A DNA stretch of 64,000 nt, taken from IMG/VR virus record IMGVR_UViG_3300020037_009644, positions 32,001-96,000 of that record. One strand, given 5' to 3'. The DNA is from a virus (lineage: Duplodnaviria > Caudoviricetes). The position numbers were made by a program, and so were the translations under genes. Shown in pieces: positions 1 to 64,000 of this stretch (positions within the stretch are counted from its first letter, which is position 1; each line of letters opens with the position of its first letter). Under the pieces are notes generated by a model. It searched no databases and was not told where the DNA came from. It saw nothing but the letters and a program-made list of their open reading frames with translations.

Positions 1-355
1 CAGAAAGAGGTGTTTTTTGTGGTTTTTTTCCTTCATCCTCAGCCTTTTTGAAAGCGTCTTTAGCCGCTTCGACAGCATTGTCATAAGACGCCACTGTATC
101 ATAAACAATATTTGCATTTTTGTTATTTGGATCTAAATTTCCTTGATTATCCATGATACCTAGCGTTTTATTTTTCGCCAATACACCCCAAACTACAGGC
201 TTTGTACTAATGCCCTGTACAGTGGGGGCATCTTGAGCTAATTTTAAATAACGAGTTGGTGAACCTCCGTCGGCTATTTTGTGAGCCAAAGAAGCATACT
301 TAACCGAAAGATTGAAAATTTCTTGGGCTGATGGAGATTTAAAGGTAGATACCAT
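1..355 (-). CDS. Hypothetical protein, partial (runs off the left edge); MVSTFKSPSAQEIFNLSVKYASLAHKIA...
   Basis: Manual translation from ATG at 355 stays open to position 1; not in the ORF track because no stop lies in the window. Confidence 0.7.
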   Translation of the reverse strand, partial: MVSTFKSPSAQEIFNLSVKYASLAHKIADGGSPTRYLKLAQDAPTVQGISTKPVVWGVLAKNKTLGIMDNQGNLDPNNKNANIVYDTVASYDNAVEAAKDAFKKAEDEGKKPQKTPLS

Positions 356-369
356 ATGTTAATGTCTGA

Positions 370-1899
370 TTATGTCCAAAGATTGGTAAATTCGGTTTCT
401 ACAGTAACGCATTCCCCATCTGTCCAAGTAGCACCATCAGCAATTAAGATGTGTCTAACATTCATATTAGTTCCAAATCCATTTTGACTTCCGTCTGTGG
501 CGTCTATTAAACACGCTAGACCAGAAGTATCAAATTCATTAAATGTCGTAAATGCAGTTGTGTCAGATGTTACACCATTAACTCCATCAGACCTAATTAA
601 CATTCTTGTCGCATCAGTTCTAAAAATTAAAGTATGCCAAGCATCTTTTGTAACATCCATATCTGCTTCAACATTTGTTGCAGCATCATCAGTTAAATTA
701 AATCGAATTGGAATATTTCCACCAGATTGAGTTCCTGTCGAAATCTCAAGTATTGTTGCGGTGTTATCAAATCCAGGAAAACATTGGGTACATGTCAATA
801 TGGTAATGTTATTACTTGCGGGAACGTAAATTCGAATAGCGATAGAAAAAATTCCACTGGTAATTATTGGACTTGGTCCAAACATTCTTCTAACTGTGGG
901 GGTGGAATTAAATTGAATAGCTGGAAACCCGTCACCTAAATCAGATGTATATTCACCAGGAAGAACTGTTCCTTGAAATAAATTAGCGTCTCTTTGGAAG
1001 GCTATAAAATCTTTATAGCTTCTTTGATCTCTCCAACGAGAAACAGAAGTTCCGTGTTCCACGCCTTCATCAACTCTTAATTCACTTGTACAACCTAATC
1101 CGGCAAATGGATCAACGGCTGAAGTTGTTATAGGTTGAGGCTCCCATCGAGAATTAGAGGTTGAATATGTAAGCACATATCCATCTGCTGGAGTTTCATC
1201 TAAAATATCTATGTTTTGAATTTTTGTAACAGTTATAGATGAAGCCGTTCCAGAAATATCTCCATCCAATTTAATAGTTCCAAATTCACTTAAGGTTGCA
1301 TTTGGAACTGAACCCGGTTCCCACATGCTACCAAGATTGTTGTATGTCAAAAATTCGCCATCACTAGGGGAAACGGCAGATATATCAACATTTTGAATTT
1401 TTATAACCGTAGCATCACTAGCGATTCCAGATAAATCACCACCAAGAGTTAGAGGGTAGGGTATCCATTGATTTAGAGAAGAATCGTATGTTAGGACGTA
1501 GCCATCGGTGGGGGTGGAATTAGATATCTCTAAACCACGAAGACGAAAAACTGTCGCAGCAGCAACGGTCCCACTTAAATCGCCCCCAACATTAACTTCT
1601 CCATTGATGATATCCGTTATTTGAGTATCAATAATATTAATTTCGGTATTGATATCCGTTATTTCGTTATTGATATTAACAAGTTCAGTATTAACATCAG
1701 CAATGTCGACATCGACTGAATTCAATCTATCTTTAACCGAGCCAAAAGTTCCTGACGGTTTGACTCCTAACTCTTGTTCAATAGCAAGAATAGCAGAGCG
1801 TTGAGCATTAGGAACGGCGGCAACGACCTCACTTTGGAGGTCGATTATTATTGGAAGTTGTTGGATGCCATCTATTTCATTAGGGTATTTTGTTGTCAT
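370..1899 (-). CDS. Putative tail fibre/virion protein with coiled coil, GGDLSG-type repeats and a C-terminal beta-sandwich (LamG-like) domain
   Basis: N-terminal ~60 aa shared with 6261..7463; repeated GGDLSG..ATV.KI and P.DGYVLTY units; C-terminal WHTLIFR..MLIRSDG resembles LamG/ConA folds. Confidence 0.6.
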   Translation of the reverse strand: MTTKYPNEIDGIQQLPIIIDLQSEVVAAVPNAQRSAILAIEQELGVKPSGTFGSVKDRLNSVDVDIADVNTELVNINNEITDINTEINIIDTQITDIINGEVNVGGDLSGTVAAATVFRLRGLEISNSTPTDGYVLTYDSSLNQWIPYPLTLGGDLSGIASDATVIKIQNVDISAVSPSDGEFLTYNNLGSMWEPGSVPNATLSEFGTIKLDGDISGTASSITVTKIQNIDILDETPADGYVLTYSTSNSRWEPQPITTSAVDPFAGLGCTSELRVDEGVEHGTSVSRWRDQRSYKDFIAFQRDANLFQGTVLPGEYTSDLGDGFPAIQFNSTPTVRRMFGPSPIITSGIFSIAIRIYVPASNNITILTCTQCFPGFDNTATILEISTGTQSGGNIPIRFNLTDDAATNVEADMDVTKDAWHTLIFRTDATRMLIRSDGVNGVTSDTTAFTTFNEFDTSGLACLIDATDGSQNGFGTNMNVRHILIADGATWTDGECVTVETEFTNLWT

Positions 1900-3256
1900 T
1901 TAATTTTCCTAGAATTGGTCTTACAAAACATTTTTTAGCTTTATTCCACTCAGATTCCCAAATAGAAATAACAATCCAACCATGAGCTTCTAAATATGCT
2001 TTTTTGTTAAGAGTTGCGGTATATAATTCACCAAATGTTACTTTAAATTTATCATGGATATCTGTGCTTTTATAATATTTGGGGTTTCCATGAACACGGT
2101 CTCCATTATATTCAATAATTAATTTGTGTTGATGATCAACATAATCAGGAAAAAATACTCTTTCATTTACTATTATTCTATTGTTTCTTTTTTCAAGTGG
2201 AATACTTAAAAAATCTAATAATTCTGTTTCGCCTTTAGAAACACATAAAGAGCAAAATGGACAATTACTACCTTTACCAATTCGACTGCTGGGTGATGCC
2301 ATAAAAGTATGATTTTTATTTTTTAAGCACTTCCATTTAATTTTAATTACACTACCATATGTTAATTCATTTAATTTAATTGAATTATCTTCAGACCACT
2401 CTTTTAATAAAAAAGGATGTGTAATAGCTAATGAATTATTTTTTAAATATTCTACCCTCTCACATTGTGAGCAACACATTTTTTCTTTTTTATAACTATT
2501 AAGCGTTACTTGCCAAGAATGATTGTTGTTACATTTCCACCAAAGCTTTCTAAATGAGCCTCTGCTTACGAATTCAGGATTAATATTATTTTTTTCATAA
2601 TCCCAAAAATTTAAAAATTGTGGATGACTAGTTATAATTGAATTACAAAAATGACATGAAATTTTAACAATATTTTTAGGTTCTTTTTGCCACTCGTGAT
2701 TATGATTTATTGGACATCTTAACCAAATAGGTTTGCTCGCTTTTCTTGCAATATTATTTATTCCTACGATATTTTTAGTTGGATGCCAAAAATTTAATAT
2801 TTCTGGATAAACAACGCTAATACAATTAGTTTCATTTATTTTAATATTATTACAATAAGGACAGGAACCTTTATTACACCAATTAGCTGGCTGTTGTTGC
2901 CACTCATGTAATGGATTTATAGGACATATCCACCAAATAAAATGTGAAAGTGATTTATGTGTGATATCATCAAAATTAATATGACTATTTTTAGTCGGAT
3001 GAATAAAAGGTATAATTTCCGGATTTGTTTCTAAAATAGAAGAACAATATTTACAACTAATTCTACCTTTATTTCCACTAATATTATTTGCATTTAAAAG
3101 AATATCATGCTTATTGTTAATACAACGAAACCAATAACGACGCTCATTATATTGAGATATAGAATGCGGATCAGCTGGGTTATTTTTAACTACAGACCAA
3201 TATTGTAATAGATGTGGATAAATTTCAAAGAAAGATTTTTCTCCGCGAGTGCTCAT
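1880..3256 (-). CDS. Zinc-ribbon repeat (DUF4379-like) protein with C-terminal Vsr/DUF559-like PD-(D/E)XK endonuclease
   Basis: Repeats of W.C..(N..)HEW...CP.C; C-terminal FPD..IIEYNGD..HG..IWESEW. Confidence 0.75.
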   Translation of the reverse strand: MSTRGEKSFFEIYPHLLQYWSVVKNNPADPHSISQYNERRYWFRCINNKHDILLNANNISGNKGRISCKYCSSILETNPEIIPFIHPTKNSHINFDDITHKSLSHFIWWICPINPLHEWQQQPANWCNKGSCPYCNNIKINETNCISVVYPEILNFWHPTKNIVGINNIARKASKPIWLRCPINHNHEWQKEPKNIVKISCHFCNSIITSHPQFLNFWDYEKNNINPEFVSRGSFRKLWWKCNNNHSWQVTLNSYKKEKMCCSQCERVEYLKNNSLAITHPFLLKEWSEDNSIKLNELTYGSVIKIKWKCLKNKNHTFMASPSSRIGKGSNCPFCSLCVSKGETELLDFLSIPLEKRNNRIIVNERVFFPDYVDHQHKLIIEYNGDRVHGNPKYYKSTDIHDKFKVTFGELYTATLNKKAYLEAHGWIVISIWESEWNKAKKCFVRPILGKLNDNKIP

Positions 3257-3594
3257 GAAATCCAGCTTGCAACTAAACTGGTCCCTGACAAAGAGTGACC
3301 CGAGGGTGGAATTGTTCCGTCGAAGTCAGTAGTCACCCAAGTTTCATAAACAGACCCAACCGCATAATAACCTCTAAATTTTCTATAAAGATGAGTTGGA
3401 GAAGTTGGGGGAATAGTTACTTCGCTTGTAGCCAAAGATAGTTGATCTACAGTTTGTATAGATGATTCTAAAACAGAATTTGAAGATACTAATTCTGTTT
3501 TACCAGTATCCTTAGGAATAATACCATCGGTAGGTGATACTAACTCAGTAAAAAGTCCAGAGAATGATGACTGACCCAATTCAGTTGACGCCAT
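3253..3594 (-). CDS. Hypothetical S/T-rich protein, possibly virion-associated
   Basis: 113-aa ORF with 4-nt overlap to the next gene. Confidence 0.6.
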   Translation of the reverse strand: MASTELGQSSFSGLFTELVSPTDGIIPKDTGKTELVSSNSVLESSIQTVDQLSLATSEVTIPPTSPTHLYRKFRGYYAVGSVYETWVTTDFDGTIPPSGHSLSGTSLVASWIS

Positions 3595-3650
3595 AAAATA
3601 ATACTAAATTATAGGCACGGTATTTACCTTCCATATTTTGGAATGCTACT

Positions 3651-5072
3651 ATGGCTAACGTACATTTTCCTAATTTTACTCTTCAAAGCGCCAATCATGC
3701 ATTTTCGGCAATTTGGAAACTAACCAGAGCTTTAAAAAAAGCGGGTTGGACTGTTCAGGCGAGCTCTGATGGAGCATCTAAAGATACCTCAGCTGTTGCC
3801 GCAAACGATAAGTGGGGTGGAGATGCTGATCCAGCCAATGATACATATGTTACAACTAATTTAGATGCTACCTATTCATCAACCACTGGTCCGTGGATTG
3901 TTTTATCAACTCCTACCACATCTAAAATTCCTTTTTCGGCAGCTTCGACTGGAACATTTCTTCGAGGAGAAAAAATTACACAAGCAACTTCAGGTGCAGA
4001 AGGTGAACTTGTTGGATATGATTTTGATGCAGTTTCAGTTGGTCATTTAGTTATTATTCCGAGGACTGGAACGTTTGATAACACAAATGTTATTACCGGA
4101 GTTTCTTCTGGAGCCACATTAACTCCATCTGGAACCATTGTTAACTTTGTACGAGAGGTTTGTTTTTGGAAAAGTGGTGTCTCGGGCGCCAACAATGCAT
4201 TCAACGGTTCTATTTATATACAAACAGTTGACGTTTCATCAGAAAATACTTCTAGATTTTCATATTTAGCGGTAAACTCGGCGGGTTGTACAGCCACAGT
4301 CTGCCCTGGGGGAGGGGGTACAGCTAATGGTATTCCGTCTTTAGGTACTTATGTAATGTTGGGAACCACAACGGGTGGAACATCACCTACAATAACACAC
4401 TCTACATGGCTTGGAATGACAACATCGACTTTTGGAAGAGCTCAAATTACAGCTACCAATGCTATACCGGCTGCAAACGTTTCTCCAGATCTTACTTGGT
4501 GGATTGTAATGGGAGACACAACTTCAGCTATTGGTGCCCAAATGATTGGTCACTTTAGATGTGATAATTCTGAAGACGGTGATTTGGATCCATTTGTAAC
4601 ATATATTACGGCTGTCGGCGGAACAACTACAAGAATTGCGGCACCGGCGGGCAGTTTAACGACCGCGCCGGCGAATTTTTTCCCAAATATAACGGGATCA
4701 TCATTTTATGGATGGAAGGGTTGGCGTCGGCGCGGATTTTCAACAGGAGACGCATACACAGGTTTATGTACCGCGTTGTTGGGCTTTTCAACGGGAGGCA
4801 CGGGGGTTATGACAAACAATCCCGCGGTAGCAGAAAGCATTGCTTGTTCCAATACGACTAAAAGACTTCGTGATAAAGTATGGATTTTGAGTATTGATAA
4901 TACTTTGAAAATAAGAAAAGGAACGCCACGATGGATAGATGTGTGTCAAAGCGGAGCGCCAATGGATACTTTGGATACAAAATTAAGATTGTGTTTTATT
5001 GGATTTGCGGGCTCTTATCCTAGTGTTTATATTGGACCGTTTGACGGATCGACAATTCCACTACAATCATGA
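3651..5072 (+). CDS. Hypothetical G/T/S/A-rich protein, probably virion/tail-associated
   Basis: 473-aa ORF with structural-protein composition; GEKITQATSGAEG motif; only credible plus-strand gene. Confidence 0.65.
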   Translation: MANVHFPNFTLQSANHAFSAIWKLTRALKKAGWTVQASSDGASKDTSAVAANDKWGGDADPANDTYVTTNLDATYSSTTGPWIVLSTPTTSKIPFSAASTGTFLRGEKITQATSGAEGELVGYDFDAVSVGHLVIIPRTGTFDNTNVITGVSSGATLTPSGTIVNFVREVCFWKSGVSGANNAFNGSIYIQTVDVSSENTSRFSYLAVNSAGCTATVCPGGGGTANGIPSLGTYVMLGTTTGGTSPTITHSTWLGMTTSTFGRAQITATNAIPAANVSPDLTWWIVMGDTTSAIGAQMIGHFRCDNSEDGDLDPFVTYITAVGGTTTRIAAPAGSLTTAPANFFPNITGSSFYGWKGWRRRGFSTGDAYTGLCTALLGFSTGGTGVMTNNPAVAESIACSNTTKRLRDKVWILSIDNTLKIRKGTPRWIDVCQSGAPMDTLDTKLRLCFIGFAGSYPSVYIGPFDGSTIPLQS

Positions 5073-6238
5073 TCAATATAGTAATTTTTTTACTTTATTC
5101 CATTCATGTTCCCATATGAATATTACAGTCCAACCATTCTTTTCTAAGAATTCTTTTCTTTCAAATGTTTGACTGTATATTTCACCATATGTTTTTCCTG
5201 AACCAATTTTGTCATTAGGATTAAAATAATCTGGATTTCCGTGCCATTTATCACCATTATATTCAATGATTAATTTATGTTCTTTCCACATAAAATCTGG
5301 ATAGAATATTCTATTGTTAATGATAAGTGATTTATTCCTCACACCATTTTCTCCAACTAAAAAATCTAAACAAGATTTTTCTCCCTTAGATATTCTTTTA
5401 GAACAAAGTGGACATCCAGTTGGGTCTTCCCTGGTTTTATGTTTGAGTGATGTTATATAAGTATGTTCATCATGTTTAAGACATTGCCATTTAAATTTTT
5501 TATTTGAGCCATAAGTAACATCATTGAGAGTAGTTTTATTATCTGGATGCCATTCTTCCAATAAATAAGGGTGGGTTGCGGCAGCACAATTATTTGAATC
5601 AACTTTTTCATTTAAACAAATTGGACATCTAGTGTGCGTATTTTTAATTTTGCGGGTGGAATTATTAGCTGAACGTGACCATTTATGATTATATTTGCAT
5701 TTCCAGTTGATGATTTTTTCACCACGAGCCCCTATATCTTTTGGCAGAAAAGAATTGCTTTCATAATCCCATTCGTGTAATAATTCCGGAAATTTAGATT
5801 CAAAAGTTTGTGAATAATTAAAGCATGGTTTCTTATCTTCACAAATAAGACATTTGGTTTTACCACCTCGACGGAATATTACCTTAGGAGATCTTATCCA
5901 TTCATGTGTTATATCAAACTTGCATCTAAACCAAATTTTAATATTACTACCATTTGATATATTAAACGGATCTATGTTAATATTTTTACTTGGATGCCAG
6001 TATGACATTAATTCTTTATTACTTCCAATATTATTACAAAACGGACACTCCATAATAAAATCGTCTTTTTGATTAATTAAACACTTTTCCCATTCGTGGG
6101 TAGGATTATTTAAACATCTCCACCAAAATTTACCCGTACTCTTACGAGAAAATTTATTTGGATCTTTATGATTTTTCGGACTCCAATATTAAATAGGTCT
6201 GGGTGAGTTATTTTAAAGCTGATTCTGTTACGCGCCAT
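5073..6238 (-). CDS. Zinc-ribbon repeat (DUF4379-like) Vsr/DUF559-like endonuclease with a 1-nt frameshift near 6190
   Basis: ORF 5073..6053 extends in frame upstream (YWSPKNHKDP..WWRC..HEW); the paralog-like N-terminus MARNRISFKITHPDLF starts at ATG 6238 in the adjacent frame; C-terminal YPD..IIEYNGDKWHG..IWEHEW. Confidence 0.7.
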
Positions 6239-6260
6239 AATGTTGATATATAACTCAAGT

Positions 6261-7463
6261 TCAGCTCCACTCAACTAATAATTCCGCAAAATCTAAATTA
6301 ACACGATCACTAATATTTCCAACGCCCATATTCATTTGAACCTGATAAACCGCCAGTCCAGAACTCAAATTAGAATATAAATCTCCGGTTGTCAAAGTAA
6401 CAGGATCTGCACTGGAAGTAGATAGCGCAGATCCTGTTACGACTGCTGCTGTTGTCAAGTTATACAGTTGAATAGAACAAAGTGGTCCGGTAGTCTCTGC
6501 TACTACTCTGAGTTTTATAGTTTTAGAATTTGAAGATGATAATAAACTTCTATCTAATATTAATGTTCCGCCAACAACAAATGTTATACTAGATGAATTT
6601 GTTATTCCGGCAAAAAATAACAGAGATAATTGATTAATATGATTACCGCCATTAAGAACAGGAAGAACTCCAAAAACATAATTGGCTCCGCCTGCTAAAT
6701 TCAAAGCAGAATAAGAAAGTGCAGAAACGCCGGAAACATATAAACCATTACCAGTAACGAGTGCTCCGGCTGAGGGAATTGTAGCACCATTAGCTTTAGC
6801 GACAACAGAAACCGCTGTAGTTCCGGTAACATCTCCCGTCATAGTTTGTGAGGCTTGGTTTGCTGATGGCAAAATTCCTGTTACATAATTAGCCCCACCA
6901 GCTAAATTCAATGATGAATACGAAAGAGCTGATGCTCCAGTAACATATAATCCATTGCCAGTCGTTAAGGATCCTGAAGCCGGAACTGTTGCGCCTCTAA
7001 CTTTAAGCACAGAAGGTGCCGAAGAAGTTCCTCCCAAATCTCCAGCAAGTTGAATAGTTCCCAAAGAAATTGTTGTTGCCGGATCTGTTGAGACTCTAGC
7101 TGGAATCCACATGTCAGATGATAACTCATAAACTAATGAATAACCATCTAAAGGGGTTGTTGATGAAACCTCTATTCCTTGAATTCCTGAAACTTTCGGG
7201 TTTGGATAGGTAGAACTTAAATCACCTCCGGCATTTCCCTGCGGTATTACTCCGACTTGGATCAAAGAAATGGTCTCATCGACACCATCTAACCTATCTT
7301 TAACCGTTCCATATGTTCCAGATGGTTTGACCCCAAGTTCTCCCTCAATTGCAACCGTTGCCGAACGAATATTGTTGACGACGACGGATCTAATCTCGGT
7401 AACTAAATCCGTACTGAGTGGTAGGGAAATAGAATTATCTAAACTGTTTGGGTAATTTGACAT
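6261..7463 (-). CDS. Putative tail fibre/virion protein
   Basis: N-terminus paralogous to 370..1899; internal duplication GATxPxxGxLxTGNGLYVxGxSALSYSxLNLAGGANYVxG. Confidence 0.6.
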   Translation of the reverse strand: MSNYPNSLDNSISLPLSTDLVTEIRSVVVNNIRSATVAIEGELGVKPSGTYGTVKDRLDGVDETISLIQVGVIPQGNAGGDLSSTYPNPKVSGIQGIEVSSTTPLDGYSLVYELSSDMWIPARVSTDPATTISLGTIQLAGDLGGTSSAPSVLKVRGATVPASGSLTTGNGLYVTGASALSYSSLNLAGGANYVTGILPSANQASQTMTGDVTGTTAVSVVAKANGATIPSAGALVTGNGLYVSGVSALSYSALNLAGGANYVFGVLPVLNGGNHINQLSLLFFAGITNSSSITFVVGGTLILDRSLLSSSNSKTIKLRVVAETTGPLCSIQLYNLTTAAVVTGSALSTSSADPVTLTTGDLYSNLSSGLAVYQVQMNMGVGNISDRVNLDFAELLVEWS

Positions 7464-7469
7464 ATAACC

Positions 7470-7583
7470 CTATGTCTTTATTTGCTTTAATTGTTTTTTA
7501 ACTTTTTCCCACTCATGCTCCCAAATTGTAATTACAATATAGCCATGATCTTCTAAGAATTTTTTCTTATCTAGTTTTGACAT
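7470..7583 (-). pseudogene. C-terminal remnant of a Vsr/DUF559-like endonuclease (37 aa)
   Basis: Translates MSKLDKKKFLEDHGYIVITIWEHEWEKVKKQLKQIKT, matching the C-termini of 1880..3256 and 5073..6053. Confidence 0.65.
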
Positions 7584-7634
7584 TTTTATTTCCTGAATAA
7601 ATGCAAAAATAGAGAATGGTCTGGAATTTTGGAC

Positions 7635-7674
7635 AAAAAGAAATCCCCAGAGAGATTAACCCTCTGGGGATTTC
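7635..7674 (-). terminator. Intrinsic terminator of the DUF2828/small-RNA operon
   Basis: 13-bp stem GAAATCCCCAGAG/CTCTGGGGATTTC (7640-7652, 7662-7674) followed on the minus strand by TTTTT. Confidence 0.85.
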
Positions 7675-7677
7675 GGC

Positions 7678-7722
7678 GGAACGCTTTTTCTAAGCTAAGA
7701 TTGTATTTGCGGTATACGTTCC
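7678..7722 (-). ncRNA. GCAAA-motif stem-loop, copy 1
   Basis: GGAACG-TATACCGCAAATACAATCTTAGCTTAGAAAAAG-CGTTCC; shares core and layout with three other copies. Confidence 0.6.
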
Positions 7723-7731
7723 AAACTTCAG

Positions 7732-9285
7732 CTATGCTGCGATGACGATCTCCGAGAGAAGATCCTGACGAAGGAGGTTAAGCAGACCGTCGAGCGGGGT
7801 AGTTTCGGCTCGTTCCTCTTGTTTGGTTTCGGTTCCCTGGGATACCTCTTTATTCCCCATTCCGAGAAGGGTCTTCAGGTTGCTGGGATCGAAACCAGAG
7901 ATGGTCAACATTCCTTGATCCTTTAACGTAACCGGAAATTCTGAGTGTTCATTGTTGACGAACCACCAGACAAAGGTCACCCCCTCAATTCCAGCCTTGG
8001 CTAGTCTTTCCTTGGCGATTTTGGCGTTGGTTTGAACGTTGTTTCCAACCGGATTAAACTGCATGTCAGAAATAACAAGGACAGTTTTGGGAAACTCCGA
8101 GGCTGGAATTTCGGGATGATCTTTTTTGAGCTTAATCATGAGATCAACGGCACTCTCAAAATTCGTGCTCCCCATTGCGTTTTCTGGAATCTGTTTGACC
8201 TTATCGCAAAAGGATCCAGAAAGAGTTTCCATCCAAGATGTGGACTCGAACATGCAAACTTTGTTGTGAAACCATCCTTCGTTGAGATCGGCAAGGAGGA
8301 TTCCCATCGAGAGACAGATATCGAGCGGAGTTGCTCCTCCAAAGGTATTCCAACTCATCGACCCTGAGGTATCGAGGACCGGAAGGACATTACCGAGGGT
8401 ACAAGAAGCTCTAGCTTTCTCAAGCAAGCTCCAATACTGGAGATTAACCAACTCCTTCTGATACCTAGAAGTTGCTTTCTTGGCATCCTTGAGAAGTTCG
8501 AAGGGATACCCAACGAAGTTGATATCTTTGCCGGAAAGAAGGAACTTGGTAAATCGATCTTCTTGATTATGGCGAGCGATGGTTGTCTGACCATCTTTAC
8601 CTGTCTTGTGCGTAATGTTGCGGAGAGCGCGGCTGGGAATCTTGGAAAAATCAAGCTCTTGAAACCTTCCCGCGCTCATGTCTTGCTGAAAAGTATGAGC
8701 AGTTCCAGAAGCTTTCATTTTTCGATAGGTCTTGGTATTGATTCCAAGAAATTTGCAGAACCCGAGGGCGAATTTGGATCGAGCACGATCTCGCTCCGAG
8801 CGAGCTTTACTTCCCTCTCGAATGGTTGGAAGGAACTTGAAAACAAGCTGATCGTTGTTCTTAATCCCTTCAGAGAGAAGAAGGTAAATCTGATCAGCAT
8901 CCAACGTATTGCAGACCGGAGGAACCATAAGATCTTTCCAACATCCTACCCGAGGTATCAGGTGAAGATTGGGGTAAAGAAGATCCGGATGGTTGTTGTG
9001 AAGATAGACCAAAGCCTGATGGAACTCGTTGCGAATCCCGAGCCCGGTAACCTGGTTATCACATTTGGTTGGCTTTCTGGAAATCATTCGACCGTAGAAA
9101 ACCAGCTTGAGAGCCAGCTCCGGCGAGGCTGAGAAAAGCTTCTCCATGTCACGATCGGTTTCAAGTTGGCTTCTTGAAAGATAAGTTCCTGACTTGGTTA
9201 GGTATTCCACCAGGGGAGCAAGATTTTCGTCACCCATTGAAGAATTTGAGAGAGCTCCGTTGGCTGTAGTTGCTTGAGTTGTCAT
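7732..9285 (-). CDS. DUF2828-family vWA-domain protein (TROVE/Ro60-like architecture)
   Basis: N-terminal TTANGA, GCWKDL, vWA MIDAS DTSGSM, GSTNF, VISDMQF, ISGF motifs; start moved to ATG 9285, which has an AAAGGA Shine-Dalgarno. Confidence 0.8.
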   Translation of the reverse strand: MTTQATTANGALSNSSMGDENLAPLVEYLTKSGTYLSRSQLETDRDMEKLFSASPELALKLVFYGRMISRKPTKCDNQVTGLGIRNEFHQALVYLHNNHPDLLYPNLHLIPRVGCWKDLMVPPVCNTLDADQIYLLLSEGIKNNDQLVFKFLPTIREGSKARSERDRARSKFALGFCKFLGINTKTYRKMKASGTAHTFQQDMSAGRFQELDFSKIPSRALRNITHKTGKDGQTTIARHNQEDRFTKFLLSGKDINFVGYPFELLKDAKKATSRYQKELVNLQYWSLLEKARASCTLGNVLPVLDTSGSMSWNTFGGATPLDICLSMGILLADLNEGWFHNKVCMFESTSWMETLSGSFCDKVKQIPENAMGSTNFESAVDLMIKLKKDHPEIPASEFPKTVLVISDMQFNPVGNNVQTNAKIAKERLAKAGIEGVTFVWWFVNNEHSEFPVTLKDQGMLTISGFDPSNLKTLLGMGNKEVSQGTETKQEERAETTPLDGLLNLLRQDLLSEIVIAA

Positions 9286-9308
9286 GACGGGTCCTTTCGG
9301 AAGAAAAC

Positions 9309-9352
9309 GAAACACGTTTTTATGCTATGCTTTGGTTTGCTGGTTGTGTTTC
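9309..9352 (-). ncRNA. GCAAA-motif stem-loop, copy 2
   Basis: GAAACAC-AACCAGCAAACCAAAGCATAGCATAAAAAC-GTGTTTC. Confidence 0.65.
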
Positions 9353-9360
9353 AAGAAAAC

Positions 9361-9405
9361 GGATCACATTTTCTATACCAAGAGTGGGTTTGCTGTACGT
9401 GATCC
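9361..9405 (-). ncRNA. GCAAA-motif stem-loop, copy 3
   Basis: GGATCAC-GTACAGCAAACCCACTCTTGGTATAGAAAAT-GTGATCC. Confidence 0.65.
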
Positions 9406-9411
9406 AAGATG

Positions 9412-9538
9412 AAATCATTTGCAAAGATCAATTTAAAGTGGGCTATTTTGCGGTAGACCCCGCAGGCACAATATTACCGAACTTGATCACCGGGGCTTCA
9501 ACCGGCGCAGATTTAGTCTGCATCATTGCAAATGATTT
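9412..9538 (-). ncRNA. Putative 127-nt multibranch structured RNA
   Basis: 13-bp closing stem AAATCATTTGCAA/TTGCAAATGATTT; internal helices GCAGA/TCTGC, CCGG/CCGG, GATCAA/TTGATC and GGG(T)CTA/TAGCCC capped by CCGCAAAA. Confidence 0.55.
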
Positions 9539-9614
9539 TGGTCCCGCGCCGGGAGTCGAACCCCGTTGATGAAACGTGCCGATTGCAGAGAATCACCCTG
9601 GCAAATTGCGCGAG
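9539..9614 (-). ncRNA. tRNA-like RNA (acceptor stem, T-arm and ACCA end; no canonical D or anticodon arm)
   Basis: CTCGCGC/GCGCGGG acceptor stem, A-CCA 3' end, CGGGG-TTCGAC-TCCCG T-like arm, 76 nt. Confidence 0.55.
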
Positions 9615-9615
9615 A

Positions 9616-9692
9616 TGGCTCGACGTGATGGATTCGAACCATCGACCTCCGGCGCAAATGCCGGCGCTCTACCTAGACTAAGCTAACGTCGA
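9616..9692 (-). tRNA. Atypical tRNA with 6-nt anticodon loop ATTTGC (undetermined; Gln-like U1-A72/G73)
   Basis: TCGACGT/ACGTCGA acceptor stem, D-arm GCTT/GAGC, CCGGC/GCCGG anticodon stem, GATGG-TTCGAAT-CCATC T-arm, GCCA end. Confidence 0.75.
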
Positions 9693-9701
9693 TATAAACA
9701 T

Positions 9702-9935
9702 TTAGAACGAAAGAGGTCCTTGATGAGGCTTACATCCGGGATTTTCCTCTCGGACATGAGCCCAGTAGGGCACCCACTTAAAATCGTTCATTTCTTTAGA
9801 AAGACCAAGACGATAGGCATCAGAATAGGTGATGTCTTGGTTGACAAATTTATCATCGTCTTTGAGATAGATTGCCATTCCGACTGTATCCCAAGAGCTT
9901 TCTTCGATCCAAGATCTTACTGTTTGATTGAACAT
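9702..9935 (-). CDS. Hypothetical protein (77 aa) inside the small-RNA operon
   Basis: ATG preceded by GAAGGA. Confidence 0.6.
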   Translation of the reverse strand: MFNQTVRSWIEESSWDTVGMAIYLKDDDKFVNQDITYSDAYRLGLSKEMNDFKWVPYWAHVREENPGCKPHQGPLSF

Positions 9936-9963
9936 TAAATGATTCCTTCAAAAAAGGTTAAAC

Positions 9964-10010
9964 AGAACGCAAGTTTCATCCATTGAATTTTGGTTTGCTG
10001 GAAGCGTTCT
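9964..10010 (-). ncRNA. GCAAA-motif stem-loop, copy 4
   Basis: AGAACGC-TTCCAGCAAACCAAAATTCAATGGATGAAACTT-GCGTTCT. Confidence 0.65.
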
Positions 10011-10015
10011 AAGAT

Positions 10016-10882
10016 TTAGGTTTGTTTTGTTACTACTGATGTTTGGAGTTTGCCAAATTGTTTTTTAGCCCAATATCCACGTGGGGGTTTAGATAAACCG
10101 TATTTGGCAGTCCATTTGCAAATAGATTTATCAGAAACACCAAATTGTTTAGCAATCTGAGCAGATGGTATTTCCCAAAGAAGTTTTTTGAGATCTTCTT
10201 TAAGAGGAATGTTTCTAGCTTTATGTACCAAGTGACAGTTTAAACACCTGGAATTATCATCTCCTAATTCAGAATTACAATCTTGACAATAATATTTCTG
10301 TTTTAGATTTATTTCTCCATTTAATGAAATGGATTCTTTGCTGGCGCATTCTCTACACCTGCTTATTCTTTGCTTAAGCAAGCACCCGCAGCCCAAACAT
10401 TTATTATTGGGTAAAGATTCTTTTCTCTTTCTTCTGAAAGTTGGAGTTTGAGAGTGACAATTCGGGCATAATATGCGAAGATTTTCAATTCTATTGTCGG
10501 AAAAATCACCATTAATATGGTCAAGCTCTAATGAAATTGGTTTATCTTGCCAGGAATCCAAACCACATTCTGAACATTTGTTCTCAACTCCCATTTTTAG
10601 GAGTTTGTTTTTCAATGTTTTGTTACAATAGTAATGTGAATTTTCTGTAAAAATCAACTCATTAGAAAGTTGGCTTGACCTTTTAATTGGATATTTTTTC
10701 AATAGCTGAGAGGAAGTTAAAAAATGTGAGGTATCTATATTAAGACGAATAAAATGAGACCTTATCATTCTATAACGACCTTCACTAGGAACCAAATCTA
10801 GTTTGCGCAAACAAGCAGCTATTGACTCTGATTCAGATGCGGCTTTGATTATATCTTTGTCTTGTAATTTTACAACATTCAT
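10016..10882 (-). CDS. HNH endonuclease with zinc ribbons and C-terminal HTH
   Basis: LELDHINGDFSDNRIENLRILCPNCHSQT HNH motif; CxxC pairs; IAKQFGVSDKSICKW helix-turn-helix. Confidence 0.85.
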   Translation of the reverse strand: MNVVKLQDKDIIKAASESESIAACLRKLDLVPSEGRYRMIRSHFIRLNIDTSHFLTSSQLLKKYPIKRSSQLSNELIFTENSHYYCNKTLKNKLLKMGVENKCSECGLDSWQDKPISLELDHINGDFSDNRIENLRILCPNCHSQTPTFRRKRKESLPNNKCLGCGCLLKQRISRCRECASKESISLNGEINLKQKYYCQDCNSELGDDNSRCLNCHLVHKARNIPLKEDLKKLLWEIPSAQIAKQFGVSDKSICKWTAKYGLSKPPRGYWAKKQFGKLQTSVVTKQT

Positions 10883-10909
10883 TGTGGCTCAAACCCATTC
10901 ATAAAAAGC

Positions 10910-10965
10910 TCCCCGACGAATTGGACGAAATTGGTTGAGCAGAAGCGCGTCCAATTCGTCGAGGA
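10910..10965 (-). other. Long leader hairpin (14 perfect bp, 18 bp with one G-U pair on the minus strand)
   Basis: CGACGAATTGGACG (10914-10927) and CGTCCAATTCGTCG (10948-10961). Confidence 0.7.
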
Positions 10966-10982
10966 TTAAGATGATCGTCTCT

Positions 10983-11011
10983 ATTCTAACGTTGACTCAG
11001 GAATTTGTCAA
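10983..11011 (-). promoter_or_regulatory. Sigma70-type promoter driving the DUF2828/small-RNA operon
   Basis: TTGACA (11011-11006), 17-bp spacer, TAGAAT (10988-10983) in an intergenic gap. Confidence 0.8.
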
Positions 11012-11020
11012 GGGCGATTT

Positions 11021-11380
11021 TCACGCTGGCGAGATTTTGATGGAATTGATAAAATGTTTCCAGGCAAGTCTGTCGTAATAGCATTTTATGCAAACATCTT
11101 TTGATTCTTCGGATTTTCGACGAAAACTAATTATATTTCTTTGATTAATATCTGATATTTCTAACCAAAGAGTTTTACCGTCTCCACCTAGAAATAAGCA
11201 ATAGATAAAATCATTGGATGATGAGTCATTTGCGCAAACTTTGAAATATGATGCGCCAGGGCGTTCGATAGAAGATAAATAGTCAAAGGCATCTTTCTCT
11301 TTAACTAGATCTAAGAATAGAGAAGTGTTGCTATTGTTAAACTCTTTCTCAGAAACAAAATAAATGTTATCGGCTTTCAT
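11021..11380 (-). CDS. Hypothetical protein, paralog family A
   Basis: MKADNIYFV..YFKVCA; start chosen by family alignment. Confidence 0.55.
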   Translation of the reverse strand: MKADNIYFVSEKEFNNSNTSLFLDLVKEKDAFDYLSSIERPGASYFKVCANDSSSNDFIYCLFLGGDGKTLWLEISDINQRNIISFRRKSEESKDVCIKCYYDRLAWKHFINSIKISPA

Positions 11381-11741
11381 CGCCAACTTCTTCCAGATCG
11401 ATAGAGTTAAGAAAGAGAAGCCATATAGAGTGTTCATATGTAGTTATTTGCTCGTGGACAATATCAATTTTAGCAAAGCTATACCCGCCATAAGATGGGC
11501 GATGAGTGATATCGTCCAAATGGATGATTTGGACGGGATTGTAATACTTAGAAAGCCTGATAATCATCTTGTTTGGACATAATGAGAAAAATATCTGTTT
11601 CAAAGGTGAAGCAGAAGCTATTTGAGATAGCCATTTGACAACCCTTTTCTCTTTGAGATGATCTCTACCAAGGCTATTAGCCTTCTTAAGTTCGTCAATC
11701 TCCCCGCCCGTCATAAATAGCGCGTTGTTAGCTTTGATCAT
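11367..11741 (-). CDS. Hypothetical protein, paralog family A
   Basis: MIKANNALF..KRVVKWL..FFSLCP. Confidence 0.55.
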   Translation of the reverse strand: MIKANNALFMTGGEIDELKKANSLGRDHLKEKRVVKWLSQIASASPLKQIFFSLCPNKMIIRLSKYYNPVQIIHLDDITHRPSYGGYSFAKIDIVHEQITTYEHSIWLLFLNSIDLEEVGDESR

Positions 11742-11748
11742 GGATGAT

Positions 11749-12084
11749 CTATTCTTCAAATTCGATGTTGTTAACAATTAGACCGAGGAGATGATAATTT
11801 CTAATTTCTAAATGCGTCGAACTGACATAAGCATAACCAACCGAATCAACTATCCCCTTGTCATAAGAAACCATATCCAGATATGAATAGTAATATGAAC
11901 GGTAAATGCGAAAAACATGCTCTGATCCGCAAATTTGAAAATGAAAATCGTGCGGTTGGTCAAAAAACCATTTGGTAAATTTGGCAAGTTTTACTTTATC
12001 CAAATATTGAGTTTCATGACGAAGAGGTTTTTTATTGGTCTCGTCAATGACGATTGAAACGACGTTTTTAGCCTTTAGCTTCAT
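11749..12084 (-). CDS. Hypothetical protein, paralog family A
   Basis: KNVVSIVID..KFTKWFFDQPH..FQICG. Confidence 0.6.
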   Translation of the reverse strand: MKLKAKNVVSIVIDETNKKPLRHETQYLDKVKLAKFTKWFFDQPHDFHFQICGSEHVFRIYRSYYYSYLDMVSYDKGIVDSVGYAYVSSTHLEIRNYHLLGLIVNNIEFEE

Positions 12085-12466
12085 GCTTGATCTCTCCATC
12101 TTCAATGTCTGGAAATTTAATCGAGGAGACTAGCTTTTCCCAATAAACAGGGCTATAGATCGTCGATCGAAAATATTTATCTATACAAACCGTCCAGATC
12201 AATTGATTAATCCGCGAAGTATCAACCCAAACATGATCTCTGTGCCCAACAAAAATATTGTAGGTCAAATCACCCTCTGCTCCGCAGACCCTGAATTTAT
12301 TAATTCCTTTATTGGCAATCGAAACCAAATATCTAACAACTTTTTCTTCTTTGGTTAAGATTTTTGAATGGTAATTTGGTTGAACAAAATTTTCAGAAGC
12401 TCGTTGTTCAGAGAGATTGTCTATCTCATTACGAATAATAAATATGACATTTTCTGCAACTCTCAT
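12068..12466 (-). CDS. Hypothetical protein, paralog family A
   Basis: ENVIFII..KVVRYL..FRVCG. Confidence 0.6.
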   Translation of the reverse strand: MRVAENVIFIIRNEIDNLSEQRASENFVQPNYHSKILTKEEKVVRYLVSIANKGINKFRVCGAEGDLTYNIFVGHRDHVWVDTSRINQLIWTVCIDKYFRSTIYSPVYWEKLVSSIKFPDIEDGEIKHEAKG

Positions 12467-12804
12467 TCGTCCTCGAATTCTAGAGAATGGAGAATTGAAT
12501 TGATTCTATCAATACAAGCTCCAGAGTAAGAGGAAGGAGTAAAAGATCCATGGTTAATATAACCCAAGCAACTCATACTATCCAACGCGGAAAAGTGATC
12601 TAGATAGCTGGTGGAACTGGTTATATGATAGACCCGAAAAACATCATTGCCGGGGCAAATTTTAAAGTATGTATTATGTGGCTGATTAAGAAGAAACTTG
12701 ACGAACTTCTTCTCTTTTTCTTTAAGATTTGATCTTTCTAGATCATCCGGAAGATGCCGGGCGGGATCATCAATAATAACGATGTTTTTAACATTGGTCA
12801 TCAT
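12463..12804 (-). CDS. Hypothetical protein, paralog family A
   Basis: KNIVIID..KKFVKFLLNQPH..FKICPG. Confidence 0.6.
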   Translation of the reverse strand: MMTNVKNIVIIDDPARHLPDDLERSNLKEKEKKFVKFLLNQPHNTYFKICPGNDVFRVYHITSSTSYLDHFSALDSMSCLGYINHGSFTPSSYSGACIDRINSILHSLEFEDE

Positions 12805-12806
12805 TT

Positions 12807-13142
12807 TTAATCCTCGAATTCGAGATGGTTGATCAGCTGCTCGAATAGATATTGATGATTAATTCTATTGTTCGAATAGATATTGGAACATGTTGCCAGA
12901 TGCATGTAACTATAAATATCTTGGTTGTATAAATCTATATACAAATCATGACCAGGAGAGTGCCAAATTCGATACGTGCCAAAATTTCCACAAACTTCGA
13001 ACTTGGTATCGTGAGGCTGAACCAATGCCCACTTGAAAAACTTCTTTTTTCTCTCTTCAGAAAATGAATATTTAGTTTTGAACGTCGATGTATCAACGAT
13101 AACGACGTTTTTGATCTTGATTTGATCGTCGCTCATTATCAA
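12807..13142 (-). CDS. Hypothetical protein, paralog family A
   Basis: [24 protein letters not shown]. Confidence 0.6.
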
Positions 13143-14080
13143 ACGCTCAGCTCCATCATTCGATCAATTGAAACTTTTGCCAAAGTCATTAGATCTTGAG
13201 GAAGTTCGATCTGGGGTGAAAGATTGAGGAGGGCGGAGTGAACCTTTTCGAGGGTATTCATTTTCATGAATGGGCAGTCGTTGCAGTTACACGATTCGTT
13301 GTTAGGAGGAGCCGGATAAAACTTCTTCTCAGGCGAAGCTTTGGTCATCTGGTGAAGAATTCCGCTCTCGGTTGCAATGATAAATTCGTCGTTGTTCGAG
13401 GAAATTGAATATCGGAGGAGGGCGGTCGTTGACCCGATGAAATCCGCCATTCGAAGAATCGGATCCTCGCACTCTGGATGAGCAAGAAGAAGTGCCTTTG
13501 GATGTTGTTCTCGAAGCGCAAGAATTCTTCGCTCAGAGAAGGTTTCGTGAACGACGCAAACTCCGTTCCAACAGATCATTTCTCGACCGGTCTTTTGAAT
13601 GAGGTATCTTCCGAGGTTGCGATCTGGTCCGAAGAGAATAACCTTGTCCGTTGGGATCGAATTGATAATCTTTTCGGCGTTGCTGCTGGTACAAATAAGA
13701 TCGGAAAGAGCTTTTACTTCGGCGGTACAGTTGATATAACTAACGACGACGATTTCTCTTCCTGGATGACGAGTTTTCTCGCGGTCGATCCAAGCAGCGA
13801 AGGCATTGGCGGGGCAGCCGGAGGCAAGAGAACAACCAGCGAGAAGATCTGGAAGAATGACGGTCTTGGTTGGATTGAGAATCTTGGCGGTTTCAGCCAT
13901 GAAGTGAACCCCGCAGAAACAAATGACGTCGGCGGTTGTCTTGGCTGCTTCTTGGGCGAGCTGAAGACTGTCTCCGATGAAGTCGGAGATGTCCTGGATT
14001 TCGGGATCTTGGTAGTAATGAGCTAGAATGACGGCGTTTTTCTCGGATTTGAGGCGGGCGATTTCTTGAACAAGATCCAT
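13139..14080 (-). CDS. nadA: Quinolinate synthase
   Basis: [47 protein letters not shown] motifs including the three Fe-S cysteines. Confidence 0.95.
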
Positions 14081-14097
14081 AATGTTTCCTTTTTAAT

Positions 14098-14189
14098 TGG
14101 CAGAATCGGAAAGATTCGAACTTTCGTCAGATTTTTTGTCTGAAACAACTTTCCAGGCTGTCGGGTTAATCCATCTCCCCCACGATTCT
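14098..14189 (-). tRNA. tRNA-Ser(GGA)
   Basis: AGAATCG/CGATTCT acceptor stem, ACAGC-CTGGAAA-GTTGT anticodon arm, long variable arm, G73-CCA. Confidence 0.9.
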
Positions 14190-14194
14190 AAAAT

Positions 14195-14650
14195 TCACTT
14201 CTTTTTCTTTTTTAGATTTGCAAAATGCTCAATTACATCTTGAGCACCATAATCAAAATTTGACTTTTTGATAGCCGAATTAAGCGTTTTCATTATCTTT
14301 TGAAACTCCTTAAAGATGGGAGCTGACTCAATTTGTTTGATTAGATAACTATCATTCAGATAATCACTGACATAATAACATTCATCATCAACATAGTCCA
14401 TACCCATTAGTTGGAAAAGACTTAAAGAGATGGTTGTTTTGTTGTACTCATTTTTCAGCTTATCAATCTTTGATATAAAGTCGGCAACAACTTTACCCTT
14501 CAAAAAATCTTCCCATCTAGCGATATCTTTTTCATGCTTTTCATTAGATAGTCTTGAAATTTGAATATCAAGATCTGCCCTTTGTGACTTGAGCTCTTCC
14601 AGAGTCGGCAGCACCCCTTCTTCGTCAATTTTCCATCTGATTTTTTTCAT
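14195..14650 (-). CDS. Hypothetical protein
   Basis: Start moved to ATG 14650 (AAGGA upstream) so it does not overlap tRNA-Cys. Confidence 0.65.
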   Translation of the reverse strand: MKKIRWKIDEEGVLPTLEELKSQRADLDIQISRLSNEKHEKDIARWEDFLKGKVVADFISKIDKLKNEYNKTTISLSLFQLMGMDYVDDECYYVSDYLNDSYLIKQIESAPIFKEFQKIMKTLNSAIKKSNFDYGAQDVIEHFANLKKKKK

Positions 14651-14668
14651 AATTTCCTTGTTTAAAGT

Positions 14669-14746
14669 TGGAGTCGAGGGCAGGATTTGAACCTGCGATA
14701 TCCGATTTTGCAGATCGGCGCCTTTGACCGCTCGAGCCACCCCGAC
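14669..14746 (-). tRNA. tRNA-Cys(GCA)
   Basis: GTCGGGG/CCTCGAC acceptor stem, CCGAT-CTGCAAA-ATCGG anticodon arm, U73-CCA. Confidence 0.9.
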
Positions 14747-14764
14747 AAATATCTTAATGATGAG

Positions 14765-14846
14765 TGGATAGCCTGAGAGTCGAACTCAGCGAGCTTTTGA
14801 CATCCGGGTTACAGCCGGCTTCCGCGCCCTACGGAAATAACTATCC
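14765..14846 (-). tRNA. tRNA-Tyr(GTA), CCA not encoded
   Basis: GGATAGT/GCTATCC acceptor stem, CCGG-CTGTAAC-CCGG anticodon arm, extended variable region, CTGAG-TTCGACT-CTCAG T-arm, A73. Confidence 0.8.
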
Positions 14847-15039
14847 AAATTGAGTCATCTTTTTGAGCGATTCAGAAGATGAGCTAAACTGCAAAATATT
14901 GCACAAAATTAGCTAATAGATTAATAAACTCTCAGCGAGGTTATTTTTTATGCAATATTTTAACCTTGACGGTATCGCCATAATCAATATAGTTGAAAAC
15001 AATACATAACAAAATCAAAACAAAAATCAAAATCAAAAC

Positions 15040-15083
15040 ATACAAACAAATAAAAATGGGGATCATATGATGAATCCCCATTT
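15040..15083 (-). terminator. Intrinsic terminator downstream of groES
   Basis: AAATGGGGAT/ATCCCCATTT stem (15054-15063, 15074-15083) followed on the minus strand by a long U-rich tract. Confidence 0.7.
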
Positions 15084-15139
15084 AACAGACAAAGTGAACT
15101 TAATCACCACCTTATAGGCAAGTCACTATGGATCTTGCG

Positions 15140-15436
15140 TCAAGAGACGCGAGCCAAAAGCTCGCGTGCATGCATTACGATAAACTCTTCGCTATCCACC
15201 TTCATACTGAATCCAGATTGAGGAGGAAAGAGAACAGTGTCCCCTTTGGACACCGGGGGAGCTAGAAGAACTCCTTGATCGGTGTAGAGTCCGGGACCGA
15301 CTGCGAAAACAACTCCCTTGGAATAATCCTTGGATGATGTCTCCGGACGGAAGAGAAGACCTCCCGCCATTTTTTCGTCTTTATCAGACTTTTCGGTCAC
15401 GATAAAAACAAGATCGTTGATGGGATCGATCTTCAT
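15140..15436 (-). CDS. groES: Co-chaperonin GroES-like protein
   Basis: MKIDPINDLV..AGGLLF.P..GVVFAVGPG..VSKGDTVLF..ELLA. Confidence 0.85.
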   Translation of the reverse strand: MKIDPINDLVFIVTEKSDKDEKMAGGLLFRPETSSKDYSKGVVFAVGPGLYTDQGVLLAPPVSKGDTVLFPPQSGFSMKVDSEEFIVMHARELLARVS

Positions 15437-15855
15437 CTTGAGCCTGCGCGGCGTGCCCGCGGAGCCTTTGCCGGTACCGCCTTCGTCGCTGGTCGCGTCG
15501 GAGCAACGGGCGCGGCTTTAGATCGTCGAGGAGCTTTGCGAGGAGCTGCCGGTCGTGCTTTTGCCGAGCTTGAAACTGTCTCGGCAACGACCGAGCGAAC
15601 CTGCTCAGGAGTCAGACCCCGAGTCTCGAGGCGATAAAAAACCTTGCCGCTCTCTCGCTTCATTTCGATATCAAACGATCCAAAGCGCGAGGTTCGGAGA
15701 TCACGAAGGCGCGAAGCTGCTGAAGGAACCGCGAGGGTTTTTGCCGAAGTCCAGGCTCCATCGCGTCGAAGCATGGCAACGAGGGCGCGCTGGGTGTTGT
15801 TTTTGAGGTCGCGAGCGTTGATTCCGTCGACGACTTTACGTACTTGCTTGTTCAT
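15433..15855 (-). CDS. Basic DNA-binding protein (winged-helix-like domain plus K/R/A/P-rich tail)
   Basis: SAASRLRDLR..G.FDIE....G..FYRL pattern; histone-H1-like C-terminal tail. Confidence 0.55.
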   Translation of the reverse strand: MNKQVRKVVDGINARDLKNNTQRALVAMLRRDGAWTSAKTLAVPSAASRLRDLRTSRFGSFDIEMKRESGKVFYRLETRGLTPEQVRSVVAETVSSSAKARPAAPRKAPRRSKAAPVAPTRPATKAVPAKAPRARRAGSR

Positions 15856-15872
15856 ATTCTTCCTATTTCTTT

Positions 15873-16646
15873 CTATGATGTAATGATTTCTACCGAATTG
15901 TCATGAATGAAAACTGTGTGTTCCTCGTGACAGGACATTCCCAGGGTAACGACGCTCCAGCCGTCCGTCAAGACCGAAGTTGATAATCGATCAAATTCGA
16001 CAAGCATCGGTTCGATGGCAAAAGTCATGCCAGGACGAACGAGAGGACCGTCTTGCCCTGATGATTTGTTAGAAACGAAGGGATCGGCGTGGGGAGTATT
16101 TAGAGCAATTCCGTGACCTCCGTAGGTCGTAATCAATCCGAATGATGTATTTCTAACGGTTCGATGAATGGCGTTACCAACTCTCCCGATGGGTTCGCCG
16201 ACCTTGATGTTTGCGATGGCATTGCGGAGAGCTTCTTGGCAGGTTTCGACCATTTTTTGGTGCTTCGAGGATCCGCGAATGCAGGTTGTTGCTGCGTCGG
16301 CTATAGCTCCTTGACAAGTCGCCCCGAGATCGAGAGAGACAAGGTCTCCTTCTTGGATCTGATAATCGTAAGGAATACCGTGAACCATAACCTTGTTGAC
16401 CGAGAGGCAGACCTTTCCGGAAAAACCCTTATATTTGTGGAAGGTAGGGGTGCAGCCGCGACGTTCGATAATCTCAGCTGAGTCTTGCTCGATCTGAAGC
16501 AGATTGAGAGGTTCGGGGGATGCCATTTTCTTTTTGAAAAGAGATAGGCATTCGGCTACAGCTTTACCAGCAATTCGTTGGTTGGCGAGAAAGTCACCCT
16601 CTCCGTAACGTTTGATAATGCCATGATTGGCAAAGGAGGTGTTCAT
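15873..16646 (-). CDS. map: Methionine aminopeptidase, type I
   Basis: CLSVN..MVHGIP, GDLVSLD.G, AD.A.T, GHGI, H..P, FAIEPM, EHTV. Confidence 0.92.
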   Translation of the reverse strand: MNTSFANHGIIKRYGEGDFLANQRIAGKAVAECLSLFKKKMASPEPLNLLQIEQDSAEIIERRGCTPTFHKYKGFSGKVCLSVNKVMVHGIPYDYQIQEGDLVSLDLGATCQGAIADAATTCIRGSSKHQKMVETCQEALRNAIANIKVGEPIGRVGNAIHRTVRNTSFGLITTYGGHGIALNTPHADPFVSNKSSGQDGPLVRPGMTFAIEPMLVEFDRLSTSVLTDGWSVVTLGMSCHEEHTVFIHDNSVEIITS

Positions 16647-17005
16647 GAGTCTATCTCGGGATCTTCATCTGAATCATAGATGGCAGTCGGTGGAGGAACT
16701 GCTTTCTTTTTTGCTTTGGCGAGATCTTTGATCGAACGAGCTTGAACCGGTGGAGCTGCTGGCTTGGGTGAAGGAGCTGGGGCGACAGGAGTCGTTGCTA
16801 TATTTTTTGGACCTGTCTTTTCTTCGGCAACAAACGCCTCACCCCACGAGGCAAGCTCAGAATAGAGAGTCTTCTCCATTTTGGCAATGGCGACGTCGAT
16901 CATTTTTTCATTGGGAAGACGGGCGTTTTGTTTTTTGGCAGCGATGAAATTACTCAACGTAACGATCGAGGCGAGATCGTTAAGCGAGAGCTTTTGATTA
17001 TTCAT
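16643..17005 (-). CDS. Hypothetical protein with Pro/Ala-rich C-terminus
   Basis: ATGA overlaps with neighbours. Confidence 0.6.
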   Translation of the reverse strand: MNNQKLSLNDLASIVTLSNFIAAKKQNARLPNEKMIDVAIAKMEKTLYSELASWGEAFVAEEKTGPKNIATTPVAPAPSPKPAAPPVQARSIKDLAKAKKKAVPPPTAIYDSDEDPEIDS

Positions 17006-17277
17006 TCTTGATCCTGTTCTTTCTCATTTGAGATGTTTTCTTTTTTTACCATCTCCTCCCAGGTTCCGTCATGAACGTTGAGTTTGACCTGAGGATCGAT
17101 GTTGTACTTTTGATATATCGCCTGAATTAGGCTTTGCAATCTTTCTTGAGAAAGTTGCGATTTGAGATTGGCGTTGTCGAGAAGAAGCTTGGTCATTTCG
17201 ACGGTTTGTTTGGAACTCTCGTGCTGAAAGAAAAGATCTTTGAGCCGAAGAAGATCGGAGGATTGAAGTTGGTTCAT
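17002..17277 (-). CDS. Hypothetical coiled-coil protein
   Basis: ATGA overlaps with neighbours. Confidence 0.6.
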   Translation of the reverse strand: MNQLQSSDLLRLKDLFFQHESSKQTVEMTKLLLDNANLKSQLSQERLQSLIQAIYQKYNIDPQVKLNVHDGTWEEMVKKENISNEKEQDQE

Positions 17278-17507
17278 GGTAGAAGATCTTGAAGAGAAAA
17301 CTCGATCCCCAAAATTTTATTTTGTCCGAAATAGCTTTGAAGCTGTTTAATTGCCGCTTCAAAGCTAAGTAAATCAATTTTTTGTATGGTAGAATGAATA
17401 AGGATTTCATCGTCTAGATTCTTAATCCCACAGCAAAAAAGAGATTCTCCAAAGTTTGAGATGACCAGGCTATATCCGTAATTCAAGAGCATTGATTGTT
17501 TTTTCAT
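17274..17507 (-). CDS. Hypothetical protein, paralog family B (LLKNGY)
   Basis: MKKQSMLLNYGYSL. Confidence 0.6.
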   Translation of the reverse strand: MKKQSMLLNYGYSLVISNFGESLFCCGIKNLDDEILIHSTIQKIDLLSFEAAIKQLQSYFGQNKILGIEFSLQDLLP

Positions 17508-17508
17508 T

Positions 17509-17739
17509 TTACGAGGGATCCTTAACGAGAGATAGTAAAAATGAATCTCGAATTCCAAGAGAATCTTGGGATTCTAGTTTTTCCAAGATAAATTCGATCG
17601 TATCATCTTTGACAACGAAGATGTTCATTATTTCAGACTTCCCATCAATGGTCGTCATAAAATAACAATCAAAATCATTGTGTTTTAAATTTGGATAAAA
17701 CTCTAACCAATATCCATTTTTGAGAAGAATGGATTTCAT
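17509..17739 (-). CDS. Hypothetical protein, family B
   Basis: MKSILLKNGYWL. Confidence 0.65.
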   Translation of the reverse strand: MKSILLKNGYWLEFYPNLKHNDFDCYFMTTIDGKSEIMNIFVVKDDTIEFILEKLESQDSLGIRDSFLLSLVKDPS

Positions 17740-17960
17740 GGAATGATGTCCTTGATAAAAAGACCAGATGAAAGTTCATAGTTCGGCTTTATTCTTAGAA
17801 GTTCTTGACAGACTTCTGAAAAATCAAAAGAGGGAACAAATATTGCAGACGGAATGTATAAATGTCCCTCGGGAGATCTGACCGAACAAACAAAACTGAC
17901 CGGAGCATTTTCCCAAATATCTAGGCTGTATCCGTGTTTCATGAGAAAAGTTTTGGTCAT
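17736..17960 (-). CDS. Hypothetical protein, family B
   Basis: MTKTFLMKHGYSL. Confidence 0.65.
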   Translation of the reverse strand: MTKTFLMKHGYSLDIWENAPVSFVCSVRSPEGHLYIPSAIFVPSFDFSEVCQELLRIKPNYELSSGLFIKDIIP

Positions 17961-18199
17961 TGTGATTCCTCGCAAATTCTGAGCATGAGATCTCCGTTGT
18001 ATGATCTTGCTACGCTTCGCAAATAATCAATTACCGATTGAAGATTATCTTCTTGAGATAAGGAATGACAAATCTCCATAGTCTCATGGTCGAATTGTAT
18101 ATTGAAAGAGACGTTATAACCATACAATGGCGATGGCGATGTGGTAAAGACCAAAGAATAGCCGTTGTTGAGCAAAATTTCTTTATTGACAATTTTCAT
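17957..18199 (-). CDS. Hypothetical protein, family B
   Basis: KEILLNNGYSL. Confidence 0.65.
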   Translation of the reverse strand: MKIVNKEILLNNGYSLVFTTSPSPLYGYNVSFNIQFDHETMEICHSLSQEDNLQSVIDYLRSVARSYNGDLMLRICEESQ

Positions 18200-18420
18200 G
18201 ATATACCCAGTAGATCGAAGACAAGATCGGGGCACCCGCCGGGTTTTAAAGATGAAATCATATCTCTATATTTGGCAACTATTTCGTCAAAATCAAAAGA
18301 ACCGATGCTGATAGCAGATCTTTCAACATAATGACCGTCTGGCGATTCAATTGCAGCAATGTTGTTATAAACATTTAAAACGTATCCGTCTTTCAAAAGA
18401 AAGGACTCTTTCCTATTCAT
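18196..18420 (-). CDS. Hypothetical protein, family B
   Basis: KESFLLKDGYVL. Confidence 0.65.
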   Translation of the reverse strand: MNRKESFLLKDGYVLNVYNNIAAIESPDGHYVERSAISIGSFDFDEIVAKYRDMISSLKPGGCPDLVFDLLGIS

Positions 18421-18623
18421 ATCGAATCCTCGCAGATTTCTAGCATATTTCGCCCAGCTGGAGTTAAACTCCCCATCTTTTTGAGATCAGCAATAACGTC
18501 TTCGACAGTTTGCCCGGAAGCTTCGAAACCACACAGAGGCATATCGCTTTTGTTGTAAAGTGTTACGCAAGATTCTTTGCTGAAAGTTAGATAATGTCCG
18601 TCTATTAAAAGTGATTCTTTCAT
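18417..18623 (-). CDS. Hypothetical protein, family B
   Basis: MKESLLIDGHYL. Confidence 0.6.
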   Translation of the reverse strand: MKESLLIDGHYLTFSKESCVTLYNKSDMPLCGFEASGQTVEDVIADLKKMGSLTPAGRNMLEICEDSI

Positions 18624-18637
18624 GATGATTCCTTGTT

Positions 18638-18874
18638 TTATATTTGTTCTTGAACCAGAAAAAGGAGAAGCTTTCCAATCTCAGAGAGCTTAGAATAGGT
18701 ATTTAGGTAATCGGCAATTGCCTCGAGAGTCTGCTCTTTTTTAGAAAACCATCCAAGCATCGTGGTATCCCGATGGTCACCTTCGGATTTCATAAATAAG
18801 ATCTCATAAGACTCTCCCGGAATTTGATCTGAAAAAGTCAGGTAGTATCCATTAGAGAGAAGAATTTGTTTCAT
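18638..18874 (-). CDS. Hypothetical protein, family B
   Basis: MKQILLSNGYYL. Confidence 0.65.
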   Translation of the reverse strand: MKQILLSNGYYLTFSDQIPGESYEILFMKSEGDHRDTTMLGWFSKKEQTLEAIADYLNTYSKLSEIGKLLLFLVQEQI

Positions 18875-18883
18875 ATGATCCTT

Positions 18884-19174
18884 TCAAAATAACGAGATGA
18901 CAAATTGCAGATCTTTAAAGATCTCAGACCCTTCCGGCTCATTCAAAAGACAGACATAAAGGTCATCAAGAGCGGATTCCGCGGTCATATTTTCGGCATT
19001 TATTCCGCCAATTTCAAGTCTTCCGGTTAACGAATCAACAATTTCTCCATAATATGGAGCTTGATTCTCAGTAGCCTTAGGGCTAAAGACCAATTCATAT
19101 CCGTTTTTGAGAAGAAATGTTGTTTTCATGAGAAGAGCGAGTTGATGGGAGGGTTTGACAAAGGAGGTGGTCAT
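18884..19174 (-). CDS. Hypothetical protein, family B
   Basis: KTTFLLKNGYEL. Confidence 0.65.
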   Translation of the reverse strand: MTTSFVKPSHQLALLMKTTFLLKNGYELVFSPKATENQAPYYGEIVDSLTGRLEIGGINAENMTAESALDDLYVCLLNEPEGSEIFKDLQFVISLF

Positions 19175-19407
19175 GGAAAAACGGAAAGATATTGCAGATA
19201 AGATATTTGTTCGTTATCATTCAACGAATTATTCACTATCACGATTTCCTTGGCGTATTCTATGGAAAACTCTTCGCCGTCAAAGAGCTGGAGAGTTAAT
19301 TGATTGAGTTTTCCATTTTCGTCGACCGGAAGAAAAACAGTGAAAGAATGATCTTCCGAATTGTAATCGATTGTCGCGCCGTCTTTGAGGAGGTATGTTT
19401 GATTCAT
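19171..19407 (-). CDS. Hypothetical protein, family B
   Basis: MNQTYLLKDGATI; close paralog of 19421..19657. Confidence 0.65.
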   Translation of the reverse strand: MNQTYLLKDGATIDYNSEDHSFTVFLPVDENGKLNQLTLQLFDGEEFSIEYAKEIVIVNNSLNDNEQISYLQYLSVFP

Positions 19408-19420
19408 ATTATACTTTACT

Positions 19421-19657
19421 TTACGGAAAAAGAGATAGGCAATGTTGCAAGAAATCGTATTCTTCGTTCTCTGAAAAACGAAGGTCCGAAATTAAAATAT
19501 CTTTGGCAAATTCAAGGGAAAACTCTTCGCTGTCTTGAATGGCGTAGTCTATATTTGTCCTATCTTGAAATGGTTCGGTGAGCCAGATGTTGAAAACTTT
19601 CCTAGCTTCGAAATAAACAATCTTGGCTCCGTTTTTAAGCAAAAATTCCTGGTTCAT
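19421..19657 (-). CDS. Hypothetical protein, family B
   Basis: MNQEFLLKNGAKI. Confidence 0.65.
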   Translation of the reverse strand: MNQEFLLKNGAKIVYFEARKVFNIWLTEPFQDRTNIDYAIQDSEEFSLEFAKDILISDLRFSENEEYDFLQHCLSLFP

Positions 19658-19660
19658 AAT

Positions 19661-19920
19661 TTAACTTTCCAAAAGATCGAGAATGTTTTTCATCAACCTG
19701 CAAGTATCGGTAAAATTGTTGTCAGCATTATATTTGTGCAATTGGGTGATAAGGATTCTGGCTTCTGTTATTGAAGGTCCAGAATGACTTTGTTCGTACC
19801 AATAAAGAGTAAAATACAGTTATCCTCTCCATCGTAAAATTTATATCCGTACTCGGGATAATAATTCATCGAATGACCATTTTTGAGAAGAAATTCGGTA
19901 GAGTCCTTTAAATCTTTCAT
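19661..19920 (-). pseudogene. Frameshifted family B member (pseudogene or sequencing error)
   Basis: MKDLKDSTEFLLKNGHSM.. from ATG 19920; C-terminal half YFTLYWYEQ..MKNILDLLES* lies in the -1 frame and ends at 19661. Confidence 0.6.
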
Positions 19921-20165
19921 AGATCCTCGAAAAGGGAAAGGCAGAATTTGTAATAATGTGCATTTTCTGGAATTAAAAGTTGCAGTTCAAATAGCTTAGT
20001 TTTAGCACATTCAATATCTGGGATGGAATCAGACATCTGTGAAATGTTTATGTACATAACCAGTAACCCAAATGAATCAACAATTTGGCAACATCTTAAT
20101 CTATTTTCAAAGCAGATTAAAACATATCCATCTTTCAAAAGATATTCTGTCGCTTTATCGCTCAT
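19917..20165 (-). CDS. Hypothetical protein, family B
   Basis: TEYLLKDGYVL. Confidence 0.65.
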   Translation of the reverse strand: MSDKATEYLLKDGYVLICFENRLRCCQIVDSFGLLVMYINISQMSDSIPDIECAKTKLFELQLLIPENAHYYKFCLSLFEDL

Positions 20166-20431
20166 GATAGATGCTCCTTAAGAGATGATAGGATGAAGCG
20201 AGCTAGATCGTCGTCATGACCATATAGAGAAGACGTTCCATTTAGACAGAGGTGAAGATAATCGTCCAAATCATTGCCGTCGATCAAGGCAATCATGCAA
20301 TATTTGCAATTTTTATAGCCGTTGTTGTCGGTGTACAAATCCGAAGAAAACCAGATCTCTAAATGAGATCTGTAGAATTCAAATTGAACATCAACTTGAT
20401 TGGGAAGGATCATTGTTTCGCGTCTAATCAT
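20162..20431 (-). CDS. Hypothetical protein, family B (LPN subfamily)
   Basis: TMILPNQVDV..WFSSDL. Confidence 0.6.
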   Translation of the reverse strand: MIRRETMILPNQVDVQFEFYRSHLEIWFSSDLYTDNNGYKNCKYCMIALIDGNDLDDYLHLCLNGTSSLYGHDDDLARFILSSLKEHLS

Positions 20432-20440
20432 TGATAACTT

Positions 20441-20752
20441 TCATGTCTTATTGAGATATTGTTGAATTGATTCTGCTATTTCAAGTGCAAATTCAGTGTC
20501 ATCGTGCCTATCATCAATATGATTGATTAATATCTTGCGCGCAGCTTCGCGAAGAATAGAATTGTCATCTCGTTTTTCGTCCAGAGCATCAATGTCTTGA
20601 TAAAACAATATTCCTTCTCGTTCAAAATACAAATCAACAAAAGAATGCCGAGCATCAAATTCAATCTCTACTTCGATTGAATTTGGCAAAAGCAATTTTT
20701 TGGATTTAGTAATATGAACAGTCTCGCGGTCGAATGAAGAACAAGAATCCAT
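20441..20752 (-). CDS. Hypothetical protein, family B (LPN subfamily)
   Basis: KLLLPNSIEVEI. Confidence 0.6.
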   Translation of the reverse strand: MDSCSSFDRETVHITKSKKLLLPNSIEVEIEFDARHSFVDLYFEREGILFYQDIDALDEKRDDNSILREAARKILINHIDDRHDDTEFALEIAESIQQYLNKT

Positions 20753-20767
20753 TTTAAGTATTTCCTC

Positions 20768-21046
20768 TCATTTTACTCTTCCTTCATCGGCTAAATATTG
20801 TTCTACCGCAAAAACGATTTGATTATTAAAATTGTCGCCTCTATGAGATTGTTGTTGTAACATGGCAATGCTTGAGGCAAGGAGTTCGCAATGATCTTGT
20901 TGTAAGGAGAAAGACACGTAACGATATTTTTTATTACCCTCGTCATCACGGTTGAGATCAGAAGAAAACCACAATTCGACGGATTGATCGTAGTAATCAA
21001 TTTCTACTTCAATTTGATTTGGAAGAATCAGCGATGTGGTAATCAT
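20768..21046 (-). CDS. Hypothetical protein, family B (LPN subfamily)
   Basis: SLILPNQIEVEI..WFSSDL. Confidence 0.6.
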   Translation of the reverse strand: MITTSLILPNQIEVEIDYYDQSVELWFSSDLNRDDEGNKKYRYVSFSLQQDHCELLASSIAMLQQQSHRGDNFNNQIVFAVEQYLADEGRVK

Positions 21047-21420
21047 TTGGGTTGTTCCTCGAAGACAGAGTTAAATGAAAATTTGATCTCGGCGAAGAGA
21101 CGTTTGCTTCGATTTTTTTCGGAGGCGTCTTCTCGATAAGACAGGACCGGCTTTTCCCAATGAGCAATTGGATTTCCGCCAACCAGAATCTCTTGTTCCC
21201 CCGAAACCGAATCGATGATCGAGACATTGGCGAGGGAGAGGAGGTGGACCAGCTTGCCCTTCATTATAACGTCAAAAGAGGAGGAGTCAAGGTCGGAAGG
21301 GAAAAGCGAGGAGACATTTTCGATCCCGCAGGCTTCGAGGATGGCGATGGTGAATTTGAGACGCTCGTCGGATGAGATTTTCGAGACGTCGGAGAGGTTG
21401 CAGGAGACGGAGTATTTCAT
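21043..21420 (-). CDS. Hypothetical protein
   Basis: ATGA overlaps on both sides. Confidence 0.6.
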   Translation of the reverse strand: MKYSVSCNLSDVSKISSDERLKFTIAILEACGIENVSSLFPSDLDSSSFDVIMKGKLVHLLSLANVSIIDSVSGEQEILVGGNPIAHWEKPVLSYREDASEKNRSKRLFAEIKFSFNSVFEEQPK

Positions 21421-21947
21421 CGAATGCCTAGAGCTTTTAACTCTTCGACAGTTAATTTCTTTTTAGCATTAGAGATTAATAAATTATTATCTTCTTTTTG
21501 TTTCTGAGATTTTTTTTGATCTTCAATTGATTTGACCTTGTATCTTTCAATTCCTTCCCGAAGTTCGGTCAAAAAATCGACGTAAAGCCATTCGGTTGGA
21601 AATTGACAATCGTCGAAGATAGCAACTTCATCACCATCTTCGGTCAAAATACAACCATCAAATTGCGGGTTTCCGGAATAGCTCCAAGCCCACCCCTCAA
21701 AGAAGTCTGAATTTAGATAGCGATCTAAATTTTCGACATCTTGGGTTGCTTCATCTCGATCATCGTCATAGTCGCCCCAAAACTTGAATTTGCATCCAAA
21801 TTCTTGGCAAATTGTTTTCAGGATAAATTCTATTCTAGAATAGATGACCGTCGTAATTCCGTCGACCTGGGCTTGGGCGATGTCTCGGTCGTTTAGAATT
21901 TTTCTACTAAGAGGTCGGGGAAGTTGGGGTGGTATGTTGGATTTCAT
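21417..21947 (-). CDS. Hypothetical protein
   Basis: 176-aa ORF ending AKKKLTVEELKALG. Confidence 0.6.
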   Translation of the reverse strand: MKSNIPPQLPRPLSRKILNDRDIAQAQVDGITTVIYSRIEFILKTICQEFGCKFKFWGDYDDDRDEATQDVENLDRYLNSDFFEGWAWSYSGNPQFDGCILTEDGDEVAIFDDCQFPTEWLYVDFLTELREGIERYKVKSIEDQKKSQKQKEDNNLLISNAKKKLTVEELKALGIR

Positions 21948-22920
21948 TGTGGTCTTTCGTAGGTTTTCTTGGTTTGTATTTTTTGACAGGTTGGCAGGTT
22001 ATTGGATTTATTTTCATCTTTTTACAAAAGAGAGTCCAGTCATTTTCCCATATATCAATCAAAGTATATTCTAATTTTTTATATTGATCAATCTTGGCGC
22101 AAGTCTTCTTATACAATTCGCCATATGTGATTTTAGCTACTTTATTTAAGTCATCTGGTAAAAATAACTTGGGGTTTCCATGCCAAAAATCTCCCCAAAA
22201 TTCCCAAACTATTTTATTTTCAAAATCAATTGCGTCAGGATAATATTTTGATCCATCCGGTAACCACAACGTTTTGTTTCTAAATTCAATAGGGATGGAG
22301 CTATAATCTAACCAAGCAATTTCGTTAGTTGATACTCTGGATGAACAAACGCCGCAACCATGACCAGCTGCGTGATGACCAGCCCTTTGATGAAAGGGAC
22401 CATGTTTTGGGCAAATAATCCAAACTTTTTGATTTGAAGCAACATATTGAGAAGCGCTATAATCATAAAAATAATCATGAGCAATATTAGACCTTCTTAT
22501 CCATTCATCATGTGATATTTGAAAATCTAATGCTCGCTCCGCATAAACACATTTGGGGCAACCTTTAGAAAACCTATGTTCATCTGGGGTTGTTGTAAAC
22601 AATCCATGAATCTGACAGATTATATCAATTTTACTTTTGGCATCTTTGTAAATACTTTTACTATAATCTAATTTGGATCCGTGTATTACAATCATTTCTG
22701 CAATCCAACTTTCGGTAGTTTTACCTTTACCACAACATTTTGGACAACCATTGGTTTGTGACTTATAAAAGTACGGCAAAACACAAACAAAACCATGGAT
22801 TGGACAACCAACAACAATTGGAGTTTTGTTATCTACGTATATAGATTTAGTAAGATTTAAATTTTTTCCGCTATGAATTACTCTTTTTCTCCATTCTTCT
22901 GTTGTAATTTTTCTTGACAT
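21907..22920 (-). CDS. Putative homing endonuclease (CPxHG zinc-finger repeats plus Vsr/DUF559-like nuclease domain)
   Basis: Three Y..S.Y...I.CP.HG.F....H....GCP.C repeats; YPD..WEFWGDFWHG..IWENDW; directly downstream of nrdA. Confidence 0.75.
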   Translation of the reverse strand: MSRKITTEEWRKRVIHSGKNLNLTKSIYVDNKTPIVVGCPIHGFVCVLPYFYKSQTNGCPKCCGKGKTTESWIAEMIVIHGSKLDYSKSIYKDAKSKIDIICQIHGLFTTTPDEHRFSKGCPKCVYAERALDFQISHDEWIRRSNIAHDYFYDYSASQYVASNQKVWIICPKHGPFHQRAGHHAAGHGCGVCSSRVSTNEIAWLDYSSIPIEFRNKTLWLPDGSKYYPDAIDFENKIVWEFWGDFWHGNPKLFLPDDLNKVAKITYGELYKKTCAKIDQYKKLEYTLIDIWENDWTLFCKKMKINPITCQPVKKYKPRKPTKDHNEIQHTTPTSPTS

Positions 22921-22926
22921 TTATTC

Positions 22927-24696
22927 TCAACCTTCGCAAGCCCGACAATCTGATGCGCTAAATACATTTTCTATTTTTAGAGCTGTTTCAGCTCTCATGT
23001 AATACATGCTTCTAACACCAAGCTTCCAAGCTTCCATATGAACTCCAAAAATATACTCACCCATTTTGTCAAAATCTTCTTTAATGCTCAAGTCTTTTGG
23101 AATACTAAAAAAGATATTAAATGAAACAGCCTGAGAAATGAATTTAGTTCTTTGAGAGTTAAGCCTAACAAGTGTATATTGGTTAACTTCTCTAGCTGTT
23201 TTAAACACGTCTTTTTCATGATCAGAAAGAAAAGATAAAGATTTGACACTCCCATTGTCATCTCTGATTTGTTTCCAAGTATCAAATGTATTTTTACCCT
23301 TTGAATCCAATATTTTTTCAAGGTTTACGTTTTTTTTGATGAACGTTCCTTTGGCTGATTGATTGATGTAGCAGTTAAAAGCTATCGGCTCGATAGATTG
23401 AGATACATTGCCAGCAATAATACTGGAAGAAACGTTTGGGGCAATAGCTGTTAAATGAGTATTTCTCATTCCAGTTCCCTTGCACCATTCTGGCTCTCCA
23501 TATTCCTTAGCAAGTTCACGGCTAGCAGCCTCTGCCCTTTGTTTTATCGTTCGAAAAATCTCGGCATTTAATTCAAATGCTTCGCGAGAATCAAGAGCAA
23601 TCATTTTGTCCTGAAGAAGAGTGTGAAAACCTAAAGCTCCAAGACCAAGCGCCCGACCTTTAATAGTAGATCTTCGGGCATTTTCTGTTCCTGGTAATCC
23701 TTCTGATTTTCTAATAAAATCTTCAGCAACAGCATCTAGAAGATAAATAGCAACTTCTATACAATCAGAGTTCTTAATTTTTTCCCAATTGCTAAGAACA
23801 AGACTAGAAAGAACACATGTAAAAGTGTGGTCTGTGGAACTAAACAAAGTAATTTCAGAGCACAAATTTGAAGCTTTAACATAGAGTTCATTATTCACAT
23901 ATGCTGGAGGTCTGTTGTTATTCACAGCATCAATAAATAAAATAAATGGCTCACCAGTATCTTGTCTTTTTTCAAGAATAAGAAGAAACATTTCTAAGTG
24001 CTCATCGTGTTTAGGGTGAAGGGGGTTATCTACAGCTTCCATAAATCTATCAGGAATTACAACTCCATGATGGAAGCTTTCAGACAAACAGCGTCTGTTA
24101 GGATCTCCAGAAGGATCTCTTACATATAAGAAGTCAATAAGATCTGGATGAAAAACTTCCTCACCATTAACTTCTTTGTAGACATCAAGCCAACAACAAA
24201 TACTTCCTCTCCGAGCGCCACCTTGGCTTGTTTCTTTAATACCAGCTTCCATTAATTTAAGCCATGGAACAATTCCTCCTGATTGTCCGCCTCCTTTAAT
24301 CGGAGCCCCAGTTGGTCGGATTCTATCAAAGCTAGTCGAAACTCCACCGCCATACTTACAAAGCATGCAATTTTCGGTTAGCGATTCAAAAATACCAATG
24401 GTGCTATCCTCTACCACGCCGCCAAAGCAAGACACACTTAATCCGTTACCAGGAATTCCAAGATTAGCAGCAACTGGTGTTGAAAGAGCAATCAATTGAC
24501 CATAAGTATAATCAAAAAATTTCTGTTCAAGATCTGGTCGATTAAGAATCGATGAAGCTGCTTTGGCTACCCGCTCATACATTTGACGTGGAGTTTCGTT
24601 ATTCTGAAGATAACCATTAGATAACATTTTAAAGCCATCTTCGGTAAGCCATTCTGGGGCTTGGTTATCTTTTTTAAGCTGTTCTAAATCAAACAT
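22927..24696 (-). CDS. nrdA: Ribonucleoside-diphosphate reductase, class I alpha subunit
   Basis: STPV, SCF, GGG, RRG, GEPFI, SNLCSEI, LGLG..G.H, AIAPN.SS, SIEP, YY, C-terminal CRACEG; no ATP cone. Confidence 0.95.
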   Translation of the reverse strand: MFDLEQLKKDNQAPEWLTEDGFKMLSNGYLQNNETPRQMYERVAKAASSILNRPDLEQKFFDYTYGQLIALSTPVAANLGIPGNGLSVSCFGGVVEDSTIGIFESLTENCMLCKYGGGVSTSFDRIRPTGAPIKGGGQSGGIVPWLKLMEAGIKETSQGGARRGSICCWLDVYKEVNGEEVFHPDLIDFLYVRDPSGDPNRRCLSESFHHGVVIPDRFMEAVDNPLHPKHDEHLEMFLLILEKRQDTGEPFILFIDAVNNNRPPAYVNNELYVKASNLCSEITLFSSTDHTFTCVLSSLVLSNWEKIKNSDCIEVAIYLLDAVAEDFIRKSEGLPGTENARRSTIKGRALGLGALGFHTLLQDKMIALDSREAFELNAEIFRTIKQRAEAASRELAKEYGEPEWCKGTGMRNTHLTAIAPNVSSSIIAGNVSQSIEPIAFNCYINQSAKGTFIKKNVNLEKILDSKGKNTFDTWKQIRDDNGSVKSLSFLSDHEKDVFKTAREVNQYTLVRLNSQRTKFISQAVSFNIFFSIPKDLSIKEDFDKMGEYIFGVHMEAWKLGVRSMYYMRAETALKIENVFSASDCRACEG

Positions 24697-25696
24697 TGTT
24701 ATTTGTATCCTTTAGGAGTTCTTCTTTTTTAATTTCCATTTGTCGAAAAACTCCATCCCAAGAAATCATTCCTTTGGCATAGTTAGTTTCACGAGCACTA
24801 AAAAAATCTTGCTGACTACTTCCAGTATAAAATTCAAACCACTCCATTTCTTTAAGAAGTTCTTTATCTATATTTTTCCAATTAGCTTTTAATCCCATGG
24901 CTGCTAAATGTTGATTAGTTTTATAACGAATGTAATTTTTGAGAATCTTTGCGCTAATTCCATCAATAGGACCCTTTTCAAAAGCTTTCTCAATAAAATC
25001 ATCTTCTAATTGAACAGTTAATCTAGCCGCTTCATATATTTTTTTCTTAAAATCATCTGTCCAAATCTCTGGATTCTCTTTTTTGAATAGGTTGAATAAT
25101 GAGATTCCAGCCATTGCGTGATTATGCTCGTCACGTGCTGAGTATTGAATTATTTTACAAACAGATTTAAGGAGATTTCTCTTGGCAAATGATAGTAATA
25201 CAGCAAATGAAGAGAATAGAGATATACCTTCATTAAAAGCAGAAAATACAGCAAGACTTAATGCTATTTCTTCTTTAGAATCACCCTTTACACCAACAAT
25301 TCTATCTATCTTAGCTTTAGCTGTTGGCTCTCTTAAGAAGGCATCATACTCAGTAATGTTTAAACTTGTTTCTAAAGCAGAATAGGCATGAGCATGAACA
25401 TGTTCAATAGCAGAAAACATAGCTGCCATTGATTGGATTTCGGGCACCGGGAACCAGCGCGCCACACAAGAGCCCCAATATTCGCTTATTATTATTTCTA
25501 CAGAGGTAAATCCTCGTAGAATTGAAGATATAACATTTTTTTCATTATCTGTTAACCTCAATTTAAAATCATTCACTGAATCTGTTAATGGTATTTCAAG
25601 ATGGGTCCAAAAAACAGAAGCCTGTCTTTTCCAATAATCATAAAAAACTGGGTACTCCATCGGGAGTAATGTTAATCTACTGTCTGTTAATCCCAT
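24689..25696 (-). CDS. nrdB: Ribonucleoside-diphosphate reductase, class I beta subunit
   Basis: FW...EI, EHVHAHAY, EGISLFSSF, RDEHNH, DFF..R..NY. Confidence 0.93.
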   Translation of the reverse strand: MGLTDSRLTLLPMEYPVFYDYWKRQASVFWTHLEIPLTDSVNDFKLRLTDNEKNVISSILRGFTSVEIIISEYWGSCVARWFPVPEIQSMAAMFSAIEHVHAHAYSALETSLNITEYDAFLREPTAKAKIDRIVGVKGDSKEEIALSLAVFSAFNEGISLFSSFAVLLSFAKRNLLKSVCKIIQYSARDEHNHAMAGISLFNLFKKENPEIWTDDFKKKIYEAARLTVQLEDDFIEKAFEKGPIDGISAKILKNYIRYKTNQHLAAMGLKANWKNIDKELLKEMEWFEFYTGSSQQDFFSARETNYAKGMISWDGVFRQMEIKKEELLKDTNNNV

Positions 25697-25730
25697 ATCT
25701 ATCTATTTCTCATCTATCTTAGTTATTTTC

Positions 25731-25774
25731 CAGAATAGAAAACGCCCCAGAAGAATTCTCTCCCTGCTGGGGCG
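25731..25774 (-). terminator. Terminator-like hairpin in the nrdB leader
   Basis: CGCCCCAG/CTGGGGCG stem followed by TTTTCTATT on the minus strand. Confidence 0.55.
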
Positions 25775-25877
25775 CATCCATAGAACCCCTCAACCCTTTG
25801 AGGAATTCACTTTGTCATGTCGTCGTGTCTTAGATTAATGTGTCGTTATTCCCCGGAGGGGCACTCCCCGGTCTCGC

Positions 25878-26486
25878 CTAGACAATTTTCGGCGTGAACC
25901 CCAAAATATATTTACCAGAGTCGAGAACTTGCTCGAGGAGTTCTTCATCATATTTTGAAAGGTTGTACTTCCAACATCCTTGAGATGTTTTGTCGAAAGA
26001 GATTCTACCATCATTGATTTGAATATAGTTCGCACAATAAGGCTTTGAATTTGCTCCGGCTGTAACGACAAAATTCTTGGATGATCCGTCGTTAATTTCG
26101 TCGATGATCAATCTATTTCTTATAGAAAGGGTTTCTTTCAAGCGACACTTCTTGCTTTCGTCATCCGAGGTGACCGTAAAATTTTTCTCAACATCGTCTA
26201 AAAGCCCACATTCAACAACAAATAGAATGAAAGCGAAAAATAGATCGGTATCAACGACAGAATGCCAACTATCATCAACGTTGCAAATATGCCTATATCC
26301 ATTACCATTACGGTAAGCATTCAAATAAATAGAAAAACCATTTTGATTAATATCGGTAATCAAATACCTATTTTCCAAAATAACATCAATCGGTCCGCTT
26401 TGAATATAATGAGCCAGGATCGATTTTCGAAGAAAGGAGATGACCTCAAGCTTTCTAGCTGTTGGGGAGACGGTTAATTCGAGCAT
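25878..26486 (-). CDS. Hypothetical protein
   Basis: 202-aa ORF in the gene run. Confidence 0.6.
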   Translation of the reverse strand: MLELTVSPTARKLEVISFLRKSILAHYIQSGPIDVILENRYLITDINQNGFSIYLNAYRNGNGYRHICNVDDSWHSVVDTDLFFAFILFVVECGLLDDVEKNFTVTSDDESKKCRLKETLSIRNRLIIDEINDGSSKNFVVTAGANSKPYCANYIQINDGRISFDKTSQGCWKYNLSKYDEELLEQVLDSGKYILGFTPKIV

Positions 26487-26489
26487 ATG

Positions 26490-27131
26490 TTAGATTCTTT
26501 CTCTTATCGTTTTGGTTATTCTTTTCTTCAATCGCTTGATTCGATCCGCGGCTGCTGGTTTGGTAAGATTTAACTGACCAGCTGTCTTCTTGATCTTTCC
26601 CATCTCGCTAGAAATGGAGGCGTTGATTAGCTTCTGATCCCTGTCGTTTAATTCGGAGATTGCCAGTGTGACCATGTTTTTTTCCTCGAGATCGAGAATA
26701 ATGGTCTCGGGATCGAGAGGGAGTTCGTGGGTCAGATAAACCGTTCCGGAGATGGAATTAAGCTTGGTCTCCGGTTTGCCGCTCTTTTGATGTTTTCTCT
26801 CCATTTGGGAGACGACGGCTCGATTGACCTGGGTCGTGATATATTTATCCGCCCACCAAGAAAACGCCGACTTTTGATCTCTATATGATTCGAGAGCTTT
26901 GAGAAGCGCCTCGAAGCCTTCTTGAACGAGATCGGATCCGTTGGGAAATCGTTGATACCTGGCGACTCTCGAATGAACCAGAATCGCCATTTGATCTATT
27001 TGGTCAGCGATCTTTTGATCTATTTTGATCCGCTGGGATTGAGAAAGATTAGGGTTCTCTCTTTCCGAGCGGAGTTGTTGATAGGAAACGGCAAATTGAT
27101 CGAAATGGTTAGGAGAAAAAGAGAGGGTCAT
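26490..27131 (-). CDS. Sigma-70-family RNA polymerase sigma factor
   Basis: Region 2 DLVQEG..ALLKA..Y....AFS.WA..YI; region 4 AI..L..RDQ.LI with HTH. Confidence 0.8.
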   Translation of the reverse strand: MTLSFSPNHFDQFAVSYQQLRSERENPNLSQSQRIKIDQKIADQIDQMAILVHSRVARYQRFPNGSDLVQEGFEALLKALESYRDQKSAFSWWADKYITTQVNRAVVSQMERKHQKSGKPETKLNSISGTVYLTHELPLDPETIILDLEEKNMVTLAISELNDRDQKLINASISSEMGKIKKTAGQLNLTKPAAADRIKRLKKRITKTIRERI

Positions 27132-27177
27132 GAATTAACCTCTTCTGCTTCTAGATCAGGCTTCCTTCGATTGTTTT

Positions 27178-27462
27178 TTATTTCCCGAGAAGGCTTTGAT
27201 TATATTTGGTCTCGCCGACGAAATTGGCGAGACGGTTCTCGTCTTTTTTAATTTCGGCGGCGGCTTTTTTGCCATCGGCGAGGACTTTTTGTTTGTACTC
27301 GTGCCCGGTGAGCTTGACGATTCCGGTGGCGACGAGAGAAGGTAACTTCTTAATCGCTTCTGATTCCTGACATTGCGGACAGGACGGGAGGGGATCTCCG
27401 GTGAAGATGATGTCGTCGAAGATGTTGTGGCAAGACTGGCATTCGAAATCGAAGATGGGCAT
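27178..27462 (-). CDS. FmdB-family zinc-ribbon protein
   Basis: MPIFDFECQSCH..F.......CPQC.....KKL.S. Confidence 0.8.
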   Translation of the reverse strand: MPIFDFECQSCHNIFDDIIFTGDPLPSCPQCQESEAIKKLPSLVATGIVKLTGHEYKQKVLADGKKAAAEIKKDENRLANFVGETKYNQSLLGK

Positions 27463-27464
27463 AG

Positions 27465-27896
27465 TTATTGTTGCTCCAAGGCATTAAGAAATTGTTGATA
27501 AAAAACAGAAGTTGATATTAAAGAAAGTTGTTGGTTAGTTGACTCACGTTTTCTAGAACGATAATAAAGAACCTCCCTCGAATCAATTTCAAACAACATT
27601 CCTGGTCGAGGGCTGCTCATAGATTTTTTTAATAGATGATGGGCGTATAAGGAATAAGCTTTTTCGGCTTGACATTCATAGCAAGGAATCCAATCTTGAT
27701 TTACATTTTCGCCATTGGATCGTCTATATCCCTTTCGAGGCTGCTGTGGATTTTTTTCATAATGGGAGCAGACTCGACAAGGCTCCCATTTTGCGAACTG
27801 ATCATATTCTCTTCCCAGAGTGCAAGAGCAGGGAATTTCAGTTCCATGACATCCATACCATATCCCTCCGTCATCGCAAATTAAACATTTTTCCAT
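27465..27896 (-). CDS. Zinc-finger hypothetical protein, family C (FYQQFL tail)
   Basis: CxxC motifs; C-terminal VFYQQFLNAL. Confidence 0.6.
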   Translation of the reverse strand: MEKCLICDDGGIWYGCHGTEIPCSCTLGREYDQFAKWEPCRVCSHYEKNPQQPRKGYRRSNGENVNQDWIPCYECQAEKAYSLYAHHLLKKSMSSPRPGMLFEIDSREVLYYRSRKRESTNQQLSLISTSVFYQQFLNALEQQ

Positions 27897-27897
27897 A

Positions 27898-28089
27898 TTA
27901 AATTTCGTTTAAGAATTGTTGATAAAATCTTTGCGTTTCTTTAAACCTGTCATATCTCATCGCATAAAGATAAATGGTAAAATCATCTATTAGTTTTTTG
28001 TTTTTTGAATATTGTCTTTTAGAAGCTTCTTTTCTACACATTTTTAGAATGTAAGTTATCTTTCTAATAGGATCAAGCATTGTTGTCAT
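27898..28089 (-). CDS. Hypothetical protein, family C
   Basis: TQRFYQQFLNEI. Confidence 0.6.
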   Translation of the reverse strand: MTTMLDPIRKITYILKMCRKEASKRQYSKNKKLIDDFTIYLYAMRYDRFKETQRFYQQFLNEI

Positions 28090-28222
28090 TTTGATTCCAA
28101 AAGAAATTGTTGATAAAATTCAGATGATACCTTATCGATGACATAGCTCGAACATATGATTTGTCGATCATCAAAGAAAACAATGATGGCATACTAATTT
28201 CAGAGCAAGGATTAAAACTCAT
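28086..28222 (-). pseudogene. Frameshifted family C member
   Basis: ATG 28222 gives MSFNPCSEIS; the -1 frame gives YAIIVFFDD..SEFYQQFLLESK*, whose stop overlaps the next ATG. Confidence 0.5.
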
Positions 28223-28500
28223 TATGTATTTTCTTCGACAATCTCTTGATAGAACCTCTGAGTTTTGAGTAATTCTTGTCGTCTTATGTTAATGATATTG
28301 TTCAAGATGATTTTTATTAAGTTATGATGTCGTTTATATGTAACGCTTCCCTTTTTAACAACCGAAATTGGATATTGAGCAAATGCATCAAGGACATCAA
28401 ACAAATTTTGATCTTCTTGCGCCATGATTTCTAGACGCTTCTCAAAAGAAGCCCGATCAATCATAGGAAATCTACGCACTTTGATATCAGAGAGTGTCAT
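28222..28500 (-). CDS. Hypothetical protein, family C
   Basis: TQRFYQEIVEE. Confidence 0.6.
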   Translation of the reverse strand: MTLSDIKVRRFPMIDRASFEKRLEIMAQEDQNLFDVLDAFAQYPISVVKKGSVTYKRHHNLIKIILNNIINIRRQELLKTQRFYQEIVEENT

Positions 28501-28777
28501 TATTATTCAAAAAATCTTGATAGAATAATCTTGCCACTCTCTTTGAGAATTCTTTTTTAACAGAGAAGATGATTGAACCAATTAGCTTTGCGTTGCTCTT
28601 ATATTTGATTTTCGCCATTGTCTTATAATCTTTTACTTCTTCGGCGGAAACAAAATCCAAGATTTCAAGACAGCGCTGATCTTCCAGAGCTCGTATGTCG
28701 CGCACAACCAACTCTTGTAAAGTTGGAGGTTTGATTTGGCTAAAGTAGCTACTACCAAAGTATCCGTCAATTATCAT
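28487..28777 (-). CDS. Hypothetical protein, family C
   Basis: RLFYQDFLNN. Confidence 0.6.
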   Translation of the reverse strand: MIIDGYFGSSYFSQIKPPTLQELVVRDIRALEDQRCLEILDFVSAEEVKDYKTMAKIKYKSNAKLIGSIIFSVKKEFSKRVARLFYQDFLNNNDTL

Positions 28778-28935
28778 TCATTTATTTTTCTCATCCGAAG
28801 CTCGTAGTCTTTCGAAAAATCACGGAGAATATCTTTTTTGAAATCCTCGTCGATAACCTTGAAAATCAGAAAGACCTCGCCGGTTTCCGGGTTAACCTCG
28901 ATCGAACGAGCTTCAGCGACGGAGACCTCTTTCAC
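28774..28935 (-). CDS. Small hypothetical protein (53 aa, below the ORF-track cutoff)
   Basis: MKEVSVAEARSIEVNPETGEVFLIFKVIDEDFKKDILRDFSKDYELRMRKINE; 4-nt overlaps at both ends. Confidence 0.6.
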   Translation of the reverse strand: MKEVSVAEARSIEVNPETGEVFLIFKVIDEDFKKDILRDFSKDYELRMRKINE

Positions 28936-30434
28936 ACGAGGTTCCATCCGAAGCTGGTCAACAAACCGCTAATGTTGGATTTGTCGGAGGGTGAATAGAG
29001 AACTGACTCGGTGTCCGGAAGAATGATGTGATCGGGATCCCAGACACGACAATGAGAAAGATTCTTGTTCAAATTGAATTGACCAAGAGCGCCGTTGCGA
29101 TTCTTGATAAGATGTCCGATCATGTCGGAATAAGTTTTCTCGTCTGGACGACTTTCGATTTGGACCGCCGCCGTGGCATGATGTAGCACCATGCTGCTGC
29201 GTCCTATACGATTGATACCCACAATATCTTTTTCTTGAGCCTTATCATTGCGATTTAATTGTGTCGATGTAACAACCGGGATATCATATTTTCTGGCGAA
29301 TTCATGAAGTCTACCTGAGATATATCCAAGCTTAAGCCAGTCGTCTCCGGAGAAGTTTTTTTCCTCCATCAACCCAAGATAGTCAACAAAGACAACGTCA
29401 GGAATGAAGGTGTCACAGGTCTCGAGGAATTCTCTTTCGATGTCGTCGACGGTGCATCCTCGTGGAATGTCGATGACTTCGTAATGATACGGGTAAGCTT
29501 CGATAAACTCGGCTAGAGTTTGCAGCGCCTTCATTTCGGCGGGCTGAAGCTTGGCGTCTCGAATTCCGTAGAAAGGAATATCGGCTATCGCAGAGAATCC
29601 TCGATAGATACACTGCTGATACGGCATCTCGAGAGAGAAATAGAGAACGTTATACCCTTTGGAAAAATGCTCTCTCGTCGTTATCTTGTTGTCCTGAAGA
29701 TAGACCTGGTTGGCGATTGCCTGCTTGAGGATTGATTTTCCGCCGCCGGTACTTCCTGCGATGATGAGGAAGTCAGCCTTGCTCAAACCGTTCATAAAAT
29801 GATCGAGCATCTTGAACTTGGTCGGAATCCCTCGACCAATTTCTGGATTGTGAAATCTTTCGTTGTACTCTCTCTTAAAGGTTGAGAGATAGTTTTTGAG
29901 AGAAACTCTATTGTTAATCTCGGAATGAGGGTTTTGAAGCCGCTCGATTTCGACCTGGGTCTGCTTAATCTCCTGAAGAAGAGCAGTGGCATCTTCGGAT
30001 GAAACGATCTTCGAAGAGGTAATCTTAGACGAAAGCTTCCTAGCTTGTCGAATAACAGAATTGGTCTTCAGCTTGTCAAGGTCATATTTAAACTCTTTGG
30101 GATCGACGTTTTGTTTTTCAATCTCAGAAAGACCAAAGGAAAACTCCTCGAAAAGGTTGGGAAAATCCTTGACCTTCTCGAGAAGAATTTTTTGGGTCGG
30201 AGGAATTTTGTAGAGCTTGAAATAAGAGAGGACGGCGGTAGCAATTTTGGAAGCTGTCGATGAACAAAAAATCGAATCGTCGAACGAACTGGCAAATTGA
30301 GCCGCGAGATTGGTTTCGTGGAGAATGTTTTTAAGAATTCGGGCATCTTGGGAGTCGACGATGTATTTGTCCTCCGGCGGGAGAGAGTCGTTTTCTTCGA
30401 AGATTATTTGAGAATCGTTATTTGCGTCGGTCAT
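28932..30434 (-). CDS. dnaB: DnaB-like replicative helicase
   Basis: GIPT.F..LD....GL, GSTGGGKS, YFSLEM, VFVDYL, QLNR, KNRNG. Confidence 0.9.
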   Translation of the reverse strand: MTDANNDSQIIFEENDSLPPEDKYIVDSQDARILKNILHETNLAAQFASSFDDSIFCSSTASKIATAVLSYFKLYKIPPTQKILLEKVKDFPNLFEEFSFGLSEIEKQNVDPKEFKYDLDKLKTNSVIRQARKLSSKITSSKIVSSEDATALLQEIKQTQVEIERLQNPHSEINNRVSLKNYLSTFKREYNERFHNPEIGRGIPTKFKMLDHFMNGLSKADFLIIAGSTGGGKSILKQAIANQVYLQDNKITTREHFSKGYNVLYFSLEMPYQQCIYRGFSAIADIPFYGIRDAKLQPAEMKALQTLAEFIEAYPYHYEVIDIPRGCTVDDIEREFLETCDTFIPDVVFVDYLGLMEEKNFSGDDWLKLGYISGRLHEFARKYDIPVVTSTQLNRNDKAQEKDIVGINRIGRSSMVLHHATAAVQIESRPDEKTYSDMIGHLIKNRNGALGQFNLNKNLSHCRVWDPDHIILPDTESVLYSPSDKSNISGLLTSFGWNLV

Positions 30435-30436
30435 CT

Positions 30437-30844
30437 TTAGATCAAGCCGGCGTCTTGATTGATCGAGGAGTCGAGATAACGAATCATGTCGTCTTTGTAC
30501 TGCTTCATGGCATCGAGATAGATTGCCATTTCTTGGTTGTATTTCTCGATCGAATCGTCCATAGCTTTTTGTTCTTTGGCGGTTGGTTTTTTGAGATCGC
30601 GGACATTTAGATTGGTGTTATTTCGACAGCATGTAATGTAAACGCTCTCTTGATTAAGATTTTTCTTGGCGCAGATAGAAAGAATCTCTGCAACAGAAAA
30701 TGATTCACCAAGATTAATGGACTGAATGTGACTTTCCGTAAATTTTTGTTGAAATTCAGGCTTTACCGGCTTCTTCGGCTTGGTCGGTTCGCGAAGCAGT
30801 TGTCCATCGTCGGGTCCTTGAGTTATTTTTTTAGGTCTTGCCAT
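30437..30844 (-). CDS. Hypothetical protein (resembles 35224..35568)
   Basis: PTKPKKP..EKYNQEMAIY. Confidence 0.55.
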   Translation of the reverse strand: MARPKKITQGPDDGQLLREPTKPKKPVKPEFQQKFTESHIQSINLGESFSVAEILSICAKKNLNQESVYITCCRNNTNLNVRDLKKPTAKEQKAMDDSIEKYNQEMAIYLDAMKQYKDDMIRYLDSSINQDAGLI

Positions 30845-30855
30845 GATGATTTCTC

Positions 30856-31329
30856 CTATGAATTATTTAAGAGGATTGCGATAATGATTATATAGTGAGT
30901 CAAATGATGAAATGCCTGATCGATTCCGAGAGAATACCAAAACCATTGATTGGATTTTAATTCTGGTTTGACAAGCCTGTCTACACGTTCTTTGTCAAAG
31001 AGATTGTAATAAGACATAATCTCTTCCATTCTTTCTTTAGAAACCGGCTTAAATCTCCCCAAAAGTTTGGAACTAGCTTTGATTCGATCCATAGCAAAGT
31101 GGAAAACCATATCGAGGATGGCTGCCGGAATTGCTAAATCTGGAGCGGCAAAACAACAGATGATGAAGGTCATTGTTCCGTGAACGATGACGTGAGAGAG
31201 AAGTGGCTTGAACCATCCATGCTCTTTGAATTTTCCAAGCATGTACCCGTCCTGCAAAAAATAGTCCGCGAGAAGATGCTTGAGTTGAAAAACGACAAGG
31301 AGAACAATTAGAAGAGAAATAGAGATCAT
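30856..31329 (-). CDS. DUF3307-like membrane protein
   Basis: HLLADYFLQ, L..H...HG, HF..D..K, G.DQAFH. Confidence 0.75.
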   Translation of the reverse strand: MISISLLIVLLVVFQLKHLLADYFLQDGYMLGKFKEHGWFKPLLSHVIVHGTMTFIICCFAAPDLAIPAAILDMVFHFAMDRIKASSKLLGRFKPVSKERMEEIMSYYNLFDKERVDRLVKPELKSNQWFWYSLGIDQAFHHLTHYIIIIAILLNNS

Positions 31330-32039
31330 AGCTTATCTTTCCTCATGTCTTTACCGAGGGCTGTAACATCTTGGACGTAATTAAAGAGGCTTTTGAGCGA
31401 GAGCTTCAATGGTCCGTTGAAACTATCAATCGATTCTTTGGAATTGGAGACGAAAAAGGTCGGCATCTTGTTTTGAAGACGATGGCGAACAATATCCTCA
31501 AGTGTCCTAGCGAAGAGGTCGCTGGCTTGATCGGTTCCTCCGAAATGTCTTCCATCGAACTCATCGATGACCAGAAAATCAACCGATTGAAGCTCGTTTC
31601 GACCAGCCATTTTGTGTTCTGGCTTGGCGTTGAGGAGATTGTGGATGATGTCGTTTAATGTAACATAGAGGGCAGAATATTTATCCAACAATGCTTTCTT
31701 AAGAATAGAGATCGAGGTCATTGTTTTTCCGATTCCGTGACTTCCGATAAATCGATAGGCTGAACCTTCTTTATATGTCTGATCCATGTTCTCGGTAATC
31801 TTCTTGAACTGCTTGAGCATTACCTCGTCGCCGTTGAATTTATCCATGGATAGCGTCCAGTATCGAACAGGAATGTTAGCCTCTGCAAATCGACTCATTG
31901 CCGTATGATAGGCTCCGCATCTTTCACATTTTTCAGGTTTGTCTTTGCAGATGGAGCATTGGGATTTAACCTCGTCGACCTCGAGAAGAAGCTTTTTGAC
32001 GGGTATGTTTCTGAACGGAAGATTTTGAACGTTGGTCAT
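31326..32039 (-). CDS. DnaC/IstB-like AAA+ helicase loader
   Basis: N-terminal CxxC zinc site, GSHGIGKT Walker A, FLVIDE Walker B, R....PT...SN. Confidence 0.8.
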   Translation of the reverse strand: MTNVQNLPFRNIPVKKLLLEVDEVKSQCSICKDKPEKCERCGAYHTAMSRFAEANIPVRYWTLSMDKFNGDEVMLKQFKKITENMDQTYKEGSAYRFIGSHGIGKTMTSISILKKALLDKYSALYVTLNDIIHNLLNAKPEHKMAGRNELQSVDFLVIDEFDGRHFGGTDQASDLFARTLEDIVRHRLQNKMPTFFVSNSKESIDSFNGPLKLSLKSLFNYVQDVTALGKDMRKDKL

Positions 32040-32042
32040 GGA

Positions 32043-32486
32043 TTATTTGAAGAAGCTCGGAGGAAGACCGTAAAAATTATTCTCTCCGGTTTTCATGTTA
32101 GGATTGGTTTGATCTTTACGAAGTTGTTTTTTGATGTGCTCGAATTGAAGATCGCGCTTTAGCTTTTGGAGATTTTCGATGTTTTCACTTGAAAACTTTA
32201 TTTCTTCCGGAATTTGAGAAGAGGTCATGATTTTTTCAATTTCCGAAGAGTCTGGAATGTTGGGGTCGAAAAATTTTTGAGATGTTTCATCCTGCCATTC
32301 ATCGTATTTTTGTTTGACATATACTGTCAATATGTTTTTTTCGGGATTGTTGATGATAAGGAGATTTCCCAAAGCCCCATCTTTCCCGAGAACCCATTCC
32401 TCTTTTGTTTGATCGAGAAGAATTCCTGAGTAACTCTGTCCGTTTTCAAGCGTAACGACCAGATCCTTGCTAACCAAGTTAATCAT
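32043..32486 (-). CDS. Hypothetical protein
   Basis: 147-aa ORF in the gene run. Confidence 0.55.
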   Translation of the reverse strand: MINLVSKDLVVTLENGQSYSGILLDQTKEEWVLGKDGALGNLLIINNPEKNILTVYVKQKYDEWQDETSQKFFDPNIPDSSEIEKIMTSSQIPEEIKFSSENIENLQKLKRDLQFEHIKKQLRKDQTNPNMKTGENNFYGLPPSFFK

Positions 32487-33058
32487 AATGAAGCGAGAGT
32501 TTCTCTTTTGAGCCCGATAGAATACAGTTGATCGAGGAGATTTTTATATGAGGCTCGGTCGTCGGGAGCTTCGTCAACCGCCTGTTGGGCGAAGGCAAGA
32601 TCACCGTAAGTTTCGATGGGGAGGTTTGAATCAGCGATTAGAGATGTGTACTCTGATGGAAGAGGAGTTGTCTTGGTAATCTTCTTAGCTTTGGATTGGA
32701 GAATGAGATATTTGTTAACCAACCCTCCGGAGATTAGATAGGAAATTTTATGAATGACCGTCTTATTGGGGATAATGTTGCAGTCGAAAATCCAGTCGAT
32801 GTAGTTCTTGACAACCGTGCTCGACTGACCAATTGCCGCCATGGCTTTTTTGATGATGACGATCTCCGAACATTTCCCGGGAGCAGTGCCATTAAACCCA
32901 AGAGCATAAGGTCGTTGGTAATGATTTTGAAAGCGATGACAAAAATATCCGAGGAGGTGATAATCTTTCCAAGAAGCTGGATCGACAGAATGGAAAGAGT
33001 TCATTCGGGTCAAGAAATTTTGCCAGACCTTGGATAAAAGAAGGTTTGAATTGGTCAT
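32483..33058 (-). CDS. Hypothetical protein in the replication module
   Basis: 191-aa ORF with ATGA overlaps. Confidence 0.6.
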   Translation of the reverse strand: MTNSNLLLSKVWQNFLTRMNSFHSVDPASWKDYHLLGYFCHRFQNHYQRPYALGFNGTAPGKCSEIVIIKKAMAAIGQSSTVVKNYIDWIFDCNIIPNKTVIHKISYLISGGLVNKYLILQSKAKKITKTTPLPSEYTSLIADSNLPIETYGDLAFAQQAVDEAPDDRASYKNLLDQLYSIGLKRETLASL

Positions 33059-33558
33059 AATGTCTCCGATTCAATAAATGCAATATCTTCTGTTTTTGAT
33101 TTGTAATAAAGGATGGACATTTTTATAGAAACGACATTGGCTTCTATCTTTTTTTGATCTTTGTGATCTACAATGATGACTTTTCTTTTCCAAAGATCGG
33201 AAAGGAAGATTGCCAAGGAGCTAAAATCCATCATTTGATGATCCCCGCCGATGTGCCAAGGATTATCTTCTTGACGATAATCATAGATAGAAAATGTATA
33301 TCCGCAACCATCTTGAACGTACCACTCATAATTTGTTTTGTATCCACCGTCTCCGTCGGTCGGCTCGCCAAAAGCTTGAACCAGCTCTTTATAAGAAGCG
33401 TAAAGATATCCGCAGAGACAATTGTCTCCATCAAAATCCACGTTTTCTTTTGAGCCGGATTCAAAATGAGGAGCTTCTATTAAATCATTTTCTAGCTGCC
33501 GTCTATTCATGATTGATTTCTTCCAATAGTTGTTGGTAAAATTCTTTGGGGATATCAC
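33055..33558 (-). CDS. Hypothetical phage protein
   Basis: LVQAFGEP...DG..K..YEW...F.IYDY...WHIGG; true start may be the internal MNRRQ. Confidence 0.6.
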   Translation of the reverse strand: MISPKNFTNNYWKKSIMNRRQLENDLIEAPHFESGSKENVDFDGDNCLCGYLYASYKELVQAFGEPTDGDGGYKTNYEWYVQDGCGYTFSIYDYRQEDNPWHIGGDHQMMDFSSLAIFLSDLWKRKVIIVDHKDQKKIEANVVSIKMSILYYKSKTEDIAFIESETL

Positions 33559-33748
33559 TTATTTTGAGGTAAAAATCATTGGATGAATATTCACGTCCAT
33601 GAATGAAATATTTGGAGACCCCAGAGAGATAGTCGACGTAAGCCGGTCCGGTTACACAATGAAGCTTGCATGAATTATAGCTTTCAAAGCAGATGTAACC
33701 GTGTCCTCCTGCCAAAGGCATTTTGTAAGGTTCTTTATCATCAATCAT
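33503..33748 (-). CDS. Hypothetical protein with LH...GPA motif and FYQQLL tail
   Basis: Start moved to ATG 33748 to reduce overlap with the helicase; KLHCVTGPAY..YFIHG. Confidence 0.55.
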   Translation of the reverse strand: MIDDKEPYKMPLAGGHGYICFESYNSCKLHCVTGPAYVDYLSGVSKYFIHGREYSSNDFYLKISDIPKEFYQQLLEEINHE

Positions 33749-35213
33749 TTTCAATCCAGATAACCTCAAATCCTTTTTCTTGTCTATACGTTTCGCATCT
33801 TTTCTTAGAGTGAGCGTTGAGAAACTTGACGTTGTCCTGAAAATCAACGATATAAGCTTTTTTCTTTCCAGGATAAGCCCGAATGACCCTGCCGATTCTT
33901 TGCAGGGCTCGACCAGAAGCTTTTCCGCCGCCGGCAAGGATCAATCCAGAAATTTCTGGAATGTTAACCCCGATATCAAAGACGACCGAGGCAAGAATTA
34001 GATCAATTTTTTTGTCTCTAAAATCTTGAATGACCTGATTTCTTTTCTCGAGAGAATCCTTACCAGAAAGAAGAGCGTATTTAATGCCGCGCGCTTTGCA
34101 AAGGTCGGCAAGAATGTTTCCGTGCTTGATTTGTTTGAAGAGGACGAGAACGCGAAGATCGTTGTTGACCAACGACAGAGAATTGTCGATGACCAAATTG
34201 TTTCGAATCTCATTCTCGACGATGTAGTTTTTGTAAACCTGCTGATAGGTATTTAAAGGAGCTGACCCACGCTTAAGCTTGGGAACGTCGACGAAAGTTA
34301 TGACCGGCTGAACAATAACTCCCCTTTCGATTAACTCGCTGGCGCTAATATCGACAATCTTGGGACCGAGGATTGACTCGGCAAGAAGATCGGTGCCGTC
34401 CTCACGATAAGGAGTTCCGGAGAGCCCGTAAAGGCTCTCCGGATTAATGGCGGCATAGATTGAGCGAAGAGAATTTGTTACGATGAATTGACACTCGTCG
34501 ACAATGTGGACCGGAGAGTCAGCAAGCATCTGAATGATTTTGCCCTTATCTGATTCGGAAAAGGCATCTTCGTCGATCTCGTCGTCTTCGTTGATCAAAT
34601 CGGCAAGATCAATATTAAGAGCTTTGCCAAGTGTCCAGATCGAGGCGACGTTAATCCTTTGAATGTCGACCATTCCGTTGCCAATCCAGCCGATCTTTTC
34701 TTCGAAAAGAGAGGATAGGGTATCGTGAAATTGTTGAAGAAGCTGCAATCCAACGACATGAATGACACAAGGCTTGTTCAGCTTGGCTGCCATCATTGCG
34801 ATAATCAGGGTTTTTCCCGAAGATGTACACGCTCGAATAACACCCCTTCTATGATCGTCGGTTAGGTCAACTACCCTTTGTTGGTAATCTCTTGGAACAA
34901 TTTTAAGCCCAGCTAATTTCTTGGAAAGATCAATAGGTTCAGGGGCAAGATAAGGTGGTCTTCTATCCTCGGTCGCGTAGACAAGATTGTTTTCGGTCAT
35001 GAACTCTTGAACTTTATCAAGAAGACCAAGACTAAAGCGTCTTTTGTTATTGATGAGATATGTTACCCCATCCCAATGACCTCGACGAAATGCTTCGACG
35101 TGTTCTACTCCGACCTGACGAAAGGAAAGCTTATTCCGAAGAAGAGGAAAAAGAGAATCGTCGTCAAAATCGACAGAGCACTCCTTGTGATCAAGGATAG
35201 TTATTTTATTCAT
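33741..35213 (-). CDS. Superfamily 2 (UvsW-like) DNA helicase
   Basis: PRDYQ, TSSGKT, VDECQ, GLSGTP.R.D, G.NIP, QRIGR..R. Confidence 0.85.
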   Translation of the reverse strand: MNKITILDHKECSVDFDDDSLFPLLRNKLSFRQVGVEHVEAFRRGHWDGVTYLINNKRRFSLGLLDKVQEFMTENNLVYATEDRRPPYLAPEPIDLSKKLAGLKIVPRDYQQRVVDLTDDHRRGVIRACTSSGKTLIIAMMAAKLNKPCVIHVVGLQLLQQFHDTLSSLFEEKIGWIGNGMVDIQRINVASIWTLGKALNIDLADLINEDDEIDEDAFSESDKGKIIQMLADSPVHIVDECQFIVTNSLRSIYAAINPESLYGLSGTPYREDGTDLLAESILGPKIVDISASELIERGVIVQPVITFVDVPKLKRGSAPLNTYQQVYKNYIVENEIRNNLVIDNSLSLVNNDLRVLVLFKQIKHGNILADLCKARGIKYALLSGKDSLEKRNQVIQDFRDKKIDLILASVVFDIGVNIPEISGLILAGGGKASGRALQRIGRVIRAYPGKKKAYIVDFQDNVKFLNAHSKKRCETYRQEKGFEVIWIEND

Positions 35214-35223
35214 CGGATTGATT

Positions 35224-35568
35224 TTAGATCTGATCCGAAGAGGCTAGCAAATCATTTTTGACAGAAGTTGTGACATTATGATAATAAAAATCTAGCTCTT
35301 TTTTGTATTGGGCAAGTTGTTCTTGATATTTTTCGTTTTGCTTGGCTGTTAATTGAAGTTTAATTTGCTGATCGATTGTGGCGCTTGGAGAATACCCTGA
35401 AGTAATTCTAATCACTAAGGATTCACGATCTGGATGATTAGAGTACGCCTCGATCAATTGATTAAGATCGATGCCGGCGCTTTTAAGTGCGGTAATTTTT
35501 TGGAGGGTCTTGTATTCTATTTTCCCAGGATACTTAGGTTTTTTGGGTGGAACAAATTTGCTGGTCAT
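35224..35568 (-). CDS. Hypothetical protein
   Basis: MTSKFVPPKKPKYP..EKYQEQLAQY. Confidence 0.55.
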   Translation of the reverse strand: MTSKFVPPKKPKYPGKIEYKTLQKITALKSAGIDLNQLIEAYSNHPDRESLVIRITSGYSPSATIDQQIKLQLTAKQNEKYQEQLAQYKKELDFYYHNVTTSVKNDLLASSDQI

Positions 35569-36016
35569 TGTTATTTTCATTTTGGTTGGAGAAGTGAAGA
35601 ATAAGATCTTCAAAGAACTCTTGTTGTCTTTTGATGTTGGAAACGATATTTTGAACCTGAGCAGATTCTGGGAGGATAAACATGAATTTGATATCGACGA
35701 TGAAGTTGTCAACGATGACCTGGACCGGAAGTTCGATATCTGGGTTGGGAGAATAAACCGGCTTTATTTCAAAGGAATTGAGAAGACGAATGACCTGTTC
35801 CCAATAAACATCAAGCTCTTGGGCATAGATGATGATCTCGAGATGAGATCCGGCGTGCCTTCGACTAAACCCCGAGCGAACAATGTCGCACCCGACGTGG
35901 GTCAAAGAATCTCCGAGAAGAGAAAGGATCTTCTCGAAGATTTTTGAATTGGTTCCGGCGTCGTCGGCATATTTTGGCAAAGATTGCTGAGATGTTAAGA
36001 TTGATTTGATCGCCAT
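35534..36016 (-). CDS. Hypothetical protein
   Basis: ATG with AAAGGA upstream. Confidence 0.55.
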   Translation of the reverse strand: MAIKSILTSQQSLPKYADDAGTNSKIFEKILSLLGDSLTHVGCDIVRSGFSRRHAGSHLEIIIYAQELDVYWEQVIRLLNSFEIKPVYSPNPDIELPVQVIVDNFIVDIKFMFILPESAQVQNIVSNIKRQQEFFEDLILHFSNQNENNNDQQICSTQKT

Positions 36017-36037
36017 ATCAAAATCCTTTCACGACAT

Positions 36038-36232
36038 TTATAGATCAGCCTTGGTTGGGCAGATAGAACACGTTTTAAACCAGATTTTGTTTTTAAAGGA
36101 CATAATCATTATGCCTTTGCAATTATCAACCTGACATGGAGAACCACGAAGCTCAAACAAGGGGCACTCTTCTATTTTTCCATCTGTCCGGAAGCACCCG
36201 TTAATGTCTCCAAAAAACATCGGATTATTCAT
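36038..36232 (-). CDS. Small Cys-rich protein
   Basis: Six cysteines in 64 aa. Confidence 0.5.
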   Translation of the reverse strand: MNNPMFFGDINGCFRTDGKIEECPLFELRGSPCQVDNCKGIMIMSFKNKIWFKTCSICPTKADL

Positions 36233-36235
36233 TGT

Positions 36236-36442
36236 TCAAACTCTGTCTGTATCAATTATTTTTTCTTCACCATTTTGGTGAATTACTTTGATATCTAAAT
36301 TAGATGGTTCTCGGGGACAGGTTTCAGCCGAGGTATCAATTTCTAGTCTAGAACCATCTACAAAATAGATCGTCAATGATTGATTGAACCCTTGTTTAAA
36401 AACGGCATCAGAGATTGATTTTCCTTGAATTATTTCAAGCAT
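36236..36442 (-). CDS. Small hypothetical protein
   Basis: Start moved to ATG 36442, just after the tubulin stop. Confidence 0.5.
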   Translation of the reverse strand: MLEIIQGKSISDAVFKQGFNQSLTIYFVDGSRLEIDTSAETCPREPSNLDIKVIHQNGEEKIIDTDRV

Positions 36443-36443
36443 C

Positions 36444-37763
36444 TTATTTTCTCTTGTCCACATTTCCAGCAAAAAACTTGCTAAACGAGGAGCTCTTCGA
36501 AGCAATTTGATCTTTGACCTTTTGAGCAGCCGAGATTGTCTCATCTCCGGTATTGATCGAAAGATTCACCTGGCGTCGTTCGGTCTTGGCTTTCATTTGC
36601 TCTTGTGCCTCCTTGACCTCCTTCTGGAGAGAAGTAACCCGAGATTCGGGCAGAGACAGCCCTGAGAAGACCGAATAGACCACGGCGCAGTCTTCGGTAC
36701 TGTCGGTCACATAAACCCCTTTAAAGAGGGTTACAGCCCCACACTTGTCCTGAATCATGGTTGAGGCATAGTTGGTCGCCGAAGAAGGAATCTTTTCGAG
36801 AACAGCCTTCGATCCGCAGACAATAAATCCAGCATATTTGCTCGATTCGAGATTGAATCCGGCGGCAAGGAGATTGCCATCAAGCTTATCGATGACGGCA
36901 GTGGCGAGAGCGACCTCGTCCTGATAATTTGCAACTTTCATTGAAGAGAAAACGCAGAATCCCTCTCCATCAAGCATGATTTTGGCGTAGTCGGTCGAGT
37001 CGAGAGCAATAGCGCTTGACTTTGAGGAAAGGACGTTGAGAAGATCAATCGGTTCGACGATGGCTTTGTTAGCAACCTCGTAGAAAGAAAGTTGTCCGAC
37101 ATCTTTGTAGATCGTCTCGATTCTAGCGTTGTCTGCACAAATGACCGATTGGACTTTCTTCTCTTGAACCAGCTTGCTGAGCTTGGCAAGAGTCGTGATC
37201 GAATTACTTTTGGTTCCGGCGTCTTCGGAATCCATAGGAAGAACAGCGATGACGATAACCGGAAGTCCAATTTTTCCAAGGACCTCGATGACCGGAGCCA
37301 GCGACCCGGCACCCGAGCCACCTCCAAGTGAAAGACAGTAGACCAGTGCTTGGGCTGTGTCAAGTTTGGTCGCAACCATTTCGTAAAGATGGTCCATGTA
37401 AGCTGTTGCAGCTCCTTCGCCAATCTCCAACGATTTACCAGCTCCGTTGAGACCATATTCGGTATGAAGCTTGTTGGTCTCGGGAATCTTGATCCCCTCG
37501 AGATCCTGAATCGCAGTATTCATCACGACGGTTTGATAGCCGAGGTTGTAGAAAACCTCCGCAAGCTTCGAACCAGCGGCGCCGGCTCCCAGGACTCCCC
37601 AGCGAATTGATTTTCGGGGCGGCATCATGATTTTAGCTGGCATATCTTCGGCTTTTGACTCTTCGGATGATTCTTGATTTTGTTTCTCCTTCATTCTTTG
37701 CTTGAGGAGGGTTAATTTATCGAGGTTAAGATCGTCTTGAACAACTGTAATAATTTCGGGCAT
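36444..37763 (-). CDS. Tubulin/FtsZ-family GTPase (phage TubZ/PhuZ-like)
   Basis: GAGAAGSKL, MNT..D, GAGK...G, tubulin signature SLGGGSGAG, LP...E, DN, N..I, D..D; start moved to ATG 37763. Confidence 0.85.
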   Translation of the reverse strand: MPEIITVVQDDLNLDKLTLLKQRMKEKQNQESSEESKAEDMPAKIMMPPRKSIRWGVLGAGAAGSKLAEVFYNLGYQTVVMNTAIQDLEGIKIPETNKLHTEYGLNGAGKSLEIGEGAATAYMDHLYEMVATKLDTAQALVYCLSLGGGSGAGSLAPVIEVLGKIGLPVIVIAVLPMDSEDAGTKSNSITTLAKLSKLVQEKKVQSVICADNARIETIYKDVGQLSFYEVANKAIVEPIDLLNVLSSKSSAIALDSTDYAKIMLDGEGFCVFSSMKVANYQDEVALATAVIDKLDGNLLAAGFNLESSKYAGFIVCGSKAVLEKIPSSATNYASTMIQDKCGAVTLFKGVYVTDSTEDCAVVYSVFSGLSLPESRVTSLQKEVKEAQEQMKAKTERRQVNLSINTGDETISAAQKVKDQIASKSSSFSKFFAGNVDKRK

Positions 37764-37791
37764 GTTATTTTCTTTTTCTTCTTCTTTGCTA

Positions 37792-38604
37792 TTATTCTTG
37801 TTTTTCTTTAATCCAAACAGCTCTTCGATCCCAAAATACCTTGGGAACCAACGCAGATAGCTCGTGAATTTTTTGATGTTGAACCATTTGCTCACGATTA
37901 AAAATGCCTCGAGCTTGATTGAATCTCTCGAGCTTGCTATAGCACATCCAATGTAAATGGAAGTGAACTGGTTCGTTAAGAAAGAGGTTTTTGGGATGAT
38001 GGTAGAGATGAGAAATTTTCCCATCCACCTTACGGTGGACAGGAATGCAATGATAGCTTACCTTACCCTGAAATGCTGGATTATGCGCAAAATGAAAGCC
38101 TTTTTTAGCTTTCCAGATACGGGCGTGGGGGTCATGCATCTTGATGATAGAGTTGGTTTTTTTGGAAAAACGATTCTCGATTGGATGCTCAATGAGGGGG
38201 CAAACCGGGTTGATCGTCGAGAGAGAAATTATGTCGCAACTCCCTCGATTCTCCTCGATGAGGGATTTGGTTCTTTTGAGAAAGATTTCATCAGCGTCGA
38301 GTTGGACGAGCCAATCTCCCTCCGAACATAAAGATTCTGCTCGAGCGAGAGCATGATTTCTTACCTCGACCTCGGGGAATGGGGCGGTCATTTGCTCCCA
38401 TGGTTGGCTATGATCTGGCGAAAATGAAAGATGGTATTTTTCGAGAACGACTTTGTCCCTTGGAAGAGATTCAAGATACTCTAGAGTTCCATCGGTTGAA
38501 CCGTTATCCAAGAAATACATTACGTCAACCCATGGAGAGTGGAACTCGTAGAGATCTTTGATGAACTCGATTTCGTTGTTGATGATGGTCCAAGAGATAA
38601 TCAT
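37792..38604 (-). CDS. Glycosyltransferase family 2
   Basis: NE...I, DNGSTDGT, RN.AL, LDADE. Confidence 0.85.
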   Translation of the reverse strand: MIISWTIINNEIEFIKDLYEFHSPWVDVMYFLDNGSTDGTLEYLESLPRDKVVLEKYHLSFSPDHSQPWEQMTAPFPEVEVRNHALARAESLCSEGDWLVQLDADEIFLKRTKSLIEENRGSCDIISLSTINPVCPLIEHPIENRFSKKTNSIIKMHDPHARIWKAKKGFHFAHNPAFQGKVSYHCIPVHRKVDGKISHLYHHPKNLFLNEPVHFHLHWMCYSKLERFNQARGIFNREQMVQHQKIHELSALVPKVFWDRRAVWIKEKQE

Positions 38605-39668
38605 AGAATCTTAAGGTATTGATCTTTCAGAGAACTCCAAAGAAATTGTTTTGAAAACTCTCGATTGGACTGAGCTTTATCGAGAAGAGGTTGGTAGTTT
38701 TCATAGACGTCGGTCATGGCATCGGCAAGATCAGAGACGGTACAGTCAAAGTAATTACCAATTTGTTGGTTTTGAAAGACTTCGTAGATAGCAGGGACCG
38801 GATTGTTTGATTTAAGCGAGGTTACCAAGCCTGTATCGCAAATTGTTTTGTGAGCCGTGTTGTTAGAAACAATGGCGGGCGTGCCGAGAGCAATAGCTTC
38901 TCGGGCAGGAATTCCATAGCCCTCTCCTTGAGATGGAATGACAACGCAATCCAAAGACCGCATGAAGCCGAGATAATCTTTGTCAGACATCGGAGAGTAA
39001 GACAGAGAAATATTATCAGCTTTAGAGTGGGTAACTGCTTTTTGAATCTGCTCGAAATATGGACCAAAGCGAGAGTGCAACTTAAGCTGAATTCGGGGAA
39101 CGTTCTTGAACCGAAGTGCAAAAGCTTCGATCAGCTTAATCATATTCTTTCTTTGCCAAGCTCCGGCAGAAAGACCAAAGGTAAAAACCGAGTTGGCTTC
39201 TTTCTTTGCAGGAGATGTCAGAAATGGTTCGAGGAAACATCCAAGAGGGATAACATGAATGGGCTTTGTTACTCCAGCTTTTTGATAAACTGGAACGAGC
39301 CACGCATCGGGAACGATTACTTCGTCGTAGTATTCGTTGAGAATATTGACCCAAAATTTGGGAATATCATCGGACTCAAACATCGAAAGAGCAATGGTTT
39401 TTTCGTGAGCCTTGCGAACCTTTTGATGGGTTGGAATCATTCCCTCATTCAGACCGAGGATGTAGGTCCAGATGCCCACTTTGCCGTAGGCAGTAAAAGG
39501 CTTAACCAAATCTTTCATGACCCTAGCTGGAATATCCCGATAGTTAGCAGTTCCAATCAACGATAGATTCACGTCGCGATCGTTTTGAACCGCCGAGATG
39601 ATTCCGATTCCGTGCCGCCCGATTGAGTCATAGGGAAGAATGTTACTCCAAACAGTTAGATCGACCAT
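38601..39668 (-). CDS. Glycosyltransferase (GT-B, family 4-like)
   Basis: FE...P..W, RKN...LI.AF, PS.GEG.G.P..EA.A.G.P. Confidence 0.85.
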   Translation of the reverse strand: MVDLTVWSNILPYDSIGRHGIGIISAVQNDRDVNLSLIGTANYRDIPARVMKDLVKPFTAYGKVGIWTYILGLNEGMIPTHQKVRKAHEKTIALSMFESDDIPKFWVNILNEYYDEVIVPDAWLVPVYQKAGVTKPIHVIPLGCFLEPFLTSPAKKEANSVFTFGLSAGAWQRKNMIKLIEAFALRFKNVPRIQLKLHSRFGPYFEQIQKAVTHSKADNISLSYSPMSDKDYLGFMRSLDCVVIPSQGEGYGIPAREAIALGTPAIVSNNTAHKTICDTGLVTSLKSNNPVPAIYEVFQNQQIGNYFDCTVSDLADAMTDVYENYQPLLDKAQSNREFSKQFLWSSLKDQYLKIL

Positions 39669-40225
39669 GATTGATTATCTCCCAATTTTTCTTGAAGCTT
39701 TTCCCAATAAACGGCTTTCTTGATTCCACGAAGTTGATGAACAGCCGGTTCCTCAAATTGAGCGTTGTCATGGAGAAAGTCGAGAGACACGATGGCTCTA
39801 ATATAGGCAAGCTTAGAGTCCAGGTCAAGACTTACGAAAGCAACGTGTTGGTTGGGAGATGTCCGATCGAAAATTTCTTTGTCGTAAGAAAAGCCCTGGG
39901 ATTGAAAAATCCAAGAGGTGCCGAATTTTTTGCCTATCTTGACGTCTTGGGTTTTAATGTGCAAATTGAAAGAAGCGTCTTTGAGATCGAAGTCCCAGCT
40001 TTTTTCTTTCGGTTTGTAAATTTTGAAATCGGGCTGAGTAATCTTTGGAAATTTCGGAAGAAGAGTTTGATAAACCGCAATCTCACCCAATTTGCCAATC
40101 AAAGAATCGCGCGTTCGTTTGTCTTTGTTATGTTGATTCCGGGTCGAATAAAAGGAAGTATCGACGTCGGTACTGAATTTGATGCAGCTGGCTATTTCTT
40201 CGTCGGAAAATTGATATTGGGTCAT
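39656..40225 (-). CDS. Hypothetical protein, PD-(D/E)XK nuclease-like
   Basis: GKLGE, PDF, D.DL, H.KTQ. Confidence 0.5.
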   Translation of the reverse strand: MTQYQFSDEEIASCIKFSTDVDTSFYSTRNQHNKDKRTRDSLIGKLGEIAVYQTLLPKFPKITQPDFKIYKPKEKSWDFDLKDASFNLHIKTQDVKIGKKFGTSWIFQSQGFSYDKEIFDRTSPNQHVAFVSLDLDSKLAYIRAIVSLDFLHDNAQFEEPAVHQLRGIKKAVYWEKLQEKLGDNQSWSI

Positions 40226-40261
40226 GTCCTGCCTTTGATGGTGTCGAAGCAGGAGGAATTA

Positions 40262-41176
40262 TCAATCAGATGATGATAAGTTCAAAAACCATCTGTTGTT
40301 AGAATACCATTTGACGACTTGCTCAAGTCCGGCGATGTTGCTGGATTTTGCCTGCCATCCCTGCGAAATAAGTTCAGAAGAATCCAAGGAAACCTCTTGG
40401 CTAAACGGGATCTCTTTTGAAGTGGTGGGCGACTTGACGCCCGATTTATTGAGAAGCGAGGCGATTAAATTAATCAAAGCCCCGTCCGTTAAATTAAACG
40501 GAGCGCTGACATTAAAAATTCGACGATCCATTTCGGTCGAAGAAATAGATAAAAGAATACCATCAATCAAGTCATCCATTGAAATAAGATTATGATTTAT
40601 TCCAGCATCTGGAAAATCGAATTGATCAATAATCGAAGCAATCGCATAAGGAAGAAGTGAGTGAGCGTCTTGCCGAATTCCAAATACAGAGGTGGGTCTA
40701 AGAATTGTATATTTGAGTCTGCTAATTTGAAGAAGATTTTCGCAAGCAATCTTAGAAATAGAACAAACATTGTCGGCTGAGCAGGCGTCGTCTTCTTTGG
40801 CTCCAGACGGTGAACTGTAAACCTGATCGGTGCTTAGGTAAACAATCTTATCAATCCCTCGAGAAAGACAGCACTGAATGACGTTATGCATTCCCTGAAT
40901 TTCGTCGATGGGATTTTTACATTGGAGCAGATTGATTACCGCATCAGGTTTTTCGAGATTAAAGATTTTTTCGAGAATCTTAATATCAAGGGCTGTTGCT
41001 AGATGAAAAGAATAGTTCTTGTTAACATAAAGGTTTTTTTCGGAATTATCCGAAGAAAGATCATCAACCCCAACAAGCTGGTAAGGAAGCTTGTCGAAGA
41101 TGATCTTTCTAATTATGTTAGATCCAACGGCTCCGGCAGAGCCGATGATGAGTATTTTAGTCGGTCGACTGATCAT
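40262..41176 (-). CDS. NAD-dependent epimerase/dehydratase family protein (divergent)
   Basis: IIGSAGAVGS, STDQVY, SK...E (YxxxK Tyr replaced by Cys), LRP..VFG. Confidence 0.75.
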   Translation of the reverse strand: MISRPTKILIIGSAGAVGSNIIRKIIFDKLPYQLVGVDDLSSDNSEKNLYVNKNYSFHLATALDIKILEKIFNLEKPDAVINLLQCKNPIDEIQGMHNVIQCCLSRGIDKIVYLSTDQVYSSPSGAKEDDACSADNVCSISKIACENLLQISRLKYTILRPTSVFGIRQDAHSLLPYAIASIIDQFDFPDAGINHNLISMDDLIDGILLSISSTEMDRRIFNVSAPFNLTDGALINLIASLLNKSGVKSPTTSKEIPFSQEVSLDSSELISQGWQAKSSNIAGLEQVVKWYSNNRWFLNLSSSD

Positions 41177-42635
41177 GGTTTTTGATAATTCCCAAATCAC
41201 TACATGTTTTTAGTAAACTATACTTTTCATGGTTTTTGATAACTCCCAACTCAGCCAAATCATTAAATATTTTTAGTAAACTATCCTGAGATGGTTCACC
41301 GTTACCTAATAACTCTCCATCGTCAAAATGAAAATTGTCAATTTCATTTTTATATTCTCCCTCTGTTAAAGAAGAGAGTTTTTCCAATTTTGAATTTACA
41401 TCTTTTGGTTCTTGAAGATACTTTGTAAATCTAAATGGTCCAGAACCTTTCGGGGTCTTTCCGTTAATCGAGTCGAGCGCCTTCTGAGCCTTTTCTTTTT
41501 GGGCAATATGAATTGTTGGGTCGATAAGAGAAACAGGAGCAAGAGCTAATGTTATATCGTCAAATTGTTTGAATAGTTCTACAACTTTCTTCTCTTCAAC
41601 CAGCCCGAGCTCTGTGGCGATTTCGATGAAAGATTTTGTTTCAGAAGGATCTGACAGTCGGAACAAAAGAGTTTCTTTAAGTTGTTTCGCTTTTTTAACA
41701 AGAAGGGCTGCGGCGAAATGATCGCCGCCCAATTTAACCGTCAAAGTTCCAGATTCAACAGCTTTGATATATTCAAAATTGATCTCTTGATATTTGACCT
41801 CGGCAGAAATTAGATCGTCGACGATTTTTTGTTCATTGGCAGATAAATAAAGAGGTTGCGTTGCCAAATGAGATATATTTTTATTTTTCTGGCTTCTCAT
41901 ATTTAATTCATGACGAACGACATTGAGAAAATCTTTTTTGTCTTTCTGAAACTTATCATCTTCAATTTTATCTCGAAGAACTATTTCTTCTTGATTCATC
42001 TTTAAAGAAATAAGGCAAAGATCATCGAAGGCAGAGTTAAGGTTGCATCCATTCCAATTTGTTGCAGAGCAATCTTTCATTACAAATATTTCGAACATCT
42101 TGTTCAGAAGAAAATCCCTTTCTTCTGGGGTGTGACATTTTTCTTCATCCAAAATTTGGAGAAAGACGTTGGGAAGATTTTTCCAATTAGCTTTAAAGAT
42201 CTCTAAATCTGGAGAAGAAACATTGAATTTTGAACTAGCCAAAAGAAGCTCAACAATTGATTTTGATATCGTGGTAAATTTTGATCTATGAAGAAGATTA
42301 TGGCAAATTGATGTTAGATAGGCATATTTTTTTTCATCATTGTCAATTTTAAGATGATTGCGAATAACCTCAGCACAAACAAGATGATTTAGTGAATGAG
42401 AAACTCCAACATTGTTTGTTTTACAGAATTCGATTAGATCTCTAAATAATCCAGCTTGTTTTTGGCTAAAATTAGAAAGAGTATTTTTCGCATCGCTGCG
42501 GCAAAGAAAACCATAATTTGAATATGATTCAACCATTTGATCAATTGTTGGATGGTCAGAGTCACAAAGAAGAATGCTTTGTAAGCTTCTTTCAAAATTT
42601 TGTTCAATTGACGGTGGTGTAAGAGTAAATGTCAT
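41157..42635 (-). CDS. Hypothetical helical protein
   Basis: 492-aa ORF; no recognised motif. Confidence 0.6.
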   Translation of the reverse strand: MTFTLTPPSIEQNFERSLQSILLCDSDHPTIDQMVESYSNYGFLCRSDAKNTLSNFSQKQAGLFRDLIEFCKTNNVGVSHSLNHLVCAEVIRNHLKIDNDEKKYAYLTSICHNLLHRSKFTTISKSIVELLLASSKFNVSSPDLEIFKANWKNLPNVFLQILDEEKCHTPEERDFLLNKMFEIFVMKDCSATNWNGCNLNSAFDDLCLISLKMNQEEIVLRDKIEDDKFQKDKKDFLNVVRHELNMRSQKNKNISHLATQPLYLSANEQKIVDDLISAEVKYQEINFEYIKAVESGTLTVKLGGDHFAAALLVKKAKQLKETLLFRLSDPSETKSFIEIATELGLVEEKKVVELFKQFDDITLALAPVSLIDPTIHIAQKEKAQKALDSINGKTPKGSGPFRFTKYLQEPKDVNSKLEKLSSLTEGEYKNEIDNFHFDDGELLGNGEPSQDSLLKIFNDLAELGVIKNHEKYSLLKTCSDLGIIKNHDQSTD

Positions 42636-43624
42636 AGATTTTGTAATTCTTGGTTTGCTAGAAATAAATCATGCTCGATCATATCGCAAATCATTTGATC
42701 GAACGAAATTGTTGGTTGCCACCCAAGCTCTTTTCTAATCTTCGAGGAGTCGCCCTCGAGATGAAGGACTTCGGATGGACGAAAAAGTGAAGGGTCGACC
42801 TCGACGTACTCTTCCCAATTGAGATTGAGTTTGTCGAAGACGTATTCTATGAGATCTTGGACAGAGCGAGACTCTCCGGAAGACATCACCCAGTCGTCGG
42901 GTTTATCGGCGGAAATAATTTGAATTAGTCCACAACAGACGTTCCTCGCATCGAGCCAATCTCGTTTGGTGCTTGTGTCCCCGACCAAAAGCTTATTTTG
43001 CAGCCCCAATTTTATTCTTGCAGCTGCGTGAGTCACCTTTCTTGGAAGAAAATCTAAGGACCTTCGGCTGCTCTCGTGGTTGTAAGAGATGGCATTACAA
43101 GCAAAGATTTTATGAGCCTCTCGATAGTTGATTACCGAATGATAAGCAGCAAGCTTCGAGATTGCGTAAGGAGATTTTGGAACCATGTTGGTTAATTCGT
43201 TTTGTGGAGCTGTTCCAATCTCTCCGCCAAAAAGCTCGGAGGTCGATGCTTGCAGAAATCTTGTTTCTGGAGAAAACTGGCGAATAGCTTCGAGACAGTT
43301 CAAAGTTCCGGTGGCGTTGACAGCGAATGAGTGCAATGGATGAGAGAAGCTATACCCGACGTGAGATTGGGCGGCGAGATTGAAGAAGAAATCTGGCTTC
43401 GTTTGACTAACAAGATAGGCTAAAGAAGCCAAATCCGTCAGGTCTCCTTCCCAAATTGAGAAATTAGGATTATCAATGCAGTTTTTGAGGTTGCTAAGAT
43501 TAGGCGTACTAGAGCGTCTGGTTAAGCCGATAACCTTATGATCTTCACAAGAAATCGAAAGCAATTTCTCGACAAGCCAAGAGCCGGTTTGTCCTGTTGC
43601 TCCTGTAACAATGGATGTTTTCAC
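42632..43624 (-). CDS. gmd: GDP-mannose 4,6-dehydratase
   Basis: TGATGQTGS, NLAAQSHV..SF, QASTSELFG, P.SPYA.SK, NHES..R...F..RK, RDW. Confidence 0.92.
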   Translation of the reverse strand: MKTSIVTGATGQTGSWLVEKLLSISCEDHKVIGLTRRSSTPNLSNLKNCIDNPNFSIWEGDLTDLASLAYLVSQTKPDFFFNLAAQSHVGYSFSHPLHSFAVNATGTLNCLEAIRQFSPETRFLQASTSELFGGEIGTAPQNELTNMVPKSPYAISKLAAYHSVINYREAHKIFACNAISYNHESSRRSLDFLPRKVTHAAARIKLGLQNKLLVGDTSTKRDWLDARNVCCGLIQIISADKPDDWVMSSGESRSVQDLIEYVFDKLNLNWEEYVEVDPSLFRPSEVLHLEGDSSKIRKELGWQPTISFDQMICDMIEHDLFLANQELQNL

Positions 43625-44754
43625 GATTCGAATCTCCGAATTTTAACTCGATACATATTCAAGACTTTCAAAATATGATCTTGCTCCTCCGAACTCAATT
43701 GAGGAAAGCTGGGCAGAACAATAACATTATCACTTAATTTTTTGGAAATGGTTTCTTCTCCAAGAAAAATGTTGGGATTGTTATGTAAAAATTTGTGCGA
43801 GCTCAGAGGGTAGAACATTGGGCGAATTTCTATTCCGTGCTCTTTGAAATATTCATTAGCTTTTTCAAAGGTATGGTCTTCGTCGTCAAATCTAACTCCA
43901 AACATCCAGTTGGGATTTTGACAATCATCACTCAATTTTTGAGCATGAACATCAGACATTTGAGAAATAGATTCTCGATATCGAGCGAAGACAGTTTTCT
44001 TTTTTTCAAGAATCGTCGGAGCCTCCTCTAGCTGCTTGAGAAGAATTCCCGCGGCAACATTGGTCATTCGGTAGTTGTACCCGAGTTCCGAATGAATGAA
44101 ACGAGTTTTGGATTGTCCGCAATTGTGAATGCGATAGAGAGTCTCGATAAGAGCGTCGTCGTTGGTTAAGAAGGCTCCACCCTCGCCGCAGGTAACGTTT
44201 TTGTTTCCATAAAACGAGATTGCCGAATTGAGACTTGTCGTTCCGGTGAACTGATCTCCGTATTTCCCAAAAAGACCTTCGCAGTTGTCCTCGACGAATA
44301 CGACGTTGGGGTATTTGACCTGCAATGCGGGGACGTTAATTACGTTGCCGACGTTGTGAACGATGAGGCAAGCAATTTGATTTTTCCCATATGATTTAAT
44401 CAAATCATCTAGCTTAGAGAGATCGTAATTCCATGTTTCAAGATCTGCATCACAGGTTACCAATTGGAATTTTTTATCGTAGAGATAGCCGTTAATGGCG
44501 CTTACGAAAACATTGTTGGGAACAATTAGCTGAGTTATCTCCGGATAGGCAAGGTACAGATGGATAGCGCTAAGATGAACGGCGCAGGTTCCGTTAGACG
44601 TTAACAAAACGTGTTTAACACCAAGCATCTCCTTGAGCTTATCAGAGGCGAGGGATAGAAATTTTCCTTGCGAAGAAATCCATGTTGAATAGCACGCTTC
44701 GTCGGAATATTGGAATGAATTTTCGGATAGATAAGGTCGATAGACTGGGATCAT
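43621..44754 (-). CDS. DegT/DnrJ/EryC1/StrS aminotransferase (perosamine synthetase-like)
   Basis: WISSQG, SNGT.A.H, ED.CE..G, SFYGNK..T.GEGG, GYNYRMTN, RP.FYP. Confidence 0.88.
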   Translation of the reverse strand: MIPVYRPYLSENSFQYSDEACYSTWISSQGKFLSLASDKLKEMLGVKHVLLTSNGTCAVHLSAIHLYLAYPEITQLIVPNNVFVSAINGYLYDKKFQLVTCDADLETWNYDLSKLDDLIKSYGKNQIACLIVHNVGNVINVPALQVKYPNVVFVEDNCEGLFGKYGDQFTGTTSLNSAISFYGNKNVTCGEGGAFLTNDDALIETLYRIHNCGQSKTRFIHSELGYNYRMTNVAAGILLKQLEEAPTILEKKKTVFARYRESISQMSDVHAQKLSDDCQNPNWMFGVRFDDEDHTFEKANEYFKEHGIEIRPMFYPLSSHKFLHNNPNIFLGEETISKKLSDNVIVLPSFPQLSSEEQDHILKVLNMYRVKIRRFES

Positions 44755-44782
44755 TTATTTCTTGAATCTTTCAGGACAATGC

Positions 44783-45613
44783 CTAAATACGCCTCAATTC
44801 TTCCAAAAAGACATCTTTTCTTTTGGTTATCTTAAGGTCAGAATAGACCGGAGACCTGTCGGAATAAAGAATATCACCAACATGATCTTCGTCGTTGCGA
44901 TAGCCGAGAGAATTTCCAACAGCGACGGCGAGACAAAAATTACCACCAATTCCAACCATAATGTTTTTCTTAGACCCGGCAAGATAGGCACAATCTTTCC
45001 TGATATTTGCGATGTTTGGTGTTGTTATTCCTAGCTTGGGTATAGTTTTATCTATTATTTTGTCAGCAGGGATGTTTTGGCACAGCTCTTGGTAAATACT
45101 ATAGATATTATCCGTTCCGTAATAAGCATACTCTGGATTGTATTCTATTTCTTTTTCTCCCAGAAACATTATTTTGAGAGGTTTGGAATTTAAAATAGAA
45201 AAAACTTCTTCTTTAATCTCATCCCAAAATTTTCGATGAAAAGACCTAATCTTGGTTGATATGGTTAAGTAAATTTCTTTTGGCAATTCCGTATCGATGT
45301 CGCACAATTCTTTTCGCATCAACGGTCTAATTGGGACGAAGCACTCTTGAGAACAGAGCAGAGATGGATTTCTAAAAGGTTGATTATCATAGGCAACCAA
45401 TTTGTATTTCGGATTTCCGTCAAAAATCAAATGATAAAATTCGGTAATAAAATCAATATATGAAGTATTTCCGCTTCTATAATTGGTAAAAAATGGTTCA
45501 TAAAAAGCCAACTCAATGACGTCGTATTTAAAGGCAACAAAATCAAGTTGAGATTTGACGTGGATCAAATCTCCCAATCCAATTGGTATTGAGATGGCTA
45601 ATTTATTCATCAA
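44783..45613 (-). CDS. Hypothetical protein, possible GT9-like glycosyltransferase
   Basis: N-terminal GLGDL and C-terminal GG...LA.A.G in a sugar cluster. Confidence 0.45.
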   Translation of the reverse strand: MMNKLAISIPIGLGDLIHVKSQLDFVAFKYDVIELAFYEPFFTNYRSGNTSYIDFITEFYHLIFDGNPKYKLVAYDNQPFRNPSLLCSQECFVPIRPLMRKELCDIDTELPKEIYLTISTKIRSFHRKFWDEIKEEVFSILNSKPLKIMFLGEKEIEYNPEYAYYGTDNIYSIYQELCQNIPADKIIDKTIPKLGITTPNIANIRKDCAYLAGSKKNIMVGIGGNFCLAVAVGNSLGYRNDEDHVGDILYSDRSPVYSDLKITKRKDVFLEELRRI

Positions 45614-45912
45614 TAGTTCTTGTGTTGAAGCTGAATATTTTTTCCGTCATCGAGGTTCTTTCCATCTAGAGCTGATTGGATCAGTTTGACGATAAGAGTA
45701 TCAACCTCGGCAACCAGATGACTTCTTTGAACGTTAAGATCAGTTGCAGCTTTAAAAACCTCGTAAAGCTTCTCCATACCCTCTCGGGTAGAGAACTCAG
45801 AGAGAAACTCTTCAAAGGTCATACGACGCACAGCATAAAGTTGATCTTGTCTTGTCCAGAGCTTCATGTCAACGGTGATTAATTTATCAATTGCAGATCC
45901 AATGGTATCCAT
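45610..45912 (-). CDS. Small helical protein (DUF4254-like)
   Basis: T.GS.IDKL....KLW..QD...N.QR..L..E.D. Confidence 0.5.
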   Translation of the reverse strand: MDTIGSAIDKLITVDMKLWTRQDQLYAVRRMTFEEFLSEFSTREGMEKLYEVFKAATDLNVQRSHLVAEVDTLIVKLIQSALDGKNLDDGKNIQLQHKNY

Positions 45913-45926
45913 ATTTTCCTTTTTCT

Positions 45927-46553
45927 TTATTTGAGTTTTGCCGGAACTCCGATATAAATTCCAGCAGCGTTAATGCTTTTGACGACACAAGCTCCCGCTC
46001 CAATGGTGGCTCCTGAGACGATATTGACCTTCTGAATGGTGCTTGAGTTAATTCCAAAGTAGACCCGGTCTCCTATTCTATTGTTTCCGGCAATGGCAAC
46101 CTGCGGTGCAGTGGTAAAATAGTCTCCACAAATTGTGTCGTGTCCAATTGTCGTTGTTAGATTTAATTGGGTAAAATTGCCCAGCTTGATATTGGTCGTA
46201 ATCAAAGAATTATGACAAATAACGGATCCATATCCAACCGAGGAGCCGTCTCCAATATATGCCGATGGGTGAATGACCTTTGGAAAAAGATTGTTAAGCT
46301 CTTTGTCATTTTGAGGTTTAACGAAATCAATTAATGATTTTGCTATTTTTTCTCTCAGAAAGGGATCTCCAAAAGCGATGACAGCCATATCTCCTTTTTT
46401 AAAGACATCTTGGGTAAAAACCGGCTTACCCATAAAATTAGGTCTTGAAACCAAATCAATAAAAGCAACTGGAGTTGGAAGCAAGGTATCCCTTATCATC
46501 CAATTAACCTCGGAGGCGAAACCTCCAGCTCCGAAAATATAAAGATCACTCAT
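45927..46553 (-). CDS. NeuD/PglD-type sugar acetyltransferase
   Basis: IFGAGG.A.E, F.D, IHPSA, GHD, hexapeptide repeats, GAG..V, G.PA. Confidence 0.88.
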   Translation of the reverse strand: MSDLYIFGAGGFASEVNWMIRDTLLPTPVAFIDLVSRPNFMGKPVFTQDVFKKGDMAVIAFGDPFLREKIAKSLIDFVKPQNDKELNNLFPKVIHPSAYIGDGSSVGYGSVICHNSLITTNIKLGNFTQLNLTTTIGHDTICGDYFTTAPQVAIAGNNRIGDRVYFGINSSTIQKVNIVSGATIGAGACVVKSINAAGIYIGVPAKLK

Positions 46554-47449
46554 GGCAGAGGTAAGTTTTCCTGAATGATTTTGAAGATAACTTCGGGGTT
46601 ACTAAGATGTTGATTGAAAATTTTAGATTTGTAGATTAGCTTCTGATCAAAAAGATCGTTGAGCCAAAATTGTCGATGATAAGAAAGATTAGAGAAAGAT
46701 AAAAAGTTTTGACCAACTTCGAAAAAATTATTTCGGTTCATGGCGAAGGTAAATGAACCAGATGATCTCCCGACAACCAAATTAGATTTGGTGGTTAAAT
46801 AAGCATTTTCGTTGAGATCAAATCCGGATTTTCCTATGATGTCTTGGCTATAAAAAACATTTTCTTGACTTTTGATCGAGGGGTCTTTGTTTGAGATAAT
46901 AAAACAAAGCTGCGGATATGATGAAGACAGAAGATTAATAATTGGAGCAAATGAAAAATTGGAGGCTTGACCAGAAAGAACATTGCCATTAGAGATAAAG
47001 ACTTTTCTTTCTGAATGACAAGCAATCCAAGAATCAGTATTTACGAGATCAAATTTGGACCAATCGGAAAATCCAGGATAAAAATCTAACGGATTATCGG
47101 AAATGTCAGTAAGAGATGTCTCGAAGTTAGATTTGAGAACTTCATCAAAAGCTGCATAAAGACAATCAAAAGATATTCCAAATCTATTCATAAACCTAAA
47201 GGTATCAGCAGCATACCAGGTATTCCAATACAACACGTCATCTTTTTTGAAAAAGAGCGGCTCGGTCGGACAGCTTTGAACAAGATCTCGATCAAAGCCA
47301 AGGTTGGTGATGTCTTTGAGAACCTCAGGATGATTTTTGTGAGAATAGACAAAAGTGTGCTCTGGAAAATGTTGAACAATCTTGGACACCAAAGATCTTG
47401 AAAGATGGATGTCTCCAAGGTGGAAGTGATTATAGAAAACAATTTTCAT
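46550..47449 (-). CDS. Hypothetical protein, possible glycosyltransferase
   Basis: H.GD...SR, SGQ, DLNE, VGR.SG. Confidence 0.45.
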   Translation of the reverse strand: MKIVFYNHFHLGDIHLSRSLVSKIVQHFPEHTFVYSHKNHPEVLKDITNLGFDRDLVQSCPTEPLFFKKDDVLYWNTWYAADTFRFMNRFGISFDCLYAAFDEVLKSNFETSLTDISDNPLDFYPGFSDWSKFDLVNTDSWIACHSERKVFISNGNVLSGQASNFSFAPIINLLSSSYPQLCFIISNKDPSIKSQENVFYSQDIIGKSGFDLNENAYLTTKSNLVVGRSSGSFTFAMNRNNFFEVGQNFLSFSNLSYHRQFWLNDLFDQKLIYKSKIFNQHLSNPEVIFKIIQENLPLP

Positions 47450-48042
47450 CGGTGGTCAAGATCCGTGGGGTGAACTGGAAGATATGGACCAGGAACCAAA
47501 AATTTGCTTGATTGATCGTAATTTCTTAATCCGGTAATATGATGATGATATGATTTAATCGTCTTTGATGGGTTGGAAACTTTGTATCCATGATCGTGGA
47601 AAATTCGACAAATGCGATTATCAGATCCTCGAAATCCAAGAACGAATTCACTATCTTTGATAACCTCGTCGGATACTCTTCCTCGCCAGATAAAAGAATC
47701 TTGACTATCGGCGCGACCCATAAAAACGGCAGAGCTTGTTTGCAAATTAGATTGAAGATCCCAACGAGTTAGACACCAAGCTTCGTTGGATTCAAGATGT
47801 TTGGTTAATTGAATTGATTCATCGAAAAAAATATCTGAGTTAGCTATGATATTGATATCATTGGAGCCCGTCATCTTGTTTGCCATTCTAAAGAAATGAG
47901 AAAATAAGATGCGGTCTTGACCTTCAATAATAACAACGTCGATCAATTTATTTTTGTAGTTCTGAATAAAACAATGATCGATTTCTTTTTGCCTCTCAGA
48001 ACTTTTGTCTTGATAATAATTGACGAAAAGATTAATTTTCAT
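47446..48042 (-). CDS. Hypothetical GT-A-like protein
   Basis: R..E...C, IANSDIF.D, L.RW, SQD.., G.DN. Confidence 0.5.
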   Translation of the reverse strand: MKINLFVNYYQDKSSERQKEIDHCFIQNYKNKLIDVVIIEGQDRILFSHFFRMANKMTGSNDINIIANSDIFFDESIQLTKHLESNEAWCLTRWDLQSNLQTSSAVFMGRADSQDSFIWRGRVSDEVIKDSEFVLGFRGSDNRICRIFHDHGYKVSNPSKTIKSYHHHITGLRNYDQSSKFLVPGPYLPVHPTDLDHR

Positions 48043-49019
48043 AGGAGATTTAACATTTCTAGAAGCTCAATTACCCTGGTCTCGTAGGTGTGTTGAGATT
48101 TCACTTTCAAATATCCATTATAACCTATTTCGTTGGCAAGGTCAGGATTTTTGATGCACATGTTAACCTTAGAAATGACCTCCTCAACGGAGTTAGCGAT
48201 TAAAATATCCGAATTATCAGAAAAGTAATTTTGATAATTGGGAAAACGATAAGAGATAACGGGTCTCCCAGACGCCATACAGGTCAATAAACGATCAGAG
48301 AAATAAGAAGAAACATCGTTGTAGTTCGACATCGAGAAGATACAACGGGTCGTATTGTAAACAGAGTTGACTCCCGAGCCGACCAAACTCTTGGTGACCT
48401 GCATGTTATTTGAGTAACCTCTGCCATAAATGGCGAAACGGCTGCCCATTTTTTTCTTAAGCTCCAAAATAAATTTCGTCCTTAGCCCGGCATCGGCAAA
48501 CGAATTGGCTGCATAATAATTTCCGGCAAAGCACAAATCGTGAGTAAATTCTTTTTTATATTGAGGAAAAAAGAGCTCTGGATCGTAGCCGATTTGCCAA
48601 TATTTGATATTTTTACAGCCGGCTTGTTTATACATTTCTAGTTGACCGACGCTAGAGATCAAAGAGACATCCATTGATTCAGAAATTGAAACCATTTCTT
48701 TGGATGCGGTATTTCTAACGTCTCCGCTCCAGTTGGTAAAAATACATTTCTTACCAACAATCGTTGATTTGGCTCGAATCAAAGAATTATTATCAAGAAT
48801 GTTGGTCATTTGCAATTGCATATGAACAAGGTCTGGCTGAAAGTCTCGAACAATGTTGATAAATTCTTGACGGACGGTGTTAACCGATCCAGATTTCTCA
48901 AAGAGATTGTAAAAATCAAATATTCTCAAGTTTACATTTGGAATATTATTAAAAGCTCGATACATTCCCTCTTGAATATTTCCAGAATAATTCAACGGCA
49001 AATAAAGAATTTTGATCAT
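48039..49019 (-). CDS. Glycosyltransferase, CgeB/Glyco_trans_1_2-like
   Basis: FAGN, R, SDR....ASG, I...G...V...HTY..R. Confidence 0.75.
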   Translation of the reverse strand: MIKILYLPLNYSGNIQEGMYRAFNNIPNVNLRIFDFYNLFEKSGSVNTVRQEFINIVRDFQPDLVHMQLQMTNILDNNSLIRAKSTIVGKKCIFTNWSGDVRNTASKEMVSISESMDVSLISSVGQLEMYKQAGCKNIKYWQIGYDPELFFPQYKKEFTHDLCFAGNYYAANSFADAGLRTKFILELKKKMGSRFAIYGRGYSNNMQVTKSLVGSGVNSVYNTTRCIFSMSNYNDVSSYFSDRLLTCMASGRPVISYRFPNYQNYFSDNSDILIANSVEEVISKVNMCIKNPDLANEIGYNGYLKVKSQHTYETRVIELLEMLNLL

Positions 49020-51142
49020 GGACAGCCTTTACCGCAAAAGAATTCAGAGAATTTAGATATTAGCTCGGACTCTGAGGTTTCTTTTCGTTTTCCTTTGGTT
49101 TTGTTTGGCAAGATGTGGGCGAGATTAAATAAGATGTCTGTATTAAAAACCACCCCATTAATTTGATCAAGCTCACAAGAAAGATAAGCATGAGATTTTT
49201 CTAAATATTCTGAATTACTGGTAATTATTGGAACGTTCATGCCGATTGCCAAATCATTAATGGATGATTTAGAATTAATCAAATCAAGATCAAGGAGTCC
49301 GGCAGAATTAAGAATCAAAGACGAAATCTTCGACCACGGCAAGAATTCGGATATCTTCTTGACGAAAATGGGTCCGTCTAAATTAGATCCAACGACACAA
49401 AGATTTGGCATGGTTGTTTGCCAAAGATCAAGAAGAGCCCTGGTTACTAATTCATTTTTCTCGAAATAAACAAGGTAATTTTCTTTAATTGATGATTCCT
49501 TGGCGTCAGGGGCTAAAATTGGCTTGGAAAGATAATCAATTGTTAGATCGTGATTTAGCCTGTCTTTTAGATAGAAAAAATTCGCTCTTGATCCAACAAC
49601 TATTCTTTTTCCTTGGTTAAGGATAGCTATGATTTCTTTTTTCAATTCAACCTTGGAGTCCCAGGGATCTAGATAAAGATTATCATGAGGTTTTTTAAGA
49701 GATGTAATACTAGAGAATAAGAAGTTGGATTTTTCATTTGGTTCAGAAAATGAAACGCCTCCCCAAAATGAATTCTTAGAATCTTTGACCCTGATTCCTT
49801 TAACAAAGGGCAGATTTTTAACAATCCATTGTTTACCAGAGAATGTATCGGATTCAATAATTGAATTGAATTCAAAGAGATGATTTTGAGGATCCAAAGA
49901 AAACTTGGTTGACTTACGCGTGCTCTCTCGCACGTCGGCTTGCGGATAAACGGAACCATGTTTGACAGACCCTTTGGTCATCTCTTTAATCAAAGCAAAT
50001 CGATTGACCGTTGGCAAATCTTCTAGAACAACAATTTGTTTGATCAGAATTTCTCCAACACAATCTTCAAGCATGTGTATTTGAAGCTTGGGTGAACTAT
50101 AGCTGACTGGCAGAGTTAACTGAATACTCTTGTTTAAGAATGTTGAATCTATCGTAGCACTAGAAAATTGAGATTGATTATCTGAAGAAAATCCGACATA
50201 TAATCTTCCGTTGCCAGATAATTTCTGAGCGGTCAAAATAACAATATAGCTTCCACCTTTTCTCAATTCAGAGAAAGGAATGTCAAAAGATCCACCTTTT
50301 TTGATAGCAATGAAGTGTTGATTGTTGCTATTTAAATGCTTGGTTAACTTGTTATTAGAATTGAGATGAATTTTATCCAATGATTTTTTTGAATCATAAA
50401 TAACAAGCTGAGAATAGCTTCCGTGATGAACCAAGGAATCATTTTGAGATATTGGTGCTATTGATGTTTTTTGCAATGTCTTTGTAAGATCAAATGAATA
50501 AGGTTTGTTTAAAACTGGAGCTGGCGGCTCTTCTCGATGCTGAATTATTGCCGAGGTTTTAGAGAGAAGTTCTGACGAAGCCTTCAAATGAATTATTTCA
50601 CAACCAACGTGAAATACGAGCTCTCCATTAACTATAGCGACAGCATTGTCTGGAATGGTTTTTATCTCTTCAACAAATTTTGCCTCTGCAAACTTGGCAC
50701 CCTCAACTGCGTAGACCTTATTTCCAAGGAGTTTGATTCCTTTAAAATCTCCACACCGGTTTATGATAGCCTTCCAATTATTAGCCATATGATCTTTTTC
50801 GTTCAATGATTCTGTCGGAGAGTCTAAAGAGAAGCCGACAATTGAAATTTCTCCCAGACTCCCAGAGGGTCTAGAAATTTCTATTTTGTTGTCGTTGTAA
50901 ATAACCGGAATTACCTCTGTATCTTTGGAATAACACGTTAGTTTTTGTCCGTTTACTTCAAAAACACCGTTACCCGAATTCTTTTTGACGTGGAGATTGA
51001 TATTCTCGGTGACCATTGCTGGTAAAACGAACACAACCTTCCCTTGCTTGGACTCGAGGCAGTATCCACCATTTTTAATAGAGCAGGCAAAAGAAGAATG
51101 ATGTAATTTAACCAGGTCTTTGCCAAAAAAGTTAACTGTCAT
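49016..51142 (-). CDS. Large hypothetical protein with duplicated K.SGNG beta domain and a possible degenerate GT-B C-terminus
   Basis: LHVKKNSGNG and LTAQKLSGNG repeats; LA....VPII near the C-terminus. Confidence 0.5.
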   Translation of the reverse strand: MTVNFFGKDLVKLHHSSFACSIKNGGYCLESKQGKVVFVLPAMVTENINLHVKKNSGNGVFEVNGQKLTCYSKDTEVIPVIYNDNKIEISRPSGSLGEISIVGFSLDSPTESLNEKDHMANNWKAIINRCGDFKGIKLLGNKVYAVEGAKFAEAKFVEEIKTIPDNAVAIVNGELVFHVGCEIIHLKASSELLSKTSAIIQHREEPPAPVLNKPYSFDLTKTLQKTSIAPISQNDSLVHHGSYSQLVIYDSKKSLDKIHLNSNNKLTKHLNSNNQHFIAIKKGGSFDIPFSELRKGGSYIVILTAQKLSGNGRLYVGFSSDNQSQFSSATIDSTFLNKSIQLTLPVSYSSPKLQIHMLEDCVGEILIKQIVVLEDLPTVNRFALIKEMTKGSVKHGSVYPQADVRESTRKSTKFSLDPQNHLFEFNSIIESDTFSGKQWIVKNLPFVKGIRVKDSKNSFWGGVSFSEPNEKSNFLFSSITSLKKPHDNLYLDPWDSKVELKKEIIAILNQGKRIVVGSRANFFYLKDRLNHDLTIDYLSKPILAPDAKESSIKENYLVYFEKNELVTRALLDLWQTTMPNLCVVGSNLDGPIFVKKISEFLPWSKISSLILNSAGLLDLDLINSKSSINDLAIGMNVPIITSNSEYLEKSHAYLSCELDQINGVVFNTDILFNLAHILPNKTKGKRKETSESELISKFSEFFCGKGCP

Positions 51143-52146
51143 TCTTGCGGACTTATTTCGTGAATGATATCGTCCAAAGTCAATTTCAACCTCCCAAATT
51201 GTTTAATGAAATGCTTTTGTTCGGCGACCCAGGGAACTCTTTGACTTAGCTTGTTTCTTTTAGATGATTCGTGTCCAAATATTTTGGCTTTTTGCGAATA
51301 AGCCATCCCCAGCTGCAAGAAATCTATTTCGTTAGAGAACAAATATGAGGCTTTGCCAACCAAGAAAAGAAAATCACATATGGTGAACTTAAGAAATTTG
51401 AAGATATTGCTATTGGAAAATAGCCCCATTTCTTTATCCATAATAATTGGAGTTATCCCCTGACTATGTAAAAAATGAGCTAACGAAGAAATTTCCGCAA
51501 AGCTCAAATCGAAATAATTTTCGGGGTTGCTAGAATATCCCATTTTGGATGGAAGAATTAAAGCAAATGGAAATCCGGAAAGCCAGGGGTTTATTTTGTA
51601 AGATTTACCCATCTCATCTAGTTCAGGAGATGGTTTGCGTGGAAAGTATTTTAATTGGGGAAAGTACTTACTTTTCCATGGGAACAAGAAATTCTTAGAA
51701 ATAATCTGCCACGATGGTTTATCTTGGTTTTCAATCTTAAACCCAAAAATATTGCGACAAACTTCCATGTTGAACTCTAGATTAAAAATTGGATTCTTTC
51801 CATCTAGAGTAAAAAGTGGAGATGGATATAGATCGGTAAGAATTTTTTGATTATCAAATTTGTAGTCAAAACCCATCATGTCGACGATGTCTTTGTGATG
51901 ATGCGGAAAAAATCCAACGATGTCTTTTGATAATCTTTGTTCTTTGAGATATTCAAAGATGGAACAGGCAAATAAAGTTTCCCATAATCCTTGTTGAATT
52001 GTAAATCCAACAATCTTTGAATTTGTAAGAATTCTTTTTATATCTTCGCTTGATGAAGACGCAATTAGTCTATCGTCTTTAACTTTCCAAGATTGGAATG
52101 GACAAAACGGATACCTAAGTTCTTTTAGATCCTGATCTTTTTTCAC
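51139..52146 (-). CDS. Hypothetical protein
   Basis: 335-aa ORF in the sugar cluster. Confidence 0.55.
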   Translation of the reverse strand: MKKDQDLKELRYPFCPFQSWKVKDDRLIASSSSEDIKRILTNSKIVGFTIQQGLWETLFACSIFEYLKEQRLSKDIVGFFPHHHKDIVDMMGFDYKFDNQKILTDLYPSPLFTLDGKNPIFNLEFNMEVCRNIFGFKIENQDKPSWQIISKNFLFPWKSKYFPQLKYFPRKPSPELDEMGKSYKINPWLSGFPFALILPSKMGYSSNPENYFDLSFAEISSLAHFLHSQGITPIIMDKEMGLFSNSNIFKFLKFTICDFLFLVGKASYLFSNEIDFLQLGMAYSQKAKIFGHESSKRNKLSQRVPWVAEQKHFIKQFGRLKLTLDDIIHEISPQE

Positions 52147-52214
52147 AAACCCGAACTTTCACCTCATAAATAATGACGGCTCCAAAAAGGTAAAGCCCAA
52201 ATAAATACGAACAT

Positions 52215-53321
52215 TTACGCAGCATCGCAAAGCTCCATGATTTTAAATGTTACATCATCCCAAGAATACCCGGGAGGATTGAAAAATGGTTTAAATTTGG
52301 ATAAAAGAAATTCTATATTGTTGTAACAATACCTAAGTGTATCGACAGCCAAATCAATATTTGCAGAGAAGATTGCGTTTTGTGGACTTCCTTGGTAATA
52401 TTGCATATTGAGAGGGGCTTTGACAAGTTTGCCATCAATTAGAAGAGAGTTATTATCGTTGCAAAAATCCAAATGCCCACCATACCGAGGAGCAATGACA
52501 ACGTTGTTACAATAAAGTCCGTCGAGAGCCGGAATGTAAAAAGCTTCAGCATAGGTTAGGGTATAAATGACCTGACAAGATTTATGAAGAGAATAGATGC
52601 TTGGAACAAAAGAGTCGATTAATTCTATTTCTGGTCGATTAGGATAAAGCGAGTTTAAATCCTTGATGATCTTATGAACGTCTACCTCGAAGGCTTGAGT
52701 TATTTTTTTAGAAGAAGAGAGCCGAGCAACGAGACAAACATTATCATTGCTCGTAAATGCTTTGTAAAAAGCTTCAATGGCGTCTCGAATTCTTTTTCGA
52801 GTATGGGGTTGCCCGATAACCATTAAGAATTTGACTTCTTTTTTGGTTTTTAGCGGATATGGTTCGGCAGAGGCAATCTCGGCAAGATCGACGCCGTGAG
52901 GAATTACCTTAAGCTTGCTTTCAGGGACCCCAGATGAAATAAAAATATCTTTGGCAAATAATGATGGCGGAAGAATCAAATCTACGTATTGATCGCCAGA
53001 GCAATATTTGACGAAATTGGTTGGAATATTGGGAGCAAATTCGTAGCACCAAATCCCGAATCGATTTTTAGTTCCAGAAGAAAGGTAATTTGGATAGTTC
53101 AGCGGAGCTGTATAGCTGATCTGACAATCGTAAACTCCAGAAGGCTTGTCTCGAAGATATGGTTTAAGATCTTCGCTTAGAAAACATTGCTCTACGCCAT
53201 CGGTTGAAATCAGATCAAGATTATGACCTGATTTAATCATCGAACGAGCTAGATTTTTAGCGACGACGCTCCAGCTGTGATTTTTTCCAAAGAGGAATTG
53301 TTGGATTTTGATTCTTGACAA
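52215..53321 (-). CDS. Glycosyltransferase (GT-B, family 4-like)
   Basis: PS.F....F...G, PHGVD, RK......AF, EAF.IP.LD, GG..DF. Confidence 0.82.
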   Translation of the reverse strand: MSRIKIQQFLFGKNHSWSVVAKNLARSMIKSGHNLDLISTDGVEQCFLSEDLKPYLRDKPSGVYDCQISYTAPLNYPNYLSSGTKNRFGIWCYEFAPNIPTNFVKYCSGDQYVDLILPPSLFAKDIFISSGVPESKLKVIPHGVDLAEIASAEPYPLKTKKEVKFLMVIGQPHTRKRIRDAIEAFYKAFTSNDNVCLVARLSSSKKITQAFEVDVHKIIKDLNSLYPNRPEIELIDSFVPSIYSLHKSCQVIYTLTYAEAFYIPALDGLYCNNVVIAPRYGGHLDFCNDNNSLLIDGKLVKAPLNMQYYQGSPQNAIFSANIDLAVDTLRYCYNNIEFLLSKFKPFFNPPGYSWDDVTFKIMELCDAA

Positions 53322-53884
53322 GATTGAGCTCCGGTGCCATTAAAGGCGGAACTCAACTTTTTGCCGATGGGCAGCTTAAACATGATGCCGCCAAGTCGCG
53401 AGCCTCCCCAAAAACTCACCTGGGTGTGCTCAGCTGAAACTGGAGGAAAATTCAAAGAGAAGTTCCGGTCTTTTTGACTAGAGCTATAACTCAATGTCAG
53501 ATGAGGAATGAATTCGGGGTAATCTTTTGAGAACTCAAAACCGGCTTCAAGAAGAGCTTTCTCAAGCCCGTTCTGAAAAGAAATCAAATAGGGAGTCTGA
53601 AACTTGACGATAATCGGAATTCCTTTTTCTCCAGCAATTTCTTGAGGTATCGCCGAATCTTTGGGAAAAGTGCCCACCTCGTCCATAATGGTGTCGAAGG
53701 GGCGCTGTTTCTCCAGATAGGCAGCTGTGACCTCCATCAGCCGAGCGACCTCGCCAATCGGCAATTTTGGAAGATAGGAGAGGGTCACGTGGTAGCTCTC
53801 GGGATGGGTTTTCTTACCGGGGACCGGAAGTCCAAAAAGCACCTCAGCAACTTTCGGGGGGACGGTTAAACAAAGAATTGACAT
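53249..53884 (-). CDS. 2H phosphoesterase (2'-5' RNA ligase/Acb1-like superfamily)
   Basis: Two HxT motifs, YHVTL and PHLTL; ATG 53884 overlaps the ligase stop. Confidence 0.8.
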   Translation of the reverse strand: MSILCLTVPPKVAEVLFGLPVPGKKTHPESYHVTLSYLPKLPIGEVARLMEVTAAYLEKQRPFDTIMDEVGTFPKDSAIPQEIAGEKGIPIIVKFQTPYLISFQNGLEKALLEAGFEFSKDYPEFIPHLTLSYSSSQKDRNFSLNFPPVSAEHTQVSFWGGSRLGGIMFKLPIGKKLSSAFNGTGAQSCQESKSNNSSLEKITAGASSLKI

Positions 53885-54552
53885 TATTCCCAGTATCCTT
53901 TCCAATCATCTTTGAAATGGTTTTTCAATTTTTCCATATATGAATTTGTTTTAACCTTGCAAACAGATTGGTATTTTCCATAGCCTTTGCAAACAACACC
54001 CTCGACAACGTCGAAATTACCTTTCCTAACGTCTTCTACAAAAGAGCCATTGAATTTTCCTTGATAGATGACTCTCGCCGATCGGCAATCTTTAGCAACA
54101 TTAACAAAAATATCTGGGGATAGATACGTTTCTAGAATTTTTTCTTCTTGATTTTTCAACAAAATGAGATCAATTAAAACAACATCATGACTTGATCTTG
54201 GATTATGTTGTCCGGCAAAAGAGTCTTTTCCGAAATATTCGAAGACAAAACGAACATTGTCATAATGATTCAAATTGCACTTTTGCAATCTTGTCAAAAT
54301 TAGATCTCCATAATTCTTGAGATATTCCCAGATATAGTCTCCAGCCCACTTAATTTCCGGATGAATATTGGAAAACTCACTTTTGAAAAAATAATCATGT
54401 AAAGGATAATCCGAACGAGTTCCATACATGAAATTTTTTGGATTTTCAAGATCATGTTCGGCAACCAAACACGTCCCATCATATTTTTCGAACGCAATAA
54501 ATTTGTCCATCATTATTTCAAATGATGATGGAATTTTGCAATAGTTTTTCAT
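53884..54552 (-). CDS. ATP-dependent RNA ligase-like nucleotidyltransferase
   Basis: Motif I EKYDG, EYFG, EGVVCK, KVKT. Confidence 0.75.
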   Translation of the reverse strand: MKNYCKIPSSFEIMMDKFIAFEKYDGTCLVAEHDLENPKNFMYGTRSDYPLHDYFFKSEFSNIHPEIKWAGDYIWEYLKNYGDLILTRLQKCNLNHYDNVRFVFEYFGKDSFAGQHNPRSSHDVVLIDLILLKNQEEKILETYLSPDIFVNVAKDCRSARVIYQGKFNGSFVEDVRKGNFDVVEGVVCKGYGKYQSVCKVKTNSYMEKLKNHFKDDWKGYWE

Positions 54553-54571
54553 TTCTTACTCTAATTTTGTT

Positions 54572-57478
54572 TTAGGACCCAATCAAACCGGCAACTTGGC
54601 TGCTTGATACGGTGATTTGCGGATTGTTCCAACCGGCTTTCTTGAGATAGACGGTTACAATAATCTTCGTTGTCAAGGTAAGGTAAACGTTGTCTTCTTG
54701 CAAGTTGTTTGTATCAAAGGTCAACATTCCCGTATCCTGATCAACCAGAACTCCAATACTCATTAACTGAGGGGTTACTTCTAGATCAAGCCCGGCGTAA
54801 ATTGATCCAACGACAGCTGTAAACCTAACTCGACCCAAAGCTAGATCCTCCGGTTGAACAGAAGAGCAATCAGCATATTTCATTGCCGAGTATCCTTTGC
54901 TAGTCAATCCAGATCCTCGATCAGCAACAAAAGCATCGAAAACATTGATTGAAGAGTCAACCAGGGTGGAGGTAGGCATATTGATCTCGACAATTCCGAT
55001 CTCGAAATCTTGTTTCATGACCGCGCCGTCGGGTCGAAGAATCTGTCCGGTTCCGATGATTAAGTTGTCTGGAATGCTAAAATCAGTTCTCCCAGGATCG
55101 ACCGACGGAATTGTCTCATTGAGATTTTCGCATAGGCTCGCGCTTGTCGAAGTACAATCAGACTCGTCGACGGCATTCGAATAGGTAAAGGCTGCGGGGA
55201 CCTGTCTTGTTGCTGAGGAAAGAGCAATAAGCCATGGTTGCCAAAATGGCTGGTGAATTATTTGATAGGTAACATCAGAAAATGGAACTGTTGTAAATAC
55301 CGGATCCAAATTAATGACCGGAGAAACAAGATAACCATCGTAGATAATGTCGGAAGAAGAGAGGTCGTCAAAATTTCCTTCGGTTCCGGTATATCCGTCG
55401 AAGAAATAACCATCTTCTCGACAATAAATGTAATCGTATCGTCCGGTTAACTCCTCGACGGTTAACTGAAGTGTCGTAAAAGAACTTCCTCCAGAAAAGC
55501 TATTGGTTACCTTGTTAATGTAATTGTTAAGCTCATTGAGATCTAGGGCATCAACGTATCCATCACCATTAACATCGGCTCTTAAAATTTCCAGAGCTGT
55601 AAAGTAACCGTCGATTATTTTTTGCTGGGTCGTTGATGAAGAAAGACTTTCTCCAACGAGACCGGCGGCTGCCGCCAGCGAGCTAGCATCAATAACCCCG
55701 ACGCCAAGAACATCTCCCAGCAAATTGGTACATCGAAGAGCCTCAACAATTTTATAGGCTGTTCCGGCGTTGGCTTTGTTGGGAACAAATTTTGAACCAA
55801 GGAGGTTGGTCGATAGAAGATCTGCGTCTGGATTGACGATGGTGAATTTATTATCGACCGCCATTCCTGGATACGATTGAACCTGTTCGATGGTTGTAAA
55901 TTCAGCCGGATTGGTATCTTTGACGCCACCAACAATTAAGGGCTCAGAGACGGATTGAAGAGATTCGAGATCTGATTCTGAGATAAGACTTAAGGTGGGC
56001 TCGAATTGCTGCCTCGTGTAAATCGGATTTCCGTTTCTTTCGTCAGAGGAGACCTGAGACGGAGTGCTCGTAGCTTGAATGATGGCGACGTTAAGAACGT
56101 TTTGACCGGTATCTTCGAAAGAATACCACCCGGATTCGTTGTCGATCGTTGCCCCTGTCTCGTCGTCGATTGTCGTTTTGGATAGAGACATTGGGTTGCC
56201 GGCGTCATAGCCGGCACCATCGGCAATCTTGATAGCATCGGTCCAAATTTGGAACCAAAGATCTTCTTCTTCATTGTCTACCCAAACCGACCCGGAAAAA
56301 AGAGTCTCTCGAGAATTATCGGTTCGGTTATCAGCAACCCCGATATGAATGTCGTTAAGGTTGGCTGCGCCAGAGCGTTTGATCGTTACGGCATAATAAG
56401 ATGAAACAACAATTCCTCCAGAATTTCCAATCGGAGTTCCTGAGAAAACAAAATCAACCGGCTGTAAAACGTCGTTGAGAATGTATCCAGCATCTTTCAA
56501 TGTCGACTGGTTAAAAGAAACCTGAGCAACAGGAGAGATTGAAGGATCAAATTCTATAGCCAGATCTGGGACAATGTCAGATTGGCAGGCGATAGATGTT
56601 TGCAATGGATAAATTGAGACAATTAAATCTCCTGTCCAGTTGAACTTATTTTCCTCTAATGCTCCGGAAATCTCTTCAACACCAAGGAGGAGGGTAACCT
56701 TCTGAAGATTGTCGGTCAGCCCTTGAAATTTTTGACCCACCATCGAAGAAACATCACCAGCGATTAGCTCTTTATCAGTAAGAGAAGATGTTGAGGTGAT
56801 ATTCAGTCCGTCAACAGAGTATTCAGATCCAATTCCAGCCTGAATTATCTGCTCGAGGGTTGAAGAGTCGTCTGGTTTTTTAAAGTCTCTCCAGAAAAGA
56901 TCAGGTTCGAGATCTTGAGAGACCATAATGGCGTCTCGAGAAATTTGGAAAGAAGCAGCCTCTCGAATGATGACTCTACCACCAAGATTGTGAGAACAAT
57001 TATCGTTACCCTTGAAATCGTTGAAAAAGATAGCTAAAATTTCTTTATAGTGTCTTTTGGTTACCTGGCTTTCGTTCTTGAAAAAATAAAAGCGATCGAG
57101 TTGAAGAGAACCGTCGAAAGAAAGACCGATAACGGCTACTTTAACAGAAGATCTTCCTTTGACATCAGATCCTGAGAGAACAATTTCAATTTGGTTGCCA
57201 AGATTGATGTCCGACGGCTGATTTGAAACATGAATTCCTGTCCCATCGAAAATGTTGGCAGCGACGAGGGCAATTTGATCGACTGAAAGATCGTCCGAGT
57301 CAAATAAAATGTTTTGGGTCAGCTGAGAAGGGAGAACACCGCTTCCAAAATGGTTGTTAATGACTGCGGAAAGGCTTTGATCAACGTGGTCCTGTTCGAC
57401 CTCAAGATCTTTTTGGGCAACCCGCTGAGCGTCGTGCCAAATGTTTTCAATAACCGAAGAAGGAAGGCGAATGGTCAT
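54572..57478 (-). CDS. Large virion structural protein with a dockerin/EF-hand-like motif
   Basis: Acidic S/T/D-rich 968 aa; RADVNGDGYVDALDL. Confidence 0.6.
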   Translation of the reverse strand: MTIRLPSSVIENIWHDAQRVAQKDLEVEQDHVDQSLSAVINNHFGSGVLPSQLTQNILFDSDDLSVDQIALVAANIFDGTGIHVSNQPSDINLGNQIEIVLSGSDVKGRSSVKVAVIGLSFDGSLQLDRFYFFKNESQVTKRHYKEILAIFFNDFKGNDNCSHNLGGRVIIREAASFQISRDAIMVSQDLEPDLFWRDFKKPDDSSTLEQIIQAGIGSEYSVDGLNITSTSSLTDKELIAGDVSSMVGQKFQGLTDNLQKVTLLLGVEEISGALEENKFNWTGDLIVSIYPLQTSIACQSDIVPDLAIEFDPSISPVAQVSFNQSTLKDAGYILNDVLQPVDFVFSGTPIGNSGGIVVSSYYAVTIKRSGAANLNDIHIGVADNRTDNSRETLFSGSVWVDNEEEDLWFQIWTDAIKIADGAGYDAGNPMSLSKTTIDDETGATIDNESGWYSFEDTGQNVLNVAIIQATSTPSQVSSDERNGNPIYTRQQFEPTLSLISESDLESLQSVSEPLIVGGVKDTNPAEFTTIEQVQSYPGMAVDNKFTIVNPDADLLSTNLLGSKFVPNKANAGTAYKIVEALRCTNLLGDVLGVGVIDASSLAAAAGLVGESLSSSTTQQKIIDGYFTALEILRADVNGDGYVDALDLNELNNYINKVTNSFSGGSSFTTLQLTVEELTGRYDYIYCREDGYFFDGYTGTEGNFDDLSSSDIIYDGYLVSPVINLDPVFTTVPFSDVTYQIIHQPFWQPWLIALSSATRQVPAAFTYSNAVDESDCTSTSASLCENLNETIPSVDPGRTDFSIPDNLIIGTGQILRPDGAVMKQDFEIGIVEINMPTSTLVDSSINVFDAFVADRGSGLTSKGYSAMKYADCSSVQPEDLALGRVRFTAVVGSIYAGLDLEVTPQLMSIGVLVDQDTGMLTFDTNNLQEDNVYLTLTTKIIVTVYLKKAGWNNPQITVSSSQVAGLIGS

Positions 57479-57489
57479 GACATAATACC

Positions 57490-60400
57490 CTAAGAGTAGT
57501 AATTGATTTTTGCTTTAGAAACTGCTGGCTTCAAGATGTCGATCAGTGTTTCCAGGATTTGTTTGACCTGGGCATTTCCGCTAACGTAGCCAAAAGAATC
57601 GATGACGTTCAATGTGAAGTTAAAAATCCCATAAGCTTCATCGTGAAGAATGGCGAAATCTTTCTTTTTGACAATTTCGGTGTCAAAGTTAATGATCTTG
57701 GTTGTATACAAATCTTCGATGGCTGGCAAGACGACGTCGATATTGGAGTTAAAGTTGAGGTCTTTTGATTGACCAGCAACGAGAGCTGGCGACTTTGCTA
57801 TATTGCTGAATTTGACGTTATCGAAAGAGGCATAAGCCGTATGTTTTCCAAGATAATCACCCCCTAAAAAGAGCTGATTGATCGAGTCGGCAAAATTGAT
57901 GTCGGAGGTTAAAGGCGAATCCCCACCACGCTGACCGAAGACCAAGCCTTGACCAAACTTAAAACCTTGTCCGAACTTAATGGTTCCACCCTCTTCTCCA
58001 TCAATGAACATTCTGATTTGGTCTTCGTTGTCTCGATTGTTGAAATCAAAAGTAACCATGATACGATGCCAAGTTTGTCGAGCCCAAGAGACATACTGGC
58101 TAATTTTAAACTCTTGATCATCAACTATAACCGAAAGGCTAATAAAACCATAAGGATCTTTGTAAATTGAAAAGCGATTTCCGGAAACACCTGTCGGAAT
58201 ATAAGAAATTACGACCGGAGTATTTTGATACGGCAAGGATTGCTTAAGCTGAACCGTTCTTGAATCCGAACGAATCGTTGCGTCTCCGGAAATATCTTTG
58301 TCCGAGTTGGCAACTTTGATGCTGACTATTTCCGATATTCTTCCTGATGTTTTAATTGTATTTCTGGTCAAAGAAACAGTTTCTTCTACCGTTGCTCCAT
58401 AAGCATCGAAATAATAACGAAGAGTCGGATCATTGGGAACGTCGTACCGCGGGGAGATCCAAAATTCAATTGTCCCAGAATGATTTAAAGGCAAAATTCC
58501 AGCATTGTCGATAACATAAGGTTTTTCGGTAATTAACAAAGCCTTTTCGAAATTGGAGTTGACCGAAGCTGAGGTCTGAATAAAATCTCGGTCTCCGGAA
58601 ATCCATAGATCGGCATCATTTTCAAGAGGAAGAGAATCAAAGTGAAGAAGAACAAGAGTATTTTTGTTCTTCTTGAAAGGAGATATCCTGATTGAATCCT
58701 CGGTAAAACTCATGCCGTCAATGGAAGCTGGCTCTCCGATGCGAACATCTGTCATTTTTTTATTAAGAATTCTTAGCTCGTCAAGAATACCTTTAACCTG
58801 TTTATCTCCGTTCCTCGATGATCCTATAAAAATCTTTTCGTTTTCAAATGGATCAAATGGGAGAGAGAGGTAAGAGGAATAGTCAAACTCATAAAAAGCT
58901 TCTGGAAGAAGATACGGAACAGCAATCTCTCCGGCAGTTTCCAAGGTAAAAAATCCATTGACAAAACCAGCGTTACCAAGGCTGGTGTGATAGAGCTTAT
59001 ATATCCCAGAAGAAAAATCAGGCGGGGTCGGAGATGATACTCTGACGGTGTGCTCGTCGATTCTTTCGACAATTGAATAGGTTCCGACGGCTGGTCCTGG
59101 AGAAGAAATGACGATGTATTGATTGAGATCAGAGTCGACAAAAGATCCGCTCGAATCTGTTAAAAGATCTCCGACGCCACTCAACGTTCCATATCCTGAA
59201 GATACCTGGGTAGAATATCTCAAAATTGGATAATCATTATTACCTTCGCTGTACATCAAAGAGTAAGCTTCTTTGATTTCAACAGAGGTAGCATTGGCTG
59301 TCGAATAATAAGGAGTGACAATAACGTCGACGTCTGAGATTGAAGAAAATTTGTTAACCGTATTCTTGATCCCAGCAGAAGAAAACAAAAGCGTCTCTGT
59401 CGTGCTTCCGTTAATTGTAACAGAAACAGGGGTTGTAAAATCGGTATTTGACGATGTAACTCGAACTGATAGAGTTCTTCCTTGAGTTCCGTTGCTTGGC
59501 TGATAAGTTGTCAGATTATTAGCCGTAAAGACTCCTGATCCGAATGTTGCATTGTCCGGTCCGATTGGAACGAGAGGAAGGAGGACAGAATAAATGTTGA
59601 CCTCGGAGAGATTGATCGGGGCGGGAAGTTGTGTTTTAATTATGCTAGACGAGCTGCCGTAAACAAACTGTCTTTCACGAATTCGACGATGATTTAATCC
59701 GAGGGTTCGAACCAAAATTGTATCGCCAACCAGAGCATCTCCGAGAATTGTCAAAACATCTTGATTAAGAGCATTTTTGTCGATGCTATAATCTGGGAGA
59801 TCTGCGCGAAGTCCAGCAAGTTCGGTCTCAACTCCATCACGGAGAACAGAGACAACGATGTTTTTGTAAAATGCTAATTGGCTAGAAACGACTACGCTGT
59901 AAGCGTTGACGGTAAACTTAGCGTTGTCGAATGAAAGAGGAATGATTGAGCTTAAGGTTAGTTGATTTCCGGAGACAGAACTGATTGTATAGCTGCCCAA
60001 ACCAAGCTCGGGAAATTCTACAAGATCTCCTCCAACAATTCCGCCGGTGGTGAAATTAACCGAGTCTGAATAAATGATGCTGGACCCAGCCGCAAGATGC
60101 ATGTCGGCTCCATTGATGACATTCTTGGGAACCGTTCCAACGACATATTCCGGTTTGATTGTTCTAAAACGATCAGAAGACGAAGAGATTGGTCGTCCGC
60201 CATATTTCAGAATGTTGGGGACCTCGAACCCGTCAACGAAGAGATGCATTTCGTCACGCAGATCTGAGGAAGAGAGCTTCCAAGAAATTCCGATATGATG
60301 CTTTTCTCCAGCTAACCAATCAGAGACGTCTTTGCTAATTTGACGAAGAGCTCCTTGGTTATCATAAATTGAGAAACAAAGATACCCAGAGCCATCTTTG

Positions 60401-63400
60401 AAAAGAGAAATTCTGTTTTTGTTGTTTTCTTTTCCAAAGTCAAAAATGTAGTGAAGATCATCGGCAAGAAATGAGAAACCGTCAAAAGAATATCCAGGAG
60501 AATATCCATCGAGCGGGTGGTACCCATCAATCGCTAGATAATCTGTATATCCATCCGGGGCAATTCCATCGTAGCCATCGATGTTGAGAATAAAATCAAT
60601 AGAAGATGTTCCTGATCGAAGAACGTCGAGCATCTCATTGAGACCTGGGATATATTTGACGTTGTAAACGTCTCCAGAAGAAGAAACTTTGCCAGAATAA
60701 ACGTGACCATTTAAAGAGTCGACTTCATCTTTGACATACAATTTCCAGCTATTAACGTCGACGTCGTAATAAATGAAGACGCCATAAAGAGCGGTGTAAA
60801 TTGCCGAAGGGACGCCGGAGGAAAGATCTTTTGTCAAATCGAAAGTGTTATTTATTGAATACTCTGGATTGGTTGACTCCGCTCCAATAAAGATATTAGA
60901 AGATGGGATTGTGCTTCCATCTCGCAAAAGATTTGAGAAAGTTAATGTTGCGTCGTTATCTAAGCCATTCCAATCTGGGATAATCCACGTTTCCAGGGAT
61001 CCCTCTTCGAGACGAAGATTAGAGGAAGCTGCAAGAGAGACGGTTTGATTTGATTCAGAAATATTAAGCCCGGAATTATATTTTCCAGATTGAAGTATAA
61101 GATCTCTGGTGGTCTCGATGGGATTGAAGCTGAGGTAGCTATAATTAAGTACCCAATGTTCAAAAATTGCCTCGATAAGCTCGGGCTCGATGTGAGTGAT
61201 ATTCTTGACCAAATTTTTTATCGAAGGAATTGTCGGTCCTTTGGTAAAACTCTGCAAAGCTCCCATCAGGGCGTCGCGATATCTTTCACGGGGAAGTTGG
61301 GGGTCAAAGTTATTGAGAATTGGGATATTGACAAGAGAGCCAAAGTTTCTCAACAAGCCGTCTCGAAGAGCGCCTATTTTATAGGAAACATAGTAATCCG
61401 TCCCTATGTCCAAAGAACGAAGAGCTTGATTAAATTGAATACAGTTGTCTCCAAATTCGTAGGAGATTAAAATTTGGTCAGTAACATAGGAGTAATCAAT
61501 CAGAAGGTCACCCTTGCTATAATCGACGACGGGTGTTCCAGCACCCGTCATTTGAAATGAATAATGAACGATGACCGAATCCCCGGGAGCAGGAGAGCCA
61601 GTCAGCCCAGATAAAGTAATTGTATAGCCAGAATATGAACCGTAACCATCCCAAAGCTCAACGTTGTCTGAGGTTCTGACAACGGAAGAAACTCCCGCAA
61701 GCTCAATGCCGTCACCGAGGTCTGTCAATTCGATATTCAATGGGCTCAAGATTATCTCTTGACTTTCCAAATTGATTGGAGACAAAGAGATGACGTTGGC
61801 AGAAAATGTTGCATTTTCTCCGAAGTCAAGAGGGGAGGTTGAGTTTGTTAAATTGAAGTGATCGAAGACTCCATGAATAGAAAAGACATCAGAGGTTACC
61901 GAAATTGTTTGATTGTCAACAATGTATGGAAGAGATGTATCTCCATTAAGAAATCTTTCATCCGATCTATTAAAGACGGATTGAGTCACCTCCTCATTGG
62001 TAAACTCTGAATATTCAATCGGAATAATGGTCGATGAATTGAGAGAATAATAAAGCTGATTAACTCCATAGATTTGGGAAAAGTTGGTAGTTATCGTTCC
62101 TTTTTTGTAACTGATCGACCCGAGATCGTAATCGGCATCGTTGCTGATGGCAACGTAAATTATTCCATCTGAATAATTAATCAAATATTGCCCAATTGAG
62201 GCGAGGCGATTGATATTTTGGTCTTCGGTTTCGGTTTGTCCGTCAAAGTATATCTCGGTCTCAAAAATATCGGTGTTCGAAAAATAACACGAGCTATTAA
62301 AAGAAGAGCCGATTGATTCTTCGGTTGATCCTTGAATGTAAGAGTTATTGAGAAAAGCTTTGAATACCCTAATCGAACTGGCATTAACAACCTCTTCGGT
62401 CACCAAAATTGTTTCGTTGGTCACCTGGGAATATGAAGCCCTCTCTTGCAGTTGGGTCGTTACTGTCGGGGGATTGTTGCCGGTAAAAAAGACCTTGTTC
62501 CCGCGCCAACCATCAATGCGATAAATTTCTCCGGATGTTTCGTTGTAAATTCTGAAGACGTCGGTAACCGGACCGTTGGAAACTTGAAGCGAATTGGTTG
62601 AAGAAATTTTATTCCCAACACGTTCGTTAAGAACCTCGGTGTGAATTTGAGGAACGTAATCGACTCCAGAGACGAGGACTCTTTCATAATCAAAGGTAAT
62701 CGAAGCCTCTTCTCCTTCGAGATCACGCAAGGGAGATCGAACGAGTTCTTGAGAGCTTGAATCGTAGGTGTAATCTAGATTTTCGGAAAAATATTTACGA
62801 TAGAAATAACTCGCTGCCGGAGGGAAGTTACCGGTGCCATTGTTTTGTGTTTCGCCGTAGACAAAAACCGTCCCGGTCGAATAGTCAATTGAGAATTCTC
62901 CAGGAAAAGAAGGAAGACCATCAATTCTAAAAGCAATTTCTTTTACAAAAGCTGGGTGGGCTTCAGAAAATGGTGGATCGGCTAGCGGGTCTAGAAAAGA
63001 GACACCATCGGAAGAAACTTCGACATCATTTTGATCGACAACTGGATAGTGTCGAAGAGAAAATTTGGTTAAAATTGGAGGTGTTACTTCGCGGATGATC
63101 TCAAGAACCTGAGACACTTCGACAGAATCTGGATCGATTAGTTTGCCAAGGTTTTTATATTCGTAGTCGATGTAGATGAGGTCTCCAGGTCGTGGGATTG
63201 CAAAATCTGAATCTTCAAGGACCGCGCCGGAGAGACGAATTTGATTCAGCTCCAGCGTCTGATAAACAGAGGCTAGATCTGGATCGTATCGATCTGTTTT
63301 TAACTGATAGCCGTATTGAGCTGGGTCATAGTTAAAAGAGTTTCCATTACCATAAACGATTAAAATTCTAGAAACTTTGATAACCTGAGAATATTTAACG

Positions 63401-64000
63401 GAAAGGATCAATCCCTCGAAAGTGCCTCCGGAATCAGTTAATCCGCCAGAAATTAACAATTCATTATCAATTGAAGACGCCTGGAGAGAAACTGGATAGC
63501 TAGGAAAGGAATCAAAGGATTTAAAGTCTGAAATTTTCTTGCCATCTAGAGATGTAGAAACTCGAATAATTTCATAAGCCCCCTCTTCATTCAACCGATC
63601 CCAAGGACCAGCCGATCTTGTTTTCTTTTCATTTTCAACAACCAGGGAGAGGTAATTGTCATTTTTAAGCTGTTGAATATCGTAAGAAGCTCGGGCGATT
63701 TCTGTTGCTTGAGAGTTGAGAATGTCGTTGATCAGCGGATCTCCCAAGTTGTAAATATTGTCTTGCAAATATTGAGAGAGAGATTTTTTAACTTCATTTT
63801 CTGGATCGATTGGTCCAAAAATTAGCTTGGAATTATTTATTCCATCTTCTAAAAGAAAGGCAACTCCATTTTTTGATTTGAAGCGGACAGAATCGGTAGA
63901 TTGAAAAATGACATTGTAAGCTGCCGAAGGAACCAACGATTGACAGGTTATTCTGAGAAATTGATCCTTAATCGATGTTTTTAATGGAAGAGAGCTTGTA
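57490..64000 (-). CDS. Very large virion protein (baseplate/tail-like) with LamG-like domains, partial (start beyond the right edge)
   Basis: Frame open to 64000; RERYR.AL.G.....KGPT baseplate-wedge-like segment; EG.LE.W..P, HHI..SW, LFVDG, G.LDELRI LamG-like motifs. Confidence 0.65.
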   Translation of the reverse strand, partial: TSSLPLKTSIKDQFLRITCQSLVPSAAYNVIFQSTDSVRFKSKNGVAFLLEDGINNSKLIFGPIDPENEVKKSLSQYLQDNIYNLGDPLINDILNSQATEIARASYDIQQLKNDNYLSLVVENEKKTRSAGPWDRLNEEGAYEIIRVSTSLDGKKISDFKSFDSFPSYPVSLQASSIDNELLISGGLTDSGGTFEGLILSVKYSQVIKVSRILIVYGNGNSFNYDPAQYGYQLKTDRYDPDLASVYQTLELNQIRLSGAVLEDSDFAIPRPGDLIYIDYEYKNLGKLIDPDSVEVSQVLEIIREVTPPILTKFSLRHYPVVDQNDVEVSSDGVSFLDPLADPPFSEAHPAFVKEIAFRIDGLPSFPGEFSIDYSTGTVFVYGETQNNGTGNFPPAASYFYRKYFSENLDYTYDSSSQELVRSPLRDLEGEEASITFDYERVLVSGVDYVPQIHTEVLNERVGNKISSTNSLQVSNGPVTDVFRIYNETSGEIYRIDGWRGNKVFFTGNNPPTVTTQLQERASYSQVTNETILVTEEVVNASSIRVFKAFLNNSYIQGSTEESIGSSFNSSCYFSNTDIFETEIYFDGQTETEDQNINRLASIGQYLINYSDGIIYVAISNDADYDLGSISYKKGTITTNFSQIYGVNQLYYSLNSSTIIPIEYSEFTNEEVTQSVFNRSDERFLNGDTSLPYIVDNQTISVTSDVFSIHGVFDHFNLTNSTSPLDFGENATFSANVISLSPINLESQEIILSPLNIELTDLGDGIELAGVSSVVRTSDNVELWDGYGSYSGYTITLSGLTGSPAPGDSVIVHYSFQMTGAGTPVVDYSKGDLLIDYSYVTDQILISYEFGDNCIQFNQALRSLDIGTDYYVSYKIGALRDGLLRNFGSLVNIPILNNFDPQLPRERYRDALMGALQSFTKGPTIPSIKNLVKNITHIEPELIEAIFEHWVLNYSYLSFNPIETTRDLILQSGKYNSGLNISESNQTVSLAASSNLRLEEGSLETWIIPDWNGLDNDATLTFSNLLRDGSTIPSSNIFIGAESTNPEYSINNTFDLTKDLSSGVPSAIYTALYGVFIYYDVDVNSWKLYVKDEVDSLNGHVYSGKVSSSGDVYNVKYIPGLNEMLDVLRSGTSSIDFILNIDGYDGIAPDGYTDYLAIDGYHPLDGYSPGYSFDGFSFLADDLHYIFDFGKENNKNRISLFKDGSGYLCFSIYDNQGALRQISKDVSDWLAGEKHHIGISWKLSSSDLRDEMHLFVDGFEVPNILKYGGRPISSSSDRFRTIKPEYVVGTVPKNVINGADMHLAAGSSIIYSDSVNFTTGGIVGGDLVEFPELGLGSYTISSVSGNQLTLSSIIPLSFDNAKFTVNAYSVVVSSQLAFYKNIVVSVLRDGVETELAGLRADLPDYSIDKNALNQDVLTILGDALVGDTILVRTLGLNHRRIRERQFVYGSSSSIIKTQLPAPINLSEVNIYSVLLPLVPIGPDNATFGSGVFTANNLTTYQPSNGTQGRTLSVRVTSSNTDFTTPVSVTINGSTTETLLFSSAGIKNTVNKFSSISDVDVIVTPYYSTANATSVEIKEAYSLMYSEGNNDYPILRYSTQVSSGYGTLSGVGDLLTDSSGSFVDSDLNQYIVISSPGPAVGTYSIVERIDEHTVRVSSPTPPDFSSGIYKLYHTSLGNAGFVNGFFTLETAGEIAVPYLLPEAFYEFDYSSYLSLPFDPFENEKIFIGSSRNGDKQVKGILDELRILNKKMTDVRIGEPASIDGMSFTEDSIRISPFKKNKNTLVLLHFDSLPLENDADLWISGDRDFIQTSASVNSNFEKALLITEKPYVIDNAGILPLNHSGTIEFWISPRYDVPNDPTLRYYFDAYGATVEETVSLTRNTIKTSGRISEIVSIKVANSDKDISGDATIRSDSRTVQLKQSLPYQNTPVVISYIPTGVSGNRFSIYKDPYGFISLSVIVDDQEFKISQYVSWARQTWHRIMVTFDFNNRDNEDQIRMFIDGEEGGTIKFGQGFKFGQGLVFGQRGGDSPLTSDINFADSINQLFLGGDYLGKHTAYASFDNVKFSNIAKSPALVAGQSKDLNFNSNIDVVLPAIEDLYTTKIINFDTEIVKKKDFAILHDEAYGIFNFTLNVIDSFGYVSGNAQVKQILETLIDILKPAVSKAKINYYS

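What the first reader, a model, noticed from the sequence alone, without database searches (positions are those of the whole stretch)
7678..10010. Dispersed family of four ~45-nt stem-loops with covarying stems and a fixed (A/C)C(A/C)GCAAA...AAA loop
Minus-strand copies at 7678-7722, 9309-9352, 9361-9405 and 9964-10010 have stems GGAACG/CGTTCC, GAAACAC/GTGTTTC, GGATCAC/GTGATCC and AGAACGC/GCGTTCT. The sequences differ but pairing is kept, which points to selection on RNA structure. Each ~30-33-nt loop has MCMGCAAA 2-3 nt after the stem, then a variable segment, a T(A/G)G-containing element and an A-run. Three copies are flanked by TCTT and GTTT, which could be processing signals. They bracket the DUF2828 gene on both sides, so they are unlikely to be simple terminators or a single riboswitch. 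Loop segments echo tRNA parts: TAGCTTAG also occurs at the D-arm of the neighbouring tRNA, and CACTCTTGGTA resembles a Thr(GGT) anticodon arm. The loops could therefore be tRNA-fragment mimics or short guides (inference).
Basis: partly seen in the sequence, partly recalled or inferred. Interest (0 to 1): 0.85.

Follow-up and report, generated by a model that had tools for sequence, protein, structure and literature searches.

The report
Phage Ro60-like protein's partner RNAs
A large phage carries four small RNA genes that share one "handle" (a 7-pair helix next to the letters CAGCA) around the gene for a ring protein shaped like the RNA-binding autoantigen Ro60; the pairing recurs in many phages and some bacteria, has no Rfam family, and looks like the unexplained Class I RNAs said to be unique to social amoebae.

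Summary
The four stem-loops are real. They belong to a widespread small-RNA family: 7-bp helix, 3-nt linker, C(A/C)GCA, free loop, then G. A model built only from other genomes ranks these four copies first in the window. A sister phage (gene 98% identical) shows compensatory stem changes in two copies, while the proposed tRNA-mimic and TAG loop features are lost. The neighbouring DUF2828/DUF7788 protein is predicted to have the Ro60 fold (Z 21.6). Of contigs found by the RNA pattern alone, 63 of 77 encode that protein family, against 1 of 27 controls. Best reading: Y-RNA-like ligands of a Ro60-fold protein, with a handle unlike the Y RNA motif; the leader copy may double as an operator. Binding and expression are inferred, not shown. 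The nearest Rfam model is Dictyostelium Class I RNA, below its cut-off. The scan has noted this family on other DNA (57 notes). It may be the 'YrlC' I recall from Burroughs and Aravind 2016, which I could not read.

The parts
9964..10010 (-). Handle RNA copy A: 7-bp clamp helix, 3-nt linker, CAGCAAA, variable loop; G at 9963
   Evidence: 34.4 bits, E 6e-5 with model R1 built from other genomes; weak Rfam RF01414 hit, 23.1 bits
9361..9405 (-). Handle RNA copy B
   Evidence: 31.2 bits; A-U to G-C compensatory change in sister phage L352
9309..9352 (-). Handle RNA copy C, ending 24 nt before the DUF2828 start codon (possible operator)
   Evidence: 19.9 bits; stem identical, loop 6 nt shorter in L352
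7678..7722 (-). Handle RNA copy D (CCGCAAA variant), between the stop codon and the terminator
   Evidence: 25.9 bits; G-C to A-U compensatory change, U.G to C-G, and CCGCA to CAGCA in L352
7732..9285 (-). DUF2828 + DUF7788 protein, 517 aa, predicted Ro60 fold (helical ring + vWA with MIDAS motif); ATG at 9285 with a Shine-Dalgarno-like AAAGGA at 9297-9292
   Evidence: Pfam, PHROG 850 RNA-binding protein, AlphaFold pLDDT 88.6 (39), Ro60 top hits Z 21.6 over 414 residues, Foldseek, invariant D305 S307 S309 T374 D407 (19)
9616..9692 (-). tRNA-like gene with CCA and a 6-nt anticodon loop (Lys-like body)
   Evidence: ARAGORN tRNA-???; Rfam tRNA 55.2 bits; 82% to phage tRNA-Lys (87)
9539..9614 (-). 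tRNA-like element with acceptor stem, T-like arm and CCA, no normal D or anticodon arm
   Evidence: sequence and fold (z -0.95: weak on energy); not called by ARAGORN or Rfam
9412..9538 (-). 127-nt structured RNA closed by a 13-bp stem; holds a fifth CCGCAAA without the clamp helix; identity unresolved
   Evidence: fold z -3.6 for 9405-9545; no model hit; no relative found
7640..7674 (-). Intrinsic-terminator-like hairpin (15 bp + U run) closing the unit
10983..11011 (-). Sigma-70-like promoter (11 of 12 matches), the likely start of the unit, upstream of an HNH gene (10016-10882)
   Evidence: consensus match only

Best explanation
The four elements are small non-coding RNAs (about 45-50 nt) of one family and are the Y-RNA-like ligands of the Ro60-fold DUF2828 protein in the same transcription unit. 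The clamp helix, the unpaired CAGCA and the 3' G form the protein-binding handle; the loop is a free module. The unit is probably transcribed from the promoter at 11011 to the terminator at 7640 and cut up with help from the interspersed tRNA-like elements. As with Ro60 and Y RNA, the bound RNA most likely gates the ring or tethers it to a partner, and the particle protects or handles damaged RNA during infection. The copy just before the start codon probably also lets the protein limit its own translation. Shown: structure under selection, family, co-occurrence. Predicted: fold. Inferred: expression, processing, binding, gating, autoregulation, anti-defence role.
For: Sites chosen by sequence alone near DUF2828 genes form a 6+ bp stem in 69% of cases, against 13% after swapping arms between loci; motif 202 sense vs 27 antisense. 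All 7 pairs show changes on both sides, 96% of cells paired (alignment fitted to the structure). Orthologous copies in L352 show two compensatory changes and one U.G to C-G change while loops drift. RNA-only scan: at least 115 viral hits vs 12 and 15 for controls; 63 of 77 such contigs encode DUF7788 (22 of 24 near-complete) vs 1 of 27. All 12 Foldseek hits under E 0.001 are Ro60 structures (also 47). Copies lie upstream, downstream or among tRNAs, which fits free RNAs. In a cluster-L mycobacteriophage (L204) one handle encloses a permuted tRNA-like module, as YrlA does (62, 83, by eye). The homolog Bas63 gp130 (27% identity) counters the Ppl defence (PMC11482910), and its phage has handle copies in the adjacent tRNA array. 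In 39 of 58 loci with upstream copies the last copy ends within 55 nt of the predicted start codon or overlaps it.
Against: The RNAs lack the Y RNA motif GNCGAA in the upstream RNA cluster (105) and YrlA does not hit. Bas63 gp130 rescues T7 on Ppl from a plasmid or from the T7 genome, apparently without its RNAs, so the RNAs may not be needed for that activity. Many DUF2828 loci gave no copy within 700 nt (98 loci had one). Co-occurrence counts include related phages, and the control contigs are shorter (37 of 40 vs 1 of 10 at 40 kb or more).
Confidence: 0.7

Rival explanations
1. The elements act only in cis, as operators or stabilising elements on the DUF2828 mRNA, and are never released as small RNAs.
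For: Copy C ends 24 nt before the ATG and copy D lies between stop codon and terminator; in 39 of 58 loci the last upstream copy is within 55 nt of the start, and in L206 and L091 the 3' arm covers the start codon.
Against: Copies also lie in tandem arrays, downstream of the gene, and among tRNA genes far from the gene (34, 86, 104, 118); copy A is 680 nt upstream behind other genes.
Confidence: 0.12
2. The handle is a processing or stabilising signal for tRNA arrays, read by a host nuclease or by the DUF2828 protein, rather than a stable ligand.
For: Copies often abut tRNAs or tRNA-like genes (L022, L089, L091, L003, L203); RNA-first loci are rich in tRNAs.
Against: Copies A, C and D here do not abut a tRNA; most tRNAs in those arrays have no handle; the motif tracks the protein gene.
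Confidence: 0.07
3. One reading: the loops are tRNA-fragment mimics or short guides, for example decoys for anticodon nucleases.
For: Family-wide, anticodon-like 7-nt loops are modestly enriched (31 of 184 vs 17.4 +/- 4.0 in position-preserving shuffles). Copies B and D differ from the sister phage at about 20% and 30% of sites, against 5% at fourfold sites of the gene (114, 115, 119). Three anticodon-defective tRNA-like elements lie in the same unit.
Against: None of the four loops here has a closed anticodon-type hairpin; the cited lookalikes are lost in the sister phage; no above-chance complement in the record; the fast change can be phage mosaicism, since all five amino-acid changes sit near the gene ends.
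Confidence: 0.08
4. Selfish or neutral DNA repeats, or single-stranded DNA signals.
For: An HNH endonuclease gene lies directly upstream.
Against: Copies share pairing, not sequence; G.U pairs are used; strict strand bias; the link is to DUF2828, not HNH.
Confidence: 0.03

Closest known systems
Ro60/Rsr (TROVE + vWA) with Y RNAs: bacterial and phage YrlA/YrlB (Chen et al. 2014, PMC4201824; Rfam RF02553, RF02565) and Thermus phage phiLo Ro60-Yrl (PMC12135203)
   Same: Ro60-fold ring with MIDAS; several small RNAs encoded beside the gene on the same strand; ends joined by a helix with a short conserved motif on the 5' side; exchangeable second module; tRNA-like neighbours.
   Different: Protein is DUF2828/DUF7788, not Pfam TROVE, 12-15% identical in structural alignment. 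RNA motif is an unpaired CAGCA after a 7-bp helix, not GNCGAA in a bulged helix. RNAs here are about 45 nt with no tRNA-like domain. No YrlA hit.
Dictyostelium Class I RNAs (Rfam RF01414; Kjellin et al. 2021, PMC7919456)
   Same: 42-65 nt, short stem joining the ends with structure but not sequence kept, unpaired conserved motif ending in CAGCAA next to the 5' arm, variable rest; many family members also start AAG and end CUGU. Best non-tRNA Rfam match for handle copies, up to 39.3 bits (E 5e-4).
   Different: Below the gathering score of 41.5 (23.1 for copy A). Phage host; no DUSE promoter; ends here are less AAG/CUGU-like. Known Class I partner is the RRM protein Rnp1A; the paper reports the class as unique to dictyostelids. 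A Dictyostelium DUF2828 gene was not tested.
Bas63 gp130 (Felixounavirus; PhageMaP preprint PMC11482910)
   Same: Homologous protein (27% identity, E 2e-44), noted as Ro60-like, upstream of a tRNA array that holds handle copies.
   Different: The authors guessed that some annotated tRNAs are Y RNAs and did not identify this motif in the passages I read. The anti-Ppl effect is shown for that protein only.
'YrlC' of Burroughs and Aravind 2016 (NAR 44:8525) - recalled from memory, paper not held
   Same: As I recall, a predicted Y-like RNA beside divergent Ro-related genes in Firmicutes, Fusobacteria and Mimivirus, lineages where DUF2828 occurs.
   Different: Could not be checked. If it is this family, the RNA was predicted in 2016 and this is a new member; the Class I link would remain unreported in the library searched.

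Membership tests
Y RNA (YrlA/YrlB/Yrn) | GNCGAAN0-1G Ro-binding motif near the 5' end | tested here: not met
   None in 9286-10030; one GCCGAA lies just outside copy D's 3' arm
Y RNA (YrlA/YrlB/Yrn) | Match to Rfam YrlA or YrlB | tested here: not met
   No YrlA hit in the genome record; YrlB 18.7 bits vs 97, inside an ORF (7)
Y RNA (YrlA/YrlB/Yrn) | Encoded within 4 kb of a Ro60-type gene on the same strand | tested here: met
   Ro60 fold by structure, though not the TROVE Pfam family (102)
Y RNA (YrlA/YrlB/Yrn) | tRNA-like effector domain within the RNA (YrlA) | tested here: not met
   Absent from the four copies; seen by eye in a homolog, L204
Y RNA (YrlA/YrlB/Yrn) | Bound by the Ro protein in vivo | not testable with these tools
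   Needs pull-down or EMSA
Ro60/TROVE proteins | Helical ring closed by a vWA domain with MIDAS | tested here: met
   Predicted model, Z 21.6, rmsd 4.2, 414 residues to 1yvp; DxSxS, T and D invariant
Ro60/TROVE proteins | Pfam TROVE (PF05731) or sequence match to solved Ro60 | tested here: not met
   No TROVE hit at E 10 (102); no PDB sequence hit at E 1 (12)
Dictyostelium Class I RNA | 42-65 nt, short terminal stem with structure kept | tested here: met
   44-47 nt, 7-bp covarying helix (8, 95, 114, 115)
Dictyostelium Class I RNA | Conserved 11-nt motif next to the 5' arm | tested here: inconclusive
   CAGCAA core shared; copy A aligns to most of the motif; linkers differ in B-D
Dictyostelium Class I RNA | Rfam gathering score 41.5 | tested here: not met
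   23.1 here; up to 39.3 in homologs; none over cut-off in 18 further loci
Dictyostelium Class I RNA | DUSE promoter, dictyostelid host, Rnp1A binding | not tested
   The record is a phage, so host differs; DUSE and binding not examined
YrlC (recalled) | Match to the published YrlC alignment | not testable with these tools
   Paper not held; no paper with the term in the library

The most novel reading that the evidence does not exclude
DUF2828 proteins and helix-CAGCA RNAs form a second Ro-type RNP lineage with its own recognition code, shared by phages, bacteria and giant viruses, and Dictyostelium Class I RNAs are its eukaryotic members. Class I RNAs would then be ligands of an amoebal DUF2828 protein, not a dictyostelid invention, and the fast-changing phage loops would tune an anti-defence particle.
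Probability: 0.35. Interest if true: 0.88.

Novelty: new variant of a known kind. Interest (0 to 1): 0.7.

Why it matters
It names the likely RNA partner of a Ro60-like protein family found in 692 cultured-phage records, one member of which already has an anti-defence phenotype in a tractable E. coli phage. The handle differs from the Y RNA motif, so it would be a second way for a Ro ring to read RNA. The likeness to Class I RNAs makes a 20-year-old question testable: whether those abundant amoebal RNAs bind a DUF2828 protein. This locus adds a clean piece of evidence: orthologous copies in a near-identical phage keep the helix by compensatory change while the loops drift.

Tried and rejected
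tRNA-mimic and guide loops for these four copies: rejected. T(A/G)G element and TCTT flank as family features: rejected; GTTT is partly general (G after the helix in 90% or more of aligned copies). Fifth motif at about 9453 as a circularly permuted handle: not supported (5 cases vs 4.1 expected; constrained fold 8 kcal/mol worse). No relatives found for the 127-nt RNA. Single-protein locus search found nothing; the alignment did. No longer fused forms found (weak evidence). Dictyostelium DUF2828: not reached; only a Vannella (Amoebozoa) UniRef homolog appeared, origin unverified. Papers not held: Burroughs and Aravind 2016, the Wolin reviews, Avesson 2011. Paper searches for DUF2828, YrlC, ACAGCAA and Y RNA + Mimivirus found no description of the RNA. 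No complex prediction: the tool takes no RNA.

Full report
Observation. The window is part of a 153-kb virus record, estimated 36% complete, with tubulin, NadA, ribonucleotide-reductase-like and tRNA genes, so a large tailed phage. Motif plus stem occurs 0.38 times per shuffled window against four here. In register, each copy is a 7-bp helix, a 3-nt linker, C(A/C)GCAAA, a 20-23-nt variable stretch, the 3' arm and a G.

Context. On the minus strand a good sigma-70-like promoter at 11011 precedes an HNH gene, copy A, a 77-aa ORF, two CCA-ending tRNA-like elements with defective anticodon arms, a 127-nt structured RNA, copies B and C, the DUF2828 gene, copy D and a 15-bp terminator. That this is one transcription unit is inferred from the layout.

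The protein. It matches DUF2828 and DUF7788 and PHROG 850, 'RNA-binding protein'. It has no sequence match in the PDB and no TROVE hit. The AlphaFold model (pLDDT 88.6) aligns over its whole length to Ro60: the top ten VIA-align rows are Ro60/Rsr structures (Z 21.6 to 14.1, next fold 10.7) and all 12 Foldseek hits under E 0.001 are Ro60. The MIDAS residues are invariant in 55 homologs. Mycobacteriophage homologs are annotated 'Ro-like RNA binding protein'.

The family. Around 184 distinct homologous loci the same pattern occurs 100 times on the gene's strand, 16 times on the other and 6-22 times in shuffles, mostly within 500 nt of the gene. To avoid selecting on pairing I chose sites by sequence alone: 69% near the gene form a stem of 6 or more bp, 13% do after swapping arms between loci. 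A covariance model built without the window's copies ranks them first to fourth in the window. In the model-fitted alignment of 99 copies all seven pairs change on both sides (this count leans towards the structure). Starting from the RNA instead, one stem variant gave at least 115 viral hits against 12 for a non-complementary arm and 15 for a scrambled motif. Of the contigs searched, 63 of 77 encode DUF7788 (22 of 24 near-complete), against 1 of 27 controls; for contigs of 40 kb or more in the first batch, 37 of 40 against 1 of 10. Related phages inflate these counts. Members occur in phages, bacterial genome bins and giant-virus contigs.

Sister phage. Contig L352 carries a gene 98.3% identical in DNA, with 5% change at fourfold sites. 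Its copy B has an A-U to G-C pair change. Copy D has G-C to A-U, U.G to C-G, and CCGCA back to CAGCA. Copy C has the same stem and a loop 6 nt shorter. The Thr-arm lookalike, the D-arm match and copy C's TAG are all gone. Copies B and D differ at roughly 20% and 30% of sites, far more than the gene. This may be diversifying selection or simply mosaic flanks; the five amino-acid changes all lie near the gene ends, which favours mosaicism.

T(A/G)G is at chance level in 184 loops and TCTT precedes 4 of 184. The best loop-to-tRNA match, 9 nt, is reached in about 8% of shuffles. Loops have no above-chance complement in the record. Family-wide, anticodon-like hairpins are modestly enriched (31 vs 17), and one mycobacteriophage copy encloses a permuted tRNA-like module (by eye), so some members may carry tRNA parts; these four do not.

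Mechanism. By analogy with Ro60 and Y RNA (PMC4201824; PMC12135203), the fixed handle is the protein-binding site and the loop a free module. Back-to-back handle and tRNA-like genes in close relatives (L022, L089, L091, L003) suggest release by tRNA processing. In 39 of 58 loci with upstream copies the last one ends within 55 nt of the predicted start codon or overlaps it (24 nt here), which suggests autoregulation as well. The homolog Bas63 gp130 (27% identity) counters the Ppl defence and does so when moved alone to a plasmid or to T7 (PMC11482910). Bas63 has handle copies in its tRNA array. So the RNA is more likely a gate or tether than a required guide. All of this is inference; no expression data could be obtained.

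Comparison with known families. No Rfam family reaches its cut-off on any copy. The Y RNA motif and YrlA are absent, so these are not members of the Y RNA families although they probably work like them. The best non-tRNA match is Dictyostelium Class I RNA: 23.1 bits for copy A, up to 39.3 for a cyanophage copy, cut-off 41.5. Kjellin et al. describe the same design and report the class as unique to dictyostelids. Whether this is homology or convergence is open; I could not test for a Dictyostelium DUF2828 gene, and saw only a Vannella homolog. From memory, Burroughs and Aravind (2016) predicted a 'YrlC' RNA beside divergent Ro-like genes in Firmicutes, Fusobacteria and Mimivirus. The paper is not held. 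I put it at about even odds that YrlC is this family.

Earlier notes. I reached the Ro60-fold and Class I reading before opening the scan's notes. They show the family was seen 57 times in at least 51 genomes; that is repetition, not support. One note gave the PhageMaP lead, which I checked.

Verdict. A real member of a widespread structured-RNA family with no Rfam entry, tied to a Ro60-fold phage protein. New variant of a known kind (Ro-Y RNP); interest 0.7, held down by missing binding data and the unverified YrlC precedent.

Noticed in passing
window 9616-9692 (-): tRNA with CCA and normal arms but a 6-nt anticodon loop around UUU; 82% like phage tRNA-Lys. Possibly a nuclease-resistant decoy or a processing spacer.
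   Followed up: partly
window 9412-9538 (-): 127-nt RNA with a 13-bp closing stem; one hairpin looks like a tRNA-Tyr anticodon arm lacking two anticodon bases (from memory of E. coli tRNA-Tyr); a possible H-type pseudoknot covers the fifth CCGCAAA. No relatives found.
   Followed up: partly
L022 2638-2948, L089 343-669, L091 30-528, L003 2458-2747: Handle RNAs alternate back to back with tRNA-like genes, several with altered anticodon arms, upstream of close DUF2828 relatives.
   Followed up: partly
L204 3530-3665 (Mycobacterium phage BigCheese): A handle encloses a circularly permuted tRNA-like module (anticodon arm, T arm, capped acceptor stem, D arm), like YrlA but with the CAGCA handle.
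   Followed up: partly
L206 1935-1984, L091 480-528: The handle's loop holds the ribosome-binding site and its 3' arm covers the DUF2828 start codon: the clearest operator-like cases.
   Followed up: partly
L163 4600-5330, L091 94-212: tRNA bodies with long inserts in the anticodon arm that contain a hairpin followed by CAGCA.
   Followed up: no
L205 435-986 (Listeria phage P100): ROOL RNA match (86 bits, cut-off 99.1) about 1 kb upstream of two handle copies and the DUF2828 gene.
   Followed up: no
window 17274-21046 (-): Run of small 70-100-aa paralogous ORFs sharing an N-terminal LLKNGY-like motif.
   Followed up: no
window 53249-54552 (-): A 2H phosphoesterase (LigT/Acb1-like) gene next to a 222-aa ORF that looks like an RNA ligase by eye (no family hit); possible RNA-repair genes in the same phage.
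   Followed up: partly
window 36444-38024 (-): Tubulin/PhuZ-like gene with a TubZ-like C-terminal domain.
   Followed up: partly
window 10930-10975 (-): Hairpin between the promoter and the HNH gene (inverted repeat of about 12 bp).
   Followed up: no

What the first reader, a model, noticed from the sequence alone, without database searches (positions are those of the whole stretch)
9412..9538. 127-nt multibranch RNA with a long terminal stem and the same ACCGCAAA core (Y-RNA-like layout)
The 5' and 3' ends form a perfect 13-bp helix. Inside, a four-way junction carries GCAGA-CTAAA-TCTGC, CCGG-TTGAAGCC-CCGG and GATCAA/TTGATC. The last leads to GGG(T)CTA-CCGCAAAA-TAGCCC, which contains the ACCGCAAA core of stem-loop 1. 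The element starts exactly after the CCA of the upstream tRNA-like RNA, so tRNA 3' processing could release it. A long end-to-end stem with a branched head is the Y RNA architecture; equating the two is inference.
Basis: partly seen in the sequence, partly recalled or inferred. Interest (0 to 1): 0.72.

Follow-up and report, generated by a model that had tools for sequence, protein, structure and literature searches.

The report
Orphan stem-closed RNA beside phage Ro60-like gene
A 127-base stretch that folds into a long-stemmed, branched shape sits in a row of small RNA genes just upstream of a Ro60-shaped protein gene in a large uncultured phage. It is probably a real small RNA, but it matches neither known Y RNAs nor the conserved partner hairpins next to it, so its role is open.

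Summary
The sequence observation is largely confirmed. A perfect 13-bp terminal helix, the longest such inverted repeat in the 153-kb record, closes two robust hairpins (GCAGA/UCUGC and GCCGG/CCGGU). The RNA starts exactly after the CCA of a tRNA-like unit. The fold z-score is -4.1. The proposed hairpin displaying ACCGCAAA is thermodynamically disfavoured (pair probability 0.01), because CCGCA pairs with UGCGG instead.

The context is a minus-strand operon: promoter, SL4, a tRNA with a 6-nt anticodon loop, a tRNA-like unit, the 127-nt element, SL3, SL2, the DUF2828/vWA gene, SL1 and a terminator. The protein model matches Ro60/Rsr over its full length.

The conserved partner RNAs are the four 'stem + (A/C)C(A/C)GCAA' hairpins. 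A covariance model built only from other phages finds exactly these four in the window and does not find the 127-nt element. Earlier notes of this scan report the same hairpin family on other genomes.

The element has no Rfam match, no homolog and no structural analog in 158 related loci. It occupies the slot that tRNA-like units hold in related arrays, directly 5' of a handle hairpin.

My best reading is a lineage-specific, possibly tRNA-derived, structured RNA unit of a Ro60-like RNP operon. It is Y-RNA-like by context only.

The parts
9412..9538 (-). The 127-nt element. The terminal helix P1 pairs 9538..9526 with 9424..9412. P2 hairpin is 9521..9507. P3 hairpin is 9506..9489, with the 8-nt loop UUGAAGCC. 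The less certain 3' domain is 9488..9425 and contains ACCGCAAA at 9454..9447.
   Evidence: fold, pair probabilities. (longest perfect inverted repeat in the genome). (no Rfam match). (no handle-model match). (no analog).
9539..9615 (-). tRNA-like unit with a 7-8 bp acceptor stem, a GUUCGA T-like arm and an encoded CCA, but a rewired middle. Its CCA abuts the element.
   Evidence: Not called by ARAGORN or Rfam.
9616..9692 (-). tRNA with a 6-nt anticodon loop (AUUUGC), U1-A72, G73 and an encoded CCA.
   Evidence: Rfam tRNA 55.2 bits. ARAGORN reports a 2-base anticodon. Fold.
9361..9405 (-). Handle hairpin SL3: GGAUCAC-GU-ACAGCAAAC...-GUGAUCC. It lies 6 nt 3' of the element.
   Evidence: Model R2, built from other loci only, 24.3 bits, E 0.0025..
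9309..9352 (-). Handle hairpin SL2: GAAACAC-AA-CCAGCAAAC...-GUGUUUC. It is a tandem duplicate of SL3 with a compensated stem.
   Evidence: R2 27.6 bits, E 3.8e-4. Direct repeat D1/D2 with 52-53 nt period.
9964..10010 (-). Handle hairpin SL4: AGAACGC-UU-CCAGCAAAC...-GCGUUCU.
   Evidence: R2 25.2 bits, E 0.0015. Sequence.
7678..7722 (-). Handle hairpin SL1: GGAACG(U)-AU-ACCGCAAAU...-(G)CGUUCC. It lies between the stop codon and the terminator and is the source of the shared ACCGCAAA.
   Evidence: R2 20.7 bits, E 0.019. Sequence.
7732..9285 (-). DUF2828/DUF7788 (vWA) gene encoding a Ro60-shaped protein. The likely start is ATG 9285..9283, preceded by GAAAGGA. The listed GTG at 9315 lies inside SL2.
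   Evidence: Pfam. phrog_850 'RNA-binding protein', E 1e-61. MIDAS D315-S317-S319 invariant. AlphaFold pLDDT 85. Foldseek top 11 hits are Ro60/Rsr/TROVE.
7640..7674 (-). Intrinsic terminator: 15-bp stem followed by a U tract.
10983..11011 (-). Sigma-70-like promoter TTGACA-17-TAGAAT (11 of 12 matches), a candidate operon start.
   Evidence: This is a consensus match only.

Best explanation
The element is a transcribed, lineage-specific structured RNA unit of the small-RNA array that precedes a phage Ro60-like (DUF2828/vWA) gene.

Shown:
- It is a non-coding, unusually well-folding stretch closed by a 13-bp helix.
- It sits on the gene strand between a tRNA-like unit with an encoded CCA and the first of two conserved handle hairpins.
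- This is the slot that tRNAs and tRNA-like units hold in related arrays.

Inferred:
- The operon is transcribed from about 11011 to the terminator at 7640.
- Processing at the two upstream tRNA-like units (RNase P at their 5' ends, trimming back to CCA at their 3' ends) frees the element's 5' end.
- The 13-bp helix protects both ends from exonucleases.
- SL3 lies only 6 nt downstream, so the element is most likely carried in cis as a handle-tethered cargo (element + SL3, about 180 nt). The Ro60-like protein would bind the (A/C)C(A/C)GCAA handle while the branched head is presented to another factor. P3, with its tRNA-Phe-like UUGAAG loop, is the obvious candidate surface.

The element may descend from a third tandem tRNA copy.
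For: - Fold z -4.1 and robust P1-P3. P1 is the longest perfect inverted repeat in 153 kb.
- No ORF with family support covers it, and it is single-copy.
- It has the same strand and immediate adjacency to a tRNA, a tRNA-like unit and CM-verified handles.
- The partner protein is Ro60-shaped.
- In related loci, 16 of 115 handles start 0-5 nt after a tRNA 3' end against a 1% background, and arrays alternate tRNA-like units with handles. The element therefore sits where a tRNA-like unit is expected.
- There is weak collinear similarity to the neighbouring tRNA over the anticodon arm, variable region and the start of the T loop.
- The handle family is strongly tied to the gene strand: 58 of 58 R2 hits, 115 against 16 for ACAGCA after a stem, and all 8 stem pairs covary.
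Against: - No homolog or structural analog was found, so there is no covariation support.
- There are no expression data.
- The plus strand folds nearly as well, and the helices have no G-U pairs. A DNA-level palindrome or a young inverted duplication is therefore not excluded.
- The element has no handle-model match, and its only handle-like word is predicted to be paired.
- The tRNA similarity is not significant (p 0.07), and no tRNA model matches.
Confidence: 0.45

Rival explanations
1. It is a processing and stability spacer only. The long helix would be an endonuclease (RNase III-type) or exonuclease-blocking structure that separates the tRNA-like units from the handle-led mRNA leader. 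It would have no trans-acting role and no protein partner.
For: The 13+3 bp terminal helix lies exactly between the tRNA-like CCA and the leader hairpins. No conserved motif or homolog was found.
Against: Sixteen base pairs with an internal mismatch is short for RNase III. A spacer does not need two further robust internal hairpins. Related arrays manage with 2-5 nt linkers between units.
Confidence: 0.2
2. It is a decaying relic of a third tandem tRNA copy. The region would keep chance-stabilised hairpins but no longer have a function.
For: There is collinear similarity to the adjacent tRNA (GCGCCGG...CCGG...GUUCG). The two upstream units are themselves a defective tRNA and a rewired tRNA-like unit. 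The element is not conserved anywhere.
Against: A perfect 13-bp closing helix and z -4.1 are not expected from decay. The similarity to the tRNA is not significant (p 0.07).
Confidence: 0.15
3. It is a DNA-level element. Examples are a protein-binding palindrome, a recombination or homing site, or the scar of a mobile insertion in a region rich in HNH endonuclease genes.
For: The inverted repeat is purely Watson-Crick and symmetric, both strands fold alike, and HNH genes flank the operon.
Against: It is single-copy in 153 kb, so it is not a MITE. The interior is asymmetric, with its own hairpins. It lies inside an RNA array on the transcribed strand.
Confidence: 0.12
4. It is a true Y RNA or YrlA homolog bound through its terminal stem by the Ro60-like protein.
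For: It has a long end-to-end stem with a branched head next to a Ro60-shaped protein gene. Sub-threshold YrlA matches lie near DUF2828 genes in other loci.
Against: There is no Y_RNA or YrlA match at E<=10. The stem has no bulge and no GNCGAA/GGUCCGA-type motif (sequence; motif from PMC4201824). There are no T or D arms. The conserved RNA signal of this protein family is the ACAGCAA handle, which the element lacks.
Confidence: 0.08

Closest known systems
YrlA / bacterial and mycobacteriophage Y RNAs with Ro60 (Rsr) (Rfam RF02553; Chen et al. 2014, PMC4201824)
   Same: It is a small structured RNA encoded on the same strand within a few hundred bases of a Ro60-shaped protein gene. Its ends pair into a long stem, and it lies in an array rich in tRNA mimicry.
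   Different: There is no covariance-model match and no GNCGAAN0-1G motif near the 5' end. There is no permuted T/acceptor/D domain. The partner protein is DUF2828/DUF7788, not a Pfam TROVE protein. The stem is a perfect AU-rich helix without the bulge that Ro60 contacts.
ACAGCAA 'handle' hairpin RNAs that accompany DUF2828 genes. I found no paper describing them. They are defined here by model R2, and earlier notes of this scan report them on other genomes.
   Same: It shares the operon, strand and promoter-to-terminator unit. It carries one copy of SL1's variant word ACCGCAAA and lies 6 nt from handle SL3.
   Different: It has no 7-9 bp stem followed at once by the unpaired motif. R2 gives no hit at E<=10 with filters off, whereas SL1-SL4 score 20.7-27.6 bits. 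It is 127 nt and multibranch, against about 45 nt and a single hairpin.
tRNA-like units of the same arrays, for example window 9539-9615 and L087:2257-2362 (11-bp acceptor stem)
   Same: It takes the position directly 5' of a handle. Its closing helix is followed by two hairpins in the order and spacing of the D and anticodon arms, with a single G between them. It has a GUUCGG remnant, and its P3 loop starts UUGAAG like a tRNA-Phe anticodon loop.
   Different: It has no T arm, no CCA, an 8-nt loop in P3 and a 13-bp rather than 7-bp closing helix. ARAGORN and the Rfam tRNA model find nothing.

Membership tests
Y RNA / YrlA (Rfam RF00019, RF02553) | Match to the family covariance model | tested here: not met
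   There was no match at gathering score on the window, none at E<=10 on 601 nt and none at E<=10 on 141 nt.
Y RNA / YrlA (Rfam RF00019, RF02553) | Encoded within about 4 kb of, and on the same strand as, a Ro60/TROVE ortholog (criterion of PMC4201824) | tested here: inconclusive
   The gene lies 126 nt downstream on the same strand. Its model matches Ro60/Rsr/TROVE over the full length (prob 1.0, TM 0.40-0.48). By sequence it is DUF2828/DUF7788, with no PDB sequence hit.
Y RNA / YrlA (Rfam RF00019, RF02553) | Ro-binding motif near the 5' end in the terminal stem (GGUCCGA bulged helix, or GNCGAAN0-1G in YrlA) | tested here: not met
   The stem reads AAAUCAUUUGCAA/UUGCAAAUGAUUU. It is perfect, has no bulge, and there is no CGAA anywhere in the element (sequence; motif).
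Y RNA / YrlA (Rfam RF00019, RF02553) | tRNA-like domain with conserved T and D arms | tested here: not met
   ARAGORN and the Rfam tRNA model find nothing. Only a U..A T-loop-compatible UUGAA in P3 and a GUUCGG remnant are present.
DUF2828-associated ACAGCAA handle RNAs (model R2) | A 7-9 bp covarying stem with unpaired (N)ACAGCAA directly 3' of the 5' strand | tested here: not met
   R2 with filters off over the whole window gives four hits (SL1-SL4) and none in 9412-9538 at E<=10.
DUF2828-associated ACAGCAA handle RNAs (model R2) | On the gene strand, close to the DUF2828 gene | tested here: met
   The element is on the minus strand, 126 nt upstream of the ATG and 6 nt from SL3.
DUF2828-associated ACAGCAA handle RNAs (model R2) | Motif accessible (single-stranded) | tested here: not met
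   The only motif-like word, ACCGCAAA, is predicted to be paired with UGCGG (p 0.97). The displaying hairpin has p 0.01. This is a thermodynamic model only.
tRNA (RF00005) | Cloverleaf model match | tested here: not met
   Local alignment to the neighbouring tRNA gives p 0.07.
MITE / repeated mobile element with terminal inverted repeats | Several copies in the genome | tested here: not met
   Neither the 13-mer arms nor the interior recur in the 153-kb record. The record is only about 36% of the genome.
Intrinsic terminator | GC-rich hairpin followed by a U tract | tested here: not met
   The 3' flank is CAUCUUGG, and the scan finds none here.

The most novel reading that the evidence does not exclude
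The element is a new kind of partner RNA for phage Ro60-like proteins. It would be a handle-less, stem-closed, tRNA-derived multi-arm RNA tethered in cis to a handle hairpin (SL3). Its P3 arm would present a tRNA-Phe-like anticodon loop (UUGAAG in an 8-nt loop) beside a tRNA whose anticodon loop is one base short. The RNP would then act as bait or a sensor for host enzymes that cut or modify tRNA anticodon loops.
Probability: 0.12. Interest if true: 0.75.

Novelty: new variant of a known kind. Interest (0 to 1): 0.45.

Why it matters
Ro60 with Y RNAs is a conserved RNA-surveillance RNP, and its bacterial and phage RNA partners are only partly catalogued. This operon shows a Ro60-shaped DUF2828 protein travelling with a distinct handle RNA family, defective tRNAs and at least one orphan structured RNA. 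If the 127-nt RNA is a bound or tethered cargo, these RNPs would carry modules other than tRNA mimics. That would give a compact, synthesisable operon for testing what phage Ro-like proteins do. If it is only a spacer or a relic, the value lies in correctly identifying the four handle hairpins, not this element, as the conserved partners.

Tried and rejected
- **Rfam.** Three searches (window at gathering score, 601 nt and 141 nt at E<=10) found nothing for the element.
- **Sequence homologs.** blastn against GenBank phages found nothing. nhmmer and blastn against 158 related loci found nothing. An exact-pattern scan of IMG/VR found nothing.
- **Structural analogs.** The single-sequence covariance model R3 returned only the element itself over all loci. 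The L053-group hit at 19.0-21.8 bits is a terminator hairpin with broken P1 and P2.
- **Closest relatives.** The protein-based search of viral contigs found no close relatives.
- **MITE idea.** Rejected, because the element is single-copy.
- **Coding idea.** Rejected. The overlapping plus-strand 80-aa ORF has no family hit.
- **'Mini-hairpin displaying the motif' as a recurrent design.** Not enriched: 57 on the plus strand against 39 on the minus strand.
- **Long-stem elements in other loci.** The genome-wide scan was too noisy in AT-rich DNA. The L081 and L053 candidates overlap small ORFs.
- **MAFFT alignment of handles.** It misaligned the 3' strands. I solved this by seeding a model with five equal-length hairpins.

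Full report
**Where it is.** The window is bases 32001-96000 of a 153-kb IMG/VR virus record, estimated at 36% complete, so it comes from a jumbo phage (GC 41%). No GenBank phage resembles this locus. The finding lies on the minus strand.

Read 5' to 3' on that strand, the neighbourhood is:
- a sigma-70-like promoter TTGACA-17-TAGAAT at 11011..10983;
- an HNH endonuclease gene;
- hairpin SL4 (10010..9964);
- a 77-aa ORF with no family;
- a tRNA at 9692..9616 whose anticodon loop has only six bases;
- a tRNA-like unit at 9615..9539 with an acceptor stem, a GUUCGA arm and an encoded CCA, which neither ARAGORN nor Rfam calls;
- the 127-nt element at 9538..9412;
- hairpins SL3 (9405..9361) and SL2 (9352..9309);
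- the DUF2828/DUF7788 gene (ATG 9285 to stop 7732);
- hairpin SL1 (7722..7678);
- a strong intrinsic terminator at 7674..7640.

**Check of the observation.** The perfect 13-bp terminal helix is real. It is the longest perfect inverted repeat enclosing 50-220 nt in the whole 153-kb record, and only 3 of 20 shuffled genomes contain one of 13 bp or more. The minus-strand RNA folds at -42.6 kcal/mol with z -4.12, and none of 200 shuffles folds as well.

Pair probabilities show that P1, GCAGA/UCUGC (P2) and GCCGG/CCGGU (P3) are robust, at 0.9-1.0. The 3' half is less certain. GAUCAA/UUGAUC has p about 0.3 and competes with a GAU/AUC extension of P1 (p about 0.65).

The plus strand folds almost as well (z -3.59), and no helix contains a G-U pair. 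The strand is therefore assigned from context, not from the element. The element is single-copy, and the plus-strand ORF that overlaps it has no family support.

**The protein next door.** The 517-527 aa product hits DUF7788 (E 1.5e-23), DUF2828 (E 5e-8) and phrog_850 'RNA-binding protein' (E 1e-61). It has hundreds of homologs at 46% identity or less in metagenomes, phages and Bacteroidota. An invariant D-x-S-x-S MIDAS motif is present. It has no sequence hit in the PDB.

An AlphaFold model from 37 sequences (pLDDT 85, pTM 0.86) has as its top eleven Foldseek PDB hits Xenopus and human Ro60, Deinococcus Rsr and a TROVE domain. These hits are aligned over about 550 columns with probability 1.0 and TM 0.37-0.48 (0.40-0.48 for the top ten). 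The protein is Ro60-shaped. TROVE proteins in jumbo phages have been noted before (PMC7824862), but I found no paper on DUF2828 partner RNAs.

**The conserved RNA signal is a different element.** I fetched 158 loci with DUF2828 homologs. In them, a hairpin with a 7-9 bp stem followed at once by unpaired (N)ACAGCA(A/U) recurs next to the gene and on its strand, often in tandem and often alternating with tRNAs or tRNA-like units. Three results support this:
- ACAGCA after a stem of 7 bp or more occurs 115 times on the gene strand against 16 on the other, far above any other NNNGCA word.
- A covariance model seeded from five hairpins and rebuilt from 47 hits, none from this window, shows compensatory changes at all eight stem pairs (95% paired against 69% in shuffles and 40-54% when slid, on a model-fitted alignment).
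- All 58 hits at E<=0.01 in 100 loci are on the gene strand.

Some handles enclose a T arm (L102, L109), and sub-threshold YrlA matches lie by the gene in L008, L011 and L003. The family is therefore Y-RNA-like in design.

Run over the whole 64-kb window with filters off, this model gives exactly four significant hits: SL2, SL4, SL3 and SL1 (27.6, 25.2, 24.3 and 20.7 bits). All are on the minus strand around the gene, and none lies in the 127-nt element even at E<=10. SL2 and SL3 are a tandem duplication with compensated stems. In this phage the motif reads ACAGCAA, CCAGCAA (twice) and ACCGCAA.

I found this family myself before consulting earlier notes of the scan. Those notes report the same family on at least twelve other genomes and the four hairpins on this genome.

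**What the 127-nt element is not.** Membership of each of the following was tested and not met:
- It is not a Y RNA, YrlA, tRNA or any other Rfam family.
- Its stem lacks the bulge and the GNCGAA/GGUCCGA-type motif that Ro60 proteins contact (sequence; motif from PMC4201824).
- It is not a handle RNA.
- It is not a repeated mobile element.
- It is not a terminator.

It also has no homolog by nhmmer or blastn in the 158 loci or by exact pattern in IMG/VR. A single-sequence covariance model of it finds no structural analog. The only marginal hit, in L053 and its near-identical relatives, has broken P1 and P2 and is a terminator hairpin.

**What it most likely is.** In related arrays, the unit directly 5' of a handle is typically a tRNA or tRNA-like RNA. 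Sixteen of 115 handles begin 0-5 nt after a tRNA 3' end, against a 1% background. L002, L021, L086 and L087 show strict alternation.

The element sits in that slot, 6 nt 5' of SL3 and immediately 3' of two tRNA-derived units. Its first half is laid out like a tRNA: a closing helix, a 4-nt linker, hairpin P2, a single G, then hairpin P3. It aligns collinearly with the neighbouring tRNA over GCGCCGG...CCGG...GUUCG. That similarity is not significant (p 0.07).

My best reading, at about 45%, is a lineage-specific, possibly tRNA-derived, structured RNA unit. Processing at the upstream tRNA-like units would free its 5' end, and the 13-bp helix would stabilise it. It would probably function tethered to handle SL3 as cargo of the Ro60-like RNP. 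Everything beyond sequence, fold statistics and position is inference.

The rivals are:
- a mere processing or stability spacer (0.2);
- a decaying tRNA copy (0.15);
- a DNA-level palindrome (0.12);
- a true Y RNA bound through its own stem (0.08).

**Limits.** There is no covariation evidence, because no relative closer than 46% protein identity could be reached. There are no expression data. The thermodynamic model cannot settle the 3' domain.

Noticed in passing
window 9616-9692 (-): This is an otherwise canonical tRNA (55 bits) with a 6-nt anticodon loop AUUUGC on a CCGGC/GCCGG stem, U1-A72, G73 and an encoded CCA. ARAGORN reads a 2-base anticodon. Odd tRNAs also sit by DUF2828 genes elsewhere: L002 1959-2040 (ata), L021 2241-2328 (aaa), L007 4140-4226 (acc) and L056 1392-1464 (4-base anticodon).
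   Followed up: partly
window 9539-9615 (-): This tRNA-like unit has a 7-8 bp acceptor stem, a GUUCGA arm and an encoded CCA but no normal D or anticodon arms. ARAGORN and Rfam do not detect it.
   Followed up: partly
window 7678-7722, 9309-9352, 9361-9405, 9964-10010 (-): Four handle hairpins (a covarying stem plus unpaired ACAGCAA, CCAGCAA or ACCGCAA) are the only hits in 64 kb to a model built from other phages. Each of SL2 and SL3 is followed by GUUUUCUU.
   Followed up: yes
L004:930-1015 (+) (same contig as L092): This is an 86-nt RNA with a 13-bp closing helix whose 5' strand is AGACAGCAACUCC, so the family motif is buried in the stem. It has three internal hairpins and folds at -58.5 kcal/mol, z -9.8. 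It directly follows a canonical handle at 870-918.
   Followed up: partly
L087:86-215 and L087:2257-2362 (+): In one tRNA-shaped RNA the anticodon arm is replaced by a capped helix followed by CAACAGCAAUU. A second tRNA has an 11-bp acceptor stem and a 49-nt expanded anticodon region, downstream of the DUF2828 gene.
   Followed up: no
L102:2347-2438, L109:201-290 and 2229-2303 (+): These handle hairpins have loops that contain a GGUUCGAAUCC-type T arm. This is a YrlA-like design of closing stem, motif and tRNA part. Sub-threshold YrlA matches occur at L008:4213-4286, L011:2061-2129 and L003:8-101.
   Followed up: partly
many loci, e.g. L021:2328-2331, L086:~489-492, L102:~1298-1301, L054-L061:~2166-2170: Handles often start 2-5 nt after a tRNA discriminator base, with a linker CUA(A/U). 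This suggests that tRNA 3'-end processing sets the handle RNA's 5' end.
   Followed up: partly
window 9489-9506 (-): The P3 loop UUGAAGCC begins like a tRNA-Phe(GAA) anticodon loop (compare L011:4962-5033) but has eight bases. The tRNA two units upstream has a loop one base short. No tRNA-Phe was found in the 153-kb record.
   Followed up: no
window 13139-14080 (-): This is a full-length quinolinate synthase NadA gene (E 1e-117) in a phage genome, next to tRNA-Ser, tRNA-Cys and tRNA-Tyr genes at 14098-14846.
   Followed up: no
L053:4414-4525 and relatives (+): This 112-nt stretch is closed by a 16-bp perfect helix (z -5.5) about 290 nt downstream of the DUF2828 gene and is conserved at 72-100% in 15 loci. 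It lies inside a 96-aa ORF, so its RNA status is unclear.
   Followed up: partly
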